Positions 1 through 64,000 of a stretch of DNA of 64,000 bases are shown piece by piece. Both the position numbers and the translations under genes were made by a program. The DNA is from Ascoidea asiatica JCM 7603 (lineage: Eukaryota > Fungi > Ascomycota): contig BCKQ01000003.1 of NCBI GenBank assembly GCA_001600695.1, positions 1,121,062-1,185,061 on the forward strand, written 5' to 3'. The notes beneath the pieces are model-generated. The model made no database searches. It saw only the letters and a program-made list of their open reading frames with translations, and had not been told where the DNA came from. Each line of letters begins with the position of its first letter. Within the stretch, counting starts at the first letter, position 1.

Positions 1-98
1 TAAGTTGGTATGTTTTTTTATTTTTTGAAATAGATAGAAGACTATCTAATATCAAAAAGAGACTCAGACATACTGTCTGCAGTCCTGCATCAGGATGC

Positions 99-105
99 TG
101 AGTCA
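99..105. promoter_or_regulatory. AP-1/Gcn4-type site
   Basis: TGAGTCA in a GC island upstream of the 647-aa ORF. Confidence 0.35.
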
Positions 106-193
106 CACCCTAATTTGGTACTGCTTTACCTCCTCCACAGCGCGTCGATTGCAATTTCTGGGATTCTTTTGCGTTTGCCGTACTCGCAGTTAC

Positions 194-227
194 AGTTGCG
201 GTTGTAGCCACGGCTACAACCGCAACT
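194..227. repeat. Perfect 16-bp inverted repeat with 2-nt spacer
   Basis: AGTTGCGGTTGTAGCC-ac-GGCTACAACCGCAACT. Confidence 0.95.
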
Positions 228-1226
228 TCAGCCGCTACCACAACCGCAACCACAACCACTCCCATTCTTTCTCAATTCGATAAAAAGAGAATAAACAGAT
301 AAAAAACAGATAAAAACAAACAATGAAATGAAAAAAAAAGTGGTATTGTTCCCGAATGGGTTTCTGCCGAGACTTTTTCAAATAAAATAATAAAAAGATA
401 AAGGAATTTTTAAAATAAGAATCCAATCAGAGAAGAATATAAGCAAATATACTATTAAATATATCAAAGTTTAAAAATTTTTATGGCTCTGGTTTGTTTG
501 TCAGTCCTTGCTTTATCTTTTTTCTTTTTTTGGGTCCTTGGAGTCTGAGACTTTTTAGTTTGGATTCTATTTCACCTATAAATAATATCTGAGATTCTGT
601 TGCTTGAGAATCACCACGTCTACTGCCTCTTATCTGTTATCTTAAATATTGGATATAGAATATTGAATATTGAATATTGAATACTTTTTGATATCTGAAA
701 ATGTTTTTTGAAATAGCTCCGATTTTATTTGGCTCTATCTAGTTATTGGGCTTGGGTATTGAAATAAACTAAATGTAAACTGGACTATACGAAAATTAGG
801 AACGTGGAAATATGAGAAAGGGAATTCCTTGAACAGTTGTAAATAATTCAATTGAATCTAATATTTTCTATTTAATTTTTGGTTCTTTTTTAGTAAATTC
901 ACTAAAACTACTGTAAATCATTTGATTTCTTGAAAGTAAAAGAATTCACTCTTTTCTTTTTTGTTAAATTTCTTAATTTTCTTAAGGAAAAAATTTAATA
1001 TAAATTAAACATCTTTTTCATCATTTTGAGTTAAATTTTATTTTTCATTTTTTTAGTTTTTATTTGAAATAAAAAAAAGAAAAAAACGAGAGTTGTAATA
1101 ATTTTATTTTATTTAAAAATATAAATTGATTTTTTTTACTTTGGCTCTTTCAATTGATATATAATAAAAAATAATTCAATAAGTAAATTAGTTATTCTTA
1201 TACAGTAACAGTAAAGTTAAAAAGAT

Positions 1227-3170
1227 ATGAAGTCAACAAGAAGTGCAATGCAATTGAATAATATCCTAAATAAAGAAGAAGATTTAATTAATTCTTCTAA
1301 AACTTTTAATTTTATTCAACTAAATAGGAATACAATCTCTAATCACACTCTAAATGATAATAATCATAATAATAATAATAATAATAATGAAAACAATAAT
1401 AATGATAAAAATTATTTGAAATTATCACTTGAACAAAATATTAATGATTCAAATTCTAATTCAAATTCAAATTCAAATTCAAATTCTCCTTTAAAAATCA
1501 ATTTCGCTTCAAATAATAATATTTCTAAAAATTATACTCTTAATTCAATTTCACCAAAATCAACTTCATTTCCATTTTCAGTTTCATATTCATATTCAAA
1601 ATTAAAATTAAATTCATTTTCAGACTCTTACTCTAATTTAAATTCTTACTCATATTCTAATTCTAATTCTAATTCTAATTTTAATCATAATTCTAATTCA
1701 AGTTCCATTTCCAATTCAAATCCAAATTCAAATCCAAACCCAAATTTTGTATTAACTTCAAATCAATTCAATTATAATGATAATTATTCTTTAAGTTCTG
1801 ATAATAATCATAATAAAAATCATACTTATTTACCTCCACTTTTTCCAAAATCTAATATTATAATTCCGTGTAAAACTAATTTTGAATATAATAATGAATT
1901 AAATAATAATAATTTTAAAAGAAGAAATACTTTAGATGAAAATTTATTTACATCTTCAAATAATTTCATAAATTCTCCAATTATTGATCAACTGGTTTAT
2001 TCTCCAACCGAATATCAAATAAATTCATTTTCTTTTAATTCAAATGATAATCCTAATTCAAATGATGATAATCTTAAATTTAAAAATAATTTCAATCAAA
2101 TTTCTTCAAGTCCAATAGAATTCCAAAACTCTAATTCATTTAGTGAAAATAATAAAAGAACTAGAGATAAATTTGAATTTGAATTTGAATATAAGTATGA
2201 ATATGATTATCAAAATCAAAATCAAAAGAAAGATCAAAAAGAAGAAGAATTTATTGATAAAAAATTTAAGTTGAATTCATTTAAATTAGAAAGTTTTAAT
2301 AAATTTAATAATATGAGTATAAATAATGAATATCATAATCAAAATCAAAAACAAAATTATCTTAAATTGGCAAAAAAAAGACATTATAAACCATATCAAA
2401 CTGCAACTTCAATTCAAAAACGTACTGGTAGTAAAAGACCACAAGGTAGACCTTTTACATCACATCTTCAAGCAAGATTTGTACTTCATAAAGATCTTAA
2501 AAGTTTATTTTCTTCATTAACTAAAAAACAACATACAAAATATTCAAAAATTCAAAAATTTCAACTGGTTTCAAAAAATTTTAATATAAATTTTAATTCA
2601 AATATAAAATATACTGAATTTTCAAATTATTCAAATTTTTCAACAAAAATGAAACAATTAAAATTTGAAGAAAATAAAAATATTGAAAATAAAGGTAATT
2701 TTGAAAATGAAGAATGTTTTGAGAATGATATTCATAAAGAATTATTAAAAGTATTTGATATTAAAGATTTATCATTTGTAAAAGTAATAAGAGATTGTAA
2801 TAGTAAGATTATAAAATTGGAAACATTTAGACCATTAGAAAATGATTTAAATATATATTTTGAAGATTTGTTAGATTGTAAGATAAATAAATTGAATTAT
2901 AATTTAAAAATGAATGAAAAAAGTGAAAAAAGTGAAAAATATGAAAAAAAAAATAATTTTTTATCTAAAAACAAAAATAAAATTTGTACAGCAGAATGGA
3001 TTAAAAAAAATATAACATATCCAAGATATAAATCCAATATGAAAATTCATATCTTAAAAGGAGTTTATGATGAAATTATTTATAATGATAATAGAATGTT
3101 GGAATGGGATATTTTAAATAATGACTTGAAAAGTTCCTACAAAAATATTTACTTAGCTAAAGAATCTTAA
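1227..3170 (+). CDS. Uncharacterised Asn/Ser-rich protein with basic AT-hook-like patch and globular C-terminal domain; putative regulator
   Basis: 647-aa ATG ORF. The N-terminal ~370 aa are low-complexity, followed by basic KKRHYKPY...KRPQGRP and a complex C-terminus (CTAEWIKKNITYPRYKSNMKIH). Family not recognised. Confidence 0.75.
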   Translation: MKSTRSAMQLNNILNKEEDLINSSKTFNFIQLNRNTISNHTLNDNNHNNNNNNNENNNNDKNYLKLSLEQNINDSNSNSNSNSNSNSPLKINFASNNNISKNYTLNSISPKSTSFPFSVSYSYSKLKLNSFSDSYSNLNSYSYSNSNSNSNFNHNSNSSSISNSNPNSNPNPNFVLTSNQFNYNDNYSLSSDNNHNKNHTYLPPLFPKSNIIIPCKTNFEYNNELNNNNFKRRNTLDENLFTSSNNFINSPIIDQLVYSPTEYQINSFSFNSNDNPNSNDDNLKFKNNFNQISSSPIEFQNSNSFSENNKRTRDKFEFEFEYKYEYDYQNQNQKKDQKEEEFIDKKFKLNSFKLESFNKFNNMSINNEYHNQNQKQNYLKLAKKRHYKPYQTATSIQKRTGSKRPQGRPFTSHLQARFVLHKDLKSLFSSLTKKQHTKYSKIQKFQLVSKNFNINFNSNIKYTEFSNYSNFSTKMKQLKFEENKNIENKGNFENEECFENDIHKELLKVFDIKDLSFVKVIRDCNSKIIKLETFRPLENDLNIYFEDLLDCKINKLNYNLKMNEKSEKSEKYEKKNNFLSKNKNKICTAEWIKKNITYPRYKSNMKIHILKGVYDEIIYNDNRMLEWDILNNDLKSSYKNIYLAKES

Positions 3171-4359
3171 CATTTATTCCCATAATTTTTTTTTCATTTA
3201 ATTTTCAAATATCAAAATTTTTTATATTACGTTTAGCTAATGTTTTTTTCTCATACTTTTTTTTTTTACTCAAAATCACTATTTACTACTCATAACTTGC
3301 ATTGACATTACTTATTATTTATTTACTTATTTATTTATTTCATTTCTTATATATCACCCAGTATATTATATTATAATACTTTATTCACTCAAAATGTTTT
3401 ATAGTATAACTTTTTATATTTTAAAATCACTGAAAAATAATGATTTTTGTAATAAATAAGGATTGTATAACATTTTTAAAGGAGATTATTTCAAAACATC
3501 TAACATTTCCTAATTTGAATATTAATTTGAATGAAATTTGACTGTTTTGACATCAACGTTAGATTTATTTGAACTGTTTAAGTTAACAAATTAAAAAGAT
3601 TGAAACGTTAGTTCGATAAAGTTGGTACACAATAACATTAACGTTTTATATTAACGGTAAATTTTATCACATCACAAGGGACTTACGTTAACGCAAGTTA
3701 AAAGTCCAAACTGAACTTTTTAAGTTTAAAATTATTAAACTAACACTAACGCAATTCACTGTACCTAGAGCATAAAAAAATCAAAGTTTACTTTACTTCA
3801 AAGCAGCATAGTGTACAATAATTTTAATACATCTGTAATTGAATGTAACCATGTGTAAATAAGAAAGTTACCATAGTAACAATCTACCCTGGTACAATAG
3901 ACAATAGAATGAAACGTTAAATGATTCGTAGGGTTGGAAATTACTATAAAGAGAATTAATTAAAAAAAAATGGAGAACCTAAAAAGCAATTTATGAAAGA
4001 AATTAAGATACTAAAAAGGATTTCCCAAGCAACAAATATGCGTAAGTGAAAACACAAAATCCATGGATAAAAATCAGGTTGAACGCCTGTATCAAGATAA
4101 GAAAGTTTGTTTTCTTCTTTTGTCTTTTTGTTTTGTGGTTCAAAAACAATTCTGGCGTAGTAAAACCAGCTAAATCCAGAGGAAACAAAACACAAACCCA
4201 GATATTCGAGAAAATAGCAGTTATTGCAGTCCTTTGTGGGTCAATTTGAAAGCAGCACTGTAGGCACAACAAAGGTGTTCAAATTGGTCGAGAAGGATTC
4301 CATTTTAGTTATGGCTACCAATTATAAGCAAAAATACCAACAATAAGAAAATAACTGTC

Positions 4360-4404
4360 ACTCTGATAGCAGCTCGGATAGCAGCTCGGATAGCAGCTCA
4401 GATA
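4360..4404. repeat. 12-bp GC-rich tandem repeat, ~3.5 copies
   Basis: Unit CTC(G/T/A)GATAGCAG. Confidence 0.9.
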
Positions 4405-4779
4405 ATTTTCTTGGGGCCCAGCCAAGCAGACATGGCAACTGCAAAAAGTGGTGCCATAATCTCCACACGTTTCCAGCCTGGCGAGTGATGCTTCTTTCTC
4501 TTATATTTTCTTCTCTTTTTTTGTAGTGCGTCCTCGGTCGAAGCACGAAACAGTCCAGATACGAGTTGCCTCAAATACGAGCACACGAGCACACGAGCCA
4601 CAGATGCAAATGCAAATGCAAATGCAATTGCAAATATGCCTGTTTTCCAAAAAAATAAATATTCATTTATCCGATCTCATGCTATATAATACGAATGAAT
4701 ACAAACATTAGTGTTGTAAAAAAAAATACCTTTAATATTTTAGTTAATCTCTTTGAAACAGAGAATACTTTTAGAATAT

Positions 4780-6366
4780 TCAATTTAACCAACTTTCTGA
4801 CTCGTTCAATGGAAACTTTTTTGATATAACTTCAAAAACATCTGGAAATGGATTTGTTTTGGAAAGTCGTACTTTTTTGAACTTAGAAAATATTACACCT
4901 TTTAAGAATCCAGAATCTATTAATGTAACTAAAAGATTTTCAACTAAATTATCATTTATTATTCCTTCATTTCCATTCATATTACTATTATATTCATCAG
5001 AAGTATCTAATTTGAAAATATAATCACTTTCATTATTGAAAATATTTGAAGAGTATAAATCATTTATAGATAATCTTAATCCAGCTTTAAAACTATTATA
5101 ATCTATAGTAAAAATTTCTGTTTCAAGTTTTTTAATTGAATCTGGATGATTATTATTATTACTATTATTATTAAAATTATTTGAAATTAAATTTTTTCTA
5201 ACTAAAAAGATTCTTTTGAATAATTTTCTAAATATTAAAATTGAACCTTTATTAATTAATAATATTAATGATTTTTTTGATTTGAAATAATTTTTATTTT
5301 CATATAAATGTTTTATAAATAATTTATAATTACCCATTTCTAAAGATAATTGAATATTTTTATAATATTTAATAAATATTTCTAAATTTTCATAATTTTT
5401 TCTTACATTTTTTTTACCAATTAATAATCCAGTTAAAATTAAATTTTCAAGATTTTTTATAAAAAATTTATTACTAGTAATATTATTATTATGATTATGA
5501 TAATAGTTATTGAAACACCAATAAAAATTTGAATAACTTTTAAAAATTTCATTTTTAATTAAATAATATTTACCTAAATAAAATTTATATAAAATTTGTT
5601 GATATTTTGGAAAAATTTTAAAATTTAATTTATTAATTTGATTTAAATTTATAAAAATATTTTCACAATTTAATGGTTGATTTAATAAAAAATAAATTTT
5701 ACATAATTTTATTGATAAAAATAATAATAATTTTATTTTATTATTTGTTTTTAAAAATGAACCTCTGATATTATTAATTAATTTTAATAAAATTATTGGA
5801 ATTTTATTTAATAATAAATTTTGATTTTTTGAAATAAATTTATCAAATTTTAAAATTATTGGTAAAAAAAATTTTATAAATTCAATTAATAATAAATTAA
5901 TTAAATAACCTTTATTATTATTTTGAAAAAAAATAGATAATGAATTAAAATAATTAAATAAATAATTTATTGAATTTATAATTAAAAATGGATTAAAATT
6001 TTTAATTAATTTTAAATAATTTTCAATTAAATAATTAAATGAATTAAATTCATTATTAAAAATTTTAAAATTTTCAATAAATTTTATTAAATTATCATCT
6101 TCATTAATTGATTTATTGATATTATTTTTTAATTCTAAAACTTCTTTTGGTTTTAATAATATATTTATTGAAAGTAATGATAATAATTTTTTTTGAATTT
6201 CAAAATCATTTATTTTTTTATTATTTGATAAATTTGATAAATTTATTAAAAGTTTATTAATTGGATTTGAAATGTTATGAGAATTATTATTAGATTTAAA
6301 CTTATTATTATAAGTTAAAGAATTATTATCATTTGAATTGATTTTCCTTTGATTATATGATTTCAT
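4780..6366 (-). CDS. THP1: PCI-domain TREX-2 subunit Thp1
   Basis: LCKIYF...CENIF, YKFYLGKYYL and the C-terminal winged helix ENLLVTLIDSGFLKG...ISKKFP...W resemble yeast Thp1. Csn12 is the alternative paralog. Confidence 0.8.
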   Translation of the reverse strand: MKSYNQRKINSNDNNSLTYNNKFKSNNNSHNISNPINKLLINLSNLSNNKKINDFEIQKKLLSLLSINILLKPKEVLELKNNINKSINEDDNLIKFIENFKIFNNEFNSFNYLIENYLKLIKNFNPFLIINSINYLFNYFNSLSIFFQNNNKGYLINLLLIEFIKFFLPIILKFDKFISKNQNLLLNKIPIILLKLINNIRGSFLKTNNKIKLLLFLSIKLCKIYFLLNQPLNCENIFINLNQINKLNFKIFPKYQQILYKFYLGKYYLIKNEIFKSYSNFYWCFNNYYHNHNNNITSNKFFIKNLENLILTGLLIGKKNVRKNYENLEIFIKYYKNIQLSLEMGNYKLFIKHLYENKNYFKSKKSLILLINKGSILIFRKLFKRIFLVRKNLISNNFNNNSNNNNHPDSIKKLETEIFTIDYNSFKAGLRLSINDLYSSNIFNNESDYIFKLDTSDEYNSNMNGNEGIINDNLVENLLVTLIDSGFLKGVIFSKFKKVRLSKTNPFPDVFEVISKKFPLNESESWLN

Positions 6367-6492
6367 TTTGTATTATAAACATATATTCTTTTCAATTGAT
6401 TCACTTCATTCATCATCAATTCACTTCATTCAATTCTATTATTTCAATTTATTTCAATTTATTTCAATTTCAAAACAAAAAAATAAATAAAT

Positions 6493-6500
6493 GTCACGTG
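6493..6500. promoter_or_regulatory. Cbf1-type E-box upstream of THP1
   Basis: GTCACGTG ~130 bp upstream of the ATG, next to a long poly(T). Confidence 0.5.
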
Positions 6501-6522
6501 CGCTTATTGAGACCAGTTTTCT

Positions 6523-6555
<33 letters not shown>

Positions 6556-6834
6556 CCATTCAATTTTTAATTTTTAAATAATTAGAATATAACAACTTAT
6601 AAAAAAAATTTATTCATATACCATATAAAATAGATAAAAACTTATATAAAAACTTATATAAAAGTTATATAAAAGCAAGTGAAAATAATAGATAAAGAGA
6701 TAAATAAAAATGAAAACAAAATTGAAGATGTAATGTAATTAATTTTGATGTATTTTAATAAAAAGCGAGGTATAAATTGATAAATGTGGATATGTAATTG
6801 TAATTGTAAATGTTGATGTAAATGATAAATTGAA

Positions 6835-7485
6835 TTATACTAAACTTCTTGGACCTGAGAACATGAATTGAACAATTGTTATTTGACCAAGACCTAAGAT
6901 AATCATGAGTAAGACACTAAACATACCTAAATAATAAATTCTTGATTCAGTTGATTGTACAGTACTCATATTTCTCCATTCTCTTGCTCTTAAATAATCC
7001 ATTAATTTTTTCATTTTTATATAATTTCTATCAATTTCTTCAATTGCATTAATTGATAAAGCTTCATCAGAATATTTATTTTTTTCTTCCAATTTTTTAA
7101 AATTATCAATATCTTTTTCTAATTCAATTGAAAATTCTACTTTTTTTGAATTTGAAATTGAATTTGTTGAAAAACTATTTGTAAAACAAAATGAATATTC
7201 TCCAATACCAAAAGATCTTAATAAATAATCAGCATATCTTTTATCTTTTGCGGATATAACTTTTTCACCATCTGGAGCAATAATATCAAAATCTATTTCA
7301 AAATCACCACCTGATAAAACTTGAAAATTAACTAATAAAGAATCTAAATCAGATTTTAATAAAAAATATATACATTCTTTTGCAAATGGAGATACAACTA
7401 ATGACATTGATGTATAAGTTATAGCTTGAGAAATTTGAAATAAATGTATAAAAGATAAAAATAATAATTTATAATTAAATATCAT
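6835..7485 (-). CDS. ERP2: p24/GOLD family ER-Golgi cargo protein (Erp2/Erp4 type)
   Basis: Signal peptide; GOLD domain (ECIYF, FQVLSGG, GEYSFCF); YLRAREWRNMSTVQSTESR; C-terminal TM helix. Confidence 0.9.
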   Translation of the reverse strand: MIFNYKLLFLSFIHLFQISQAITYTSMSLVVSPFAKECIYFLLKSDLDSLLVNFQVLSGGDFEIDFDIIAPDGEKVISAKDKRYADYLLRSFGIGEYSFCFTNSFSTNSISNSKKVEFSIELEKDIDNFKKLEEKNKYSDEALSINAIEEIDRNYIKMKKLMDYLRAREWRNMSTVQSTESRIYYLGMFSVLLMIILGLGQITIVQFMFSGPRSLV

Positions 7486-8685
7486 TTTGATTATATTTAT
7501 ATATTATTTATATATTATTTATATATTATTTATATTTGTATATGTGTATATGATTGATTTGGAAATATATTTATGAATATATTTATGGAATATATTTATG
7601 GAATATATTTATGGGATATATTAATGTAATGTAGTTGATATAATAAATAAGAAAGAAGGATTTAAGTATTAAAATGAATGAATTTTTTTATTTTATTTTA
7701 CAATGAATAGAATTGAAATTTGAATTTAGCTTAAGATTTTTTATTAATTTACAAGTATCATAAGATTTATTTAAGAAAGTTGTTCTTGTTATTGTTATTA
7801 CTATTATTATTATTATTATTATTACAATGATGAATTTGAATTTGAATTTGAATAGAAAGAGAAATAAAAAGAAAAAGAGAAGAAAAGAAATAAATAGTCT
7901 GTCATAAAACCTCGATAGAATATAATATAATAATATAATACAATAATAATATAATATGATAATGGTGATATATGAAAAATATAAAAATGAAAGGGTAATT
8001 AAATATTTTTAGTTATTATTTAAATAAGATTTGATCTAAAAATATTAAAAGAAAGAGGGTGAAGTCGAAAAAGACAAGTATTGAAAAAAAGGCATGAATA
8101 AATAAATTAGGAGTAAACAGTTAAATCTGGTAAAGCAGTGAAAAAGAAGGTGAAAAAGAAGGTGAAAAAGAAGGTGAAAAAGGAAGTGAAAAAGGAAGTG
8201 AAACCAGGACTGAAGAACCATGCACGCGGTGTTTCAGCCAGCACGAGAATACTCTGGTAGTGAGTGTTACTCTGAGTGTTACTATCAGTGTTACTATGAG
8301 TGTTTCTTCTCCGCTGGCAATTTCCGAGTAAAACAAAAACAGTGCCTGCGGGTCAGGTGACACTGCCGCATACTGTATATCTATAGCCCTTGCACTAGGG
8401 TTACTGCTTTAGTCTCGTGACTGTGTTCAAATGATAAGAGAAATGAATAAATATACAATAAATTCATTTTTGTGAACAAGATGATTGATTATTTTTATTA
8501 TTGTCTTTATTATCTTAAACAACAGCTTAAGTATTGGAATACTTCTATTGATTATTCAAAGTCAAAGTCAGTTATACAAAGTAAATATTTGAAATGATGA
8601 TTCTTAAAAGTTATTTTATTTTTATATGATTTCTTTAATGATTACTTAAAGTAAAGTAATCTTTATTATATCATTAATCAAAAAA

Positions 8686-10272
8686 ATGAATTACAAAGAT
8701 AACAATAGTGATAATCATCTTTATTATAAATATAAATTTATAATATTTATAATATCATTCAATATTCAATTAATTTCTTCAATTTCAATTTCCATATCCA
8801 ATTCATTACCAAATTCATTATCAAATTCATTATCAAATTCATTATTATTAAAAACAAATAATAAACAAGATATTTTAAATCAAGAATATATTGAAAATAA
8901 ATTAAAAAAATTTAATTTAACTTCTTCATCAAAAGTAAAAACTAAAATTTCAAATAAAAATGATTATGGATTTTTAAGAGAATCTTTAATAATTAATAAA
9001 TTTTATAATAAAAAAGAATCTTTAAAAAAAAAAAATAATAATAACAATAATAATAATAATAATGATAAAAAATCAATAAAACAAAGATTATTATTAAAGA
9101 TTTCAAAAGGTAAAAAACAAATTTTAAATTCTTCTCATAAACTTACAACTACTTTAAATTCAAATATACCTTTAATTACCAATGAACCTGATAAACCTAA
9201 TGATTTTAATAACCTAAATGACTTAAATGAGATACAGAAGATTCAGGAGATAATTTCTAATAAAAATATTAATAAGAATATAAATGAAAATATTAATAAA
9301 GATATAAATTTCAATATAATTGAAGATTCTCATTCAACTAATTTTATAAAATCTTATTTAAATTCAGATAATTCAATTGATCAAGAAATTTTAAATTCTT
9401 CAAATATTTTAAATTCAATTAATTTAAATAATAATAAACAATGGTCAACTTCTCATAAAAAAAATGATTTTATTTTAAATAATTGGCCTTGGGATTTAAA
9501 TGATAATTCTGTTTATATAATTCCAGATAATAAAAGAATTTTAAAATATAATAATAATAATCAAATTTCATATACTTTATTAGGTATTAAATTTTTAAAT
9601 AATAATAATCAAAATGATTTTAAAATGATTAGATTTTCAAATTGTTTTTTTAATAATTATACCAATAATAAAGGTTTATTACATTCTTTTAAATATAATC
9701 AATTATTATATATAAAAAATAATATTATTGAATTTAATAATATTGATAATGATATGAAATGGAAATATACAATTAATAATATTAAATATAAAATTGAACC
9801 AAATTTCATATATAATATTTCAACTTTAAATGATAATCATTATTTTACAATTCATTCAAATAATGGAATTGTATTTTATCAATCTGGTTTAAAATTTTTT
9901 ATTGGAAATTTTTTATTAGAAAAAGATAAAAAATTTGGTATAATTAGAAAAATTAAACAATTTTTAATAATTGATAAAACTAATTCAAAATTTCAAAATG
10001 GTGCAATTAAATTAACTTCAAATAATGATATTGATAAATATTGTTTAAAAGAAACAAGTATTTCATTAATTGATAATAATCATAATAATAATAATTTTGA
10101 ATTTAATACTTTTAATAAAAATGATATTAAAGAAAAAATTGAAGAAAAATTAAATCATAATAATAATTGTGATGAAGAAAATTCTTTAGATATTGTTTAT
10201 GATTTAAATGATTTTAAATTCTTTGATACTGAAATTACTTATGATAATATAGATGATGATTTTGAAATATAA
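8686..10272 (+). CDS. Hypothetical, probably secreted or N-anchored Asn-rich protein
   Basis: 528-aa ORF with an N-terminal hydrophobic stretch (FIIFIISFNIQLISSISI) and an aromatic/beta-rich C-terminal half with 3 Cys. GC island upstream (8130-8420). Confidence 0.65.
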   Translation: MNYKDNNSDNHLYYKYKFIIFIISFNIQLISSISISISNSLPNSLSNSLSNSLLLKTNNKQDILNQEYIENKLKKFNLTSSSKVKTKISNKNDYGFLRESLIINKFYNKKESLKKKNNNNNNNNNNDKKSIKQRLLLKISKGKKQILNSSHKLTTTLNSNIPLITNEPDKPNDFNNLNDLNEIQKIQEIISNKNINKNINENINKDINFNIIEDSHSTNFIKSYLNSDNSIDQEILNSSNILNSINLNNNKQWSTSHKKNDFILNNWPWDLNDNSVYIIPDNKRILKYNNNNQISYTLLGIKFLNNNNQNDFKMIRFSNCFFNNYTNNKGLLHSFKYNQLLYIKNNIIEFNNIDNDMKWKYTINNIKYKIEPNFIYNISTLNDNHYFTIHSNNGIVFYQSGLKFFIGNFLLEKDKKFGIIRKIKQFLIIDKTNSKFQNGAIKLTSNNDIDKYCLKETSISLIDNNHNNNNFEFNTFNKNDIKEKIEEKLNHNNNCDEENSLDIVYDLNDFKFFDTEITYDNIDDDFEI

Positions 10273-11569
10273 TAGATCATATTTATTTGATTATTGTTTT
10301 CATTTAATTTGTTTTAAAACTAAATTTCTTTTCAAATCAAATCTTTACTGGGCTTTTCTTTAAAGCTTTAATAAGCCCAAATTTTATTTGATGTAATATA
10401 CTTTAGATTCCTTATTGAATAAAAAAGTTCAGAAATGGAATATTTTTTTTCAAACTCATTCTTGAAATAAAGTCTTTTATTGATAATTGTTTAATAAATA
10501 TTTCTTCTTTTTTCTTTCTTTCTTCCACGATTCAAAATGTAGTTCTCCTTTTATATTTGTACCAATATTGCAATTATTATTACTTTTTTATTACATAACA
10601 ATAATAAGTTTTGTTCTATTTTTAGAACGCGCGCTATTCTTGGTACCTTGGCCTGCCAAGGCCAGTACCACACAGCGGCATTGCTTCCACCAACATCAAA
10701 AGCAGTGCTGCGCCACTCTCCTGAACTCAGCAGAACAACCCGCCGCAGCACGATACAAGTAAGACACACCGCCACTATTATGCCACAAAACAGCCACGAC
10801 AACCTTTTGAGGCTGGCAGACCCCTGGAGCTGGTATCGCTGTGTTTTGAATTTCTGTTTTCTTTCTTTCTTTATTTCTTTCTTTCTTCGCTTTCAGATTT
10901 TCATCATTTCCATTATTATTAATATTTTCAAGGCTATCGTAACAATCAAACAACAATCAAAGCATTACGACTCCAGTACTAGTAAATATATATAAATAAA
11001 TACTCACTTACAAATATAATAATAATAATAAAATAATTATATACATATTCAATAATCCTAATTTTAATAAAAGAAAGAAAATATATTAAAATTTCATTTC
11101 AAATAATCATTCAATGAATAAATTAAATTTCATTACTTAATTATTCATTGAAAATCCTAAATAATAATTAGAAATATTTTTTCTAAATTTTCATATTTTC
11201 ACTTTATTAATTGATTATAGTAAATTACAATAAATTTAATTAAACATTTATTAAATAAATTAAGTGATTTGAAAACTTATTTTTATTACAATTTTTGACC
11301 TACTTAATTACTGACTAGTGATTAGTTACTATAAATACATATCAAATAATTCTTGTCTCTCAAATTATCAAAAAGGGTCATAATTATCAAATATAAAAAA
11401 ATCACACACATATTAATAATAGTATTTTTTTTTAAATATTTTATATTCTAAATTTATAATTATAAGATAAATTAAACAAATTTTTACTATTTTTTCATAC
11501 TAAATCTCATTAAAAAATTTTCATCAATTATCATTCGCTTAATAAATAATTTATAATTTTAAAATTAAA

Positions 11570-14125
11570 ATGGTATCAATATGGGTATTAATTTCATATA
11601 TTTTAATATATTTATCAAATTTTATAAATGCTGAAAAATATATTCAAACTTCTTCTTTATTAACTTGTATGGAAGATTCTGCTTTCACCGCAAGTTTCTT
11701 TGAAGTTACTTTTTATCCAGATAATAATTCTGTAACTTTTGATATATCTGCAATTACAACAATTAATGATTATGTTAATGTTCATTTTCAATTACTTGTT
11801 TATGGTATAAGTGCTTTATCTGAAAATATTTCTCTTTGTAGTGTTTCAAGTTTATCAAGTCAATTATGTCCAATTTCTTCTGGAAAAATTGATGTTTCTT
11901 CTTCTTATGATATATCTTCAAGTTATACTTCTTCAATTCCAAGTATTGCATATACTGTACCTGATTTAGATGCTCGTGTTAGAGTCTTAGTTACAACTAA
12001 TAGTTCAACAAATGCAACTGATTTAGCTTGTGTTGAAGCAATTTTAACAAATGGTAAAACTGTTCAAACAAAATATGCTTCTTGGCCAATTGCTGCTGTT
12101 GCAGGTGTTGGTTTAATAACTTCTGGTGGAATTTCTGTAATTGGTCATTCAAATACTGCTGCTCATATTGCTTCAAATTCTTTATCACTTTTTGTTTATT
12201 TTCAAAATTTAGCAATTACTTCAATGATGGCTGTAGAAAGAGTACCTCCAATTGCTGCTGCTTGGGCTCAAAATTTTCAATGGTCAATGGGTATTATTAA
12301 AGCTAATTTTTTACAAGATATTGTTAATTGGTATGTTCAATCAACTGGTGGTTCTTCAACTTCAATTTTAAATAATAAAGATATACTTTCAATTTCTGTT
12401 CAAAAAGTTAAAAGAAATTTAAATTATTTATCAACTTCAATGTCTGGAAAATATATTCAAAATATTGTTAATAAAGCAAGAAAAAATAATTATTTATTAT
12501 CTTTTAGTAAAAGATCTGATATAGATTTTGATTATGATGATGGTCTTGATAATACTGATTTATATACAACTGATGAAAAATCTGATGATGTAACTTCAAA
12601 AATTTTAATTCTTAGAGGTATTCAACGTGTTGCATATCTTGCAAATTTAGAAATTACTGAATTTTTTTTAACTGGTATAATTTTTTTATTATTTTTTGCA
12701 ATAGTTGTTATATTTGGTTTAACATTATTTAAAGCAGTTATTGAATTTTTATTAAGATCAAATGTTATGCATTCTAGTAAATTTTCTGAATATAGAAAAC
12801 AATGGACAATTATTATTAAAGGTACTCTTTATAGATTATGGTTAATTAGTTTTCCTCAAGTTACAGTTTTATGTTTATGGGAATTAGTTGAACGTGATTC
12901 TTCTGGTTGTATAGTTATAGCTGTAATTTTATTAGTTATATTTTGTTCAGTTTTATTTCAAGCTGCAATTAGATTATTAATTTTAGGTAGAAAATCTGTT
13001 AAAGTTTATAATAATCCTGCTTATATTCTTTATGGTAATGCAAAAATTTTAAATAAATTTGGATTTTTATATGTTCAATATAGAGCAGATTGTTATTACT
13101 GGATTATGGTTAGTTTAATTTATACATTAAGCAGATCAATTTTTATCTCATTATTACAAAGTATTGGTAAAGCACAAGCTTTAGCAGTTATAATTATTGA
13201 AGTTGTTCATTTTGTTGCATTATGTTGGATTAGACCTTTTATGGATAAAAGAACTAATGTATTTAATATTTTAATCCATTTAACTACAGTTATTAATTCA
13301 GTAATGTTTTTAATTTTTTCAAATTTATTTGATCAAGCTTCTGTTGTTACTTCTGTTACTGGTGTTGTATTTTTTGTTTTGAATGCTATATTTTCATTAA
13401 TCCTTTTAATATTTACAATTGTTACATGTACATTAGCAATGATTTATAAAAATCCAGATTCTAAATATTCTCCTGTTAAAGATGATAGAGTCAGTTTTAT
13501 TCCAAAACAAGAAGGTTCAGAAGAAAGTCTGAAAAATGATACTGAATTAATGGCTTTAGGTCAAACAGCAATGAGAGGTCATCAACGTGGAGCTTCTGGT
13601 TTATCATTAACTACAACACAATCTTATACAAGTTATAAAGATGCTGCAATTCCAAGTAGAAGTGGATCATTAAATAATCCTGCAGTTCAACCAAATTCAG
13701 CTATTGGTGGAGTAACAAAACCTGGAGATATATATGGAGATTATTCATATTCCGGAGCAAAAAGTTTTGATAGTAAAACTCTGCTTACAGGAGGTAATAG
13801 TAATCCATATGAAACTACAAGCTCATATCCATATAATGCACAAGGAAATAGTGTAAATGATTTACTTTCTGGAGATAATTCAACTGGTAATTTAAACTCA
13901 AATAATTTAAATTCAAGCACCTTGAATTCAAATTCAAATTCAAATTTTAATTCCAACTCAACTTCAATTTCCAACTCAAATTCAAATTCAATTCAAAATT
14001 CAAACTCGAATTTAAATCTAAACTCAAATAATACGGGATCGAATTTTAATTCCAATACTGGTTCTAGTACAAACTTTCAAGCTACAAGTTATAGCACAAC
14101 GCCGGGCTATAGAAATGATTATTGA
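11570..14125 (+). CDS. FLC2: FLC/TRP-like ER membrane protein (flavin carrier / calcium channel family)
   Basis: TSSLLTCM..S.FTASFF.V.FYPDNN, GKTVQTKYA.WPIAA and RVPPIAAAW.QNFQWSMGII match yeast Flc2; ML-like N-terminal domain plus multiple TM helices. Confidence 0.9.
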   Translation: MVSIWVLISYILIYLSNFINAEKYIQTSSLLTCMEDSAFTASFFEVTFYPDNNSVTFDISAITTINDYVNVHFQLLVYGISALSENISLCSVSSLSSQLCPISSGKIDVSSSYDISSSYTSSIPSIAYTVPDLDARVRVLVTTNSSTNATDLACVEAILTNGKTVQTKYASWPIAAVAGVGLITSGGISVIGHSNTAAHIASNSLSLFVYFQNLAITSMMAVERVPPIAAAWAQNFQWSMGIIKANFLQDIVNWYVQSTGGSSTSILNNKDILSISVQKVKRNLNYLSTSMSGKYIQNIVNKARKNNYLLSFSKRSDIDFDYDDGLDNTDLYTTDEKSDDVTSKILILRGIQRVAYLANLEITEFFLTGIIFLLFFAIVVIFGLTLFKAVIEFLLRSNVMHSSKFSEYRKQWTIIIKGTLYRLWLISFPQVTVLCLWELVERDSSGCIVIAVILLVIFCSVLFQAAIRLLILGRKSVKVYNNPAYILYGNAKILNKFGFLYVQYRADCYYWIMVSLIYTLSRSIFISLLQSIGKAQALAVIIIEVVHFVALCWIRPFMDKRTNVFNILIHLTTVINSVMFLIFSNLFDQASVVTSVTGVVFFVLNAIFSLILLIFTIVTCTLAMIYKNPDSKYSPVKDDRVSFIPKQEGSEESLKNDTELMALGQTAMRGHQRGASGLSLTTTQSYTSYKDAAIPSRSGSLNNPAVQPNSAIGGVTKPGDIYGDYSYSGAKSFDSKTLLTGGNSNPYETTSSYPYNAQGNSVNDLLSGDNSTGNLNSNNLNSSTLNSNSNSNFNSNSTSISNSNSNSIQNSNSNLNLNSNNTGSNFNSNTGSSTNFQATSYSTTPGYRNDY

Positions 14126-14953
14126 ACAATTTTAACTACTTTTTTTTTTATTTTCTCATGAACCATATTTTTGTTCTTTTCTTTTTGTTTTTTTTTGTTT
14201 GATATTCTATAATCTTTTCAAAAGATGCTTTGAGAAAAAAAAATTCTAACACACATTTTTGTTAGTTACTTCTTTTAACTTCTTGCAATTTTTTTTTTGT
14301 TTATCATTAATAATGATAAGCCATAACAATATTATTTATATATCTATTTGTACACTTTGGGTTTCAGGATTTCATATTGTTTTTATTTCAATTATTTAGC
14401 TCTAGTTTAACTAAACATTGTATTATTTATCAACTTCACTAAAACTTGAGTCTTCAATAAATATTACTTCTTTAAAATCTACTGTCAAAAAATTGCCAAG
14501 GCACTTGGCTAAAGCAGCTTTCATAACATTAACATTACCATAATAGAAAAGTCACGTTTTAAAGTGTTGATTTTTTTTTATTTCCGGGCAATGGAGCCTT
14601 TTTTTCGCTCTACGGATTGATGGATTTAAATAAGCGGAATACCGGATTTGAAAAAAAAAAAGAGTGCTGTTATTAAATAAAAGGTGTGTGCAGCGTAAAG
14701 GAGTTTCCCTTTAAAATCTTCCCACTCTCAACGCACAGCAAATATCATCGAAGAACGAGAATCATCAAAAGAACCATCCGAAGAATCATCCGAAGATTCA
14801 TCAAAAGATCCATCAAAAGAATTATAATAATCGTTTACTCTTTTATTATTGAAAATAATCAAATCAGAAAATAGCAGCTTTAGGGTTCTTAAACTTTACG
14901 ATCAAGACAATTTTTTTTTTGGTTAGAGACAATTGTTATTGCCTTTAATTGCC

Positions 14954-17071
14954 ATGAATGGTAATATCCATCCTCCTCCTCCTCCTCAAGAAGGACTATT
15001 TAATTCATTAGAAGAAGCAAAATATTATTTGAGAGAGTATATGGATCAAACGAATACTAAAATTGTTATATATAGATCAAATAAAGATAGAGGAACTGTA
15101 AATTATAGATGTAATCTTGGAGGTGTTTATATAAACAAAAGATCATTAACTTCCGAGACGCGTAAAAGAAAATCAACAACTTCAAAAATTAATTGTGGTT
15201 TTAAACTAATAATAAAATTAGATAAATATTCTCAAAAATACAAGTTAACAGTGCTTTGTCCTGATCATTCTCATCCAGTTTTTCCTCCAGAGATATCTTC
15301 CTCAAATTCTAATTCACTTGTATGTGTTAAATATAGGAGATCAACAGAGGTCGTTGAATTTATTCACAATCTTGTTAAAGTTAAAAAGAATACCGATTTT
15401 AAGCAAATAAAATCATCTTTGTATCAACAATTTCCAAAAATTTCGATCACTGATAATGATTTAAGAACTGAATTAAATGCACTTGAAGTTTTTAATGATA
15501 ATAAAAAGGATGATTCTTTAACTTATTCCAATCAACAACAACAACTTGTAAAGCAAAATTTTTATAATAATCAAAATAATTCTAATATTTCTTCTGAAAA
15601 TATTCAACTGTTTCAAACAAATAAATTTTCCTTAAATAATCAAAATTTATCTTTCAATAATAATTTAAATCTAGAAAACGTCTCAAATCAGTATGATTCT
15701 TTTAATCTTTTACCAGAAAATGTTAATAATGATAATAGAAACACTGAACTTATTCAAGTTAATCAAAATTCTGCACCATTTTTTTCTTCCGATTCTTCAA
15801 CTGATCAATTTGCTGCAATTTCAAGAAAATTAACAAATGAGGTTGACAAATTTGTTTTCAGATTACTTCAAAATACAAAAATTAGAGATATTTCTACCAT
15901 TAGATTTCTTTTAAGTGAAAAATTTCCAAATGTAATTATAACTGATCAAGAAATCTTAGAGGAAGTTGAAGCTTGTTCAAAATTAACTCAATTTTTAGAA
16001 ATATCAAAACAAAAGTCATCTCAATCAGAAAAACAACTAAATCCAAATCAACAAATTTCATTAATAGATAATAATCAACAACTTGGAAATCAATTACAAT
16101 CCCAAAGTTCTCAAGAACCATTATTTAACTCAAATTCTGTTTCATTAAGAAATCCTTCTTCAGAACAAAATTTAAATAATTTACTTACACAATCAAATAA
16201 ATTCAATGGAAATAATTCAATTATTTCTTTCAATCAAGGCTCAATGTTACAAGACATGAATTCACCTATAATACCACAATTGAAGATTGATAATGTTCCA
16301 GACAAATATTATCAACCTGAACCTCCAAAAGAACAAGATTTTGATACCATGGAAGCAGCGAAATCATATTTAAATAATTATATGTTAGTTAGCAAAGTTG
16401 GTCTTGTTATATATAAATCTGGAAAGGATAGAGGATATGCACTTTATCGATGTGAAAGAGGTGGAACTCCTGAAAAATCAGTATCTAAAAAGACAAGAGA
16501 ACGTATGAAACTTTTAACCTCTTCGGCTGCAGAAGATACTTTACTGAGCCAAAAAAGAAGAAGACTTTCCAAGAAATTGGGCTGTAACTTTAGAGTTCAT
16601 GTTAAATTTCAAAAAAGAACTCAAAAATATCGCTTATATGTTCCATGTGCAGAACATTCTCATTCAACATTTGTAACTGATATCAAAAATCATCCAGTTT
16701 TAAGAAAAAGAACTCCAGAAGTTTATAGTTATATGAAATACTTATATTTTGATGAAAATGTTAAGAAACCTCAATTTATAAGGAGAAAATTATTAGAAAA
16801 ATTTCCATCATTAAATATAATTGATAAAGATATATACAATGACTTACGGAAAATAAAATCTGAACAAAAATTAATTGGACCGAATCCCTTGGATTTACCA
16901 AATTCCAATAATATTGGGCAAAACATAGATGATAGCTTGGCTAATCTACAAACTTTTGAATTACATTTAGGCCAATTACAGCAGACTAGCCAGGGTAGTA
17001 TGAGTGGAATTGGTTTAGATGGCAATAATTCTGCTCAGCTTATATCTCAATTCAATCAAGTTATGCCTTGA
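14954..17071 (+). CDS. Mutator/FAR1-derived transcription-factor-like protein with two WRKY-GCM1-type C2H2 domains
   Basis: Two copies of F.(S/T).E.AK.YL..Y......VIY.S.KDRG...YRC..GG...SK...C.F......K..QKY.L.V.C..HSH. First ATG at 14954 (the track starts at a TTG). No DDE domain seen. Confidence 0.8.
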   Translation: MNGNIHPPPPPQEGLFNSLEEAKYYLREYMDQTNTKIVIYRSNKDRGTVNYRCNLGGVYINKRSLTSETRKRKSTTSKINCGFKLIIKLDKYSQKYKLTVLCPDHSHPVFPPEISSSNSNSLVCVKYRRSTEVVEFIHNLVKVKKNTDFKQIKSSLYQQFPKISITDNDLRTELNALEVFNDNKKDDSLTYSNQQQQLVKQNFYNNQNNSNISSENIQLFQTNKFSLNNQNLSFNNNLNLENVSNQYDSFNLLPENVNNDNRNTELIQVNQNSAPFFSSDSSTDQFAAISRKLTNEVDKFVFRLLQNTKIRDISTIRFLLSEKFPNVIITDQEILEEVEACSKLTQFLEISKQKSSQSEKQLNPNQQISLIDNNQQLGNQLQSQSSQEPLFNSNSVSLRNPSSEQNLNNLLTQSNKFNGNNSIISFNQGSMLQDMNSPIIPQLKIDNVPDKYYQPEPPKEQDFDTMEAAKSYLNNYMLVSKVGLVIYKSGKDRGYALYRCERGGTPEKSVSKKTRERMKLLTSSAAEDTLLSQKRRRLSKKLGCNFRVHVKFQKRTQKYRLYVPCAEHSHSTFVTDIKNHPVLRKRTPEVYSYMKYLYFDENVKKPQFIRRKLLEKFPSLNIIDKDIYNDLRKIKSEQKLIGPNPLDLPNSNNIGQNIDDSLANLQTFELHLGQLQQTSQGSMSGIGLDGNNSAQLISQFNQVMP

Positions 17072-17369
17072 GGAAATTGAAACCAAGCACTCTTATCAAT
17101 TGAATTAATTTTCATTCCTCTATGCATTTTAATTTTTGTACAATAGATATATATTATACTGTATTTTTAGTAAAGTTAAACCTTCATAATTAATGAATGC
17201 TTTCCTATGGAACGAGAATATAAATGATATTACTAGAGCGGACTTCTTCCCAGATAAAAAGTCTACAAAATGGTAATCAAAAATTGGTATATTTTATTTT
17301 AAGGAAAGAAATCAAGGTACAACTAAATGAATATATGGATTATTTCATAAAAAAATATAACAAGCATGT

Positions 17370-20117
17370 TTAAGAAAGCTTTCTTTCATTAGTTTTCATT
17401 GCCCTCTTTCTATATTTAAGATTTTTTGCAGAATTCAATCTGTCAGAACTTTTTTCTTTTGAAATAAAGCGATCAAAGGGATTATTGACTTTCAAAATAT
17501 TTAGCGGAATTAAAATAGCATTACTTTTAGGTAATTTTTTCTTCAAATCCTGCTTTGATTCACTAATTATGCTTTTTATATTAGTTAATCCTCTTTTTTG
17601 CAAGTTAATAGAGGTAATATCTTCAGAAGTCTTAACTTCAGATAGAATTCGGTAATTTTTTTTAACAACAAAATTCACATCGTCTACTTTTAGGAAGTCC
17701 AAAAAATGGCAATAGCTGCATTCGTCTTCATCTTTTTCTTCTTCACAGTCATCATCATTTTCACCGTTTTCATTTTCATGAGGGTCATGTCTGTGCCTAA
17801 ATTTATGATGATGATGGTGTTTCTTGCTCTTGTTGTCTTCTTCACCTTCACAATCTTCACTATCATCATGCCATTTATCAAAAAAATGTTTATGAATATG
17901 TTTCTTTTCATCTTCTTCACCACAATCATCTTGATGATGCTTTCTTTTTTGTCCGAAATATGGATAATGAGGTTGTTTATGTCTGTGAATATTTTGATGT
18001 TTTTTCCATTTTGGATGAGCAAATAAAAGTGAATCTTGATCCATCCTTGAGGTTAAATTTTCATTAGATTCAAATTTATAATTTTCTTGATTTAAAATGT
18101 TATTATCATATTCTGCTTCTAAGTTGTCAGAGTTTTGATCCGCTTTAGAAGATGTTTGAGTTGGTTCTGCTGAATTAGCCTTTTCTTCAAATAAATTGTT
18201 CAAATGATCATGATGTGAATTTGTGTACCCTTTATTTTCGTTAGAATAAAAATCTTTATAGTATAGGTTTTTTTGATGTTTTCCATGACGGTTATTATAC
18301 TCTTCATTGTCTTCATAGTAGTTTTTATTATTTTTTTCATAAAAGTCATCATGACCACTTTCATTATCATAATAATTATTATTATTGTTTTTATTATTAT
18401 ACTCATTATCATCATTATCGTTAGCGTTTTCATTTTCATCGTCATTTTCGTCATCATCTTCATCATCCTCATCACAATCATCATAATCCTTGTAATGATG
18501 ATTAGAACAATCATCACAATCCTTTTGCTTTTTAATATGTTTTTTACATTGGTAACCTTCACAGAATTTTTTTCTCAGCTTTCTAAAAATCTCTCTTTTA
18601 TTTAGATTATTTATCTGATTTTCGGAAGTGTCTTGGACTTCTTCTATTTCAGTATCTTCATTTTGATTATCATCTTGATTTTCATATTCATTATCAAATT
18701 CTTTTTCAGTTTCACTTTCAAATTCAGTTTCATTTTCATTTTCATGTTCATGTTCATGTTCATTGTTATTATCTTTATAAGTTGAGTTAAATTGTTTATT
18801 ATCATTCATTTCTATTTTATTGGCTATAACTTCTTGAGATTGTTTTTCTTCATTTATTTGATCGAAATTTTTATTTTTGAAAAACTTTCCAGCAAATAAT
18901 GCAGGATCTATTTTAGGGTGATAATTAATGGAAGTTTTTGCTGCTGCTGTTGTTGAGTTTAAATTTTCAATTAAGGAATCTGGTTTATAATTATTTCTTT
19001 TTTGTAGATTGTTAATAGATGATCTATTAAATGAATCATATGCTGGGAATAGAGATAGATTAATATTATCATCATTAATTTTAAGACAAAAACTTTCATC
19101 TTGGGACATTACATTAATTGTACAGAAAATACTATGAATAAGTTTTGAATAATCAAGAGTTTCAGTCCAAGAATTAGCAAAATTATTGAAAAAAGATTTC
19201 AAATCATTGTCTTTATAATTGTCATTGTCATTGTCATTGTCAATCTCTTTGAAATCCGATGGAGTTTCATAATTGTTTCTATAATTATTTTCATAATGAT
19301 TTTCATTGTCTATTATTTTTAAAGACGGATTTTTATGATCGATTGAATTAATTTCTTTGAATGTGAAAACCAAAAGTGGATTGTCATTGATTAAAGATTG
19401 TTTGAATATTGGTAACTTTTCTTTTGGAAGTTTTAACATATTTTTTGCTGATTTACAATTTTTTAAAATAAAATTTATATCTAAATTTTCATTAGTTGAT
19501 TTTAAATAAGGATCAGTTAAAACTAAATAATAATCAATTAATTGATAAGAATTTGGTAATTTAAAAGGAATTGAAGTTTCTGCAAAATTTGCATAATCTA
19601 AATTATTTGAATTTTCTTTTGGAAAATTTAAAGGTTCAGTACTATTAAAAATAAAAAGGGTTGTAACATTATTTGGTATAATTATAGTTGAAAAAGAGTT
19701 TTGAATATTTGATAATTTAAATTTTTTACTATTTTTAATCAAATAATTTAAACCAATATCATTCATTAAATTTTCATTATTTAATAAATTTTTTGAAAGA
19801 ATTAAAACTTGAGAATTTGAATGATTATTTAAATCTCTTAAATTCGTAAAATCATCACCATATAAAGATGTTAACATTATTGAATTAATTTCATTTTTTA
19901 AAATTGGAGCAGGTTCATTATTACTATAATATTCAGGATAAGATTTTGAATGTAAAAATTGTGGAGATTGAGATTTTTGAAATTCTTTAAATGAAATTTC
20001 ATTTTCATTTTCATTATTTATATTGGAATTAATTTCAAATTCAAAAGAGTAAACTTCTTTTGCAATTGTTAATAGTAAAATAATGAAAAAAACAATATTT
20101 AAATGAATCGATAACAT
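17370..20117 (-). CDS. Large secreted protein with Kex2-type KR sites and His/Asp/Glu/Cys-rich segments
   Basis: 915-aa ORF with signal peptide (IVFFIILLLTIAKEVYS); LQKR, LNKR and LQKR sites; HHHHH and DC(D/E)E repeats; no TM or GPI tail. Confidence 0.75.
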   Translation of the reverse strand: MLSIHLNIVFFIILLLTIAKEVYSFEFEINSNINNENENEISFKEFQKSQSPQFLHSKSYPEYYSNNEPAPILKNEINSIMLTSLYGDDFTNLRDLNNHSNSQVLILSKNLLNNENLMNDIGLNYLIKNSKKFKLSNIQNSFSTIIIPNNVTTLFIFNSTEPLNFPKENSNNLDYANFAETSIPFKLPNSYQLIDYYLVLTDPYLKSTNENLDINFILKNCKSAKNMLKLPKEKLPIFKQSLINDNPLLVFTFKEINSIDHKNPSLKIIDNENHYENNYRNNYETPSDFKEIDNDNDNDNYKDNDLKSFFNNFANSWTETLDYSKLIHSIFCTINVMSQDESFCLKINDDNINLSLFPAYDSFNRSSINNLQKRNNYKPDSLIENLNSTTAAAKTSINYHPKIDPALFAGKFFKNKNFDQINEEKQSQEVIANKIEMNDNKQFNSTYKDNNNEHEHEHENENETEFESETEKEFDNEYENQDDNQNEDTEIEEVQDTSENQINNLNKREIFRKLRKKFCEGYQCKKHIKKQKDCDDCSNHHYKDYDDCDEDDEDDDENDDENENANDNDDNEYNNKNNNNNYYDNESGHDDFYEKNNKNYYEDNEEYNNRHGKHQKNLYYKDFYSNENKGYTNSHHDHLNNLFEEKANSAEPTQTSSKADQNSDNLEAEYDNNILNQENYKFESNENLTSRMDQDSLLFAHPKWKKHQNIHRHKQPHYPYFGQKRKHHQDDCGEEDEKKHIHKHFFDKWHDDSEDCEGEEDNKSKKHHHHHKFRHRHDPHENENGENDDDCEEEKDEDECSYCHFLDFLKVDDVNFVVKKNYRILSEVKTSEDITSINLQKRGLTNIKSIISESKQDLKKKLPKSNAILIPLNILKVNNPFDRFISKEKSSDRLNSAKNLKYRKRAMKTNERKLS

Positions 20118-20480
20118 TATTTAGATTATCAATTGATATGTTTCTCATATTACTTTGCTAAAATCTTGAATGATTGATTTTTACAAAAGTAGCTATGTTA
20201 TCAATAAAGATTTAATATTTAAAATATGATTCAAATTGATTTGATTTCAAATTCAATTTCAAAAAAGAAAACATATTTTATTAAGCGCCCATAGTATTTT
20301 ATTTTCAAAGTACCATATTTTAAACAATTTTTTTTTTACATCTCATTAGCCATTTCTATTTTGTCAAGCTAGAGTATTGTTAGAGTCAACAACGTTAACT
20401 TTCTTTCTTAGCATTAAATTGATGTTGACAGAAGGAGAATGAGCAAAATGAAAATAATTCAATGCTTTTGAATTTAACTC

Positions 20481-20489
20481 GACACAAAA
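20481..20489. promoter_or_regulatory. MSE (Ndt80)-like element
   Basis: GACACAAAA ~365 bp upstream of the 915-aa secreted protein. Confidence 0.35.
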
Positions 20490-20865
20490 GGATCCGCTGA
20501 GTGAATATAAAGAGTTGGTTAGAGTTTTTACATTAGAACTGAAATTGAAAGTGATTTTGTATTTGCAGACAAATAGAAATTAAATTGAAAAATAAATAAA
20601 TAAATAAAAAGAGAATATCTAAACAAATGTGTAATGGCTAGATATAAGCCAATTAACCATCAAGGACATACCTACCTACACAACAAAAAAAATACAATTA
20701 AAAACCACCACATACATATATAAACTCCACATAATTACAACCGCTGAATCTTAAAGCATTATATGATTAAAAACAATAAAAGCATTTGAAATATTAAGCT
20801 TTGAAATTTGATTTATTTTACTTTATTTTTTTTAGATTCCTTTAAGAATCATCTTTTTGATAGAT

Positions 20866-21969
20866 TTACTCAGTATAAATCTTAACTTTTTTCTTACCTT
20901 CGAGCATTTCTTCATCGAATACTTCAGTAAGACCACTTTCACTGATGATGAATTTCTTTGTGAATTCAGGATCTTGGGCAATAAGAGGAGGAGGAGGAGG
21001 AATGTTTGAAGAGAAATTGTTGGTGTAATTGGGGGCAGAACGAGTGCTGATGTTACGACGAGGGAGATTTGAAGGAGGAGTGAACTGAGCAGGCTCTGGG
21101 ATGATGTCCAAGCGGGAGATGTAGAAAATGGTGGCGAGAATCACAAGATCCATCAACCAGGATAAAGTGCTGACACAAACCATTCCGGTGACAGCTTTAC
21201 GGATTTGACAATAGTCGGAGGAATTGGAACAAGTTGCAGCCATTAAAATACCAACAGAAACACCAAAGGCAGCAACAGAAAGACAGAATGCAATACCACT
21301 GTAGAAAATACAACTGGCACTTTTTTCGAAGCTGATTAATCTGAATAAGAATATTAGAGAAATGGCCATGATTATAGAGGAATGAGAAATTAAGAATGCC
21401 CATGCACTTCTATTAATATCATCATCATCTTTATCTAAGTTGATTGAACATAGAATAACAATTATTATTTGGAAAATGATTTGAAAAAATTTGATTATGG
21501 AGTTGATAGTGAATGCATCTTTGGGAATACCTAATAAGGATGTAATAATTTTTGGAGTTTTGAATAAAGGATATTGATAAGTTTCATGAAGTAGCATAAT
21601 GAGAACATTATTTCTTGAATGATTTTGATCTGGTCCATTCATATTACTAAATTGATTAAAATTTGAAAATCCAATGTTTCTTTCTTCATCTATATGTCTA
21701 TCGTCTTCCATATTTTTATCATCTGAATATTCTGAAGCGTTATCGTTTTCATTATCTTCATTTTCTTCTTCTTCATTATTATTGTTACTATTAATATTAT
21801 TTTCATTTGAATTTTCTTCAATGCTTCCCATAGTTGGAGGAAGTGGAATGTTATTGTCTTGAGAAACTATAGACTGAGTAGGAGGAATATTTCCAATAGT
21901 GGTATTGGTAGCACCAGATATTACTCTATTACTATTATTCTCAAAACTAAAATCTCTATCTTTATTCAT
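20866..21969 (-). CDS. MARVEL-like four-TM membrane protein, paralog A
   Basis: Four hydrophobic helices; C-x6-C in the second loop (CSNSSDYC) followed by RKAV; TIFYISRLD shared with the neighbouring gene. Confidence 0.75.
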   Translation of the reverse strand: MNKDRDFSFENNSNRVISGATNTTIGNIPPTQSIVSQDNNIPLPPTMGSIEENSNENNINSNNNNEEEENEDNENDNASEYSDDKNMEDDRHIDEERNIGFSNFNQFSNMNGPDQNHSRNNVLIMLLHETYQYPLFKTPKIITSLLGIPKDAFTINSIIKFFQIIFQIIIVILCSINLDKDDDDINRSAWAFLISHSSIIMAISLIFLFRLISFEKSASCIFYSGIAFCLSVAAFGVSVGILMAATCSNSSDYCQIRKAVTGMVCVSTLSWLMDLVILATIFYISRLDIIPEPAQFTPPSNLPRRNISTRSAPNYTNNFSSNIPPPPPLIAQDPEFTKKFIISESGLTEVFDEEMLEGKKKVKIYTE

Positions 21970-23253
21970 CTTGTCTTTTCTTTTTGTTTCTAATATTATA
22001 AATTAATACAAATTTAATTAAGAGATAACTTTATTATATTCACTAATAAAACAATAAATACTTTATAATAAATGCTGAATTAAAGTGATTAAAATGGACA
22101 AATTAAAAAGAAAAAGGAATAGTGCTGAGCAAAGTATTATATATCCAACCAGCATTCATCTGACGATGTTATAACTTTGAAAATAATTTTAAAATTTAAC
22201 TTTTACTTACAATCTTAAAAAAGAATAATATTTACCTAAAAGATATAAAATGCCTAAAGTAATTAAACTATTATTATTGTTTTCTAAAACATTCTGGATA
22301 TATGTATCAGTCGAAGTAATCTAATTACATTTTTAAAAGACTGAGATTTATTAACGTTAGTATTGTAAATATTTGAAATTATATCCAGGAATTGAATGAA
22401 ATTGAATGGATATGAATAGATCTGGTTTTCATCATATCATTTCACTTCGTATTCATAATGATATCTTTGATTATTCCAAAGTACAGTATCTCGTCTAATA
22501 ACTAAACACTAATAATTTCTAATAATTACCATAATTTTCAGGTTTATGCCCTTAAAATGAAAAATTAATAAAAAAAATTTAAAAATATCAAAGCTTTATT
22601 TTCTTTTATCTTATCGTTTGGTGGTGGAATTAAAAGACCCACATAGGTGGTACTCAACTAAACCATCTCGTCTAATCGCTATGCTTAAAACCTGCTTAAG
22701 GCCGCATTCCATATAAAAGTATTTTCCAAGATTTATTTTGGTTTCTGATTCTTAAGTTTACACTGACAATAAAATTAATAATACTACTACTAATAATAAC
22801 ACTAAGACTAATCTCAATAAAAAATATAATAAAAAAAAATATATTGAATATGGATTAGGCAAATTACGCTACAGCATAATTATTTGTTTACTGTGAATGT
22901 TCTATATCTTTTATTTTACCTGATACTCTTCCAATGCCAACCAATGCTATGGAGTAACTTAATCTCGTTTATTCATATTGTTTAAAGTCATCCAGCTTAT
23001 ATTCTACCTTTTATAACTAGAATTGTTTCCTGTTTTTAAATTGATTTTGAATTCTGTTTTGCCTTTTCTTTTTTTTTTTCTCTCTTCTTATTTAAATAAA
23101 GTATTTGATTTTGATTTCATAATAGTTCAAAAACCAGCATTTTCTATTATCAATTTAATATAAAAAAAAGAAAGATTTTAAAAGTTGAAATATTTTTAAA
23201 ACAGGATTTTGTATATAATATAATATATTATAATAAAATAATAGAAATTGAAT

Positions 23254-24723
23254 ATGTCTAATCATAGGCGTAGTTATTCTGTGGATTTAACTTCAAATCC
23301 ACCAATTCCTAATAGTAATACAAGCAATAATAATCTTAAATTTCCAACTTCTAATGCTTATTCAATACCACCAATCCCTTCTCAAATCCCATATCAATCC
23401 TATCAACAAGTTTCTTCAAATCCATCTCAACAAATGATGAATATTCCATCATCTTATAATAATCAATATAATAATCAATCTAATTTTCAACCTAATTTTC
23501 AATCTCAATACTCAAATCCAATTCCTCAAAATCAATCAAATCTTCCATACCCTCCTGTTCAAGGTCCATCTTATTTGAATTTCAGACCAAATACAAATTC
23601 TCAAATTCCTCCTCCAATATATGAAGAATCTGATTCAAATTCAACAACTCCATTACCTCCACAAAATATAAATCCAATTCCAGATATAAATCCAGTTTCT
23701 AATCCAACCCCTCATCCAATTTCAAAACCAATTTCCAGACCAATATCAAATCCAAATTTAAATCCTATTACTGATTCAAACCTTAACCCAAATCAAATTC
23801 AATCAGAAACTATTCCAGTTAATCAATCTCAATTATCTTCAAGAATGTCTAATATGTCTGTTGGTGGGAAAAGTACTTCTGTTGATCATCATCATCAACC
23901 TTCTATTATTAATAATGATGATGACGTAATTAAAACTTATGGAAATTTCGATGATGAAAAACTTTCAATTCCTGATGATATTGAAAGTCAAAACTCAAGA
24001 AATCATATACGAAGTTTATTTTATTCAAGAATTATTCAAAAACCAATTGGTAAAACTCCACAATTTGCTCAAAAAACCTTAGGTTTAAGTCAAACCGCTT
24101 TTTCTTTGAATACTGTAATACATTTCTTAGAAGTTGTATTAGCATCAATTATTATTGGTTTATCTTCCAAATCTTTGAACGATGATAATGAAATTAGTGG
24201 AAGAGTTTGGGCATATTTAATTTCTCAATCTTCAATTATTTTGGCAGTTTCACTTTTATTCTTATTTAGAATTATGGATTTTGAACATAATAATGGAATA
24301 TTTTATTGCATTATTAGTAGTTCTTTATCAATTGCTGCAATGGGTGTTTGTATTGGAATTTTAATGCCTGCAGATTGTGGTGTTAAGAATTCATTATGTG
24401 AAATTAGAAGAGCAATAACTGCTCTTGTATGCTTAGCAACATTTACTTGGATCATAAATTTGGTTCAATTTTTAACAATTTTTTATATTTCCAGATTAGA
24501 TAATTTATTACCTTCTGCATTTTCTGAAAACTTTAATCAACCTATAATTCGTCCGTCTGAGCCTATTTCAGTTAGTAAACCTTTTAATTTTGCTAATACT
24601 AGAGGATCTGATGGTGACTCTCAAAATCATGCAATTAAAGATTTTGTTTTAAGAAATGGTTCACTTTATGATGCTTCAAGTGCCAACTTGGATAGAAAAG
24701 TTAAGATTGAACTTTATGCTTGA
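23254..24723 (+). CDS. MARVEL-like four-TM membrane protein, paralog B, with Pro/Gln-rich N-terminus and PPxY motif
   Basis: Same four-TM core (WAYLISQSSII, CGVKNSLC, TIFYISRLD); PPIY motif; first ATG at 23254. Confidence 0.75.
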   Translation: MSNHRRSYSVDLTSNPPIPNSNTSNNNLKFPTSNAYSIPPIPSQIPYQSYQQVSSNPSQQMMNIPSSYNNQYNNQSNFQPNFQSQYSNPIPQNQSNLPYPPVQGPSYLNFRPNTNSQIPPPIYEESDSNSTTPLPPQNINPIPDINPVSNPTPHPISKPISRPISNPNLNPITDSNLNPNQIQSETIPVNQSQLSSRMSNMSVGGKSTSVDHHHQPSIINNDDDVIKTYGNFDDEKLSIPDDIESQNSRNHIRSLFYSRIIQKPIGKTPQFAQKTLGLSQTAFSLNTVIHFLEVVLASIIIGLSSKSLNDDNEISGRVWAYLISQSSIILAVSLLFLFRIMDFEHNNGIFYCIISSSLSIAAMGVCIGILMPADCGVKNSLCEIRRAITALVCLATFTWIINLVQFLTIFYISRLDNLLPSAFSENFNQPIIRPSEPISVSKPFNFANTRGSDGDSQNHAIKDFVLRNGSLYDASSANLDRKVKIELYA

Positions 24724-25356
24724 GGTTCATTTCAAAACTAATTGAAATAAAGAAAAGTTAGTTAGGTATTAGAAAAAAAAAAAAAAACTAGAAAAGCTCG
24801 GCATCTTTATATTATCTGGTTTTGAGAAATAGACATGAAGTTTATTAGAGGTTTATTTGGTTTTTTAGGTAGGTTTATTAGATATGATTTGATTTGTATT
24901 TATTTTAAATTAATGAATTCAGTAACGTTATTAATTTGTTTATATTATGTGTTTATAAACTATAGGAAGGAGGTGGTTTCTTATTTTTATTTCTATTTTT
25001 TATATATATTTTTTCTCTTCTTTTATGTCATAATAGTTTTCATTAAATCAAATCATTACTTATAAACTCATTCGAATATTTTTCAGTTAATTGTTGTGAT
25101 TTTTATTTCATCAATCTAAAAAGTAAAATAAATTAATTTGCTTTAATTGAGTTCTACTTATTTTAGAGTAAGTAATGTTGACTTGACTAGGGTAACGGTA
25201 AACACCATTCAAAAAGTTTAGACATCTTTTTCAATTTTCAAATAGCACGGTAAAATTATGAGCTTTTAAAATCCATTAAAAATAGAATCAATAAGCAATG
25301 CTTTGACAAAATAATTTTACTTCATGAAACAATCTTTCATCAAATAGTTCATTGGT

Positions 25357-28356
25357 ATGTCTTCAGAAGATTCTGTTTTTATTTCTCAAATTGATTATAC
25401 AATAAATCAATTAGCAAAAAGGCCTGGTTTGGTTTCTTTTGAAAATATATCAAGAATCGCAGAATTATATGGGTTATTTGCGATACCTGATGACTCTCAT
25501 GCTGATTTTGATAGATTAACTTTAGGTGGTCCATTATTATTAATTGATATTGATTTTGATAAATCTTTAAAAAAAGTTCTTAATGTTTCATTATCTTTGG
25601 TTTCTGATAATGATGATCAAGATGTGGAAATGAATTCAGATACTGATTTAAAAAATGTAAATAGCTCAAATGATAAACAAATAATTATTGATAAAATCAG
25701 AAAAAATTTCGAACTTTTAAAGAAAAAAGTATCATTTGCAAATAAATCTCTGGAAAGGTCTGCAAATATAATTTTGTTAAACTCTCTAACTTCTTCACAT
25801 ATACAAACCAAGTGCAGAAAAAGTCATGAAACTTTTGTTGAAAATCCTATAAGATATGATGTATTGAAACTTAATAATTTTGCTCAAAATCTTAAATACT
25901 TATCTACTTTAGATAAACTTTCAGTATCAAAGGCAATTGATGATAATGGAACTTCAGTTTCTGATTCATATGTGGACTTATTCAATTATATGAATGAATT
26001 AGAAATGCTAATATTTATAATAAATAAGAATGAATATAATTTACTATTAAATCAACAAAGACTTCTATTCAACAGACCTAATTATACTACTCCTAATGAT
26101 AGACTTGGTCAAAGCAATCAAAAATTATTCGACATGATGAATGGTTACTTAAAATTGGGAAAATTAGAAAATAATGTCAATAATAAAGTGGGTATATTCA
26201 TGAAATATTGGGAAGATAATAAGTTTGTTAATCGAAGAATTTTTAGAAATGAAAAGGACTCTAAAGAGCAAAAGCTCAAAAACATCCGAAAAAACAACAA
26301 AGATGCGGATAATGACACTGTAATGTCTGATGTTAATGAATCAGAATCAAATAAAAGTAGTTCAAATACTGGTAAATTCAATATTCTTAAAGAACCAGAT
26401 AATGCAATAAATGATTTATTTGGTCTTCAATATAATTTAAAATTCCATAAAGATATAAAATACATTCAATTTTCTATAAAATCTCATGAAAATAATGCTT
26501 TACTTCCATTAACGAAAATTCTTTCATCTCCTTACTCTTCTAATCTTATCAACTCATTTTCCATACTACAGTCAAAACTTATGAAACAACCTTCAAATTT
26601 GAACACGAAAATCGATTTTATAGATATCAAGTTACTTGATCATTTTATTACCCCTTGTAATCATGAAAAACTAAAAGCGTGTTTAAGTTTGAATTTCTTT
26701 CCCAATATATGGATTCCTATTGATTTAATTCCTAATTATTTTGAAAATCATAATCAAAGTTATAAAATCTCAATTGTTTTTGAAAAATCAAAAGATGAAA
26801 ATGAAACTGAATTTCAAGATAACGAAGATTTTCAGGCGTTAGATGATCTGATTAGAAAATCAAGGAAAAGGAATAACACTGATGAAATATTTATTTCCAA
26901 TTATAATGATTTGATAACTAGCGAAGAAGATAAAAAGGAGAACTCAAACAAACCTGGGAATGGAGAAAAGCCTAATGCTGATTCAATTTTTCGTGATTTT
27001 GGTTGTAAAGATGAGAAAAATTATTTTGTCCAACTTCCAAATCCTTCTTATGGCAATGACTTTATAACAGATTCGATAAATAATTCCGCGTTAATTGAAG
27101 AAGAGGAAGAAGATGATGATGAACAAAAAGAAAAAAAAAATAATGATGATGATAATATAAGTTTACTAACTAATAATAATTCTATAATAATGCCAATAAA
27201 GTCTAAAACCATAAATGCTCGATGCAATTATAATTATGGCTTATCTTCAAAATTTCAAAAGCTTAAATCTATGGATATTATATTTGAAGATATTGAATCA
27301 GATAAAAAATCAGCAAGTCCACCAAATGAAGAAATTAGTAATAGTAAAATAGACGATTTTCTAAGAAATTTTGAAAGTTTTTTGATTGATTTAAGGTCTT
27401 GGTGGTTTATGGAAAATCTTATTAAGAGTGTTATTGAAAAATCTTTATTTTCAATGGAAGATAAAACTCAATATTCAACTGATCTAAAAGAATTTATAGG
27501 AAAGGAACATCTGATATCAAAAAGAAGATCCATAGATGAATTAAATGGAGGTAAATTTTCAAATAAAGATAGAAGATTTAGTATTGGAAGTAATTCAAAA
27601 TTAGATTTTTCTTCAAGACCTAGATCATCTTCTTTTTCGAATACACCCATAAGTGTTGGAAAAACAAATTATGATAACAAAAATATAGATTTGGATGGCA
27701 CCTTTGATACATATTCTGAAGAAGGTAAAGGTAATTCTTTAAATGGTGATTTTGAAAATTTAAATGATATAATGAGATCTAGTAGTTCTAGTTTTCATAT
27801 AGGTGGTAATAGAAAAAGAAGAAATTCATTAGTTAAATTGAAAAAAGTTTTAAATTCTACACATTTACATCATGAAAATTTAAAATATCTTTATAATAAT
27901 TTTTTTATAAAATTTTCGATTCTTGATTCATCAATTGATGAATTATATGAAGGATTAAATCCTTTAAGTTCAGGAGAATTAACAATAGATGGAAAATTAT
28001 ATGAATTTAATATAAAAACAAATTTAAATTTATTTGCAGATAAAATTATGAATTCAAGAAATATTATTGGAAATTTAAATAATTTATCAAAAGAAATAAA
28101 TCAAATTAGATTATTTATAAATAATGGAAAAGTTGTTAAATTTGAAGTATTTGAAGGAAATGAGAAATTTTTTAGTGATAGTGGATTAATTAAAAAAATT
28201 GGAATAATTGGTATAAATAATAAAGTTGGATGTGGAATCGGAAATATTAATTTAAATCGAAAAATAGGGAATAAAAAAATTATTAAAATAATGGAAGCAG
28301 TAAATAATACTGAAAGTTTATATTTTATATTAGAGTGGTTACTTAATAATGAATAA
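25357..28356 (+). CDS. MED1: Mediator subunit Med1 (expanded)
   Basis: N-terminal RPGLVSFENI..IAE.YGL, RLTLGG.LLLIDIDF and L..FAQNLKYL..LDKLS...DLF, as in fungal Med1. Confidence 0.75.
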   Translation: MSSEDSVFISQIDYTINQLAKRPGLVSFENISRIAELYGLFAIPDDSHADFDRLTLGGPLLLIDIDFDKSLKKVLNVSLSLVSDNDDQDVEMNSDTDLKNVNSSNDKQIIIDKIRKNFELLKKKVSFANKSLERSANIILLNSLTSSHIQTKCRKSHETFVENPIRYDVLKLNNFAQNLKYLSTLDKLSVSKAIDDNGTSVSDSYVDLFNYMNELEMLIFIINKNEYNLLLNQQRLLFNRPNYTTPNDRLGQSNQKLFDMMNGYLKLGKLENNVNNKVGIFMKYWEDNKFVNRRIFRNEKDSKEQKLKNIRKNNKDADNDTVMSDVNESESNKSSSNTGKFNILKEPDNAINDLFGLQYNLKFHKDIKYIQFSIKSHENNALLPLTKILSSPYSSNLINSFSILQSKLMKQPSNLNTKIDFIDIKLLDHFITPCNHEKLKACLSLNFFPNIWIPIDLIPNYFENHNQSYKISIVFEKSKDENETEFQDNEDFQALDDLIRKSRKRNNTDEIFISNYNDLITSEEDKKENSNKPGNGEKPNADSIFRDFGCKDEKNYFVQLPNPSYGNDFITDSINNSALIEEEEEDDDEQKEKKNNDDDNISLLTNNNSIIMPIKSKTINARCNYNYGLSSKFQKLKSMDIIFEDIESDKKSASPPNEEISNSKIDDFLRNFESFLIDLRSWWFMENLIKSVIEKSLFSMEDKTQYSTDLKEFIGKEHLISKRRSIDELNGGKFSNKDRRFSIGSNSKLDFSSRPRSSSFSNTPISVGKTNYDNKNIDLDGTFDTYSEEGKGNSLNGDFENLNDIMRSSSSSFHIGGNRKRRNSLVKLKKVLNSTHLHHENLKYLYNNFFIKFSILDSSIDELYEGLNPLSSGELTIDGKLYEFNIKTNLNLFADKIMNSRNIIGNLNNLSKEINQIRLFINNGKVVKFEVFEGNEKFFSDSGLIKKIGIIGINNKVGCGIGNINLNRKIGNKKIIKIMEAVNNTESLYFILEWLLNNE

Positions 28357-28481
28357 GTATAATTATATATATATATATTATTATATATTATTATATATTA
28401 TTATTGAGTTTATATACAGCAAAGTTTTGAAAGCAAAAAAAAAAAAAAATTTAATGCAATGAAATGGAATTAGGATATGTA

Positions 28482-29519
<1,038 letters not shown>

Positions 29520-29648
29520 TTAAAATAATTGAATTGGATTAGCTACTTACTTACTTTATTACTTCAATTCACTGAATTGAATTGAATTGAATTGAATTGA
29601 ATTGAATTAATTTCGATCCTTAATTTCAATTTCTAAATTTTAAACGAG

Positions 29649-29656
29649 CCGGGTAA
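29649..29656. promoter_or_regulatory. Reb1-type site upstream of COQ5
   Basis: CCGGGTAA ~210 bp upstream of the ATG, isolated in AT-rich DNA. Confidence 0.55.
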
Positions 29657-31688
29657 GTAAATGAAAACTAGAACCATAAAAGTGGATTCAAATTTAGAAT
29701 TAGATTTAATTTTAATATTAATTTTGATTTTACATTTCATTTGATATTAAAAATAACTTTTTTACTTGATTAACAATAATTTGTTGTTGATGATGATAAA
29801 CAATAAATTGTCCATAAATAAATTGATTAGAGCAAAAAAAAATAACAAAAACAACAAAAATAACAATGGGGGTAAAAAAATAAAGTGATCAAATTAGCTT
29901 AATGATTGTCGTATTAGTACAATTTGTTCAATCAATAATATGAAACAAGAAGTAAATAATATTGAAAAAAAAAGTATCCGAGTTTATTTTTACAAAAAGA
30001 AGCATATCTGAACAATTGTTTGAATATAAATATTATTTAAACATGTTTATAATTCTATATTACTAGTGGTAAGCACATTAGTATTTCAAATATATTTATT
30101 ACTTATCAGTTGGTTATTGTTACCCAAAATTAAATGATTTTTTCATTTATTAAGAATTTCAAATAATATATTTAAATACACCGAATCATTTACTTCTCAA
30201 TTTGAATACTTTTTTTTGCATTCTAGAAGATTTAAAAGAGGTAAAAGTATTATCCCAAGTATTTTATTTGTGTTTATGTCTTTGTCTTTGCTTTCATAGA
30301 ATGGTTTGCTTTATTGTTTTCATATTTTGATTATTATTTTACTTGTACTAAAACAACAAACAAGTTCGAAAATTATAATAAAGAACAATATATTATTACT
30401 ACTTACTTAACTATCCATTGTATTCTAAACCATTGATTGGCTATTAAAAGACTTTGTGGTTAATTTTCTTATATTCGTTGCAAACTGACCCATAAATTAT
30501 TTTCGGGAATAGGTACGGGTCAGTTTCAAAGAAGTGCGGAACTTTTTTGGAAGGAAGAAATTGCTCGCTTCTTGAGACATGGAACAGTGTACTGTTCCAT
30601 GAACAAATTGTGAATGATTTGGTCTCGGATCTAAATTACAGAAACGCAACGCCGTGGTTGTAGCACATAGAAATTCACTAACCTTGGTAATTATTATGCA
30701 ACACACCACATATTATACCTTGATACACAGACACTGAATTGGACCTGTTAAAAATCAGAATTTTTTAATATTTACGTAGTAACTTAAGCTAAACTCAATT
30801 AAAAAAAGATGTTAGTGAAATACAGTAAGGTGGTAAATATAATTGGTGAAACCACCTGATTGATATTCCATGGTTCCGGATGTGGAAACCGGTGTGTTTT
30901 GTCCAATAGAAAGTCTACATCTTCGAGTCTAATAAGGTTATTTGTTGTTAGTGCACTCAAAATAATGTACCGCTTTTGTTTACTTTGAAAAGAGCACAGT
31001 GCATAGAATACATATTTAAACTTTGAACTTGCTGCGGTGTGCGTGTAGATTTTCAAAGTAAGCATGTTCGAGTACTTTATTTCATTGTAAAAAGCGTGTC
31101 GGCCAATATATGGTGATCATTAGGAATTGGGGTGTCGACCTTGAAATTCTGTGCAATTAAAAAATGCAAAATGGAGAGGTCAATCTCTAGAACACTAGAA
31201 CAAATAAAAAAAGTGGCAATACTTTTACTAGCACTAGTTCTACCAGCAGGGAACCAGCGAGCGACTGGCGCTCATATAAATAAGTAACCACGAGAGTAAA
31301 AGGAAGAAAAACAAAAGTGAAAGAAAAAGTAAAAGCAAAAAGAAATGGAGAAACAACCAATTCATTGAAATGAATATGGATAATGCATCCCTTAATGATT
31401 AAAAAGGGTTCCAGTTATTTTTAGCATCAAATCGTTTGGCGTTCACCAATTTCTCCCACTTATAGAATTATTGTGCCATTAACGCTACGCCCAAGTTGTT
31501 TGTAAAATCGATACAAACAAGAAGACCTATGCAAAGAGAAATCTATGATTTTTGTACAAAATTCAAAACTCAAATAACAAAACAAAAATCATATCACATA
31601 CAATATCCCTTTTTGAGACAGGATTATTCCAGTATCTCAACTTGGGGCTATTGGTTCGTATGTAACTGAGTTTGATTTTCTCCCAGAC

Positions 31689-31712
31689 TGGAGCGGGACA
31701 CTGCCCGCTCCA
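31689..31712. repeat. GC-rich 9-bp inverted repeat (CGG-N8-CCG)
   Basis: TGGAGCGGG-acactg-CCCGCTCCA. Confidence 0.9.
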
Positions 31713-32714
31713 CTTCCGACTCGAGTCTTCCATGGACTGTGTGCGGACCAAGATTAAACTAACATTTTATTATTTGATTGATTGATTGATTGATTTCAAG
31801 AAATTCAAGGTGTGGGTTGAAATTGTTCTGTTTTACAAGCTATTTCCCTGGTACTTCCAGATCAGAATCTAAATCAAAATTACTTGAAAATTCTCAAGTA
31901 TCAAAACATTCATATCGATATTAGTAATAGTTTTCATTATTGGCATTGAAAGTCTTTGGCCAATTTATTTTTTATTTTCATTTATTATTTGTTTATTATT
32001 TATTTAATTATTATTATTTTTTCAATCTTTTCATTATTCTATAAAACAAATTGAATTTCTTCTTTCTTTTCTAACAATCTTTATTCTCATCTTCTCATCT
32101 TCTCATCTTCTCATCTTCTATTCATTTATTCACTGATCAACTCCAGAATCACAGCCCTCACATCTATAAATTTGCCTACAAATCCACTGCCTTAGCCTCA
32201 CTACACCCAGCACTCAGCACTACTATTATTACTATTATTACTACTATTACTACTGTTACTATCTCTATTATTACTTGTACCGCACTGTTTCCTTAACTAA
32301 AACTAAAATTAAAACTAAATCCAAAACTAAAAATCTTAAAGCAAAACTGAAAACTTTACTTTTCTTAGCACTTTCCCACTCTTAACTATTAAATATTAAT
32401 AAAAATCTAGCTTTTGGCTTCTTAAAATCAATCATTATCATAAACTTTTTTTCCCCTAATTGAATTCTGATAAATCATCATAAATTTTAACTTATTCAAT
32501 ATCATTCCTAAAATCATCTAAATTTTATATCATCTAAATTTTATATCATCTAAATTTTATATCATTTTATTTATAAATATATAATTATTGATATATAATA
32601 ATCAACTTCTTTCTTATTTCTTGTTTATTATAAATCAAATCAAATTAAATCAAATCAAATTAAATCAAATCAACCAAAATCATATCATATCATATCATTT
32701 CGTATATTATTCGC

Positions 32715-32729
32715 ATGTTTTCAAATTAG
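32715..32729 (+). promoter_or_regulatory. Candidate uORF (MFSN*) upstream of the velvet gene
   Basis: ATG TTT TCA AAT TAG; the only ATG I found on the + strand between ~31735 and 32992. Confidence 0.45.
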
Positions 32730-32992
32730 CTATTTTTCTATCATTATTATCATAATCACATTCAAAATCATAATCATAATCATAATCATCTCTTAATCTT
32801 AGTTAATTAATAAACAATATAATCATCTTCATAATTATAATAATCATAATAATAATATTTTGATTAATAATCATACTTATAACAATATTCTATATATAAT
32901 CTTTTAATATTCAAATAATACTCAAACATACTCAAATTTATTCATATACAAATATACTTATATAAAAAATACATATAAAAAAAAAAAAAGAA

Positions 32993-35815
32993 ATGACAAA
33001 ATATACTAAAGATAAAGTTAAACCAATAAGATCTGATTTTATTTCTTCAATATCTTCAAATTTTAATCTTGAAGTTATTCAACAACCTGAACAAGCAAGA
33101 GTTTGTGAAAAAACAATAACTGCTGCAAGTAGTAGAAGATTAGTTGATCCTCCTCCAATTGTTAAAGTTTCTTTACTTGATCAAAATAATAATGATATAA
33201 TAACCCAATGTCTTGATGCTTTATTTGTAGTTGCAAGTGTTGAAAGATTATCAGATTCTGATATAAATTTTGACTTAAATTATGATACAAGTAATGAATT
33301 AATTGATGATTTAAATAATAATAATAATAATGATTCAAAAATAATATCTTCTATATCTTCTCCATCTTCAATAAATAATTCTCCGAAAACTATTTCAAAT
33401 AATTCTTTAAAGCCACAAATAGCAAATAAAAGAAAAAGAAAATTAAAAAGAATGAAAGAAATTGAATCAAAAAATTTAACAAGTAGTGATATGTTATGTG
33501 GTACAACTGTTTTAACTGTTCAATATATTAAAGGTGATCCAAATTTACAAGCTTTAGCTGTATTCACTAATTTATCTGTAAAATATGAAGGTAATTATAG
33601 ATTATGTTTTAGTTTATATACTATTCAAACTTTAGCTTTAAATAACTTTAAATTATTAACTTCAACTACAAATTCAAATAATCCTAATGGTGGCTCAAAT
33701 GGTTCAACTACAACAACTTCAGGTGTAATGACAATAAATGTATCTCCAATAACAACTGTTAAATCAAATATTTTTGTTGTTTCAACTGCAAAACATTTCA
33801 AAGGTTTATCATCTTCTCCTGCTTTTCATAAAAAATTAAAATCTTGTGGTGTAAGAATTAGAGTAAGAGGCTCAAAACCAAAAGTAGAAGGTGAAGAATA
33901 TGATGACGATGACGATGAAGAAGAACAAGAAGATCTTGAAGATGATGTACCTGAAGATGAAATTGATAATAATCAAATCAATCAAATTATTAAAAATAAT
34001 CAAAATCAAAATAATAATCAAAAATCAAAAATTTCTATTAATGCTATTAATAAGCATATAAATAATAAAAATTTAGAAAAAAATCGAATAAATGAAAAAA
34101 TTTATACTTCAAATTCTAAAAATGATACAAATATTTCTCCAAAGACAAAATTTATTAATACATCAAATACTGATGCTAAAAATAAAGCTCTATCAAAAAA
34201 TACTTTAACTACAAAAAGTTTAAGAGAAGGTAAACCCAAACCTAATTCAACAGGTGATATTGATCCAATTATTACCTCAACAATTTCTGATTATAATATT
34301 TCAGATCAAATTTCAAATAATAAAAATAACAACAATAGTAATAATATCATTAACTCAGGTTTTGATTCTGAATTATCACCAATAATACCAGAATTATATA
34401 ATTCAGCAAGTCAATCACCTTCAATTTTTTGTTCATCTACTATAACTGCAAATTTTCCAGCCTCTTCTTATTCTCATTCACATTCTAATGAATTAGATCC
34501 TTTTACAGGATCAAATTATACCTCAATGTTAAATTCATATAATCGATTATCAAATGAACAAATTAATTCTTTTACAAATCATTTAAAAAATGTTTCAACT
34601 CCTTCAGTTTTTTCAAATGATCAACTGATAACTGATACCTTTCAACCAATTGAATCATCATTAATTCAATCTCCAAATAGTTCAAGAAATGTTAATAATT
34701 CCTCATCAAATAATAATATATCATCTAATGAACAAGATTTAGAAAAATTAATTTTTGAAAAAGTTAATTTTGGTGAAACTAAAGATTCTAGTCCTGTGAT
34801 ATTTTCTGAAAATTTTGGCTCTAATAATTATGATTTTAATATAAATAATACAAATAGTTATGATAGATTAATTAATAAAGATGAAAATAATGAGCATAAT
34901 GAAAATAATGAAAATAATGAAAATAATGATAATAATGATAATAATGATAATAATGATAATGAAAAAAATATTAATTCGAATTCAGAAATAAAATTACCAA
35001 CAACTCCTTTACAACCAAATCTTGGCTCTCAAATATTATTTAATTCAATAAATTCTTTGCCATTATCAAATTTATTATCAAATATTCCAATATCGTCGGG
35101 AATGGAAGCTCAAAATGATAATAATAATATCAATAATGATAATAGTGGTAAAAATGTGAATAATATTAATAATACTTCATTAGGAATTAGAAGTAATAAT
35201 TATTCCAGTGCATTAAGTACAATATCCCTTTTAAACTATCTTAATAGTATCAATAATTCTTTCAATAACAATTCAAATATGCTCAGCAATATTAATAATC
35301 TTGGTAATATCAATAATCTTGCTAATCTTAGTCATCTTAATAATCCAAATCTCCTCAATAATCTTAATAATCTTAATAATCAGAATAATCTTTTCAATGG
35401 ACAAAATATCAACATAAACACTTTAAACAATTTAAGTAGTTTAAATAACCTAAATAATCAAAATAATTTAAGTAGTTTGGAACTGAATAATTTGAATAGT
35501 TTGAATAATCTAAATAATTTTAATATTTCAAATAATTCAAGTAATTTAAATAATCTCAATAATTTAAATAGTTTAAATGTTTTAAATAACTTGAGTAATT
35601 TAAGTAATTTAAGTAACTTGAACAATTCAATCAATTTAAATAATTTGAGCAATTATGTAAATGGAATTGGAGGAAATGTTAATGGAAATGTTAATGGAAA
35701 TATCTCTTCTACTGTTCCTTCTAGTTCAACTATCAATGCTACACCTACTAGTACTGATGATATAAATATCAATTCAAATTTATACCAATTTTTGTCAAAG
35801 GAACAAGGAATTTAA
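32993..35815 (+). CDS. Velvet-domain protein (VeA/VelB/VelC/VosA family) with Asn/Leu-rich C-terminus
   Basis: LEVIQQPEQARVC...RRLVDPPPIV, FTNLSVKYEGNYRLCFSLY and SNIFVV.TAK.F.G...GVRIRVR are the velvet core motifs in the expected order. Confidence 0.88.
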   Translation: MTKYTKDKVKPIRSDFISSISSNFNLEVIQQPEQARVCEKTITAASSRRLVDPPPIVKVSLLDQNNNDIITQCLDALFVVASVERLSDSDINFDLNYDTSNELIDDLNNNNNNDSKIISSISSPSSINNSPKTISNNSLKPQIANKRKRKLKRMKEIESKNLTSSDMLCGTTVLTVQYIKGDPNLQALAVFTNLSVKYEGNYRLCFSLYTIQTLALNNFKLLTSTTNSNNPNGGSNGSTTTTSGVMTINVSPITTVKSNIFVVSTAKHFKGLSSSPAFHKKLKSCGVRIRVRGSKPKVEGEEYDDDDDEEEQEDLEDDVPEDEIDNNQINQIIKNNQNQNNNQKSKISINAINKHINNKNLEKNRINEKIYTSNSKNDTNISPKTKFINTSNTDAKNKALSKNTLTTKSLREGKPKPNSTGDIDPIITSTISDYNISDQISNNKNNNNSNNIINSGFDSELSPIIPELYNSASQSPSIFCSSTITANFPASSYSHSHSNELDPFTGSNYTSMLNSYNRLSNEQINSFTNHLKNVSTPSVFSNDQLITDTFQPIESSLIQSPNSSRNVNNSSSNNNISSNEQDLEKLIFEKVNFGETKDSSPVIFSENFGSNNYDFNINNTNSYDRLINKDENNEHNENNENNENNDNNDNNDNNDNEKNINSNSEIKLPTTPLQPNLGSQILFNSINSLPLSNLLSNIPISSGMEAQNDNNNINNDNSGKNVNNINNTSLGIRSNNYSSALSTISLLNYLNSINNSFNNNSNMLSNINNLGNINNLANLSHLNNPNLLNNLNNLNNQNNLFNGQNININTLNNLSSLNNLNNQNNLSSLELNNLNSLNNLNNFNISNNSSNLNNLNNLNSLNVLNNLSNLSNLSNLNNSINLNNLSNYVNGIGGNVNGNVNGNISSTVPSSSTINATPTSTDDININSNLYQFLSKEQGI

Positions 35816-37278
35816 GTAAGATCTGTGATTTTCAAGACAATATATCAAAAAAAACATTGGAAATCAAAACTAAAAACAAAAAATAAGTGTAATATAAAAT
35901 CGGTTTATTTCCAACAAAACTATCATCAAAAAAATAAATCAATCAAAACATATGACTAAATGAATAATTTATTCGAATCTTTTGTTTCGAATTTCTTTTT
36001 TCTTTTTTTTTTTTTTCAGACTTTTCATTATTAAAAGTTATTACTTTTGCTCTTCAAATCTTATAGTTTATTTAATTATTTTTTTTTTCAATTCTAGTTT
36101 TTTTTATATATATCGAGATCCTTTCAACATACAATTTTTATTTTATTTTTACTCTTCTATATTGTGCTTTTTTTTGGTTTTTTTTTTAATATTTTTTTCA
36201 TTTTTTTGTTATCAACTAATCATTCTAGACATCGTGTTAATAATATCAAGTAATATAAATCATTTATATTCAAATTTTAAATATTTTTTTGCTAAAAATT
36301 CATTTTCAGGTTTGCTTTTGTTAAATCAATCTTCTATATCCAATTTTATATTATCTTATATCTCATTTTTCTCCAAATTTAATTTTTTTAATATGAATCT
36401 ATATGTATGTGTATATTTATAAACATATGCTTTTTTAATTATATTTGATGTGATAATCATTCATCATAAATAATTTTTTCAAAACAATATTCGATGAGCT
36501 TGTATGCTGCAATGTAGCTTATTAAATGTCAATTCCGACCTCAGACCTCAGACCTTTTTTTTTTTTGCTGATGATCTTCAAGAATCCCAATTTGGAAATT
36601 TAAAGTGAGCAAAGAGAGAATGTAGTTAAGTCCTTGTGCTAAGCCACTGACCAATGGCTGCGATCCAATTAGATCGCTCGTATCTTAGAATTAAGAGTTT
36701 CTCAAGTGCAAATCAAGAACACTCCCGTAAAGGTTATTTTCAGGGCTGGGAAAGTTCCCACCGATTGCATGTAGAAGTATACAAAACAAGGCAGGCGTCC
36801 ACGTTTTCTAGTTGAAGTAGCTGCCTAGGCAACATTCGATATTAGCATAGAAACCATGCAGCACCATAGTTGTACCGGGTCAACCAAAAACTGCCCGCAT
36901 ATAAACAAGCAAGCTTTAACGTTACTAAACTTTGTTTCTTGCTTAAGTGATTTTGCCTCTGGGAACCTGATTGCAAGTGACCCAAAACTCCTCAACAGAA
37001 GTCTGAAAAACAAAATCCGGCTACGGATTACAATCCAATAATTTGGGACACTTTACTTCCAGTAGGACAAGTATTCTGGACTTAAAATACATAATTATGG
37101 GTCAAATAATTGTCCTTTCTAAGCCTTGAAAAGTCAACAGGGCTCTAAGGGTAGTAAACGTTCTAAGATGGGAGCATTCTCTCGTAAAAAATGGTGCCTT
37201 TGCAATTAAGCAGCAAAGTCTGTCCTAGCGGCAAACGGAAATGGTGTCTCAGATATCGCAGGGCGTCCTAAGCTAGGA

Positions 37279-37388
37279 GATAACCAGATTAAAGATAATC
37301 AATCAGATTGAATAATGATAATCAGGTTTGTTTATCTTGAGTAATTTAATACTTCTTTTTATATTAGTTTAGTCTATTTCAGAGATAA
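37279..37388. promoter_or_regulatory. Cluster of five GATAA motifs upstream of FUN26
   Basis: GATAA at 37279, 37294, 37317 and 37384; TTATC at 37332. Confidence 0.5.
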
Positions 37389-37444
37389 TTAAGAAGAAAA
37401 ATAACAACAATACTGCTTATAATTTATATCTTTTGCTGTTCGTT

Positions 37445-39064
37445 ATGGATTCTAAAGTTGGAAGACTGTCATATGAACAATTAAATAATTCAAGTACTTC
37501 ATTAATCTCAGATTCAAATCCAACTTATTCTCAAGAAAATATGAATAGCAATGACATTATAGATAACAATATACATAACAATACTGAAAACATTATCAAT
37601 AATGACATTGATAGTAGTGAATATGAAATGGTTAAAAAAAATAATGATGATAAAATAATGTTTGAATATAAGTTTTTAAAAATATCTTTATTAAGTTTTA
37701 GATATTATTCTTTTTTAATAATTGGAATATCTTTATTATGGCCATGGAATGCATTATTATCTGCATCTCAATATTATTCTATAAGATTTTTAGATAATTT
37801 AGTTTTGAAGAAAATCTATTCATCCACAATGATGTCTGTTACAACCTTAACATCTTTAATTTTTAATTATTATTTAACAAAATTTTTAACAAATAATAAA
37901 ACAAATTTTTTAAAAAGATTAATTAATGGGCAATTATTAAATTTTATTATTTTTCTATTATTATCATTAAGTTGTATAATTTTTTTAAATTTAAATTCAA
38001 TTTTTTTTTTCATTATTTTAATGACTTTAATTTTTTTAAGTTCAATAAGTGTTTCATTATCACAAACTTCTTCTTTTGCAATTGCAAATGTTTTTGGTCC
38101 AATTTATTCTCAAGCAATTTTAGTTGGTCAAGCAATTGCAGGAGTTTTACCTTCTTTAACATTAATTTTTTCAACTTTGTTATTTAATTATGATGATTTA
38201 TTAATTAATGATTCAAATAAATTAAATGAATCAAATATTGCTAAAAAAAATTCAAAAAATTTTAGTGTTATGGCATATTTTTTAATTGGTTCTTTTATAA
38301 ATTTATTAGCAATCTTCTTTTCTTATATTTCCATCAAAGGTTTTCCAATTAATGATAATAAAAGTAACAATGATGAAGATAATATTCTCTTACTCAATGA
38401 GAATAATATAAATAATGTCAATAATAATATCAATAATAATGTCAATAATAATGTCAATAATGATCTCGATAATGATAATGGCGATGATAATCAAAGAAAA
38501 GTATCATTTTCAATAATTTGGTCAAAATTAAATTTGATATTCATAACTATAATACTAGTTTTTTCAATATCTTTAATTTTTCCACTTTTTGCTTCAAATG
38601 TTGTTTCAGTTAATTATATCGAAGATTCAACTTCAAATTCAATTTTTTCAAATTCAAAATTATTTATACCAATTGCATTTACAATTTGGAATATTGGAGA
38701 TTTACTTGGTAGAATTATTACAGGTTATTCAAAATTTCAAATTTTAAAAGAAAAAAATTTATTAATTTATTCATTTTTAAGAATTTTTTTTATACCATTA
38801 TTATTTTGTTGTAATTTAATTAAATATAAAGAATTAAATAAAAATATAATATTCAAATCAGATTTCATTTATCTTTTAATACAATTTTTATTTGGATTAT
38901 CAAATGGACATTTATGTTCAAATTGTTTTATGAATATTGCAATGAAAGTTGATACGGATGAAGAAAAAGAAATTGCAGGTGGATATAGTACTGTATTTTT
39001 AAGTATTGGATTAGCTTCAGGAAGTTTAATAAGTTATATATTTATACCTCTTGTTTCAAAATAA
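37445..39064 (+). CDS. FUN26: Equilibrative nucleoside transporter
   Basis: IGISLLWPWNA, GQAIAGVLPS, WNIGDLLGR, FGLSNGH, EKEIAGG; about 11 TMs; first ATG at 37445. Confidence 0.92.
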   Translation: MDSKVGRLSYEQLNNSSTSLISDSNPTYSQENMNSNDIIDNNIHNNTENIINNDIDSSEYEMVKKNNDDKIMFEYKFLKISLLSFRYYSFLIIGISLLWPWNALLSASQYYSIRFLDNLVLKKIYSSTMMSVTTLTSLIFNYYLTKFLTNNKTNFLKRLINGQLLNFIIFLLLSLSCIIFLNLNSIFFFIILMTLIFLSSISVSLSQTSSFAIANVFGPIYSQAILVGQAIAGVLPSLTLIFSTLLFNYDDLLINDSNKLNESNIAKKNSKNFSVMAYFLIGSFINLLAIFFSYISIKGFPINDNKSNNDEDNILLLNENNINNVNNNINNNVNNNVNNDLDNDNGDDNQRKVSFSIIWSKLNLIFITIILVFSISLIFPLFASNVVSVNYIEDSTSNSIFSNSKLFIPIAFTIWNIGDLLGRIITGYSKFQILKEKNLLIYSFLRIFFIPLLFCCNLIKYKELNKNIIFKSDFIYLLIQFLFGLSNGHLCSNCFMNIAMKVDTDEEKEIAGGYSTVFLSIGLASGSLISYIFIPLVSK

Positions 39065-39080
39065 ACTTCTTTTTTTGTTT

Positions 39081-39118
<38 letters not shown>

Positions 39119-39126
39119 ATGGTTTT

Positions 39127-40245
39127 CTAATCATATTTAAATATAATAGATTGTTTACCTTTACCATTAAAAGAATCATCAATTGCTTTAAGATAAAATT
39201 TTAAAATTTCTTCATCATTTAATTTTTTCAAATCTAAAATATTTTGAATACTTTTTGCATCAATTAATTTTTTTTCTTGATATAATTTAACAATTTCATC
39301 TAATGTTTTTTTTTTACTTTCATTATCTTTTAAAGTAGTTGCAGTAATCCAAAAACCTTTAAGAGTAATATTTTTGAAGATAAAAGCAGGAGCAGAAATC
39401 ATTATTGGTTTTAATGAAATTGAACCATAAGTAACTAAAAATGCATTAAAACCTAATTTATTTGAAATATTTAAAGTTGATTCACCACCAATGAAATCTA
39501 AACCTAATAAAATTTGTTTATCATTAATCCAATTTTTAATTTGATTATTTGTAAAATCTGAGTCAGCATTTTCTTCTTCAGTTATAATTTTAGTTGCACC
39601 TAATTCAAATAATTCTTTTTTTAAAGAATTAAATTCATTTAAATTTGATTTTTTTCTAATAATATTAATTGAATTTATACCTTTAATTTTACAAATTTGA
39701 ATAATATATTTACCAACAGAAGAATTTGAACCATTTTGAATAATCCAATCACCTTTTTTCAAATTAACAAAATTTGTTAATAATTGTAAAGCAGTACATG
39801 GATTAACAGAAATTCCAGTAATTTGATTAATTGATAAATTATTTGGAATTTTTAATAAATTATTCTCATTATCAATTAATTTATAATTTGTCCAAGAACC
39901 AAAACTTGGAAATAATGGAATACAATAATCATTAATTTTAAAATTTTTAATATTTGAACCAATTTTTAAAATTTTAAAAGCACCTTCATTACCACCAATT
40001 GCTTTTGGTTTTTCAGATAAATTTTTTAATTTACTTATAAATTTTGGTCTTGAAGGATAAATACCTTGAATTTGAAGTATATCTGATGGATTAAAAGGAT
40101 GAGAAATAGTTTGAAGTAAAATTTCATTTGGTTTTAAATTCTTAATGTTTAATTTATAAGATTCAATACTTAAAACATCCTTTGGATCACCATATTCTGA
40201 AAATGATATAGCTTTAACTTCAACTTCATTGGATTCATAAGACAT
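39127..40245 (-). CDS. ETR1: 2-enoyl thioester reductase (MDR family)
   Basis: NPSD..QIQGIYPSRP (catalytic Tyr), GGNEG, SVNPCTA, GDWIIQNG.NS.VG, IFKNI...GFW. Confidence 0.9.
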   Translation of the reverse strand: MSYESNEVEVKAISFSEYGDPKDVLSIESYKLNIKNLKPNEILLQTISHPFNPSDILQIQGIYPSRPKFISKLKNLSEKPKAIGGNEGAFKILKIGSNIKNFKINDYCIPLFPSFGSWTNYKLIDNENNLLKIPNNLSINQITGISVNPCTALQLLTNFVNLKKGDWIIQNGSNSSVGKYIIQICKIKGINSINIIRKKSNLNEFNSLKKELFELGATKIITEEENADSDFTNNQIKNWINDKQILLGLDFIGGESTLNISNKLGFNAFLVTYGSISLKPIMISAPAFIFKNITLKGFWITATTLKDNESKKKTLDEIVKLYQEKKLIDAKSIQNILDLKKLNDEEILKFYLKAIDDSFNGKGKQSIIFKYD

Positions 40246-40840
40246 TTTTGAAAAGTTTAATTAGATAGAAAATATAATATATAGATTTAGACTGCTTTCA
40301 AATAGATGAGAATATATTTAAAAGCGGAAATAATAAAAATAATAAATCATGAAAAGGAACCTTTTTATAATTTTTTTTTTATATTAAAAGAAGAGTACTC
40401 ACTTGTTCATTATAAAAAGATTATTAATTGGATTGCTTGAATATATTCTTATTCAATTTGTCAGCTAGTTTCCACTTAGTTTATTGAGTCAATTGAGTTT
40501 GAGCATTCTTCTGGAAGGAAGAAAGAAAAATTGAAGTGGTTTGTCATCCTTCTTTTTTTTTGTTTATTTTTTGTTTATTTTTTGTTTATTTTGCTTATTT
40601 TGCTTATTTTGTTTGTGTTGCGGGCGGGTAGCGGGTGCGGGAAGCAAACAGCCGAGTTGGCCAGATTCGGAGTAAAAATACCCGCTCCGATTTTTTTGGG
40701 TCAAATAAAATCAAAATGTAGGACGGAACTCTGGTGTAGGACGGGACACTTCAGAAGTTTATACTACTTTTTGAACAAGAAAATAATTACAATTACAATT
40801 ACAATTACAATTACAATAGTAACATTTTATAATCATTTAT

Positions 40841-43837
40841 TTAGACAAGTTGAGTTAAACTGAGATCTGAGTTTGTTATTGGTTTGGTTTCATAAAGATC
40901 TAAATATCTATTCAGGTATCTCAATGAAATTAATGTTAATTTCCATGAATTTTCATCAAAAGTTTCTTTAACATTTATAAAATGACTACTTGAAGGTATT
41001 TGTAAAACTTTTTGATCTTCATTGAAACTTTCATTATTTTCTTCTTTAAATTTTTTTAATCTTTCCTTTTTTTCATTTTCAAATTCAATTAATCTTCTCA
41101 TTTCTTCATTTGAATAAGGTAATTGACAATTATTTACATAATTATTAAAAATGCCATTTTTACTTTTATTATAATTATTATTAGTTCCAGTACTATTACT
41201 ACCTCTTAAACATAAAGAATCCCATTCAAACATTGATCTCATCCAAAGTTGTCCAATATCATGCATTTGTTCTTTTGGAAAAAATTCACATTTGATATTA
41301 CTTTCCTTATTATTTATTTCTAGATTTTCAAAATTATTACCATTTTGATGTTTTAAACATTTTTTACCATTTTTTATCCATCCAGAAATTTCTTTAATAT
41401 ATTCATAATCTCTATATTTCATAGATTTTAATCCTTTATTATATTCTTTATATAAAACAATATCATGTTTATTTACAACATTTGTAATTTTTCCTTCATA
41501 TAATGTTCTTCTTAATGGACTTAAATCTTCAAATTCATAATTATGATAATTTTTATCTCCATAATTAATAATTTTTTTACTTAAAAATATATTTTTTAAA
41601 TTTTTTTCTCTCATTTTTTCTTCAATACTTTTTTTTAATTCTGAAATTCCAGTAATATCAATATAAAGTCCAGATTGTACATCTATTATTCTACCATCAA
41701 TAACATTATTACCATTACCATGTTCTCTTTCAATAAACCATGGATTAATTTCAATTAAATATTTTCCAAATCCATTAATTGGATTTTCAATAATTAATGT
41801 ATTATTAAAATTAATTGCTAAATATTCTAAATGTTTAATTGGAATTTGAACATCACCATCCATATCCCAAAAAAATGAATTACCTGACCATCTCCAACTT
41901 AATAAATTTCCATGAGAAATCCAGGAAATTAATTTCTCATCTTCACAAAATTCAAACCATGTTCTAAATAAATGATGAAAAATTAAATATTTTTCTTGAT
42001 GATTTAAAATTCTTTTAAAAAATCTCCAATCATAATGTGTACCTAATAAACTTGTATCATTTATTAATGAAGTTTCATGAAAAAATTTCTCACTTTTTTC
42101 AATATATGGATAATTTTTAATTAATAAATTTAAATAATTATGATTAATATGATGCAATTCAGGTATATTTGGATCAAGTTCAGTTTTTCTAACTTCTTCA
42201 ATTCTTTTAACAATATCAAATTTTAAATCATTTTTATTTAAATTTATAAATAATTTATTTTCATATTTTTCAATTGAATTAAAAATATTATCATTATTAA
42301 TATTAATATCTAATTTTTTAATTTGATTAATATTATGATCATTGAAATTAGTTAAAAGAGAATTTCTAGTTTCTAATCTTGATGGATTTAAAGATAAATC
42401 ATAATCATTTATATTTATATGTTTATTTTTATCTTTTGATAAAATTGTATACATTTCAATTAAAGAATTAATTTCATTTTCAGGAAATAATTTAAGATTT
42501 TTATTAAAATTATGATTAATTTTTAAATATTGAGTTAATTGTTTAATTATACCATTATTTTCATTAAAAATTCCTTTATAAAAATAAATTTGATTATCTT
42601 TTTTTTTTAATTTTGATGGAATACTTGTACCAAAAGAATTTTTAACTTTAATTGAAAAATTTATATTTTTTTTTTCATCTTTTGATTTAAAACCAGTAAA
42701 ATATAATTTATTAACAGGTACATTATTTGCAGCTAAATAAGCCATTCCCTTTAAAGCTTTTAAATCACTTGATTCATTTTTAGTAAAATTACTTAAAGCA
42801 AAATCAGTTAAAGTTTTAATTTTTTCAATTTCTAACCAAGTATTTGAATTTGAAAGTTTTTTAAATTTTTTTGATTTTAAAATATTTTTTTTATAAAAAA
42901 TTCCATTTCTTATAAAACCTTGATTATATTCATTATATTTATTATGCATAATAATATTTGAATTAAAATTATTATTTAAATTATTATTTATAAATAAATC
43001 ATTTTGATAAAATTCAATAAATTTATCAGGAATTTTTATCCAATCTTCCCAAGCAAAAGGTAATTGAATATTATCAAAGTTATCATTATCATAATTATAG
43101 TTTGAATTTAAATTTAAATTTAAATTTTTGTGAATATAATTTTTTTTCTGTAATTGTAATCTTAGATAAATTATATGAATTAAAGTTGTAAATCTATAAT
43201 CAAATTTTTTATAATTTAAATCTTTTTTATTTGAAAACCAATTTATATAAATTGAATTTGAATTTGAATTTAAATTATAATTTGAAGAATTATTATAATT
43301 ATGATTAAAAAAATTGAATTTATTTAAGAAATTGAAATTTAATTTAAAAAAAATTGATTTTTTAATAAGTGGTTGAATTAATTTAAAATTTAAATCAATT
43401 GGAGAAATTTGATAGAATGGATTGAATTGATTAAGATCATTATAAATATTAAAATTATTTAAGAAATTAGATTGATGATGATTTAAAAAATTTAAATTTT
43501 TTTCAAATTTATTTTTATTTCTTAAATTTTTTCTATTTAAATTATTAATATTATTATTATTATTATTAATATTATTTAATTTATTTGAATTTATAATTTC
43601 ATTTTCATATAATTGAATTAAATTTTTATCTAAATAATTTGAATTTAATAAATCATCAGATAAAGAATATTGATAATTGTAATTATAATTAAGATTTGAA
43701 AAAGATAAATTTTTTGATAATGAATAAAAAAATAAAATTACAATTGAAGAAATTAAAGAAAATAATATAATTTTTTTTTTTCTAAAAATATTTAAAAAAA
43801 TTGAATAAATATTACAAAAAATATTGAAATAAGACAT
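40841..43837 (-). CDS. MNN4: Mnn4/Mnn14-like mannosylphosphorylation protein (LicD family, type II membrane)
   Basis: N-terminal TM; LPFAWEDW, HYDWRFF, WISHG.LLSW.W.G..F.WD.D.DVQ, IDGR.IDV.SGLYIDIT. Exact paralog uncertain. Confidence 0.82.
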   Translation of the reverse strand: MSYFNIFCNIYSIFLNIFRKKKIILFSLISSIVILFFYSLSKNLSFSNLNYNYNYQYSLSDDLLNSNYLDKNLIQLYENEIINSNKLNNINNNNNNINNLNRKNLRNKNKFEKNLNFLNHHQSNFLNNFNIYNDLNQFNPFYQISPIDLNFKLIQPLIKKSIFFKLNFNFLNKFNFFNHNYNNSSNYNLNSNSNSIYINWFSNKKDLNYKKFDYRFTTLIHIIYLRLQLQKKNYIHKNLNLNLNSNYNYDNDNFDNIQLPFAWEDWIKIPDKFIEFYQNDLFINNNLNNNFNSNIIMHNKYNEYNQGFIRNGIFYKKNILKSKKFKKLSNSNTWLEIEKIKTLTDFALSNFTKNESSDLKALKGMAYLAANNVPVNKLYFTGFKSKDEKKNINFSIKVKNSFGTSIPSKLKKKDNQIYFYKGIFNENNGIIKQLTQYLKINHNFNKNLKLFPENEINSLIEMYTILSKDKNKHININDYDLSLNPSRLETRNSLLTNFNDHNINQIKKLDININNDNIFNSIEKYENKLFINLNKNDLKFDIVKRIEEVRKTELDPNIPELHHINHNYLNLLIKNYPYIEKSEKFFHETSLINDTSLLGTHYDWRFFKRILNHQEKYLIFHHLFRTWFEFCEDEKLISWISHGNLLSWRWSGNSFFWDMDGDVQIPIKHLEYLAINFNNTLIIENPINGFGKYLIEINPWFIEREHGNGNNVIDGRIIDVQSGLYIDITGISELKKSIEEKMREKNLKNIFLSKKIINYGDKNYHNYEFEDLSPLRRTLYEGKITNVVNKHDIVLYKEYNKGLKSMKYRDYEYIKEISGWIKNGKKCLKHQNGNNFENLEINNKESNIKCEFFPKEQMHDIGQLWMRSMFEWDSLCLRGSNSTGTNNNYNKSKNGIFNNYVNNCQLPYSNEEMRRLIEFENEKKERLKKFKEENNESFNEDQKVLQIPSSSHFINVKETFDENSWKLTLISLRYLNRYLDLYETKPITNSDLSLTQLV

Positions 43838-44243
43838 AATTTGAAAATGGAATTAAATATATCTATGATTATATCTATGATTGTATTAATATTAATATAA
43901 AATAAGATGATTTATTAATATAAAATGAAGGATTTAAATGACAAAGTATATGACAAAGAGTAAATGACAAGATGAATGATAAATGAGGATATAAATGAAA
44001 TAAAGATGATTAAAAATGGAATTGAAATTGAAATTGAAATTGAAATTGAAATTGAAGTGAAACATTTTCAATCAAAGTGTTTTTTCAAATAACGTTACAC
44101 AAAGCTTTAATGAAATATTTCAATATTTGAGTAATAAATGAAGAAATGAAGAAATTAATATATTTGATATATTTGATATACTTGAGACCAGAATCATGGA
44201 AGGAGTATAGAAATAGAGCCTCCGTTAACGGAAATTTGAATAT

Positions 44244-45920
44244 TCAGAGTTTGATGGTAATTCCTGAGCGACGGAAAAAGACGGAAACAGAGGCTAGGAC
44301 AGCACAGTAAAGACTTAGGACTACCAACGAAAGATTTGGGGAAGCATCCAATGTGTTTATGGACATGTTAATAAAACCAGTTAAAATATTTGCAATGAGA
44401 AAAATTGCAAGAGAATTATTATTGACAGCTTCTAAAGTATATGGAATATTATCATAAGAAGTGATGGAAGTGGTGAATATTAATTCTTTAGTCGTTGTTG
44501 ATGTTGATGATGATGATGATGAAAAGAAGTTTAATTTTATTAATTTATTATTAATTTTTTGAAAAAAATAATCAATGAATTTAAAAGCAAATAAGAAATT
44601 AATATTATAACTTACAACCCAAAGAACATAAGATAAATTTGCTAATTTTCTTGAGATTCCAAGATGAGTGAATTTATAAATATAAAAAAATAAAAAATTG
44701 AATATTATGAAATGATAAAATAAACCAATTGTTGAAGAAACTGTGAAGAAATTATAAATTTTATTATAAATTTTATTATAAATTTTATTATAAATTTTAT
44801 TATAAATTTTCTTATTTTTATTTGATTTTTCATTGATATAATAATTAATAATTTTAGATTTATTTGAAATTTTTAAAAAATTTAATGGAGTTTTTAAATT
44901 TATTAATAATAAATTACCAATTGATTGAGAAATTAAAAAAATGGATAAATAACCAAAGAATGAGAATATACCTTCTTTATTTTTTGAAATTAAATTAATT
45001 CTTGGAGATAATAATATATAAGATAATAAATTTGTTTTAATTAATAAAATTTCATAAATTATTGAAATTAATAAACCTTGAATGAATTTTGGTAATAAAA
45101 ATTTAATTTTTAAAAAATTTAAAATTAATTCAATTAATAAAATTATTGGATTTAAAAGAGATAAAGTTATAAAAAAATTCCAATGAATACCATATTCAGA
45201 AATATGTTCTTGATAATTTAAAAATTTTATTGATAAAGATCTAAATAAACCTAAAATAAAAATAGGTAATGAATTTTTTATTGAAATTTTCAAATTAGAA
45301 TTTAATTGATTATTATTATTAATATTATTATTAAAATTTTGTTTAAGATAATTTCTTGAAGATACTAAACCCATTGAAAATACAAAAGAACCAACACCTA
45401 AATCCATTAAAGAAGTTCCCCAATTTTCAACTTTTGCAAATCTTCTTGGAAAAATTTTAAAATCAACAGATAAAATTGCAATTGAAGTAATTATCATCAT
45501 ATTTGATCTATAAATAGTAATAAAAGATTTTTTTGAAATTAAATTTTTTATTGATAAATTATTTATATCAATATTAATAATTGAATTTTTATTTTTTATT
45601 TTATTATTATTAGATTTATTATTAGATTTATTATTAAATAATATAATAATTAATATAATAATTGGAAATATAATTAAAATATTTAATAATATTGGATTAT
45701 TTGAATATAAAGTTATTGATAATAATAATATAAACCAATTTAATAAAAAATCAAGAATTAAATTATTTTTTAAAAATTTTATATAATTATTAATTAAACA
45801 ATATAAAATAAAAGTTGTTAATGAAATTAAAGTAATTAAATAAATTTCAGAAATATAACCACCTTGTAAATCAGTTACAAATTGTTCTTTTCTTTGTTTC
45901 AATGATAAAGTTGCCTCCAT
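44244..45920 (-). CDS. GWT1: GPI inositol acyltransferase
   Basis: KQRKEQFV..L.GG, AIL.VDF.IFPRRFAKVE.WGTSLMDLGVGSFVFS, YQEH.SEYG.HWNFF, SRKLAN. Confidence 0.96.
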   Translation of the reverse strand: MEATLSLKQRKEQFVTDLQGGYISEIYLITLISLTTFILYCLINNYIKFLKNNLILDFLLNWFILLLSITLYSNNPILLNILIIFPIIILIIILFNNKSNNKSNNNKIKNKNSIINIDINNLSIKNLISKKSFITIYRSNMMIITSIAILSVDFKIFPRRFAKVENWGTSLMDLGVGSFVFSMGLVSSRNYLKQNFNNNINNNNQLNSNLKISIKNSLPIFILGLFRSLSIKFLNYQEHISEYGIHWNFFITLSLLNPIILLIELILNFLKIKFLLPKFIQGLLISIIYEILLIKTNLLSYILLSPRINLISKNKEGIFSFFGYLSIFLISQSIGNLLLINLKTPLNFLKISNKSKIINYYINEKSNKNKKIYNKIYNKIYNKIYNKIYNFFTVSSTIGLFYHFIIFNFLFFYIYKFTHLGISRKLANLSYVLWVVSYNINFLFAFKFIDYFFQKINNKLIKLNFFSSSSSSTSTTTKELIFTTSITSYDNIPYTLEAVNNNSLAIFLIANILTGFINMSINTLDASPNLSLVVLSLYCAVLASVSVFFRRSGITIKL

Positions 45921-46546
45921 TGTGATTGTTGTAGTTCTTCTTCTTCTTCTTCTTCTTCTCTTTGATCTTCTTCTCTTATTCCTATTGAATTATTATCAAT
46001 TGATTGATTGATTGATAAATGATTGATTGATTGATTGATGAATGAATAAATGAATAAATAAACAAATAAATAAACAAATAAACAAATAACAGATCAAGAG
46101 ACTGAGAAATGAGAAATTGACAGTGCAGCAGAAGAAGACAAGAAAACGAAGTGTTTCACACCAACACCGCCACAGAGCACCGGCGGCGGGTGGTGGCCGA
46201 GAATAGGCTTCGTGTGGCGGTGCAGAGAAAAGTTTTCAGTTCTCGAAACAAACAGAGAGAAGGGCAGCAGTGGTGGGAGTAGTGGTGGGAGTAGTGGTAG
46301 TGGTAGTATTATTGTCGTATCGAGAATAACGAGCTTGGATAGTGACTGATTACACTAACAATAAATTTATATTTATTTCATATTTATCTCATCTCATCTC
46401 ATTATCTTATTATCTCGTTATATCATTATATCATTGTATCTCATTAAACCTCACATGAATAAATAATATTGTATTATAATATAAACATAAACATAAACAT
46501 ATCCACTTTAACTACTCAAATAATCCGACTTTAATATATATTAGAC

Positions 46547-46653
46547 ATGTCTAAAGAAAAAGTGTCTTCAGAAATTTCTGAAGAACTTTCTGAAGAACTT
46601 TCTGAAAAATTAAATCATTTACAATTAAATAATGAATCAACTTCTTCAACTCA

Positions 46654-46693
<40 letters not shown>

Positions 46694-47491
46694 GAACCTC
46701 ATATACATTCAAATTTATTAAATGGTGAAATTTCAAATGATATAATAAATCCATCAAAATTATTAATTAAAAAAAATAATTATATTGATCGTATAAATAA
46801 TAATAAAACTCCATTACAAACAAGACCTGCTTCTCCATATACTTTAAATCCTCCAATTGATTTTGATGGTTTATCATGGCCTTCAATTGGTTCAAGAGAA
46901 AGATTAAATGAATCAATTTTAAATAAAGATAAAAGAATTTTAAATATTTCAAATTCAATTTCAAATATCTTAGAACAAATTGGTGAAGATAAAATTAGAG
47001 AAGGTCTTTTAGAAACTCCTGAAAGATTTGCAAAATCAATTTTATTCTTCACTAAAGGTTATCAAGATAATATTAGAGATGTTATTAAAAATGCTGTATT
47101 TGAAGAAGATCATGATGAAATGGTACTTGTTAAAGATATTAATATTTTTTCATTATGTGAACATCATATTGTACCTTTTTATGGAAAATGTCATATTGCT
47201 TATATACCAAATAAAAAAGTTTTAGGTTTAAGTAAATTAGCAAGAATTGCAGAAATGTATTCAAGAAGATTACAAGTTCAAGAAAGGTTAACAAAACAAA
47301 TTGCAATGGCAATTACTGAAATTTTAAAACCAATGGGTGTTGCTGTTGTTATAGAATGTACTCATATGTGTATGGTAAGTAGAGGAATTCAAAAAGTTGG
47401 TTCTTCAACAACTACAAGTTGTATGCTTGGTTGTTTTAGATCTCAACAAAAAACAAGAGATGAATTTTTAACTCTTCTTTCAAGAAAATAG
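46547..47491 (+). CDS. FOL2: GTP cyclohydrolase I
   Basis: [60 protein letters not shown]. Confidence 0.98.
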
Positions 47492-48247
47492 TACTTAAAT
47501 ATCTCCTTAAATATCTCCTTAAATATCTCCTTAAATATATCCTTTACTATATATATAAATTAGTTAATTATAAATATAAATATATAACTTGTGTAATGTA
47601 ATCTTAGTCTTCTTTCTTCCAAACTAAATAGTTCATAAACCTTTTTTTCTTATCTTGCTCATCGCCTAAATATTCACCGCAATTATAGATAATGAAAATT
47701 TATAACTTACACTATTATATCATTTTATATTATTACGCAAATACATTTAATATATATTATATAATATATTATAATATAATAGACTAATAAAGACTAATAA
47801 AGACTATAAAGATTATAAATATCATTGAATATCATTGAATATATCAAAGATATATAATAAAATAATAAAATACTAACCTATTGATTATTCAATCTTCTTT
47901 TGGCTTGTGATTTTGATTTATTCTATTAACTATTAACCATTAACTATTCATTTACATTTTAAAATATTTTCATATCATCCATCTCATTACAAATATTTTA
48001 AAAGAATAATCTCTATCGATACCCTAATACCTAAAAAAATAAAATAAAATAAATATTTAAATATTTCAATCAATAACTAAACAAGTTCAAGAATATAATA
48101 GCAAAAAAAAAAAGTATATTATATTATATTATATTATATTATAAACATCAATTCGATTAACTAAGTAATTTATTGACTAATTCATTGAATAACTCATTGA
48201 ACTTCATTAAAGTGAAAAAAAAGTTTTATTTCATTCAATTAATTAAA

Positions 48248-48500
48248 ATGTCATCACCTTCTTCTTCAATTTCTTCTCAATTTATATTATATGATCAAGA
48301 TTTATCAACAATAAAAAAGTTATCAAATAATAATAATTTCTTACAAGATTCAATTAAAGATTCAATGACTAATATACAATTCAAAGATTCTGAAGTTTCT
48401 ACAACTCCAGCTTCTCAAACTGAAGATGAAGATGCTGATGATGAATCTACAATAATCTTTAATATGGATAATAATATTGAAAATTATAATGATGAAAATG

Positions 48501-48541
<41 letters not shown>

Positions 48542-48782
48542 TTTGATAATAATAATATCAATAATGAAAACAATAATGAAAACAATAATAATGAGGTTAA
48601 TAATTTAAAAGTTAATGATTTTGATTTCCATTATACTCCTTCAACTTCTTCTTCAATTAATAATTTTAATATTTCTGATAGATCAAATTCACTGCCTTCT
48701 TTATTTGATCAATCAAAAGTATTTCAATTCAATCAACCAATTAATAATCTCAATAATAATAATAATAATAACAATGAAGATG

Positions 48783-48825
<43 letters not shown>

Positions 48826-49969
48826 TGAAAAAAAATTACTTGTACCTTTTTTTATTCCTTTTAAAAGACGATTACAAACTTTTATGGTTTTATGGCATAC
48901 AATCTCAATTCCAATTTTTTTCTCAATTTTTTTATTCACTTTATCTTTTTTTCCAATTTTATGGTGGTTTTTATTACCATATTTATTTTATTATTTTTAT
49001 GATAAAAGTCCAGAAAATGGTAATGTAACAAAAAGATATTCAAATTTTATGAGAAATTTATTAATTTGGAAATATTTTTGTAATTATTTTCCAATAACTT
49101 TACATAAAACTATTGATTTAAAACCAACATTTGAAGAAAAAGAAATTGAAATTGAAATTGGAATTGAAAGTGAAGTTGAAGCTGAAATTAAAAAGAATAA
49201 AAATATCAAAGAAAATGATAAGAATAATGAAATTAAAAAAATTAAAAAAATTAAAAAATTTATACCAACTGGTCCAAGATATATTTTTGGTTATCATCCT
49301 CATGGTTGTGTTGTAATGGGTGCAATGGGTGGTGTTGCAACAGAAGGTGCAAATTGGTCAAAAAAATTTCCTGGTATACCAATTTCAACTTTAACATTAT
49401 TAACTCAATTTAAATTACCTTATTATAGAGATTATTTAATGTCATTAGGTATTTCTTCAGTTAAAAAACAAAATATTATTGATTTATTAAAAAGAAATAT
49501 GTCTGTTTTAATTGTTATTGGAGGTGCAAGAGAATCTTTATTAAGTAAACCAAATTCAAAAAAAATAATTTTAAAAAATAGAAAAGGTTTTGTAAAATTA
49601 GCTTTATCAGTTGGTAATGTTAATTTGGTACCAATTTATGCATTTGGTGAAAATGAATTATATAAAGTTTTAGAACCACAATCAAATTCATATTTTAGAA
49701 AATTTCAAATGTGGTTAAAAAATAAATTTGGTTTTACAATTCCTTTTTTTCATGCAAGAGGTATATTTAATTATGAATATGGAGTTTTACCATTTAGACA
49801 AAGTATTGATATGGTATTTGGTAAACCAATTGAAGTACCAAAAATTGATAATCCAACAAATGATGATATTAATTTTTATCATAAATTATATATGAATGAA
49901 TTAATAACAGTTTTTGAAGAAAATAAAAAAAAATTTGGATATTCTGGTCATTTAGATTTTGTTGGATAA
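48248..49969 (+). CDS. DGA1: Diacylglycerol acyltransferase (DGAT2)
   Basis: RRLQT, YFP, GPRYIFGYHPHG, GGARESL, RKGFVKLA, FGEN; first ATG at 48248. Confidence 0.95.
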
Positions 49970-50215
49970 ATGATTTTAAATTTCAGTTTTATTTATTTAA
50001 TTTACTTGTACAATATTCAAATTCATTTATATCCAGCATCAAGTATCATATTATATTTAATGTACAGTATATATTATCATACCATATAACATTTTTTCTC
50101 TTTACTTTTTTTTCTTTTTTATATCATTTATATATTATTACTTTTATATAGGGTAGATATTCTATATTTCTAGTCTATGCATGATCATTTATTCATTCAT
50201 TCATTCATTTAATAT

Positions 50216-51058
50216 TTAATTGGTTAAATAACCTTTAATATTTGAAACATTTTTAATTAAAAAATCAGATATAAGTTTACCATTTAAATTAAACTTATCA
50301 AAATAATGTAAATTTTGAAAATTATGTAAGTTATGTAAATTATTTAAATTATTTAAATTAATATAATTTATGAATTGAGTTATATTATTTAAATTTATAT
50401 TAAAATCATTTAAATTTAAAAAATGATTTATTAATGGTAATATTATTATCAATTGTAAAAATTTAACAATTAAATAATTTTTTTTTAACCATTTTTTCAA
50501 ATCATTTTCTGACCAATTATCAATATTTGAAATTTCACTATTTTGATCAACTGATCTATTATCAAAGTCTACATCTGATTTTAATCTTTTTTGATTCTTT
50601 TGAATCTTTTTATTTCCTTGATTTCCTTGATTTCCTTGATTTCCTTGATTTCCTTGATTTCTTTCAATTGACGATATCAATGTCTCTTTTGAACTCCCCA
50701 TTATGTTCTGATCATTATTACTGAATGTAGAATTGTTTAACGTTCTGACTGAATTATTAAGAGAATTTATGGAAGAACTTGATGATAAATTTTGATTAAA
50801 ATTCTTTTGATTTGAATATAATTTGAGATTTTGTTTAGGTATTGAATTCTGATTTATAAATTTGTTTGTGTCTTTAGTATCTTTGAACATCACATTTTTG
50901 AAGATTTGAAATAAATTCAATCTGAATTTATAAATGTAATTAAAATTTGATAATTTGAATTTACAAAGTAAAAAAGATACTAAAATTGAAGATATTAGTA
51001 TCAATTTTTTTAAATTTTTTATCTTTTTGATTTTATTGAAGATTGTAATATTACTCAT
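50216..51058 (-). CDS. Hypothetical membrane protein with one Ish1-like WS..DLK.WL motif
   Basis: ~280-aa ORF from ATG 51058; two hydrophobic segments; NQG repeats; DNWSENDLKKWLKKN. Confidence 0.5.
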   Translation of the reverse strand: MSNITIFNKIKKIKNLKKLILISSILVSFLLCKFKLSNFNYIYKFRLNLFQIFKNVMFKDTKDTNKFINQNSIPKQNLKLYSNQKNFNQNLSSSSSINSLNNSVRTLNNSTFSNNDQNIMGSSKETLISSIERNQGNQGNQGNQGNQGNKKIQKNQKRLKSDVDFDNRSVDQNSEISNIDNWSENDLKKWLKKNYLIVKFLQLIIILPLINHFLNLNDFNINLNNITQFINYINLNNLNNLHNLHNFQNLHYFDKFNLNGKLISDFLIKNVSNIKGYLTN

Positions 51059-51326
51059 TCCTAACAACCGGTTTTTTTCACAATAATTCAACAATTTAAT
51101 ACAACTCTTGCTGAAATATATTATATTAATGAAAGTCTTTTATAATTGATGAATGAATAAAAACAAATAAATAGAAACTGAAGAAATGAATAAAAATCAG
51201 TCCAATGCTCAATTCGTAAATAATCTTTCGAGTAACTTCTGCCGCTACCAGAAAACGATACCAATAAGGTTTTAGTCCAATCGGCATGCAGCAAAGCACA
51301 GACCGTGGCTTTTTAAATTCCATGGT

Positions 51327-51349
51327 GCGGATATTTAAAAAATATCCGC
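51327..51349. repeat. Perfect 10-bp inverted repeat (CGG-N15-CCG)
   Basis: GCGGATATTT-aaa-AAATATCCGC. Confidence 0.9.
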
Positions 51350-51477
51350 TACTGTGCCACATAAATCCGAAAATAGAATTATAAAAATTACCATCCTCAA
51401 CGTGGATGAAGACCCATGATTTTGGACTCTGTGACTTGAGGTAAAAGGAAGCATAAAATACCTTCTATTGCAGGCAA

Positions 51478-51483
51478 ACGCGT
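51478..51483. promoter_or_regulatory. MCB (MBF) element upstream of RFC3
   Basis: ACGCGT ~260 bp upstream of a DNA replication gene. Confidence 0.55.
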
Positions 51484-51742
51484 AAAGATTTTTTATTGAA
51501 ATTTATTAAAATGTATGAAATTTGTTTGGATTCTGAAAAAAGAAGCTTTGTTTTTAACGTGAATTAAACTGAATTTAAGATTGATCTGGAAGATTTGAGA
51601 AGTTTGATGAATTTGAAGAAGCTTAAGAAATCTAAGAAGTCTAAGAAGTTAAACATATTGGAAAAGTAAATTAATTGTATATATCTTTCATCAGATATAC
51701 TTAAATATAATAAAATCATTATTGCTAGAGATTTCTTTAAAT

Positions 51743-52813
51743 ATGTCAAGTAATACCCAGAATAACACTTCCAGTAATACAAATAATAAATCAACAGCAG
51801 AAAATTTACCATGGGTAGAGAAATATAGACCTTCATCTTTAGATGATGTTTATGGACAAAAATCAATAATTGCAACTTTAGAAAAATTCATTGAATCTGG
51901 TAAATTACCACATCTTTTATTTTATGGACCTCCAGGTACTGGAAAAACTTCAACAGTTTTAGCATTAGCTAAAAAAATATATGGAGAAAATTTATATAAA
52001 AAAATGATTTTAGAATTAAATGCTTCTGATGAAAGAGGTATTGATGTTGTTAGAGATAAAATTAAAAATTTTGCTTCAACTATGCAAATTTTTTCAAAAG
52101 GTTTTAAATTAATTATTCTTGATGAAGCAGATTCAATGACAAATGTTGCACAAAATGCATTAAGAAGAATTATTGAAAAATATACAAAAAATACAAGATT
52201 TATAATTTTAGCTAATTATGCTCATAAATTAAATCCTGCTTTACTTTCAAGATGTACAAGATTTAGATTTCAACCTTTAAATAAAATTGCAATTAAAGAA
52301 AGAATAAATTATGTTAAAAATTTAGAAAATTTAAAAATTTCAAAAGATGCAGAAACTGCTTTATTAAAATTAAGTAATGGTGATATGAGAAAAGCATTAA
52401 ATGTTTTACAAAGTTGTAAAGCTGCTTTAGATTATACATCAAATGATTTATCACAAATTCCATCACAAGAAATAACTCCAGAAATGGTTTATGAATGTAT
52501 TGGAGCTCCAGATCCAAGTGATATTGATTTAATTTTGAATTCAATATTATCAAATGATTTCACAACATCATATTTAACATTAATTAAAATTTCAAATCAA
52601 AAAGGTTTAGCTTTAATTGATTTATTAGAAGGTTTTGTATCGATATTTAATAATTATAAATTAAATAAAAAATCAAGAATAAATCTATTAATAGGTTTAA
52701 GTGAAATTGAATATAATATAAGTAAAGGTGGTAATCAAAAAATACAATCAAGTGCAACAATTGCTGTTATTAAAAATACTATGGAATTACAAGGAGGTAA
52801 AATAATAAAATAA
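51743..52813 (+). CDS. RFC3: Replication factor C small subunit
   Basis: LPWVEKYRP, PHLLFYGPPGTGKTS, LELNASDERGIDVVR, IFSKGFKLIILDEAD, SRC; ATG at 51743. Confidence 0.95.
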   Translation: MSSNTQNNTSSNTNNKSTAENLPWVEKYRPSSLDDVYGQKSIIATLEKFIESGKLPHLLFYGPPGTGKTSTVLALAKKIYGENLYKKMILELNASDERGIDVVRDKIKNFASTMQIFSKGFKLIILDEADSMTNVAQNALRRIIEKYTKNTRFIILANYAHKLNPALLSRCTRFRFQPLNKIAIKERINYVKNLENLKISKDAETALLKLSNGDMRKALNVLQSCKAALDYTSNDLSQIPSQEITPEMVYECIGAPDPSDIDLILNSILSNDFTTSYLTLIKISNQKGLALIDLLEGFVSIFNNYKLNKKSRINLLIGLSEIEYNISKGGNQKIQSSATIAVIKNTMELQGGKIIK

Positions 52814-52972
52814 TAAAATAAAGAAATAAAGAAATGATGAAAAAATGAAATAAAGAATTTTAAAAAAAAATTTTACAAATTTTATATAATTACATAAATA
52901 ATACATTCTGAAATAAAAAATCATGATAAAAAATCATAATAAAATAAAATAAAATAAAATAAAATAAAATTT

Positions 52973-53489
52973 TCACTCTTTATTTAATGCTTTTTTTAAT
53001 TTTAAATAAAATTGTGGTAAAGTTTTATGAGGAAATTTTAAATTATCAAAAAAATAATCAGGTAATTTCTCTTTTAATAAACTTATTATTTCTTCATCTT
53101 CAATTGTATCAATTGATGGTTTATAAGTGATTTGAATAATTTCATTATCTTCATTTTCATCATTATCATCTTCAATTCCTTTATTTTCTTTATTTTCTTT
53201 ATTTTCTTTATTTTCTTTATCTTCTTCATTTTTTATTTTCTTATTTATTTTCTCATTTTCATTTTCATTTTCATTTTCATTATTACTATCATCTTCTTTA
53301 TCTCTTGGAATTAATAATTGATATGGAAAACTTAATAATTCATGATCATCAGATTGTCTACAATTAAATACAAGATAATTTTCATTAGCAATAGTTATAT
53401 TTTCTATTCTTATATTACACATTGCTTCTAAAATTTCTAAAATCATTTCACTTTTATCTAATTGTAATTTCATTTCTTCTATTGATTCA

Positions 53490-53520
<31 letters not shown>

Positions 53521-54140
53521 CATTATCATCACCATTTTCTTTATTTGATTGAATATTAATATTGATTTTATTTTTTAAATTATTATTTTCATTAATTAAA
53601 ATTTGATTTTCAAATTTTAAATTTTCAATAATTTTTTTATAATTAGAATTTTCATTTTGTAAAGAATTTTTTAAAATTTTTTTTTCATTATTTAAATTAT
53701 TTAATTTTAAAACTAAAGAATTTATAATATCATCAGTTAAATTTAATTTAAATTTTATTTTTTTTTTATAATTATCAAAATTTTCTTCAATTTTTTTTAA
53801 ATTTAAATTATTTAATAAATCTTTAATATTATTTAAATTAGTTTTATCTAATTTATTTAATTTAGGTAATTCATTTTTAGTATTAATTTGATTTGATTTT
53901 TGAATATTAATATTTAATGAAGATAATATAGATTCAGGTAATTTATTTTGTAAACCAGTTATTTTTAAAATTTCATTTGTATTTAAAACATGAGTTTTAT
54001 TACTATTATTATTATTATTATTATTATTTTGATTATCTATATCATTCGTATTATTTATTTCTTCAATTCCATCAGAACTTTCATTATTATTGTTATTGTT
54101 GTTTTCTATTAGTATATCTTTTTTTTTTTGAGAATTTCGT

Positions 54141-54172
<32 letters not shown>

Positions 54173-54376
54173 GATATTAATAATTCTAGAAGAAGCTCTA
54201 GTAATTCTTTTATTTGAAATATTTGAAATATTTGAAATATTTGAATTATTTAAAGATATTATATCATTAGATATATTTGTATTAATATCATTTGATTTTT
54301 TTAATTTTTTTGAGATTGAATTATTTGAAGTTATTGAATTTGATTTTCTTTTTGAAACTTTCCTTTTTGGTGGCAT
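52973..54376 (-). CDS. CSM1: Monopolin subunit Csm1/Pcs1 (expanded)
   Basis: Coiled coil, then an RWD-like C-terminus: F.C.QS...Y.P...LPDYFFDNLKFP..TL.QFY.KL.KAL. ATG at 54376 (MPPKRK). Confidence 0.82.
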
Positions 54377-54734
54377 TATATAAGTTTTCAATTATCTTTT
54401 TTTTTGCACTCTATTGTATAAGATTATTGTATAAGATTATTGTTATTTTATTTGTAATTTATTTGTAATTTATTTCTGATTTCTATTTACAAATTAATAT
54501 ATTTATTGTTCTTTTGTTTACAAATTGATTGTTTATTGTTTATTGTTACAGTTTTAAATTTAACGCTAAGATTTTAAAAATTTTAAAACGCATTGGATCC
54601 ATAATGGTGGTAAATGCGGGTGTTGCAGTACAGTACTGCTAGATCCATTAGACCCGTTGTAATGGTTTACATTATTTTAATTAATATTTATTTACTTTTA
54701 TTATTTAGCTATTTAATATACTGTATGTAATAAA

Positions 54735-55431
54735 TTAAAGAGAAGCACCTGGAGCATCTGGATTAGCTTTTAAAGATAATAAAATTTCTTTAAATTTAGT
54801 TTTATCTCTTGTATCAGAAATATTATTAGTTTTAGTTGTAGTTGTAGTGATAGAATTTGAATTTTTTTTTAAATCAATAATTTTAATAATTTTATCCCAA
54901 ATTGTAAAATTTTGTAAATTAATATTTTGTTGAAATAAATTATCATTATTTTCAATAAATTTTATTGAATCATCTTTTGTTTTAGAAATATTAATTTCTT
55001 TTTTATTATTATAATTTTCATAAAATTCATCAATTAAAGAATGAGCTTTTTTTAAAATTTCAATTTTTTTCATTTTTGATAATTGATCTTTTTTATTTAA
55101 TTCATTTTCTTTTTTTAATTTCCATTCAATTATTGATTTTGATTCTTCTTTAAAAATTGGTTCTGAAGAATTACTATAATCATAATTCTGACTATTTATA
55201 TTATTATTATTATTATTCTCGAATTCATTATCATTATCACTTGTATATTCTAAAGTTGTTGAATTTGGTGGATATTGATTTGGAGAATTTAATTTTGGAA
55301 AATTATTTTCAAATTCTTGAAATTCATCAGATTGATTATCATCATTAATATTAGAATTTACAAATTCATCATCTGGAGTTGAAAATTCATCACCAAGTAA
55401 TTGTTTTTCTCTTTCAAGAAAATTTCCACCG

Positions 55432-55464
<33 letters not shown>

Positions 55465-55517
55465 ATAGGTATAATATCAGAATCAAAATCTTTTAAAGGA
55501 GGAAACTTCTCAGCCAT
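54735..55517 (-). CDS. CLC1: Clathrin light chain
   Basis: MAEKFPPL, FLEREKQLLGDEF, FENNFP, I.EWK, IDEFYENYN, RDKTKFKEILLSLK...APGA. Confidence 0.95.
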
Positions 55518-55796
55518 TTTGAATTAAATAATTATATTGTATTATTGATTATTTAATATATATCTGAGATTTCATATAAGAAACACAAAAGCTATTCTTA
55601 TTGAATTTCGATATCAAAACAATCAAAACAATCAATGAATAATTAAATTGCCTGGAAATTAGATGCAATCTGAGATCTGAGAATAGGAGACACTCTAACG
55701 CCAACACACGGTCATGTGACAGTCTTGTGTCTCACAGTACACGTGTCACCACCACCACCACCACTCCTCACTCACTACCACTACTACCACTCCTCA

Positions 55797-55836
55797 CTCT
55801 TCTTCTTCTTCTTCTTCTTCTTCTTCTTCTTCTTCT
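55797..55836. repeat. (CTT)n microsatellite in the CLC1-ALG13 divergent promoter
   Basis: Directly visible trinucleotide run. Confidence 0.9.
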
Positions 55837-56089
55837 TGTTGCTATTGCCGTTGTTCTTCTTCTGCTGCGGTGGAACTGGTCACGTTACTGCCTCGTATCT
55901 ACTCACTATCTGCTTACTATCTGCTCACTATCTGCTTACTATCTGCTATCGATCGAATAAGAGTAGTAAATATACACTATTATATTATAACTATTATATT
56001 ATATTATATCTGATACTTTATATTATATATTCTATATTCTTCTCAATTAATTCACTTATTTCAATAGATTTAATATCAAAATTATAAAA

Positions 56090-57277
56090 ATGTCTACTAT
56101 TTTCATCACAACTGGAATCACAAGTACTTTTAAAGAACTTATTGAAGTTATTTTAAATCCAATTTTTTTAAAATTCTTAGTTTTAAAAAATTTTAATAAA
56201 ATTATTTTACAATATGGTAATGAAATTAAATTTAAAAATAATATTTCAATAAATTTATCAAAGATTTTTTTCTTAAATATTTTAAATAATTTTTATAATA
56301 ATGTATCTAAATCTTACATAAATGATATAAATAACATAGATAATATAACTAACATAACTAACATAGATAATAAAGATAATATAGAAAAAAGTATCGGCGC
56401 TAATCAGAATCTTATCAATAATAGTAATAATAATAGTAATAATAATAGTAATAATAATAGTAATATATATGAAGATATAGAGATTCTTATAAATAATACC
56501 AAAAATTATAATAATAATAATACATTACCATTTAATGAATATATTAATCAAATTTTTGAAAATTATTCAAATTTAAATGATAAAAAAGATTCATATAATA
56601 TAAATTTAAAAATTTTTAAAAAATTTAAATTATCATTAAATTGTTATTCAATATCTTTTAATAATTATATTAATGATATAAAATTATCAAATTTAATAAT
56701 TTCTCATGCTGGTACTGGTTCAATTTTAGATATTTTAAAATTATTATTAAATAATCAAAAATTAATTTTAATTATTGATTCAACATTAATGAATAATCAT
56801 CAATTTGAAATTTCAAATGAATTTAAAAATTTAAATTATCTTGATTTTATTCAATTTAATTATTCTCATTATCATAATAACATCGAAGATAATAATATTG
56901 AATATAATAAATATTTAAATAATAGTTTATTCAATTTTAATCATTATTTTATTAATACTTTAAGATATATATATAAACATTTATATTCTTATTGTAATAC
57001 TTCAAATAATTCAATATATTCAATCAATAATAATCATTCTAATACTGAAAATGACAATAACAACAACAACAACAACAACAACAACAAATATATAATTGAA
57101 TCGGATTTAGATAATAATATTAAATTAAATTTTAAAATTTCAAATAATCAAAATTTAATTAAAATTATTGAAAAATTAAATTATTTATTATTAAATAATA
57201 TTCAATTTAAAAAATTAAAATCTGAAAATAATTCATTTATTTTAAATCAAATTATTGATGATTTAATTTATGATTAA
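56090..57277 (+). CDS. ALG13: UDP-GlcNAc transferase catalytic subunit with large Asn-rich insertions
   Basis: IFITTG...F..LI, IILQYG, LIISHAGTGSILD, LM.NHQ.EI...F. Confidence 0.88.
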   Translation: MSTIFITTGITSTFKELIEVILNPIFLKFLVLKNFNKIILQYGNEIKFKNNISINLSKIFFLNILNNFYNNVSKSYINDINNIDNITNITNIDNKDNIEKSIGANQNLINNSNNNSNNNSNNNSNIYEDIEILINNTKNYNNNNTLPFNEYINQIFENYSNLNDKKDSYNINLKIFKKFKLSLNCYSISFNNYINDIKLSNLIISHAGTGSILDILKLLLNNQKLILIIDSTLMNNHQFEISNEFKNLNYLDFIQFNYSHYHNNIEDNNIEYNKYLNNSLFNFNHYFINTLRYIYKHLYSYCNTSNNSIYSINNNHSNTENDNNNNNNNNNNKYIIESDLDNNIKLNFKISNNQNLIKIIEKLNYLLLNNIQFKKLKSENNSFILNQIIDDLIYD

Positions 57278-57286
57278 TATATATAA

Positions 57287-57376
57287 CTATAAATTTAATT
57301 CTCCAATTCCTTTAAAAATATCATCTGTAGTTATTTCATTTAATTCTCCAATTAAAATAATTTTACTAAATTTATC

Positions 57377-57411
<35 letters not shown>

Positions 57412-58639
57412 CATTCTTAATAATTAAATCATAATTTCCATCAATTATTTCATATGTATCTCTTACACCTTGAATAATTTTACAACTTAAATTAATTTTA
57501 TCAATTAAAATACCTTTTAATCTATGAATTTCAACTTTTTTATTATTAATTTGTTTTTCCCATAAAGCTAATTGAATAAAATTTTCAATTTTTTTTAAAT
57601 TATAATTATTAAAGTTATTAAAATTATTAAAATTATTATTATAATTAAAATTTATTGAAATTGTATTAATTAAATCTTTATTATGATGATAATGATAATT
57701 ATTTAATTGATTTAAATTATTTTTAAAATTTATTAATAAATTATCTTTATTATCATAACAATGTAAATCTAAAATTTTATTCAAATCTAAATTACCATAT
57801 TCACATTCATATATTTTTGAAATATTATTAATTTTTTTAATTTTTTCTTTAATTTCATTTTTCTCAATTTCTTTATTTTTAAATAAATCAATTTTATTTA
57901 AAATTAAAACATCACCTAAAGCAATTTGTAAATGTGCAATTGATAAATTTTTTCTATTCTCATTTTCATTTTCAATCTCATTATTATTATTATTATTTTC
58001 ATGATAATCATAGAGATTTAAATTTTTAAAATTTCCATGAATTATACCATTTTCATTTTCTTTTAAATTTAATAAAATATTCTTAGAATCCATTACTGTA
58101 ATTACACCATCTATATAAATATTTGAATTTAATTCATCATCTAACCAAAACATTTTAATTATTGGACCTGGATCTGCTAAACCTGTAGTTTCTAATAATA
58201 TATAATCAATTTTATTTATTGAATTTTTAATTAATTTTTCAATTGCTAAAATTCCATTATCTTTTATTGAACAACATAAACATCCATTACCTAAATCTAA
58301 CCATTCTTTAAAATAATTATTTTTTTTATCTTTTAAAATTAAATTTTTTTCAATAGAATTTGAATCTCCAAATTCATTTAAAATTATTGCTAATTTTTTA
58401 TTTCCTTTAAGACTAATTTGATTTAATAATGTTGATTTTCCAGATCCTAAATATCCTGTAATTATAGTAACTGGTACTTTCTTCTTCACTATTTCTTTCT
58501 CAAAATTTATCAATTCTGAATTATTTATATTCTGATTATTATTACTAATTCTCTTGGGTTTAGTTAAATCATAGTTGAGATTATACTCATTCTTGACTTC
58601 GTCTACATCAAACACCAAGTCTGGAATCTCCTCCTCCAT
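57287..58639 (-). CDS. ZNG1: COG0523/CobW zinc metallochaperone GTPase
   Basis: PVTIITGYLGSGKST, AIILNEFG, GCLCC, ETTGLADP, NKID, HRLKG, QGVRDTY; N-terminal EEIPDLV; ATG at 58639. Confidence 0.92.
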
Positions 58640-58649
58640 TTTATTCAAC

Positions 58650-58965
58650 TGTCTCTTTAGTGTATTCTTCTTCTCTTTCCTCTCTTTCTTCTCTCTCTCT
58701 CTTCTTCATCACCAACATCATCGCCACCATCTCATCTCATCTCTCTCTCTCTCCTTTCTCACCTTCTTTTTTTTCTGCTCTTCTTTTTGATATCCGTCTA
58801 TCCGTGTCATCCTCTTTCCTCCTCCGTGTCCCGGTTCTCCTCTCCGGCCTGCTCTGCTGTCCTTTACAACTTTTGCCGTCCTTTTCTTCTTTTCTTCTTT
58901 CTTTCTTTCTTTCTTCTTTCTTTCTTTCTTTCTTCTTGCTTCTTTCTCGTTTTTTGCCTTCTTCA
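58650..58965. repeat. Polypyrimidine/polypurine tract in the ZNG1-ALG12 divergent promoter
   Basis: Long runs of (CT)n, (CTT)n and (CTTT)n. Confidence 0.8.
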
Positions 58966-59301
58966 CGAAACCTCCGTTGATTTTCTGTTTTTATGAGAAT
59001 TTGCAGCGTTATCTGGAAAAAGCTCTCAATTTTTATATTTCCTTTAATAATCATGAAATAATCTATGAGAACTTCTTTCTGTTATCATGAACATGATTAA
59101 ATTATATCAAATTATCATTTAATGATTCAATATATCATACATTATATGCTTCTTTTACTTTGTTATCAATTGTGAATTGAATTGAATTCAATTGATTGAA
59201 TCTGCTTTTGCTATTGCTTTTGAGATATAAAAGAGTTTATATTTCAACACTATTTTCATATCATATTCGCCCCCCTACTAGAAATAACAAAAGTAGTAAA
59301 A

Positions 59302-61404
59302 ATGAGATTTTATTTTATATTAGATATATTCTTCTTATGTTTTATAACTTTTAGTTTATATTTATCTCCTTTTTCAAAAGTTGAAGAAAGTTTTAATACT
59401 CAAGCAATTTATGATATGATAAATTATGGTAATAAACTTAAAAATTATGATCATTTTCAATTTCCTGGTGTTGTTCCAAGAACTTTTATTGCTTCTTTTT
59501 TTATAAGTAATTTAATTAAACCATTTAAAAATTTAATATTAAATAATAATAATAATAATAATAACTCAATTACTCAATTAAATTTACAAATTTTTTCAAG
59601 ATTTATTCTTGCTTTCTTAAATTGGTTATCTTTTATAAATATTAGATTAACTTTAAAAAATTTAATCTCAAATTCAAAAATTCATTCAAAATATTCTTCA
59701 ATTGAATTATATTATTGTTTATTTCAATATACTCAATTTCATATAACTTATTATTCTTCAAGATTTTTACCAAATTTTATTATTTTACCTTTATTTAATT
59801 ATTTCATATCTTTAATTTTAAAAAATAATTATTCTGATGCAATAATCTTATTAACTACAATTGGTTTAATATTTAGATTTGAATTATTAATTTTTAATGG
59901 TATAATTTCATTATTATTAATATTTTATTTTAAAAAAATTAAATTTTTTAAAATTTTACCAAATTATTTCTTTGCTTTTTTTATCTCAATTTTTTTAAAT
60001 TTTTTCATAGATTCTTTTTATTGGCAAATTAAACCAATATTTCCTGAATTTATGAGTTTTTTATATAATGTTATTGAAAATAAATCAATTAATTGGGGTA
60101 TTGAACCTTTTTATAATTATTTTTTAAAATATTTACCAATGATTTTTTTTCCTCCATTAATTTTATTATTATTTTCTTTTGGTATTAGAGAAAATCCATT
60201 CATACATAAAAATTACAATTCCAATGACAATTCCAATGATAATAACAATAACAATAAAGATAAAATTAAAGTTGAAAATGATAAATTATTAGAAAATTTA
60301 AAAATTTTAGGTTATTCTTCAATTTTATATATTTTAATTATGTCTTATAATAAACATAAAGAATGGAGATTTATAATTTATACAATTCCATGTATAACTT
60401 TAATTGGTGCAAATGGTGCAAGTAATTTATTAATAATTTTAAAAAATATTCAAAATAATTTTAATTTAATAAATTTTAAATATATTAAATTTTATAAAAT
60501 TTTTAAAATTATTTTAATTTTAAATTCAATCTTAACTTTAATTTTATCAATCTTAATGATTTATATATCTTCATTAAATTATCCTGGAGGTTATGCATTA
60601 CAAGAAATTAATAATATTATTATTAATAAATATAATCTTCTTTCAAATAATTCTTCTTCTTTATCTACTTCCTCTTCTTCTTTATCAAATATTAAAGGTC
60701 AAAAAGAAAAAATTATTATACATTTTGATATTTATCCATGTATGACTGGTGTTACAAAATTTGGTTATATTAAAGATGAAATTATAAATAATTATAATAA
60801 TAATAATAAAAATCATTCAAATATTGAATTAATTTATGATAAAACTGAAGATTATTTAGAATTAAATAAAATTTGGAATAATTTTAATTATTTTATAAGT
60901 AATTTAAATATAAATAAAGAAATTTCAGAAATTAAATTAAAAAAAAATAATATAACTTTAGAAAATATAAATTTTAAAAATTTTAAAAAAATTAAATCAA
61001 TTAATGGATTTTATGGTATTAATATTAATGAAATTAAAAAATTTTTATTTTTTTTAAAAAATGAAATTATAATTAAAAAAAATTTTAAAATTTTTTTTAA
61101 AAATTTATTTAATAATTTTAAAGAAATTTTAATTAAAATTAAATTAAATAAAAATTTAAATTGTTTAAAAGAAATTATTGATAAATATTTAATTAAAAAA
61201 GATTTAATATTTATTTATGAAAGAATTAATGATTTAAATTTAAATTCAAATTTAAATTCAAGTTTTGAAAATATAATTTTGGAAAATGAAAATAATTTAA
61301 TTAAAATATCAAATGAAACTTTTGGAGTAATTAATGATATTGATAATAATGAATTAAATAATAATATAAAAGTAAATGAAACTTCTACAGAAAAATCAAT
61401 ATAG
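59302..61404 (+). CDS. ALG12: Dol-P-Man alpha-1,6-mannosyltransferase
   Basis: PF.KVEESFN.QA..D, YDHF.FPGVVPRTF, HKEWRFI.Y, NYPGG.AL, CMTGVT.F. Confidence 0.95.
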   Translation: MRFYFILDIFFLCFITFSLYLSPFSKVEESFNTQAIYDMINYGNKLKNYDHFQFPGVVPRTFIASFFISNLIKPFKNLILNNNNNNNNSITQLNLQIFSRFILAFLNWLSFINIRLTLKNLISNSKIHSKYSSIELYYCLFQYTQFHITYYSSRFLPNFIILPLFNYFISLILKNNYSDAIILLTTIGLIFRFELLIFNGIISLLLIFYFKKIKFFKILPNYFFAFFISIFLNFFIDSFYWQIKPIFPEFMSFLYNVIENKSINWGIEPFYNYFLKYLPMIFFPPLILLLFSFGIRENPFIHKNYNSNDNSNDNNNNNKDKIKVENDKLLENLKILGYSSILYILIMSYNKHKEWRFIIYTIPCITLIGANGASNLLIILKNIQNNFNLINFKYIKFYKIFKIILILNSILTLILSILMIYISSLNYPGGYALQEINNIIINKYNLLSNNSSSLSTSSSSLSNIKGQKEKIIIHFDIYPCMTGVTKFGYIKDEIINNYNNNNKNHSNIELIYDKTEDYLELNKIWNNFNYFISNLNINKEISEIKLKKNNITLENINFKNFKKIKSINGFYGININEIKKFLFFLKNEIIIKKNFKIFFKNLFNNFKEILIKIKLNKNLNCLKEIIDKYLIKKDLIFIYERINDLNLNSNLNSSFENIILENENNLIKISNETFGVINDIDNNELNNNIKVNETSTEKSI

Positions 61405-63439
61405 AAATTATTATCTAAATTTATAAACACTTTAATAAACAATTCAATAAAATTAACTAAATATAAATGCACTATCAAATAATTAACTAAAAAACTGAAT
61501 TTAAATAAATTTGTGAAGATCACATGGCTTAACTCCGCAACGGTTTTTCCTGTTTATTTTTTCTGGGGTCTGGGGTCAAACCCTTTTTTCATTGTTTGCT
61601 TTTTGCACGCCGTTAAAAAAAAGTTTGAATTTGAAAATGAAAATAAAAATAATGAAAAAAAAACAGTTTTACGCGTGTATCATGTGATTTAGTGCTTATG
61701 TTCCAAAACGGGTAATAATTTTAAAAAGGGGTCTACCGGAAGTCTGGCCAGTAAACAAGTGTGGTGCTGTAAGTAGATGCACGAGAGCTAATGAAGAAAT
61801 ATTGGTTGAGTTTCCTAATTTGATTATTTCCTTCTTCAAAGTAACCAATTATAAAAGTGACTTGTAAATTATCTTTGATTCATAAATGATTATGAATGAG
61901 TCTTATAATATTTTGGAATGGTAATTGTTATTGCATGAAAAATAAACATATTTACGAAACACACAAACACACACAAAAACGCAAAACACAAATCACAAAT
62001 CACAAATTACAAATCACAAAAAAAAAAAAAAAAATTGAATCGGAAAATTATAATTTGTCAGAGCTTGAAAATTGAAATGTTTGGGAGTTTTTTTAATGAA
62101 GTCACCACATTTACATGATGACAAATTGAACCCAGAGTGCTGATCCAGAAAAAATATGAAAAATTGAAAAAATAGAAAAAAAAATAAATTGAAATGAATA
62201 AAAATAAGTTTTCTTTTTTCTAATATACAGTATTTGATTCATCGTTTTTTCAATAATTCTTTAATAATTTTGGTAATTATCAATACATAATCAAATTTTA
62301 TTTTCAAAAGCTTCTTTTCAGAGTCCAGGTTTATGGAAATTGTTTTTCTATTGTTAACAGAAAATATACTCAAATAAAAATTGAATGAAAATTGATTTTT
62401 AATAAACCACATAATTTCACATAAACAATAAACCCATAAACCAATAAGGAAAATGATAATTTTTTTTCAAATGAAATTTTGAAATAATATAATTAATTGG
62501 AATTAATTGCTCTTTATTTTTACTATTGATAGTGAATCATCTTTTAGTATAATATTCAGCACTGTGATGCTATTGAATTTTTTTGATCGGAATTTTTATC
62601 CTTAAGGTCAACTTAGGAGATCCGAATATCAGGATTTGAAACTTGGACCAAAAACAATTTATTCTCGATTCTTATAAAAGGTTCAAAAGTTCAGATTGTT
62701 GAGGGTTGAATGTTGTGGGAAGTTGTTGTACTGTATTATAAAGTCGAAAAACTTACTGGAAATTGTTTTAGGTTTTCCACATGTAATGTTAGTTTTGTGT
62801 ATGCAACTTTAGGTCACACTTTGAACTGCATCTCTGGTTCATACAAATTGAAAAACCATAACAAGGATTATTAATTATTAATAGCACTGAGAAAACATCG
62901 GTAACAGCCGAAAAAGAACAGCCAAATTAGAGAACCAAAAGAAAGAAACATCGGGCCTTAATTAAAGGAGCAACGGGGTTATTACAAGGTTCTCGATGCA
63001 GCCATGGCCCCTGAAAATCCATTAACAAAGTTACAATTTTTTTTTTATATTAATAAATTTAGATTCTTGTGCACTCCTCGGGGTTATCCCTTGGTGGGCA
63101 TACCCGCACTTGCCACAATTATGACTCCTTTTTCCTTTTCAGTTTCCCGATCCTAGTGAATTTCTCGACGGTCTGCGCCATTGGGGCACTAAACTTTAGA
63201 TTCCGGTGTAGTCCCAAAACAGGTAGCCTGAAAAAAAAGAGCTTGAAAAGTAACCATGGTAACATAGCATTAGTGGTTTCTCTGGCTTCACTTGCCTAAC
63301 TGATTCCAGTAACTTCAATATCTTCAACATTTTCAGTATTTTCATCATTTTTTTCAGTAGCTTCAATGTTACAATTACGAAAAACATTTGGAAATTCTTG
63401 ACGATTACGAGGTCGACTGACTTCACTGAAGTGTTCAGT

Positions 63440-63870
63440 TTGAATTATGAGGTAAAATAACCACAAAATGTAATGAAGATCTTGACAAAATATAAATAAA
63501 TATATGAAATAGATTAAAAATGGAATCAAAACTCTCAAGAGTAAAAGAATTGAAAGAAACCTTTATCAAAAATACCCAAAGCATCGAGTATTAAAATTAG
63601 ATATTAAATATCTTATGAAATCAGGTTATGAATTAGAAATTTTTATTAAATTTGTTCGATAAAAGCTGGCTGATCTAAATTGATTTGAGATTATTTTTCT
63701 TAGAACATTTTTAATTTGCTGAGAGGATGAAATGAATTTGTATCAAATTCATTGGAAAGATCTTTTATCTGAAATATAATCCATATTCAATTTCAATCAA
63801 CTCAGACTTTTTTAGATCATAATATTATTTTGGATCTAACATCACCAGCAAAAGTATACTAACTATATTA
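63440..63870 (-). mobile_element. Highly degenerate Ty1/copia-type reverse-transcriptase remnant
   Basis: Minus-strand translation 63759-63637 gives LSNEFDTNSFHPLSKLKMF*EK*SQINLDQPAFIEQI**KF; after a frameshift ~34 codons later, RVLIPFLIY...CQDLHY. This follows the copia pattern L..EF.MKDLG.L..FLG...I.L.Q..YI..IL.KF ... YRSL.G.L.Y...RPDL.Y. Confidence 0.5.
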
Positions 63871-64000
63871 CTGGGTATATCATCGCCAGTTTCAACACCT
63901 ATTTTGTAAAAAAAACTCTCTCAATTTTTTAATGTTTATATTTATGCTGATTGTTAACGATTTTTACACTAAATATGTTGGGAGCTTCAAACTTCTTTTT

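What the first reader, a model, noticed from the sequence alone, without database searches (positions are those of the whole stretch)
32993..35815. Velvet-domain regulator in a budding-yeast genome
Seen: residues ~25-293 carry all velvet core motifs in order, split by two insertions (one with an NLS-like KRKRKLKRMK). Canonical positions are altered (ARVCE for ARxCG, NLSVK for DLSVR, FKG for FPG), and an acidic tract and a long LNN-repeat tail follow. Known: velvet proteins (VeA, VelB, VelC, VosA) control development and secondary metabolism in filamentous fungi; they are absent from S. cerevisiae and C. albicans and retained in a few yeasts such as Yarrowia. Inference: a divergent retained velvet, possibly the core of an uncharacterised yeast hypha/spore developmental circuit.
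Basis: partly seen in the sequence, partly recalled or inferred. Interest (0 to 1): 0.8.

Follow-up and report, generated by a model that had tools for sequence, protein, structure and literature searches.

The report
VeA-like velvet regulator in Ascoidea yeast
This is a real, intact and strongly conserved velvet-family (NF-kB-like) regulator gene in an Ascoidea-type filamentous budding yeast. It is one of at least 17 velvet-type genes in that genome, and velvet genes are already reported for this yeast group, so it is a sound but fairly ordinary find.

Summary

The genome is an Ascoidea-like budding yeast: the window's Coq5 is 81% identical to that of A. rubescens. A. rubescens carries a syntenic ortholog (Med1-Coq5-velvet, 886 aa). 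The three velvet blocks are 76-88% identical there, while the inserts and tail are only 24-38% identical. The odd residues (E39, K197, K270) and the KRKR.LKR patch are shared, so they are fixed, selected features and not decay.

A careful tree puts the gene in a well-supported yeast VeA-like clade. Its own orthogroup is separate from three paralogs in the same genome.

This is not a lone retained velvet: the genome has at least 17 velvet-type loci. Velvets in part of Saccharomycotina (2024) and a 12-gene expansion in the sister genus Saccharomycopsis (2016) are already published.

The function is untested. No RNA data exist and no LaeA was shown.

The scan has noted velvet genes on other pieces of this genome, and has read this same stretch twice.

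The parts
32993..35815 (+). Whole gene: a 940-aa velvet-family protein with no intron. The start codon is conserved with the A. rubescens ortholog.
33065..33871 (+). Velvet domain, residues 25-293 (Pfam PF11754, profile positions 2-235 of 237). The predicted beta-sandwich has pLDDT above 90 in the core.
33062..33250 (+). Block 1 (motif 1), residues 24-86. It is 87% identical to A. rubescens, with pN 0.08 against pS 0.68.
33104..33142 (+). Loop A equivalent, residues 38-50 (CEKTITAASSRRL). R48/R49 align with VosA R41/K42. No basic residue aligns with the K37/K39 positions, and K40 is the only other basic residue in the loop. The loop is identical in A. rubescens.
33251..33424 (+). Variable insert 1, residues 87-144. 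It is S/N-rich, has low model confidence and is 38% identical to A. rubescens.
33428..33457 (+). Basic patch KRKRKLKRMK, residues 146-155, a candidate nuclear localisation signal. It lies within a predicted helix (142-160) just before the L-x-G strand. It is conserved in A. rubescens, and a basic cluster sits at this place in 12 of 18 yeast-clade velvets.
33473..33631 (+). Block 2 (motif 2), residues 161-213, including NLSVKYEG. Together with the basic patch it is 88% identical to A. rubescens, with pN 0.06.
33632..33748 (+). Variable insert 2, residues 214-252. It is N/T/S/G-rich and 24% identical to A. rubescens.
33749..33871 (+). Block 3 (motif 3), residues 253-293, with FKG in place of FPG. 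It is 76% identical to A. rubescens.
33887..33967 (+). Acidic tract, residues 299-325. It is not conserved in A. rubescens, which has an N/D-rich stretch there.
33983..35812 (+). Long N/S-rich low-complexity tail, residues 331-940. It is 26% identical to A. rubescens (measured over residues 294-940), but a tail of similar length is kept there. The gene's two CTG codons (aa 545 and 831) lie here.
35422..35654 (+). LNN/NNL repeat array: 9-nt period, about 25 copies.
29442..32992. A 3.55-kb intergenic region shared with the divergently transcribed COQ5 gene. The equivalent region is 5.9 kb in A. rubescens. No conserved non-coding block was found. Positions 31977-32026 were left out of all searches.
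25357..29441 (.). Synteny anchors: MED1 (25357-28356, +) and COQ5 (28482-29441, -). The same gene order lies next to the velvet ortholog in A. rubescens.

Best explanation
The gene encodes a functional, selectively maintained velvet-family regulator of the yeast VeA-like class, in an Ascoidea-type filamentous budding yeast. The points below separate what is shown from what is inferred.

Shown:
- An N-terminal velvet domain with the VosA/VelB/VeA beta-sandwich fold.
- Strong purifying selection on its three core blocks and on a basic patch.
- A syntenic ortholog in A. rubescens.
- Membership of a well-supported yeast clade, and of an orthogroup distinct from its paralogs in the same genome.

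Inferred by analogy with Aspergillus VeA/VelB/VosA:
- The protein enters the nucleus, with KRKRKLKRMK as the likely localisation signal.
- It dimerises through the velvet domain with itself or with one of the many other velvet paralogs, including the VelB-like ones.
- It contacts DNA through loop A (R48/R49), possibly helped by the adjacent basic helix.
- It regulates developmental gene sets such as hyphal growth or sporulation. The acidic tract and the long disordered N-rich tail would serve as an activation or interaction region.

It is one node in a large velvet network, not a single master switch.
For: - Family: Pfam Velvet, 102 bits, E 6.5e-29. PDB sequence matches are VeA 2.2e-11, VosA 2.4e-8 and VelB 1.2e-5.
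- Ortholog: a syntenic A. rubescens gene with conserved blocks, with pN 0.06-0.08 against saturated pS in blocks 1 and 2.
- Fixed substitutions: E39, K197, K270, N193 and the basic patch are all shared by the two species.
- Tree: mine plus A. rubescens 100/99; plus P0001-4 and P0007 99/92; the whole yeast clade 100/98.
- Basic cluster: present at the same place in 12 of 18 yeast-clade proteins and in 0 of 24 others.
- Loop A: R48/R49 correspond to VosA R41/K42, residues needed for DNA binding.
- Possible partners: other velvet genes exist in the genome.
Against: - No expression data exist: no RNA runs for this organism.
- No functional study of any Saccharomycotina velvet was found.
- Loop A lacks basic residues at the VosA K37/K39 positions, the most important ones for VosA DNA binding. 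Direct DNA binding is therefore uncertain.
- No LaeA was shown in the genome. The best Methyltransf_23 hit is Coq3, and the literature reports LaeA absent from Saccharomycotina. The classical VeA-LaeA mechanism probably does not apply.
- My trees do not show that the yeast clade is sister to Pezizomycotina VeA.
- The tail is compositionally typical of a 22% GC genome and is barely conserved, so any role for it is speculative.
Confidence: 0.75

Rival explanations
1. The velvet fold is kept but sequence-specific DNA binding is lost or weakened. The protein would act mainly as a non-DNA-binding dimer partner or titrator that modulates other velvet paralogs.
For: Loop A has only K40, R48 and R49. 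No basic residue aligns with VosA K37/K39, and the K37A/K39A double mutant of VosA cannot bind DNA. Several near-invariant positions are replaced (G39E, R197K, P270K, E210T, F189A). Many potential partners exist in the genome.
Against: R48/R49 are conserved. An extra, strongly basic helix under purifying selection sits next to the domain. The replaced positions are conservative (R to K) or are shared across the orthogroup, which points to altered function and not to loss of function.
Confidence: 0.2
2. One reading: a single divergent velvet retained from the ancestor, forming the core of an otherwise velvet-free yeast developmental circuit.
For: The gene is a real velvet and is conserved.
Against: At least 17 velvet-type loci occur in the same genome, ten of them well above the Pfam cut-off. 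Three closer paralogs exist. Large velvet families are published for the sister genus.
Confidence: 0.04
3. A decaying copy: the altered canonical residues and low-complexity inserts would mark a paralog drifting towards loss of function.
For: The Pfam score (102 bits) is lower than for the best paralogs (about 190-220 bits). There are many substitutions at conserved columns and a long repeat-rich tail.
Against: The 940-aa ORF is intact. The syntenic ortholog is intact. The core blocks are 76-88% identical while synonymous sites are saturated (pS 0.54-0.78, pN 0.06-0.19). The odd residues are identical in both species. The locus is held in two independent studies' DNA runs.
Confidence: 0.02
4. 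Contaminant or horizontally acquired gene from a filamentous fungus, not a native yeast gene.
For: Some reviews describe velvet as absent from Saccharomycotina.
Against: GC content and N-rich composition match the surrounding window. Synteny with A. rubescens is conserved. The nearest relatives are other Saccharomycotina, namely Saccharomycopsis and Babjeviella.
Confidence: 0.01

Closest known systems
VeA (Aspergillus nidulans velvet protein A; PDB 9i2s velvet domain) and the published 'Sac-VeA' clade of Saccharomycotina velvets (PMC10845976)
   Different: Identity to Pezizomycotina VeA is only about 30%. The protein carries a basic KRKRK helix before motif 2 that Pezizomycotina VeA lacks. It has E39, K197 and K270 at near-invariant G, R and P positions. 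No LaeA partner was shown in the genome. A sister relation to Pezizomycotina VeA is not resolved by my trees.
Saccharomycopsis velvet family (S. crataegensis 'Velvet domain-containing proteins' XP_064850504, XP_064850872, XP_064850873; the 12-gene family reported in S. fibuligera, PMC5106798)
   Same: They belong to the same order-level yeast lineage and the same yeast VeA-like clade (100/98 support). They share the conserved N-terminal leader before the domain and a basic cluster before motif 2. The velvet family is expanded in both genomes.
   Different: The named S. crataegensis proteins fall in the other subgroup, together with this genome's three paralogs. My gene groups with unnamed proteins (P0001-4 and P0007; one is from NCBI assembly GCA_000960405.1) at 34-37% identity in the domain alignment (40-44% over the stretches HMMER matched). 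Those relatives are also much shorter (394-675 aa).
Ascoidea rubescens DSM 1968 syntenic gene (KV454476.1; L018:1458-4118, minus strand; 886 aa)
   Same: It is the direct ortholog. It has the same Med1-Coq5-velvet gene order, an identical first 15 residues, an identical loop A and the same odd residues. Its Pfam Velvet match is E 4.7e-27.
   Different: The inserts and tail are largely unalignable and there is no acidic tract. No Pfam hit is on record for it in the precomputed table, and it was not returned by the large protein search.
VosA and VelB (PDB 4n6q, 4n6r) and the Rel-homology domain of NF-kB
   Different: Sequence similarity is lower than to VeA. No basic residue aligns with VosA K37/K39. 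This genome's VelB-like genes form a separate clade.

Membership tests
Velvet family (Pfam PF11754) | Match to the Velvet profile above the curated cut-off, covering the whole domain | tested here: met
   102.1 bits against a cut-off of 25, E 6.5e-29, profile positions 2-235 of 237. The own-genome scan gives 106.5 bits for this locus.
Velvet family (Pfam PF11754) | Three characteristic motifs in order, with a variable region between motifs 1 and 2 (PMC10845976) | tested here: met
   Blocks at residues 24-86, 161-213 and 253-293 align to motifs 1-3, with substitutions at E39, K197 and K270.
Velvet family (Pfam PF11754) | Velvet / Rel-homology-like beta-sandwich fold | tested here: met
Velvet family (Pfam PF11754) | Basic loop A residues needed for DNA binding (VosA K37, K39, R41, K42) | tested here: inconclusive
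   R48/R49 match R41/K42. No basic residue aligns with the K37/K39 positions. K40 is the only other basic residue in the loop.
Velvet family (Pfam PF11754) | Homo- or heterodimerisation with other velvet proteins, and DNA binding | not testable with these tools
VeA subfamily | Groups with VeA, and not with VelB, VelC or VosA, in a phylogeny with reference sequences | tested here: inconclusive
   VeA is the best PDB sequence match, and most non-yeast top hits are of VeA length. In the trees, however, the 18-member yeast clade sits on its own starred branch with no resolved sister. No VelC or VosA references could be included.
VeA subfamily | N-terminal velvet domain with a long C-terminal disordered region | tested here: met
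   The domain covers residues 25-293 of 940. The tail is low-complexity.
VeA subfamily | Works with the methyltransferase LaeA (VelB-VeA-LaeA complex) | tested here: inconclusive
   The generic Methyltransf_23 scan gives Coq3 and other non-LaeA methyltransferase matches as its best hits. No LaeA reference sequence was available. The literature reports LaeA absent from Saccharomycotina.

The most novel reading that the evidence does not exclude
This Ascoidea/Saccharomycopsis orthogroup could be a neofunctionalised velvet. It is defined by V37, L50, A189, N193 and loss of the FPG proline (FKG in the two Ascoidea proteins, FDG in the other members), and its members also carry a basic cluster before motif 2 (a feature seen in 12 of 18 yeast-clade proteins). 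Its altered loop A and extra basic helix, both under strong purifying selection, would give it a new DNA or partner specificity. It would act inside a velvet network of more than 17 members that lacks LaeA and controls hyphal or ascus development in filamentous budding yeasts. That would amount to an independent elaboration of NF-kB-like regulation in Saccharomycotina.
Probability: 0.25. Interest if true: 0.55.

Novelty: new member of a known kind. Interest (0 to 1): 0.3.

Why it matters
Velvet proteins are the fungal counterparts of NF-kB. They are master regulators of development and secondary metabolism in moulds, and they are often still described as absent from budding yeasts (for example in a 2026 review).

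This gene and its many paralogs show that at least the Ascoidea/Saccharomycopsis lineage keeps and has expanded the family, apparently without LaeA. If studied, these genes could show how velvet networks work without LaeA, and what controls the yeast-to-hypha or sporulation programmes of filamentous budding yeasts.

However, presence in Saccharomycotina (2024) and the Saccharomycopsis expansion (2016) are already published. This single gene therefore adds a well-documented member and not a new principle.

Tried and rejected
- **Word-index protein searches.** Two searches with the gene (residues 1-320, then 19-95) found nothing. Low-complexity words swamped the first, and the 77-residue region was too short for the second. 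This says nothing about absence of relatives; the exhaustive HMMER search then found 356.
- **Exact look-up of the protein in public assemblies.** Not on record.
- **Exact look-up of the A. rubescens ortholog.** Not in the collection.
- **Read laying on 31700-36200.** No read-level check of the ORF in the second DNA data set was possible. No letters of 31977-32026 were sent to any tool afterwards; the later work ran beside them (29442-31976 and 32027 onwards).
- **RNA evidence.** No RNA runs exist for this organism.
- **Conserved non-coding blocks around the gene versus A. rubescens.** Only AT-rich low-complexity matches.
- **LaeA.** The generic Methyltransf_23 scan finds Coq3 and other non-LaeA methyltransferase matches. 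This is inconclusive because no LaeA reference was to hand.
- **Synteny with the GCA_000960405.1 relative (P0004).** Not conserved: its neighbours are a GCS gene and a Uso1 gene. The organism of that assembly could not be identified.
- **Species lists in the 2024 paper's supplements.** No Ascoidea or Saccharomycopsis names were found.
- **Rfam on 32027-37432.** No RNA family.
- **Rejected readings.** Pseudogene, contaminant or horizontal transfer, and 'single retained velvet' (see the rival explanations).
Full report
**1. The observation**

No other ORF of 80 aa or more overlaps it on either strand. No Rfam family lies in 32027-37432.

Pfam's Velvet model (PF11754) matches residues 25-293 at 102.1 bits (cut-off 25), E 6.5e-29, covering profile positions 2-235 of 237. 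A sequence search of solved structures finds only velvet domains: VeA 9i2s (E 2.2e-11), VosA 4n6q (2.4e-8) and VelB 4n6r_B (1.2e-5).

- block 1: residues 24-86
- variable S/N-rich insert: residues 87-144
- basic patch KRKRKLKRMK: residues 146-155
- block 2: residues 161-213
- second N/T/S/G-rich insert: residues 214-252
- block 3: residues 253-293

In an 84-sequence velvet alignment the protein departs from near-invariant residues at E39 (G in 95%), K197 (R in 96%) and K270 (P in 94%). It also departs at N193, A189, T210 and F278. The acidic tract (residues 299-325) and the LNN repeat tail (9-nt period, about 25 copies, window 35422-35654) are also there. The only caveat is that a variable stretch between motifs 1 and 2 is the rule in velvet domains (PMC10845976).

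**2. Fold**

An AlphaFold2 model of residues 1-300, built on an alignment of 84 velvet domains, has mean pLDDT 79.4 and pTM 0.72. The beta-sandwich core is above 90, the two inserts are low, and a helix is predicted over residues 142-160, which includes the basic patch.

The Rel-homology-like velvet fold is therefore confirmed. The three velvet structures are tied, so the fold does not assign a subfamily.

**3. Whose genome**

The window is 22% GC and gene-dense with long uninterrupted ORFs. The neighbours are ordinary yeast genes: MED1, COQ5, a nucleoside transporter, an ETR1-like reductase, a LicD/MNN4-like gene and GWT1.

The window's Coq5 is closest to Ascoidea rubescens DSM 1968 (81% identity, 486 bits). 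The next named hit is Saccharomycopsis crataegensis at 66-72%, followed by other Saccharomycotina. Gene order is also shared with A. rubescens.

So this is an Ascoidea-like filamentous budding yeast that is not A. rubescens itself. Earlier notes of this scan call it 'almost certainly A. asiatica'. I can confirm only the genus-level placement.

**4. The ortholog and selection**

On A. rubescens scaffold KV454476.1, MED1 and COQ5 are followed, after 5.9 kb, by an 886-aa gene in the position and orientation of this gene. It carries a Pfam Velvet match of E 4.7e-27.

| Region (residues) | Amino-acid identity to A. rubescens |
|---|---|
| First 86 residues, including block 1 | 87% (first 15 residues identical) |
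| Basic patch plus block 2 (145-213) | 88% |
| Block 3 (253-293) | 76% |
| Insert 1 (87-144) | 38% |
| Insert 2 (214-252) | 24% |
| Tail (294-940) | 26% |

Synonymous sites are saturated (pS 0.54-0.78 in the blocks). The non-synonymous differences are pN 0.08 in block 1, 0.06 in the basic patch plus block 2, and 0.19 in block 3.

Loop A, E39, N193, K197, K270 and the KRKR.LKR patch are the same in both species. The 'altered canonical positions' are therefore fixed, selected characters of this orthogroup and not signs of decay.

The gene has only two CTG codons, both in the tail (aa 545 and 831). The uncertain decoding of CUG in this yeast group (my own knowledge) therefore does not touch the domain.

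**5. Relatives and place in the family**

Two word-index searches failed for technical reasons, so I ran the exhaustive HMMER search. It found 356 proteins at E of 1e-3 or better, 35 at 1e-10 or better, and none at 1e-30 or better.

The best hits (E 1e-24 to 8e-18, 38-44% identity over the matched stretches) share even the short leader before the domain. Where they are named, they are Saccharomycotina:
- three 'Velvet domain-containing proteins' of S. crataegensis
- one protein of Babjeviella inositovora
- an unannotated NCBI assembly, GCA_000960405.1

After these come many proteins of 570-610 aa. The two that I read (P0009 and P0010) show the typical Pezizomycotina VeA N-terminus.

A careful IQ-TREE analysis of 42 domains gives these supports:
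- mine plus the A. rubescens gene: 100/99
- that pair plus P0001-4 and P0007: 99/92
- all 18 yeast VeA-like proteins together: 100/98

The three closest paralogs in the same genome (C4:559k, C8:407k and the degenerate C3:574k) fall in the other subgroup, with the named S. crataegensis proteins. Derived states shared by the orthogroup support the grouping: V37, L50, A189, N193 and loss of the FPG proline.

Whether the yeast clade is the sister of Pezizomycotina VeA is not resolved by my trees, and I had no VelC or VosA references. The published classification does recognise a 'Sac-VeA' clade.

**6. A lineage feature: the basic patch**

In the 30 residues before the invariant L-x-G strand, 12 of 18 yeast-clade proteins have at least 4 K/R in some 10-residue window. 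This gene has 8 and its A. rubescens ortholog 7. None of the 24 other velvets does, including 12 Pezizomycotina VeA-type proteins.

The 2024 survey found no nuclear localisation signal in its clade consensus sequences. A conserved, strongly basic, helix-forming patch is a reasonable candidate for a nuclear localisation signal or an extra DNA contact. This is inference only.

**7. Not a lone velvet**

The Pfam scan of the whole 20.3-Mb assembly finds ten loci far above the cut-off plus several weak ones. A broader profile adds more, including a small group on contig 20. Together these make at least 17 distinct loci, with a loose cluster on contig 4 at 419-559 kb. Earlier notes of the scan estimate about 19-32.

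The genome has VelB-like genes that could serve as partners. A generic methyltransferase scan gives Coq3 as its best hit and no evident LaeA. A 2026 review reports LaeA absent from Saccharomycotina.

**8. What is already known**

- PMC5106798 (2016) reports 12 velvet genes in Saccharomycopsis fibuligera as a notable expansion.
- I found no functional study of any budding-yeast velvet.
- At least one recent review still states that the family is absent from Saccharomycotina.

**9. How it most likely works**

Shown: a velvet fold, purifying selection, orthology, and membership of the yeast clade.

Inferred from Aspergillus VosA/VelB/VeA (PMC3876986):
- nuclear import, probably through residues 146-155
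- dimerisation through the velvet domain with itself or another velvet
- major-groove contact through loop A

In loop A, R48/R49 match VosA R41/K42, but no basic residue aligns with the critical K37/K39 positions. A role as a modulating, weakly DNA-binding partner is therefore a serious rival (about 0.2).

The acidic tract and the N-rich tail may act in activation or interaction. They are barely conserved and fit the AT-rich composition of the genome. The long upstream region (3.55 kb here, 5.9 kb in A. rubescens) would fit a highly regulated gene, but no conserved block was found in it.

**10. Limits**

- No RNA runs exist for this organism.
- The gene has no intron, so no spliced model was needed.

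**11. Verdict**

This is a genuine, intact, selectively maintained velvet regulator of the yeast VeA-like class, with a public though unnamed ortholog. It sits in a genome and a lineage where an expanded velvet family is already on record. It is a new member of a known kind, and interest is modest at 0.3. The conserved basic helix and the fixed changes at near-invariant positions are the only features that might repay experiments.

Noticed in passing
G000 contigs C4:419-559 kb, C20:185-210 kb, C1:656 kb, C7:518 and 622 kb, C8:407 kb, C12:462 kb, C6:912 kb, C3:574 kb, C4:1315 kb: At least 17 velvet-type loci occur in this 20.3-Mb genome. There is a loose cluster of four on contig 4 and a group of weak, short ones on contig 20.
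   Followed up: partly
L018:1458-4118 (A. rubescens KV454476.1, minus strand): The A. rubescens ortholog has no Pfam family on record in the precomputed table, although hmmscan gives Velvet at E 4.7e-27. It was not returned by the exhaustive protein search, and its exact sequence is not in the collection. The reason is unclear.
   Followed up: partly
L012:2427-3368 (-) = G000:C3:573.9-574.9 kb: A 313-aa paralog of the same subfamily keeps motif 1 and part of motif 2. It lacks the basic patch, the L-x-G strand and the FPG motif, and falls below the Pfam cut-off (20 bits). It may be a degenerate or truncated velvet.
   Followed up: partly
L006:1471-3795 (+) = G000:C1:656.5-658.9 kb: A VelB-like velvet gene of 775 aa has its domain split by an insertion of roughly 500 residues between motif 1 and motif 2 (Pfam stretch 11-743).
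   Followed up: no
window 29442-32992: The intergenic region between the divergent COQ5 and velvet genes is 3.55 kb (5.9 kb in A. rubescens), which is long for this compact genome. No sequence block is conserved between the two species.
   Followed up: partly
literature (PMC13006574 versus PMC10845976 and PMC5106798): A 2026 review still states that velvet proteins are absent from Saccharomycotina. This contradicts the 2024 survey, the 2016 Saccharomycopsis genome paper and the present data.
   Followed up: yes
The same protein recurs in many public sequencing runs. Its neighbours (a GCS gene and a Uso1 gene) are not syntenic with this window.
   Followed up: partly
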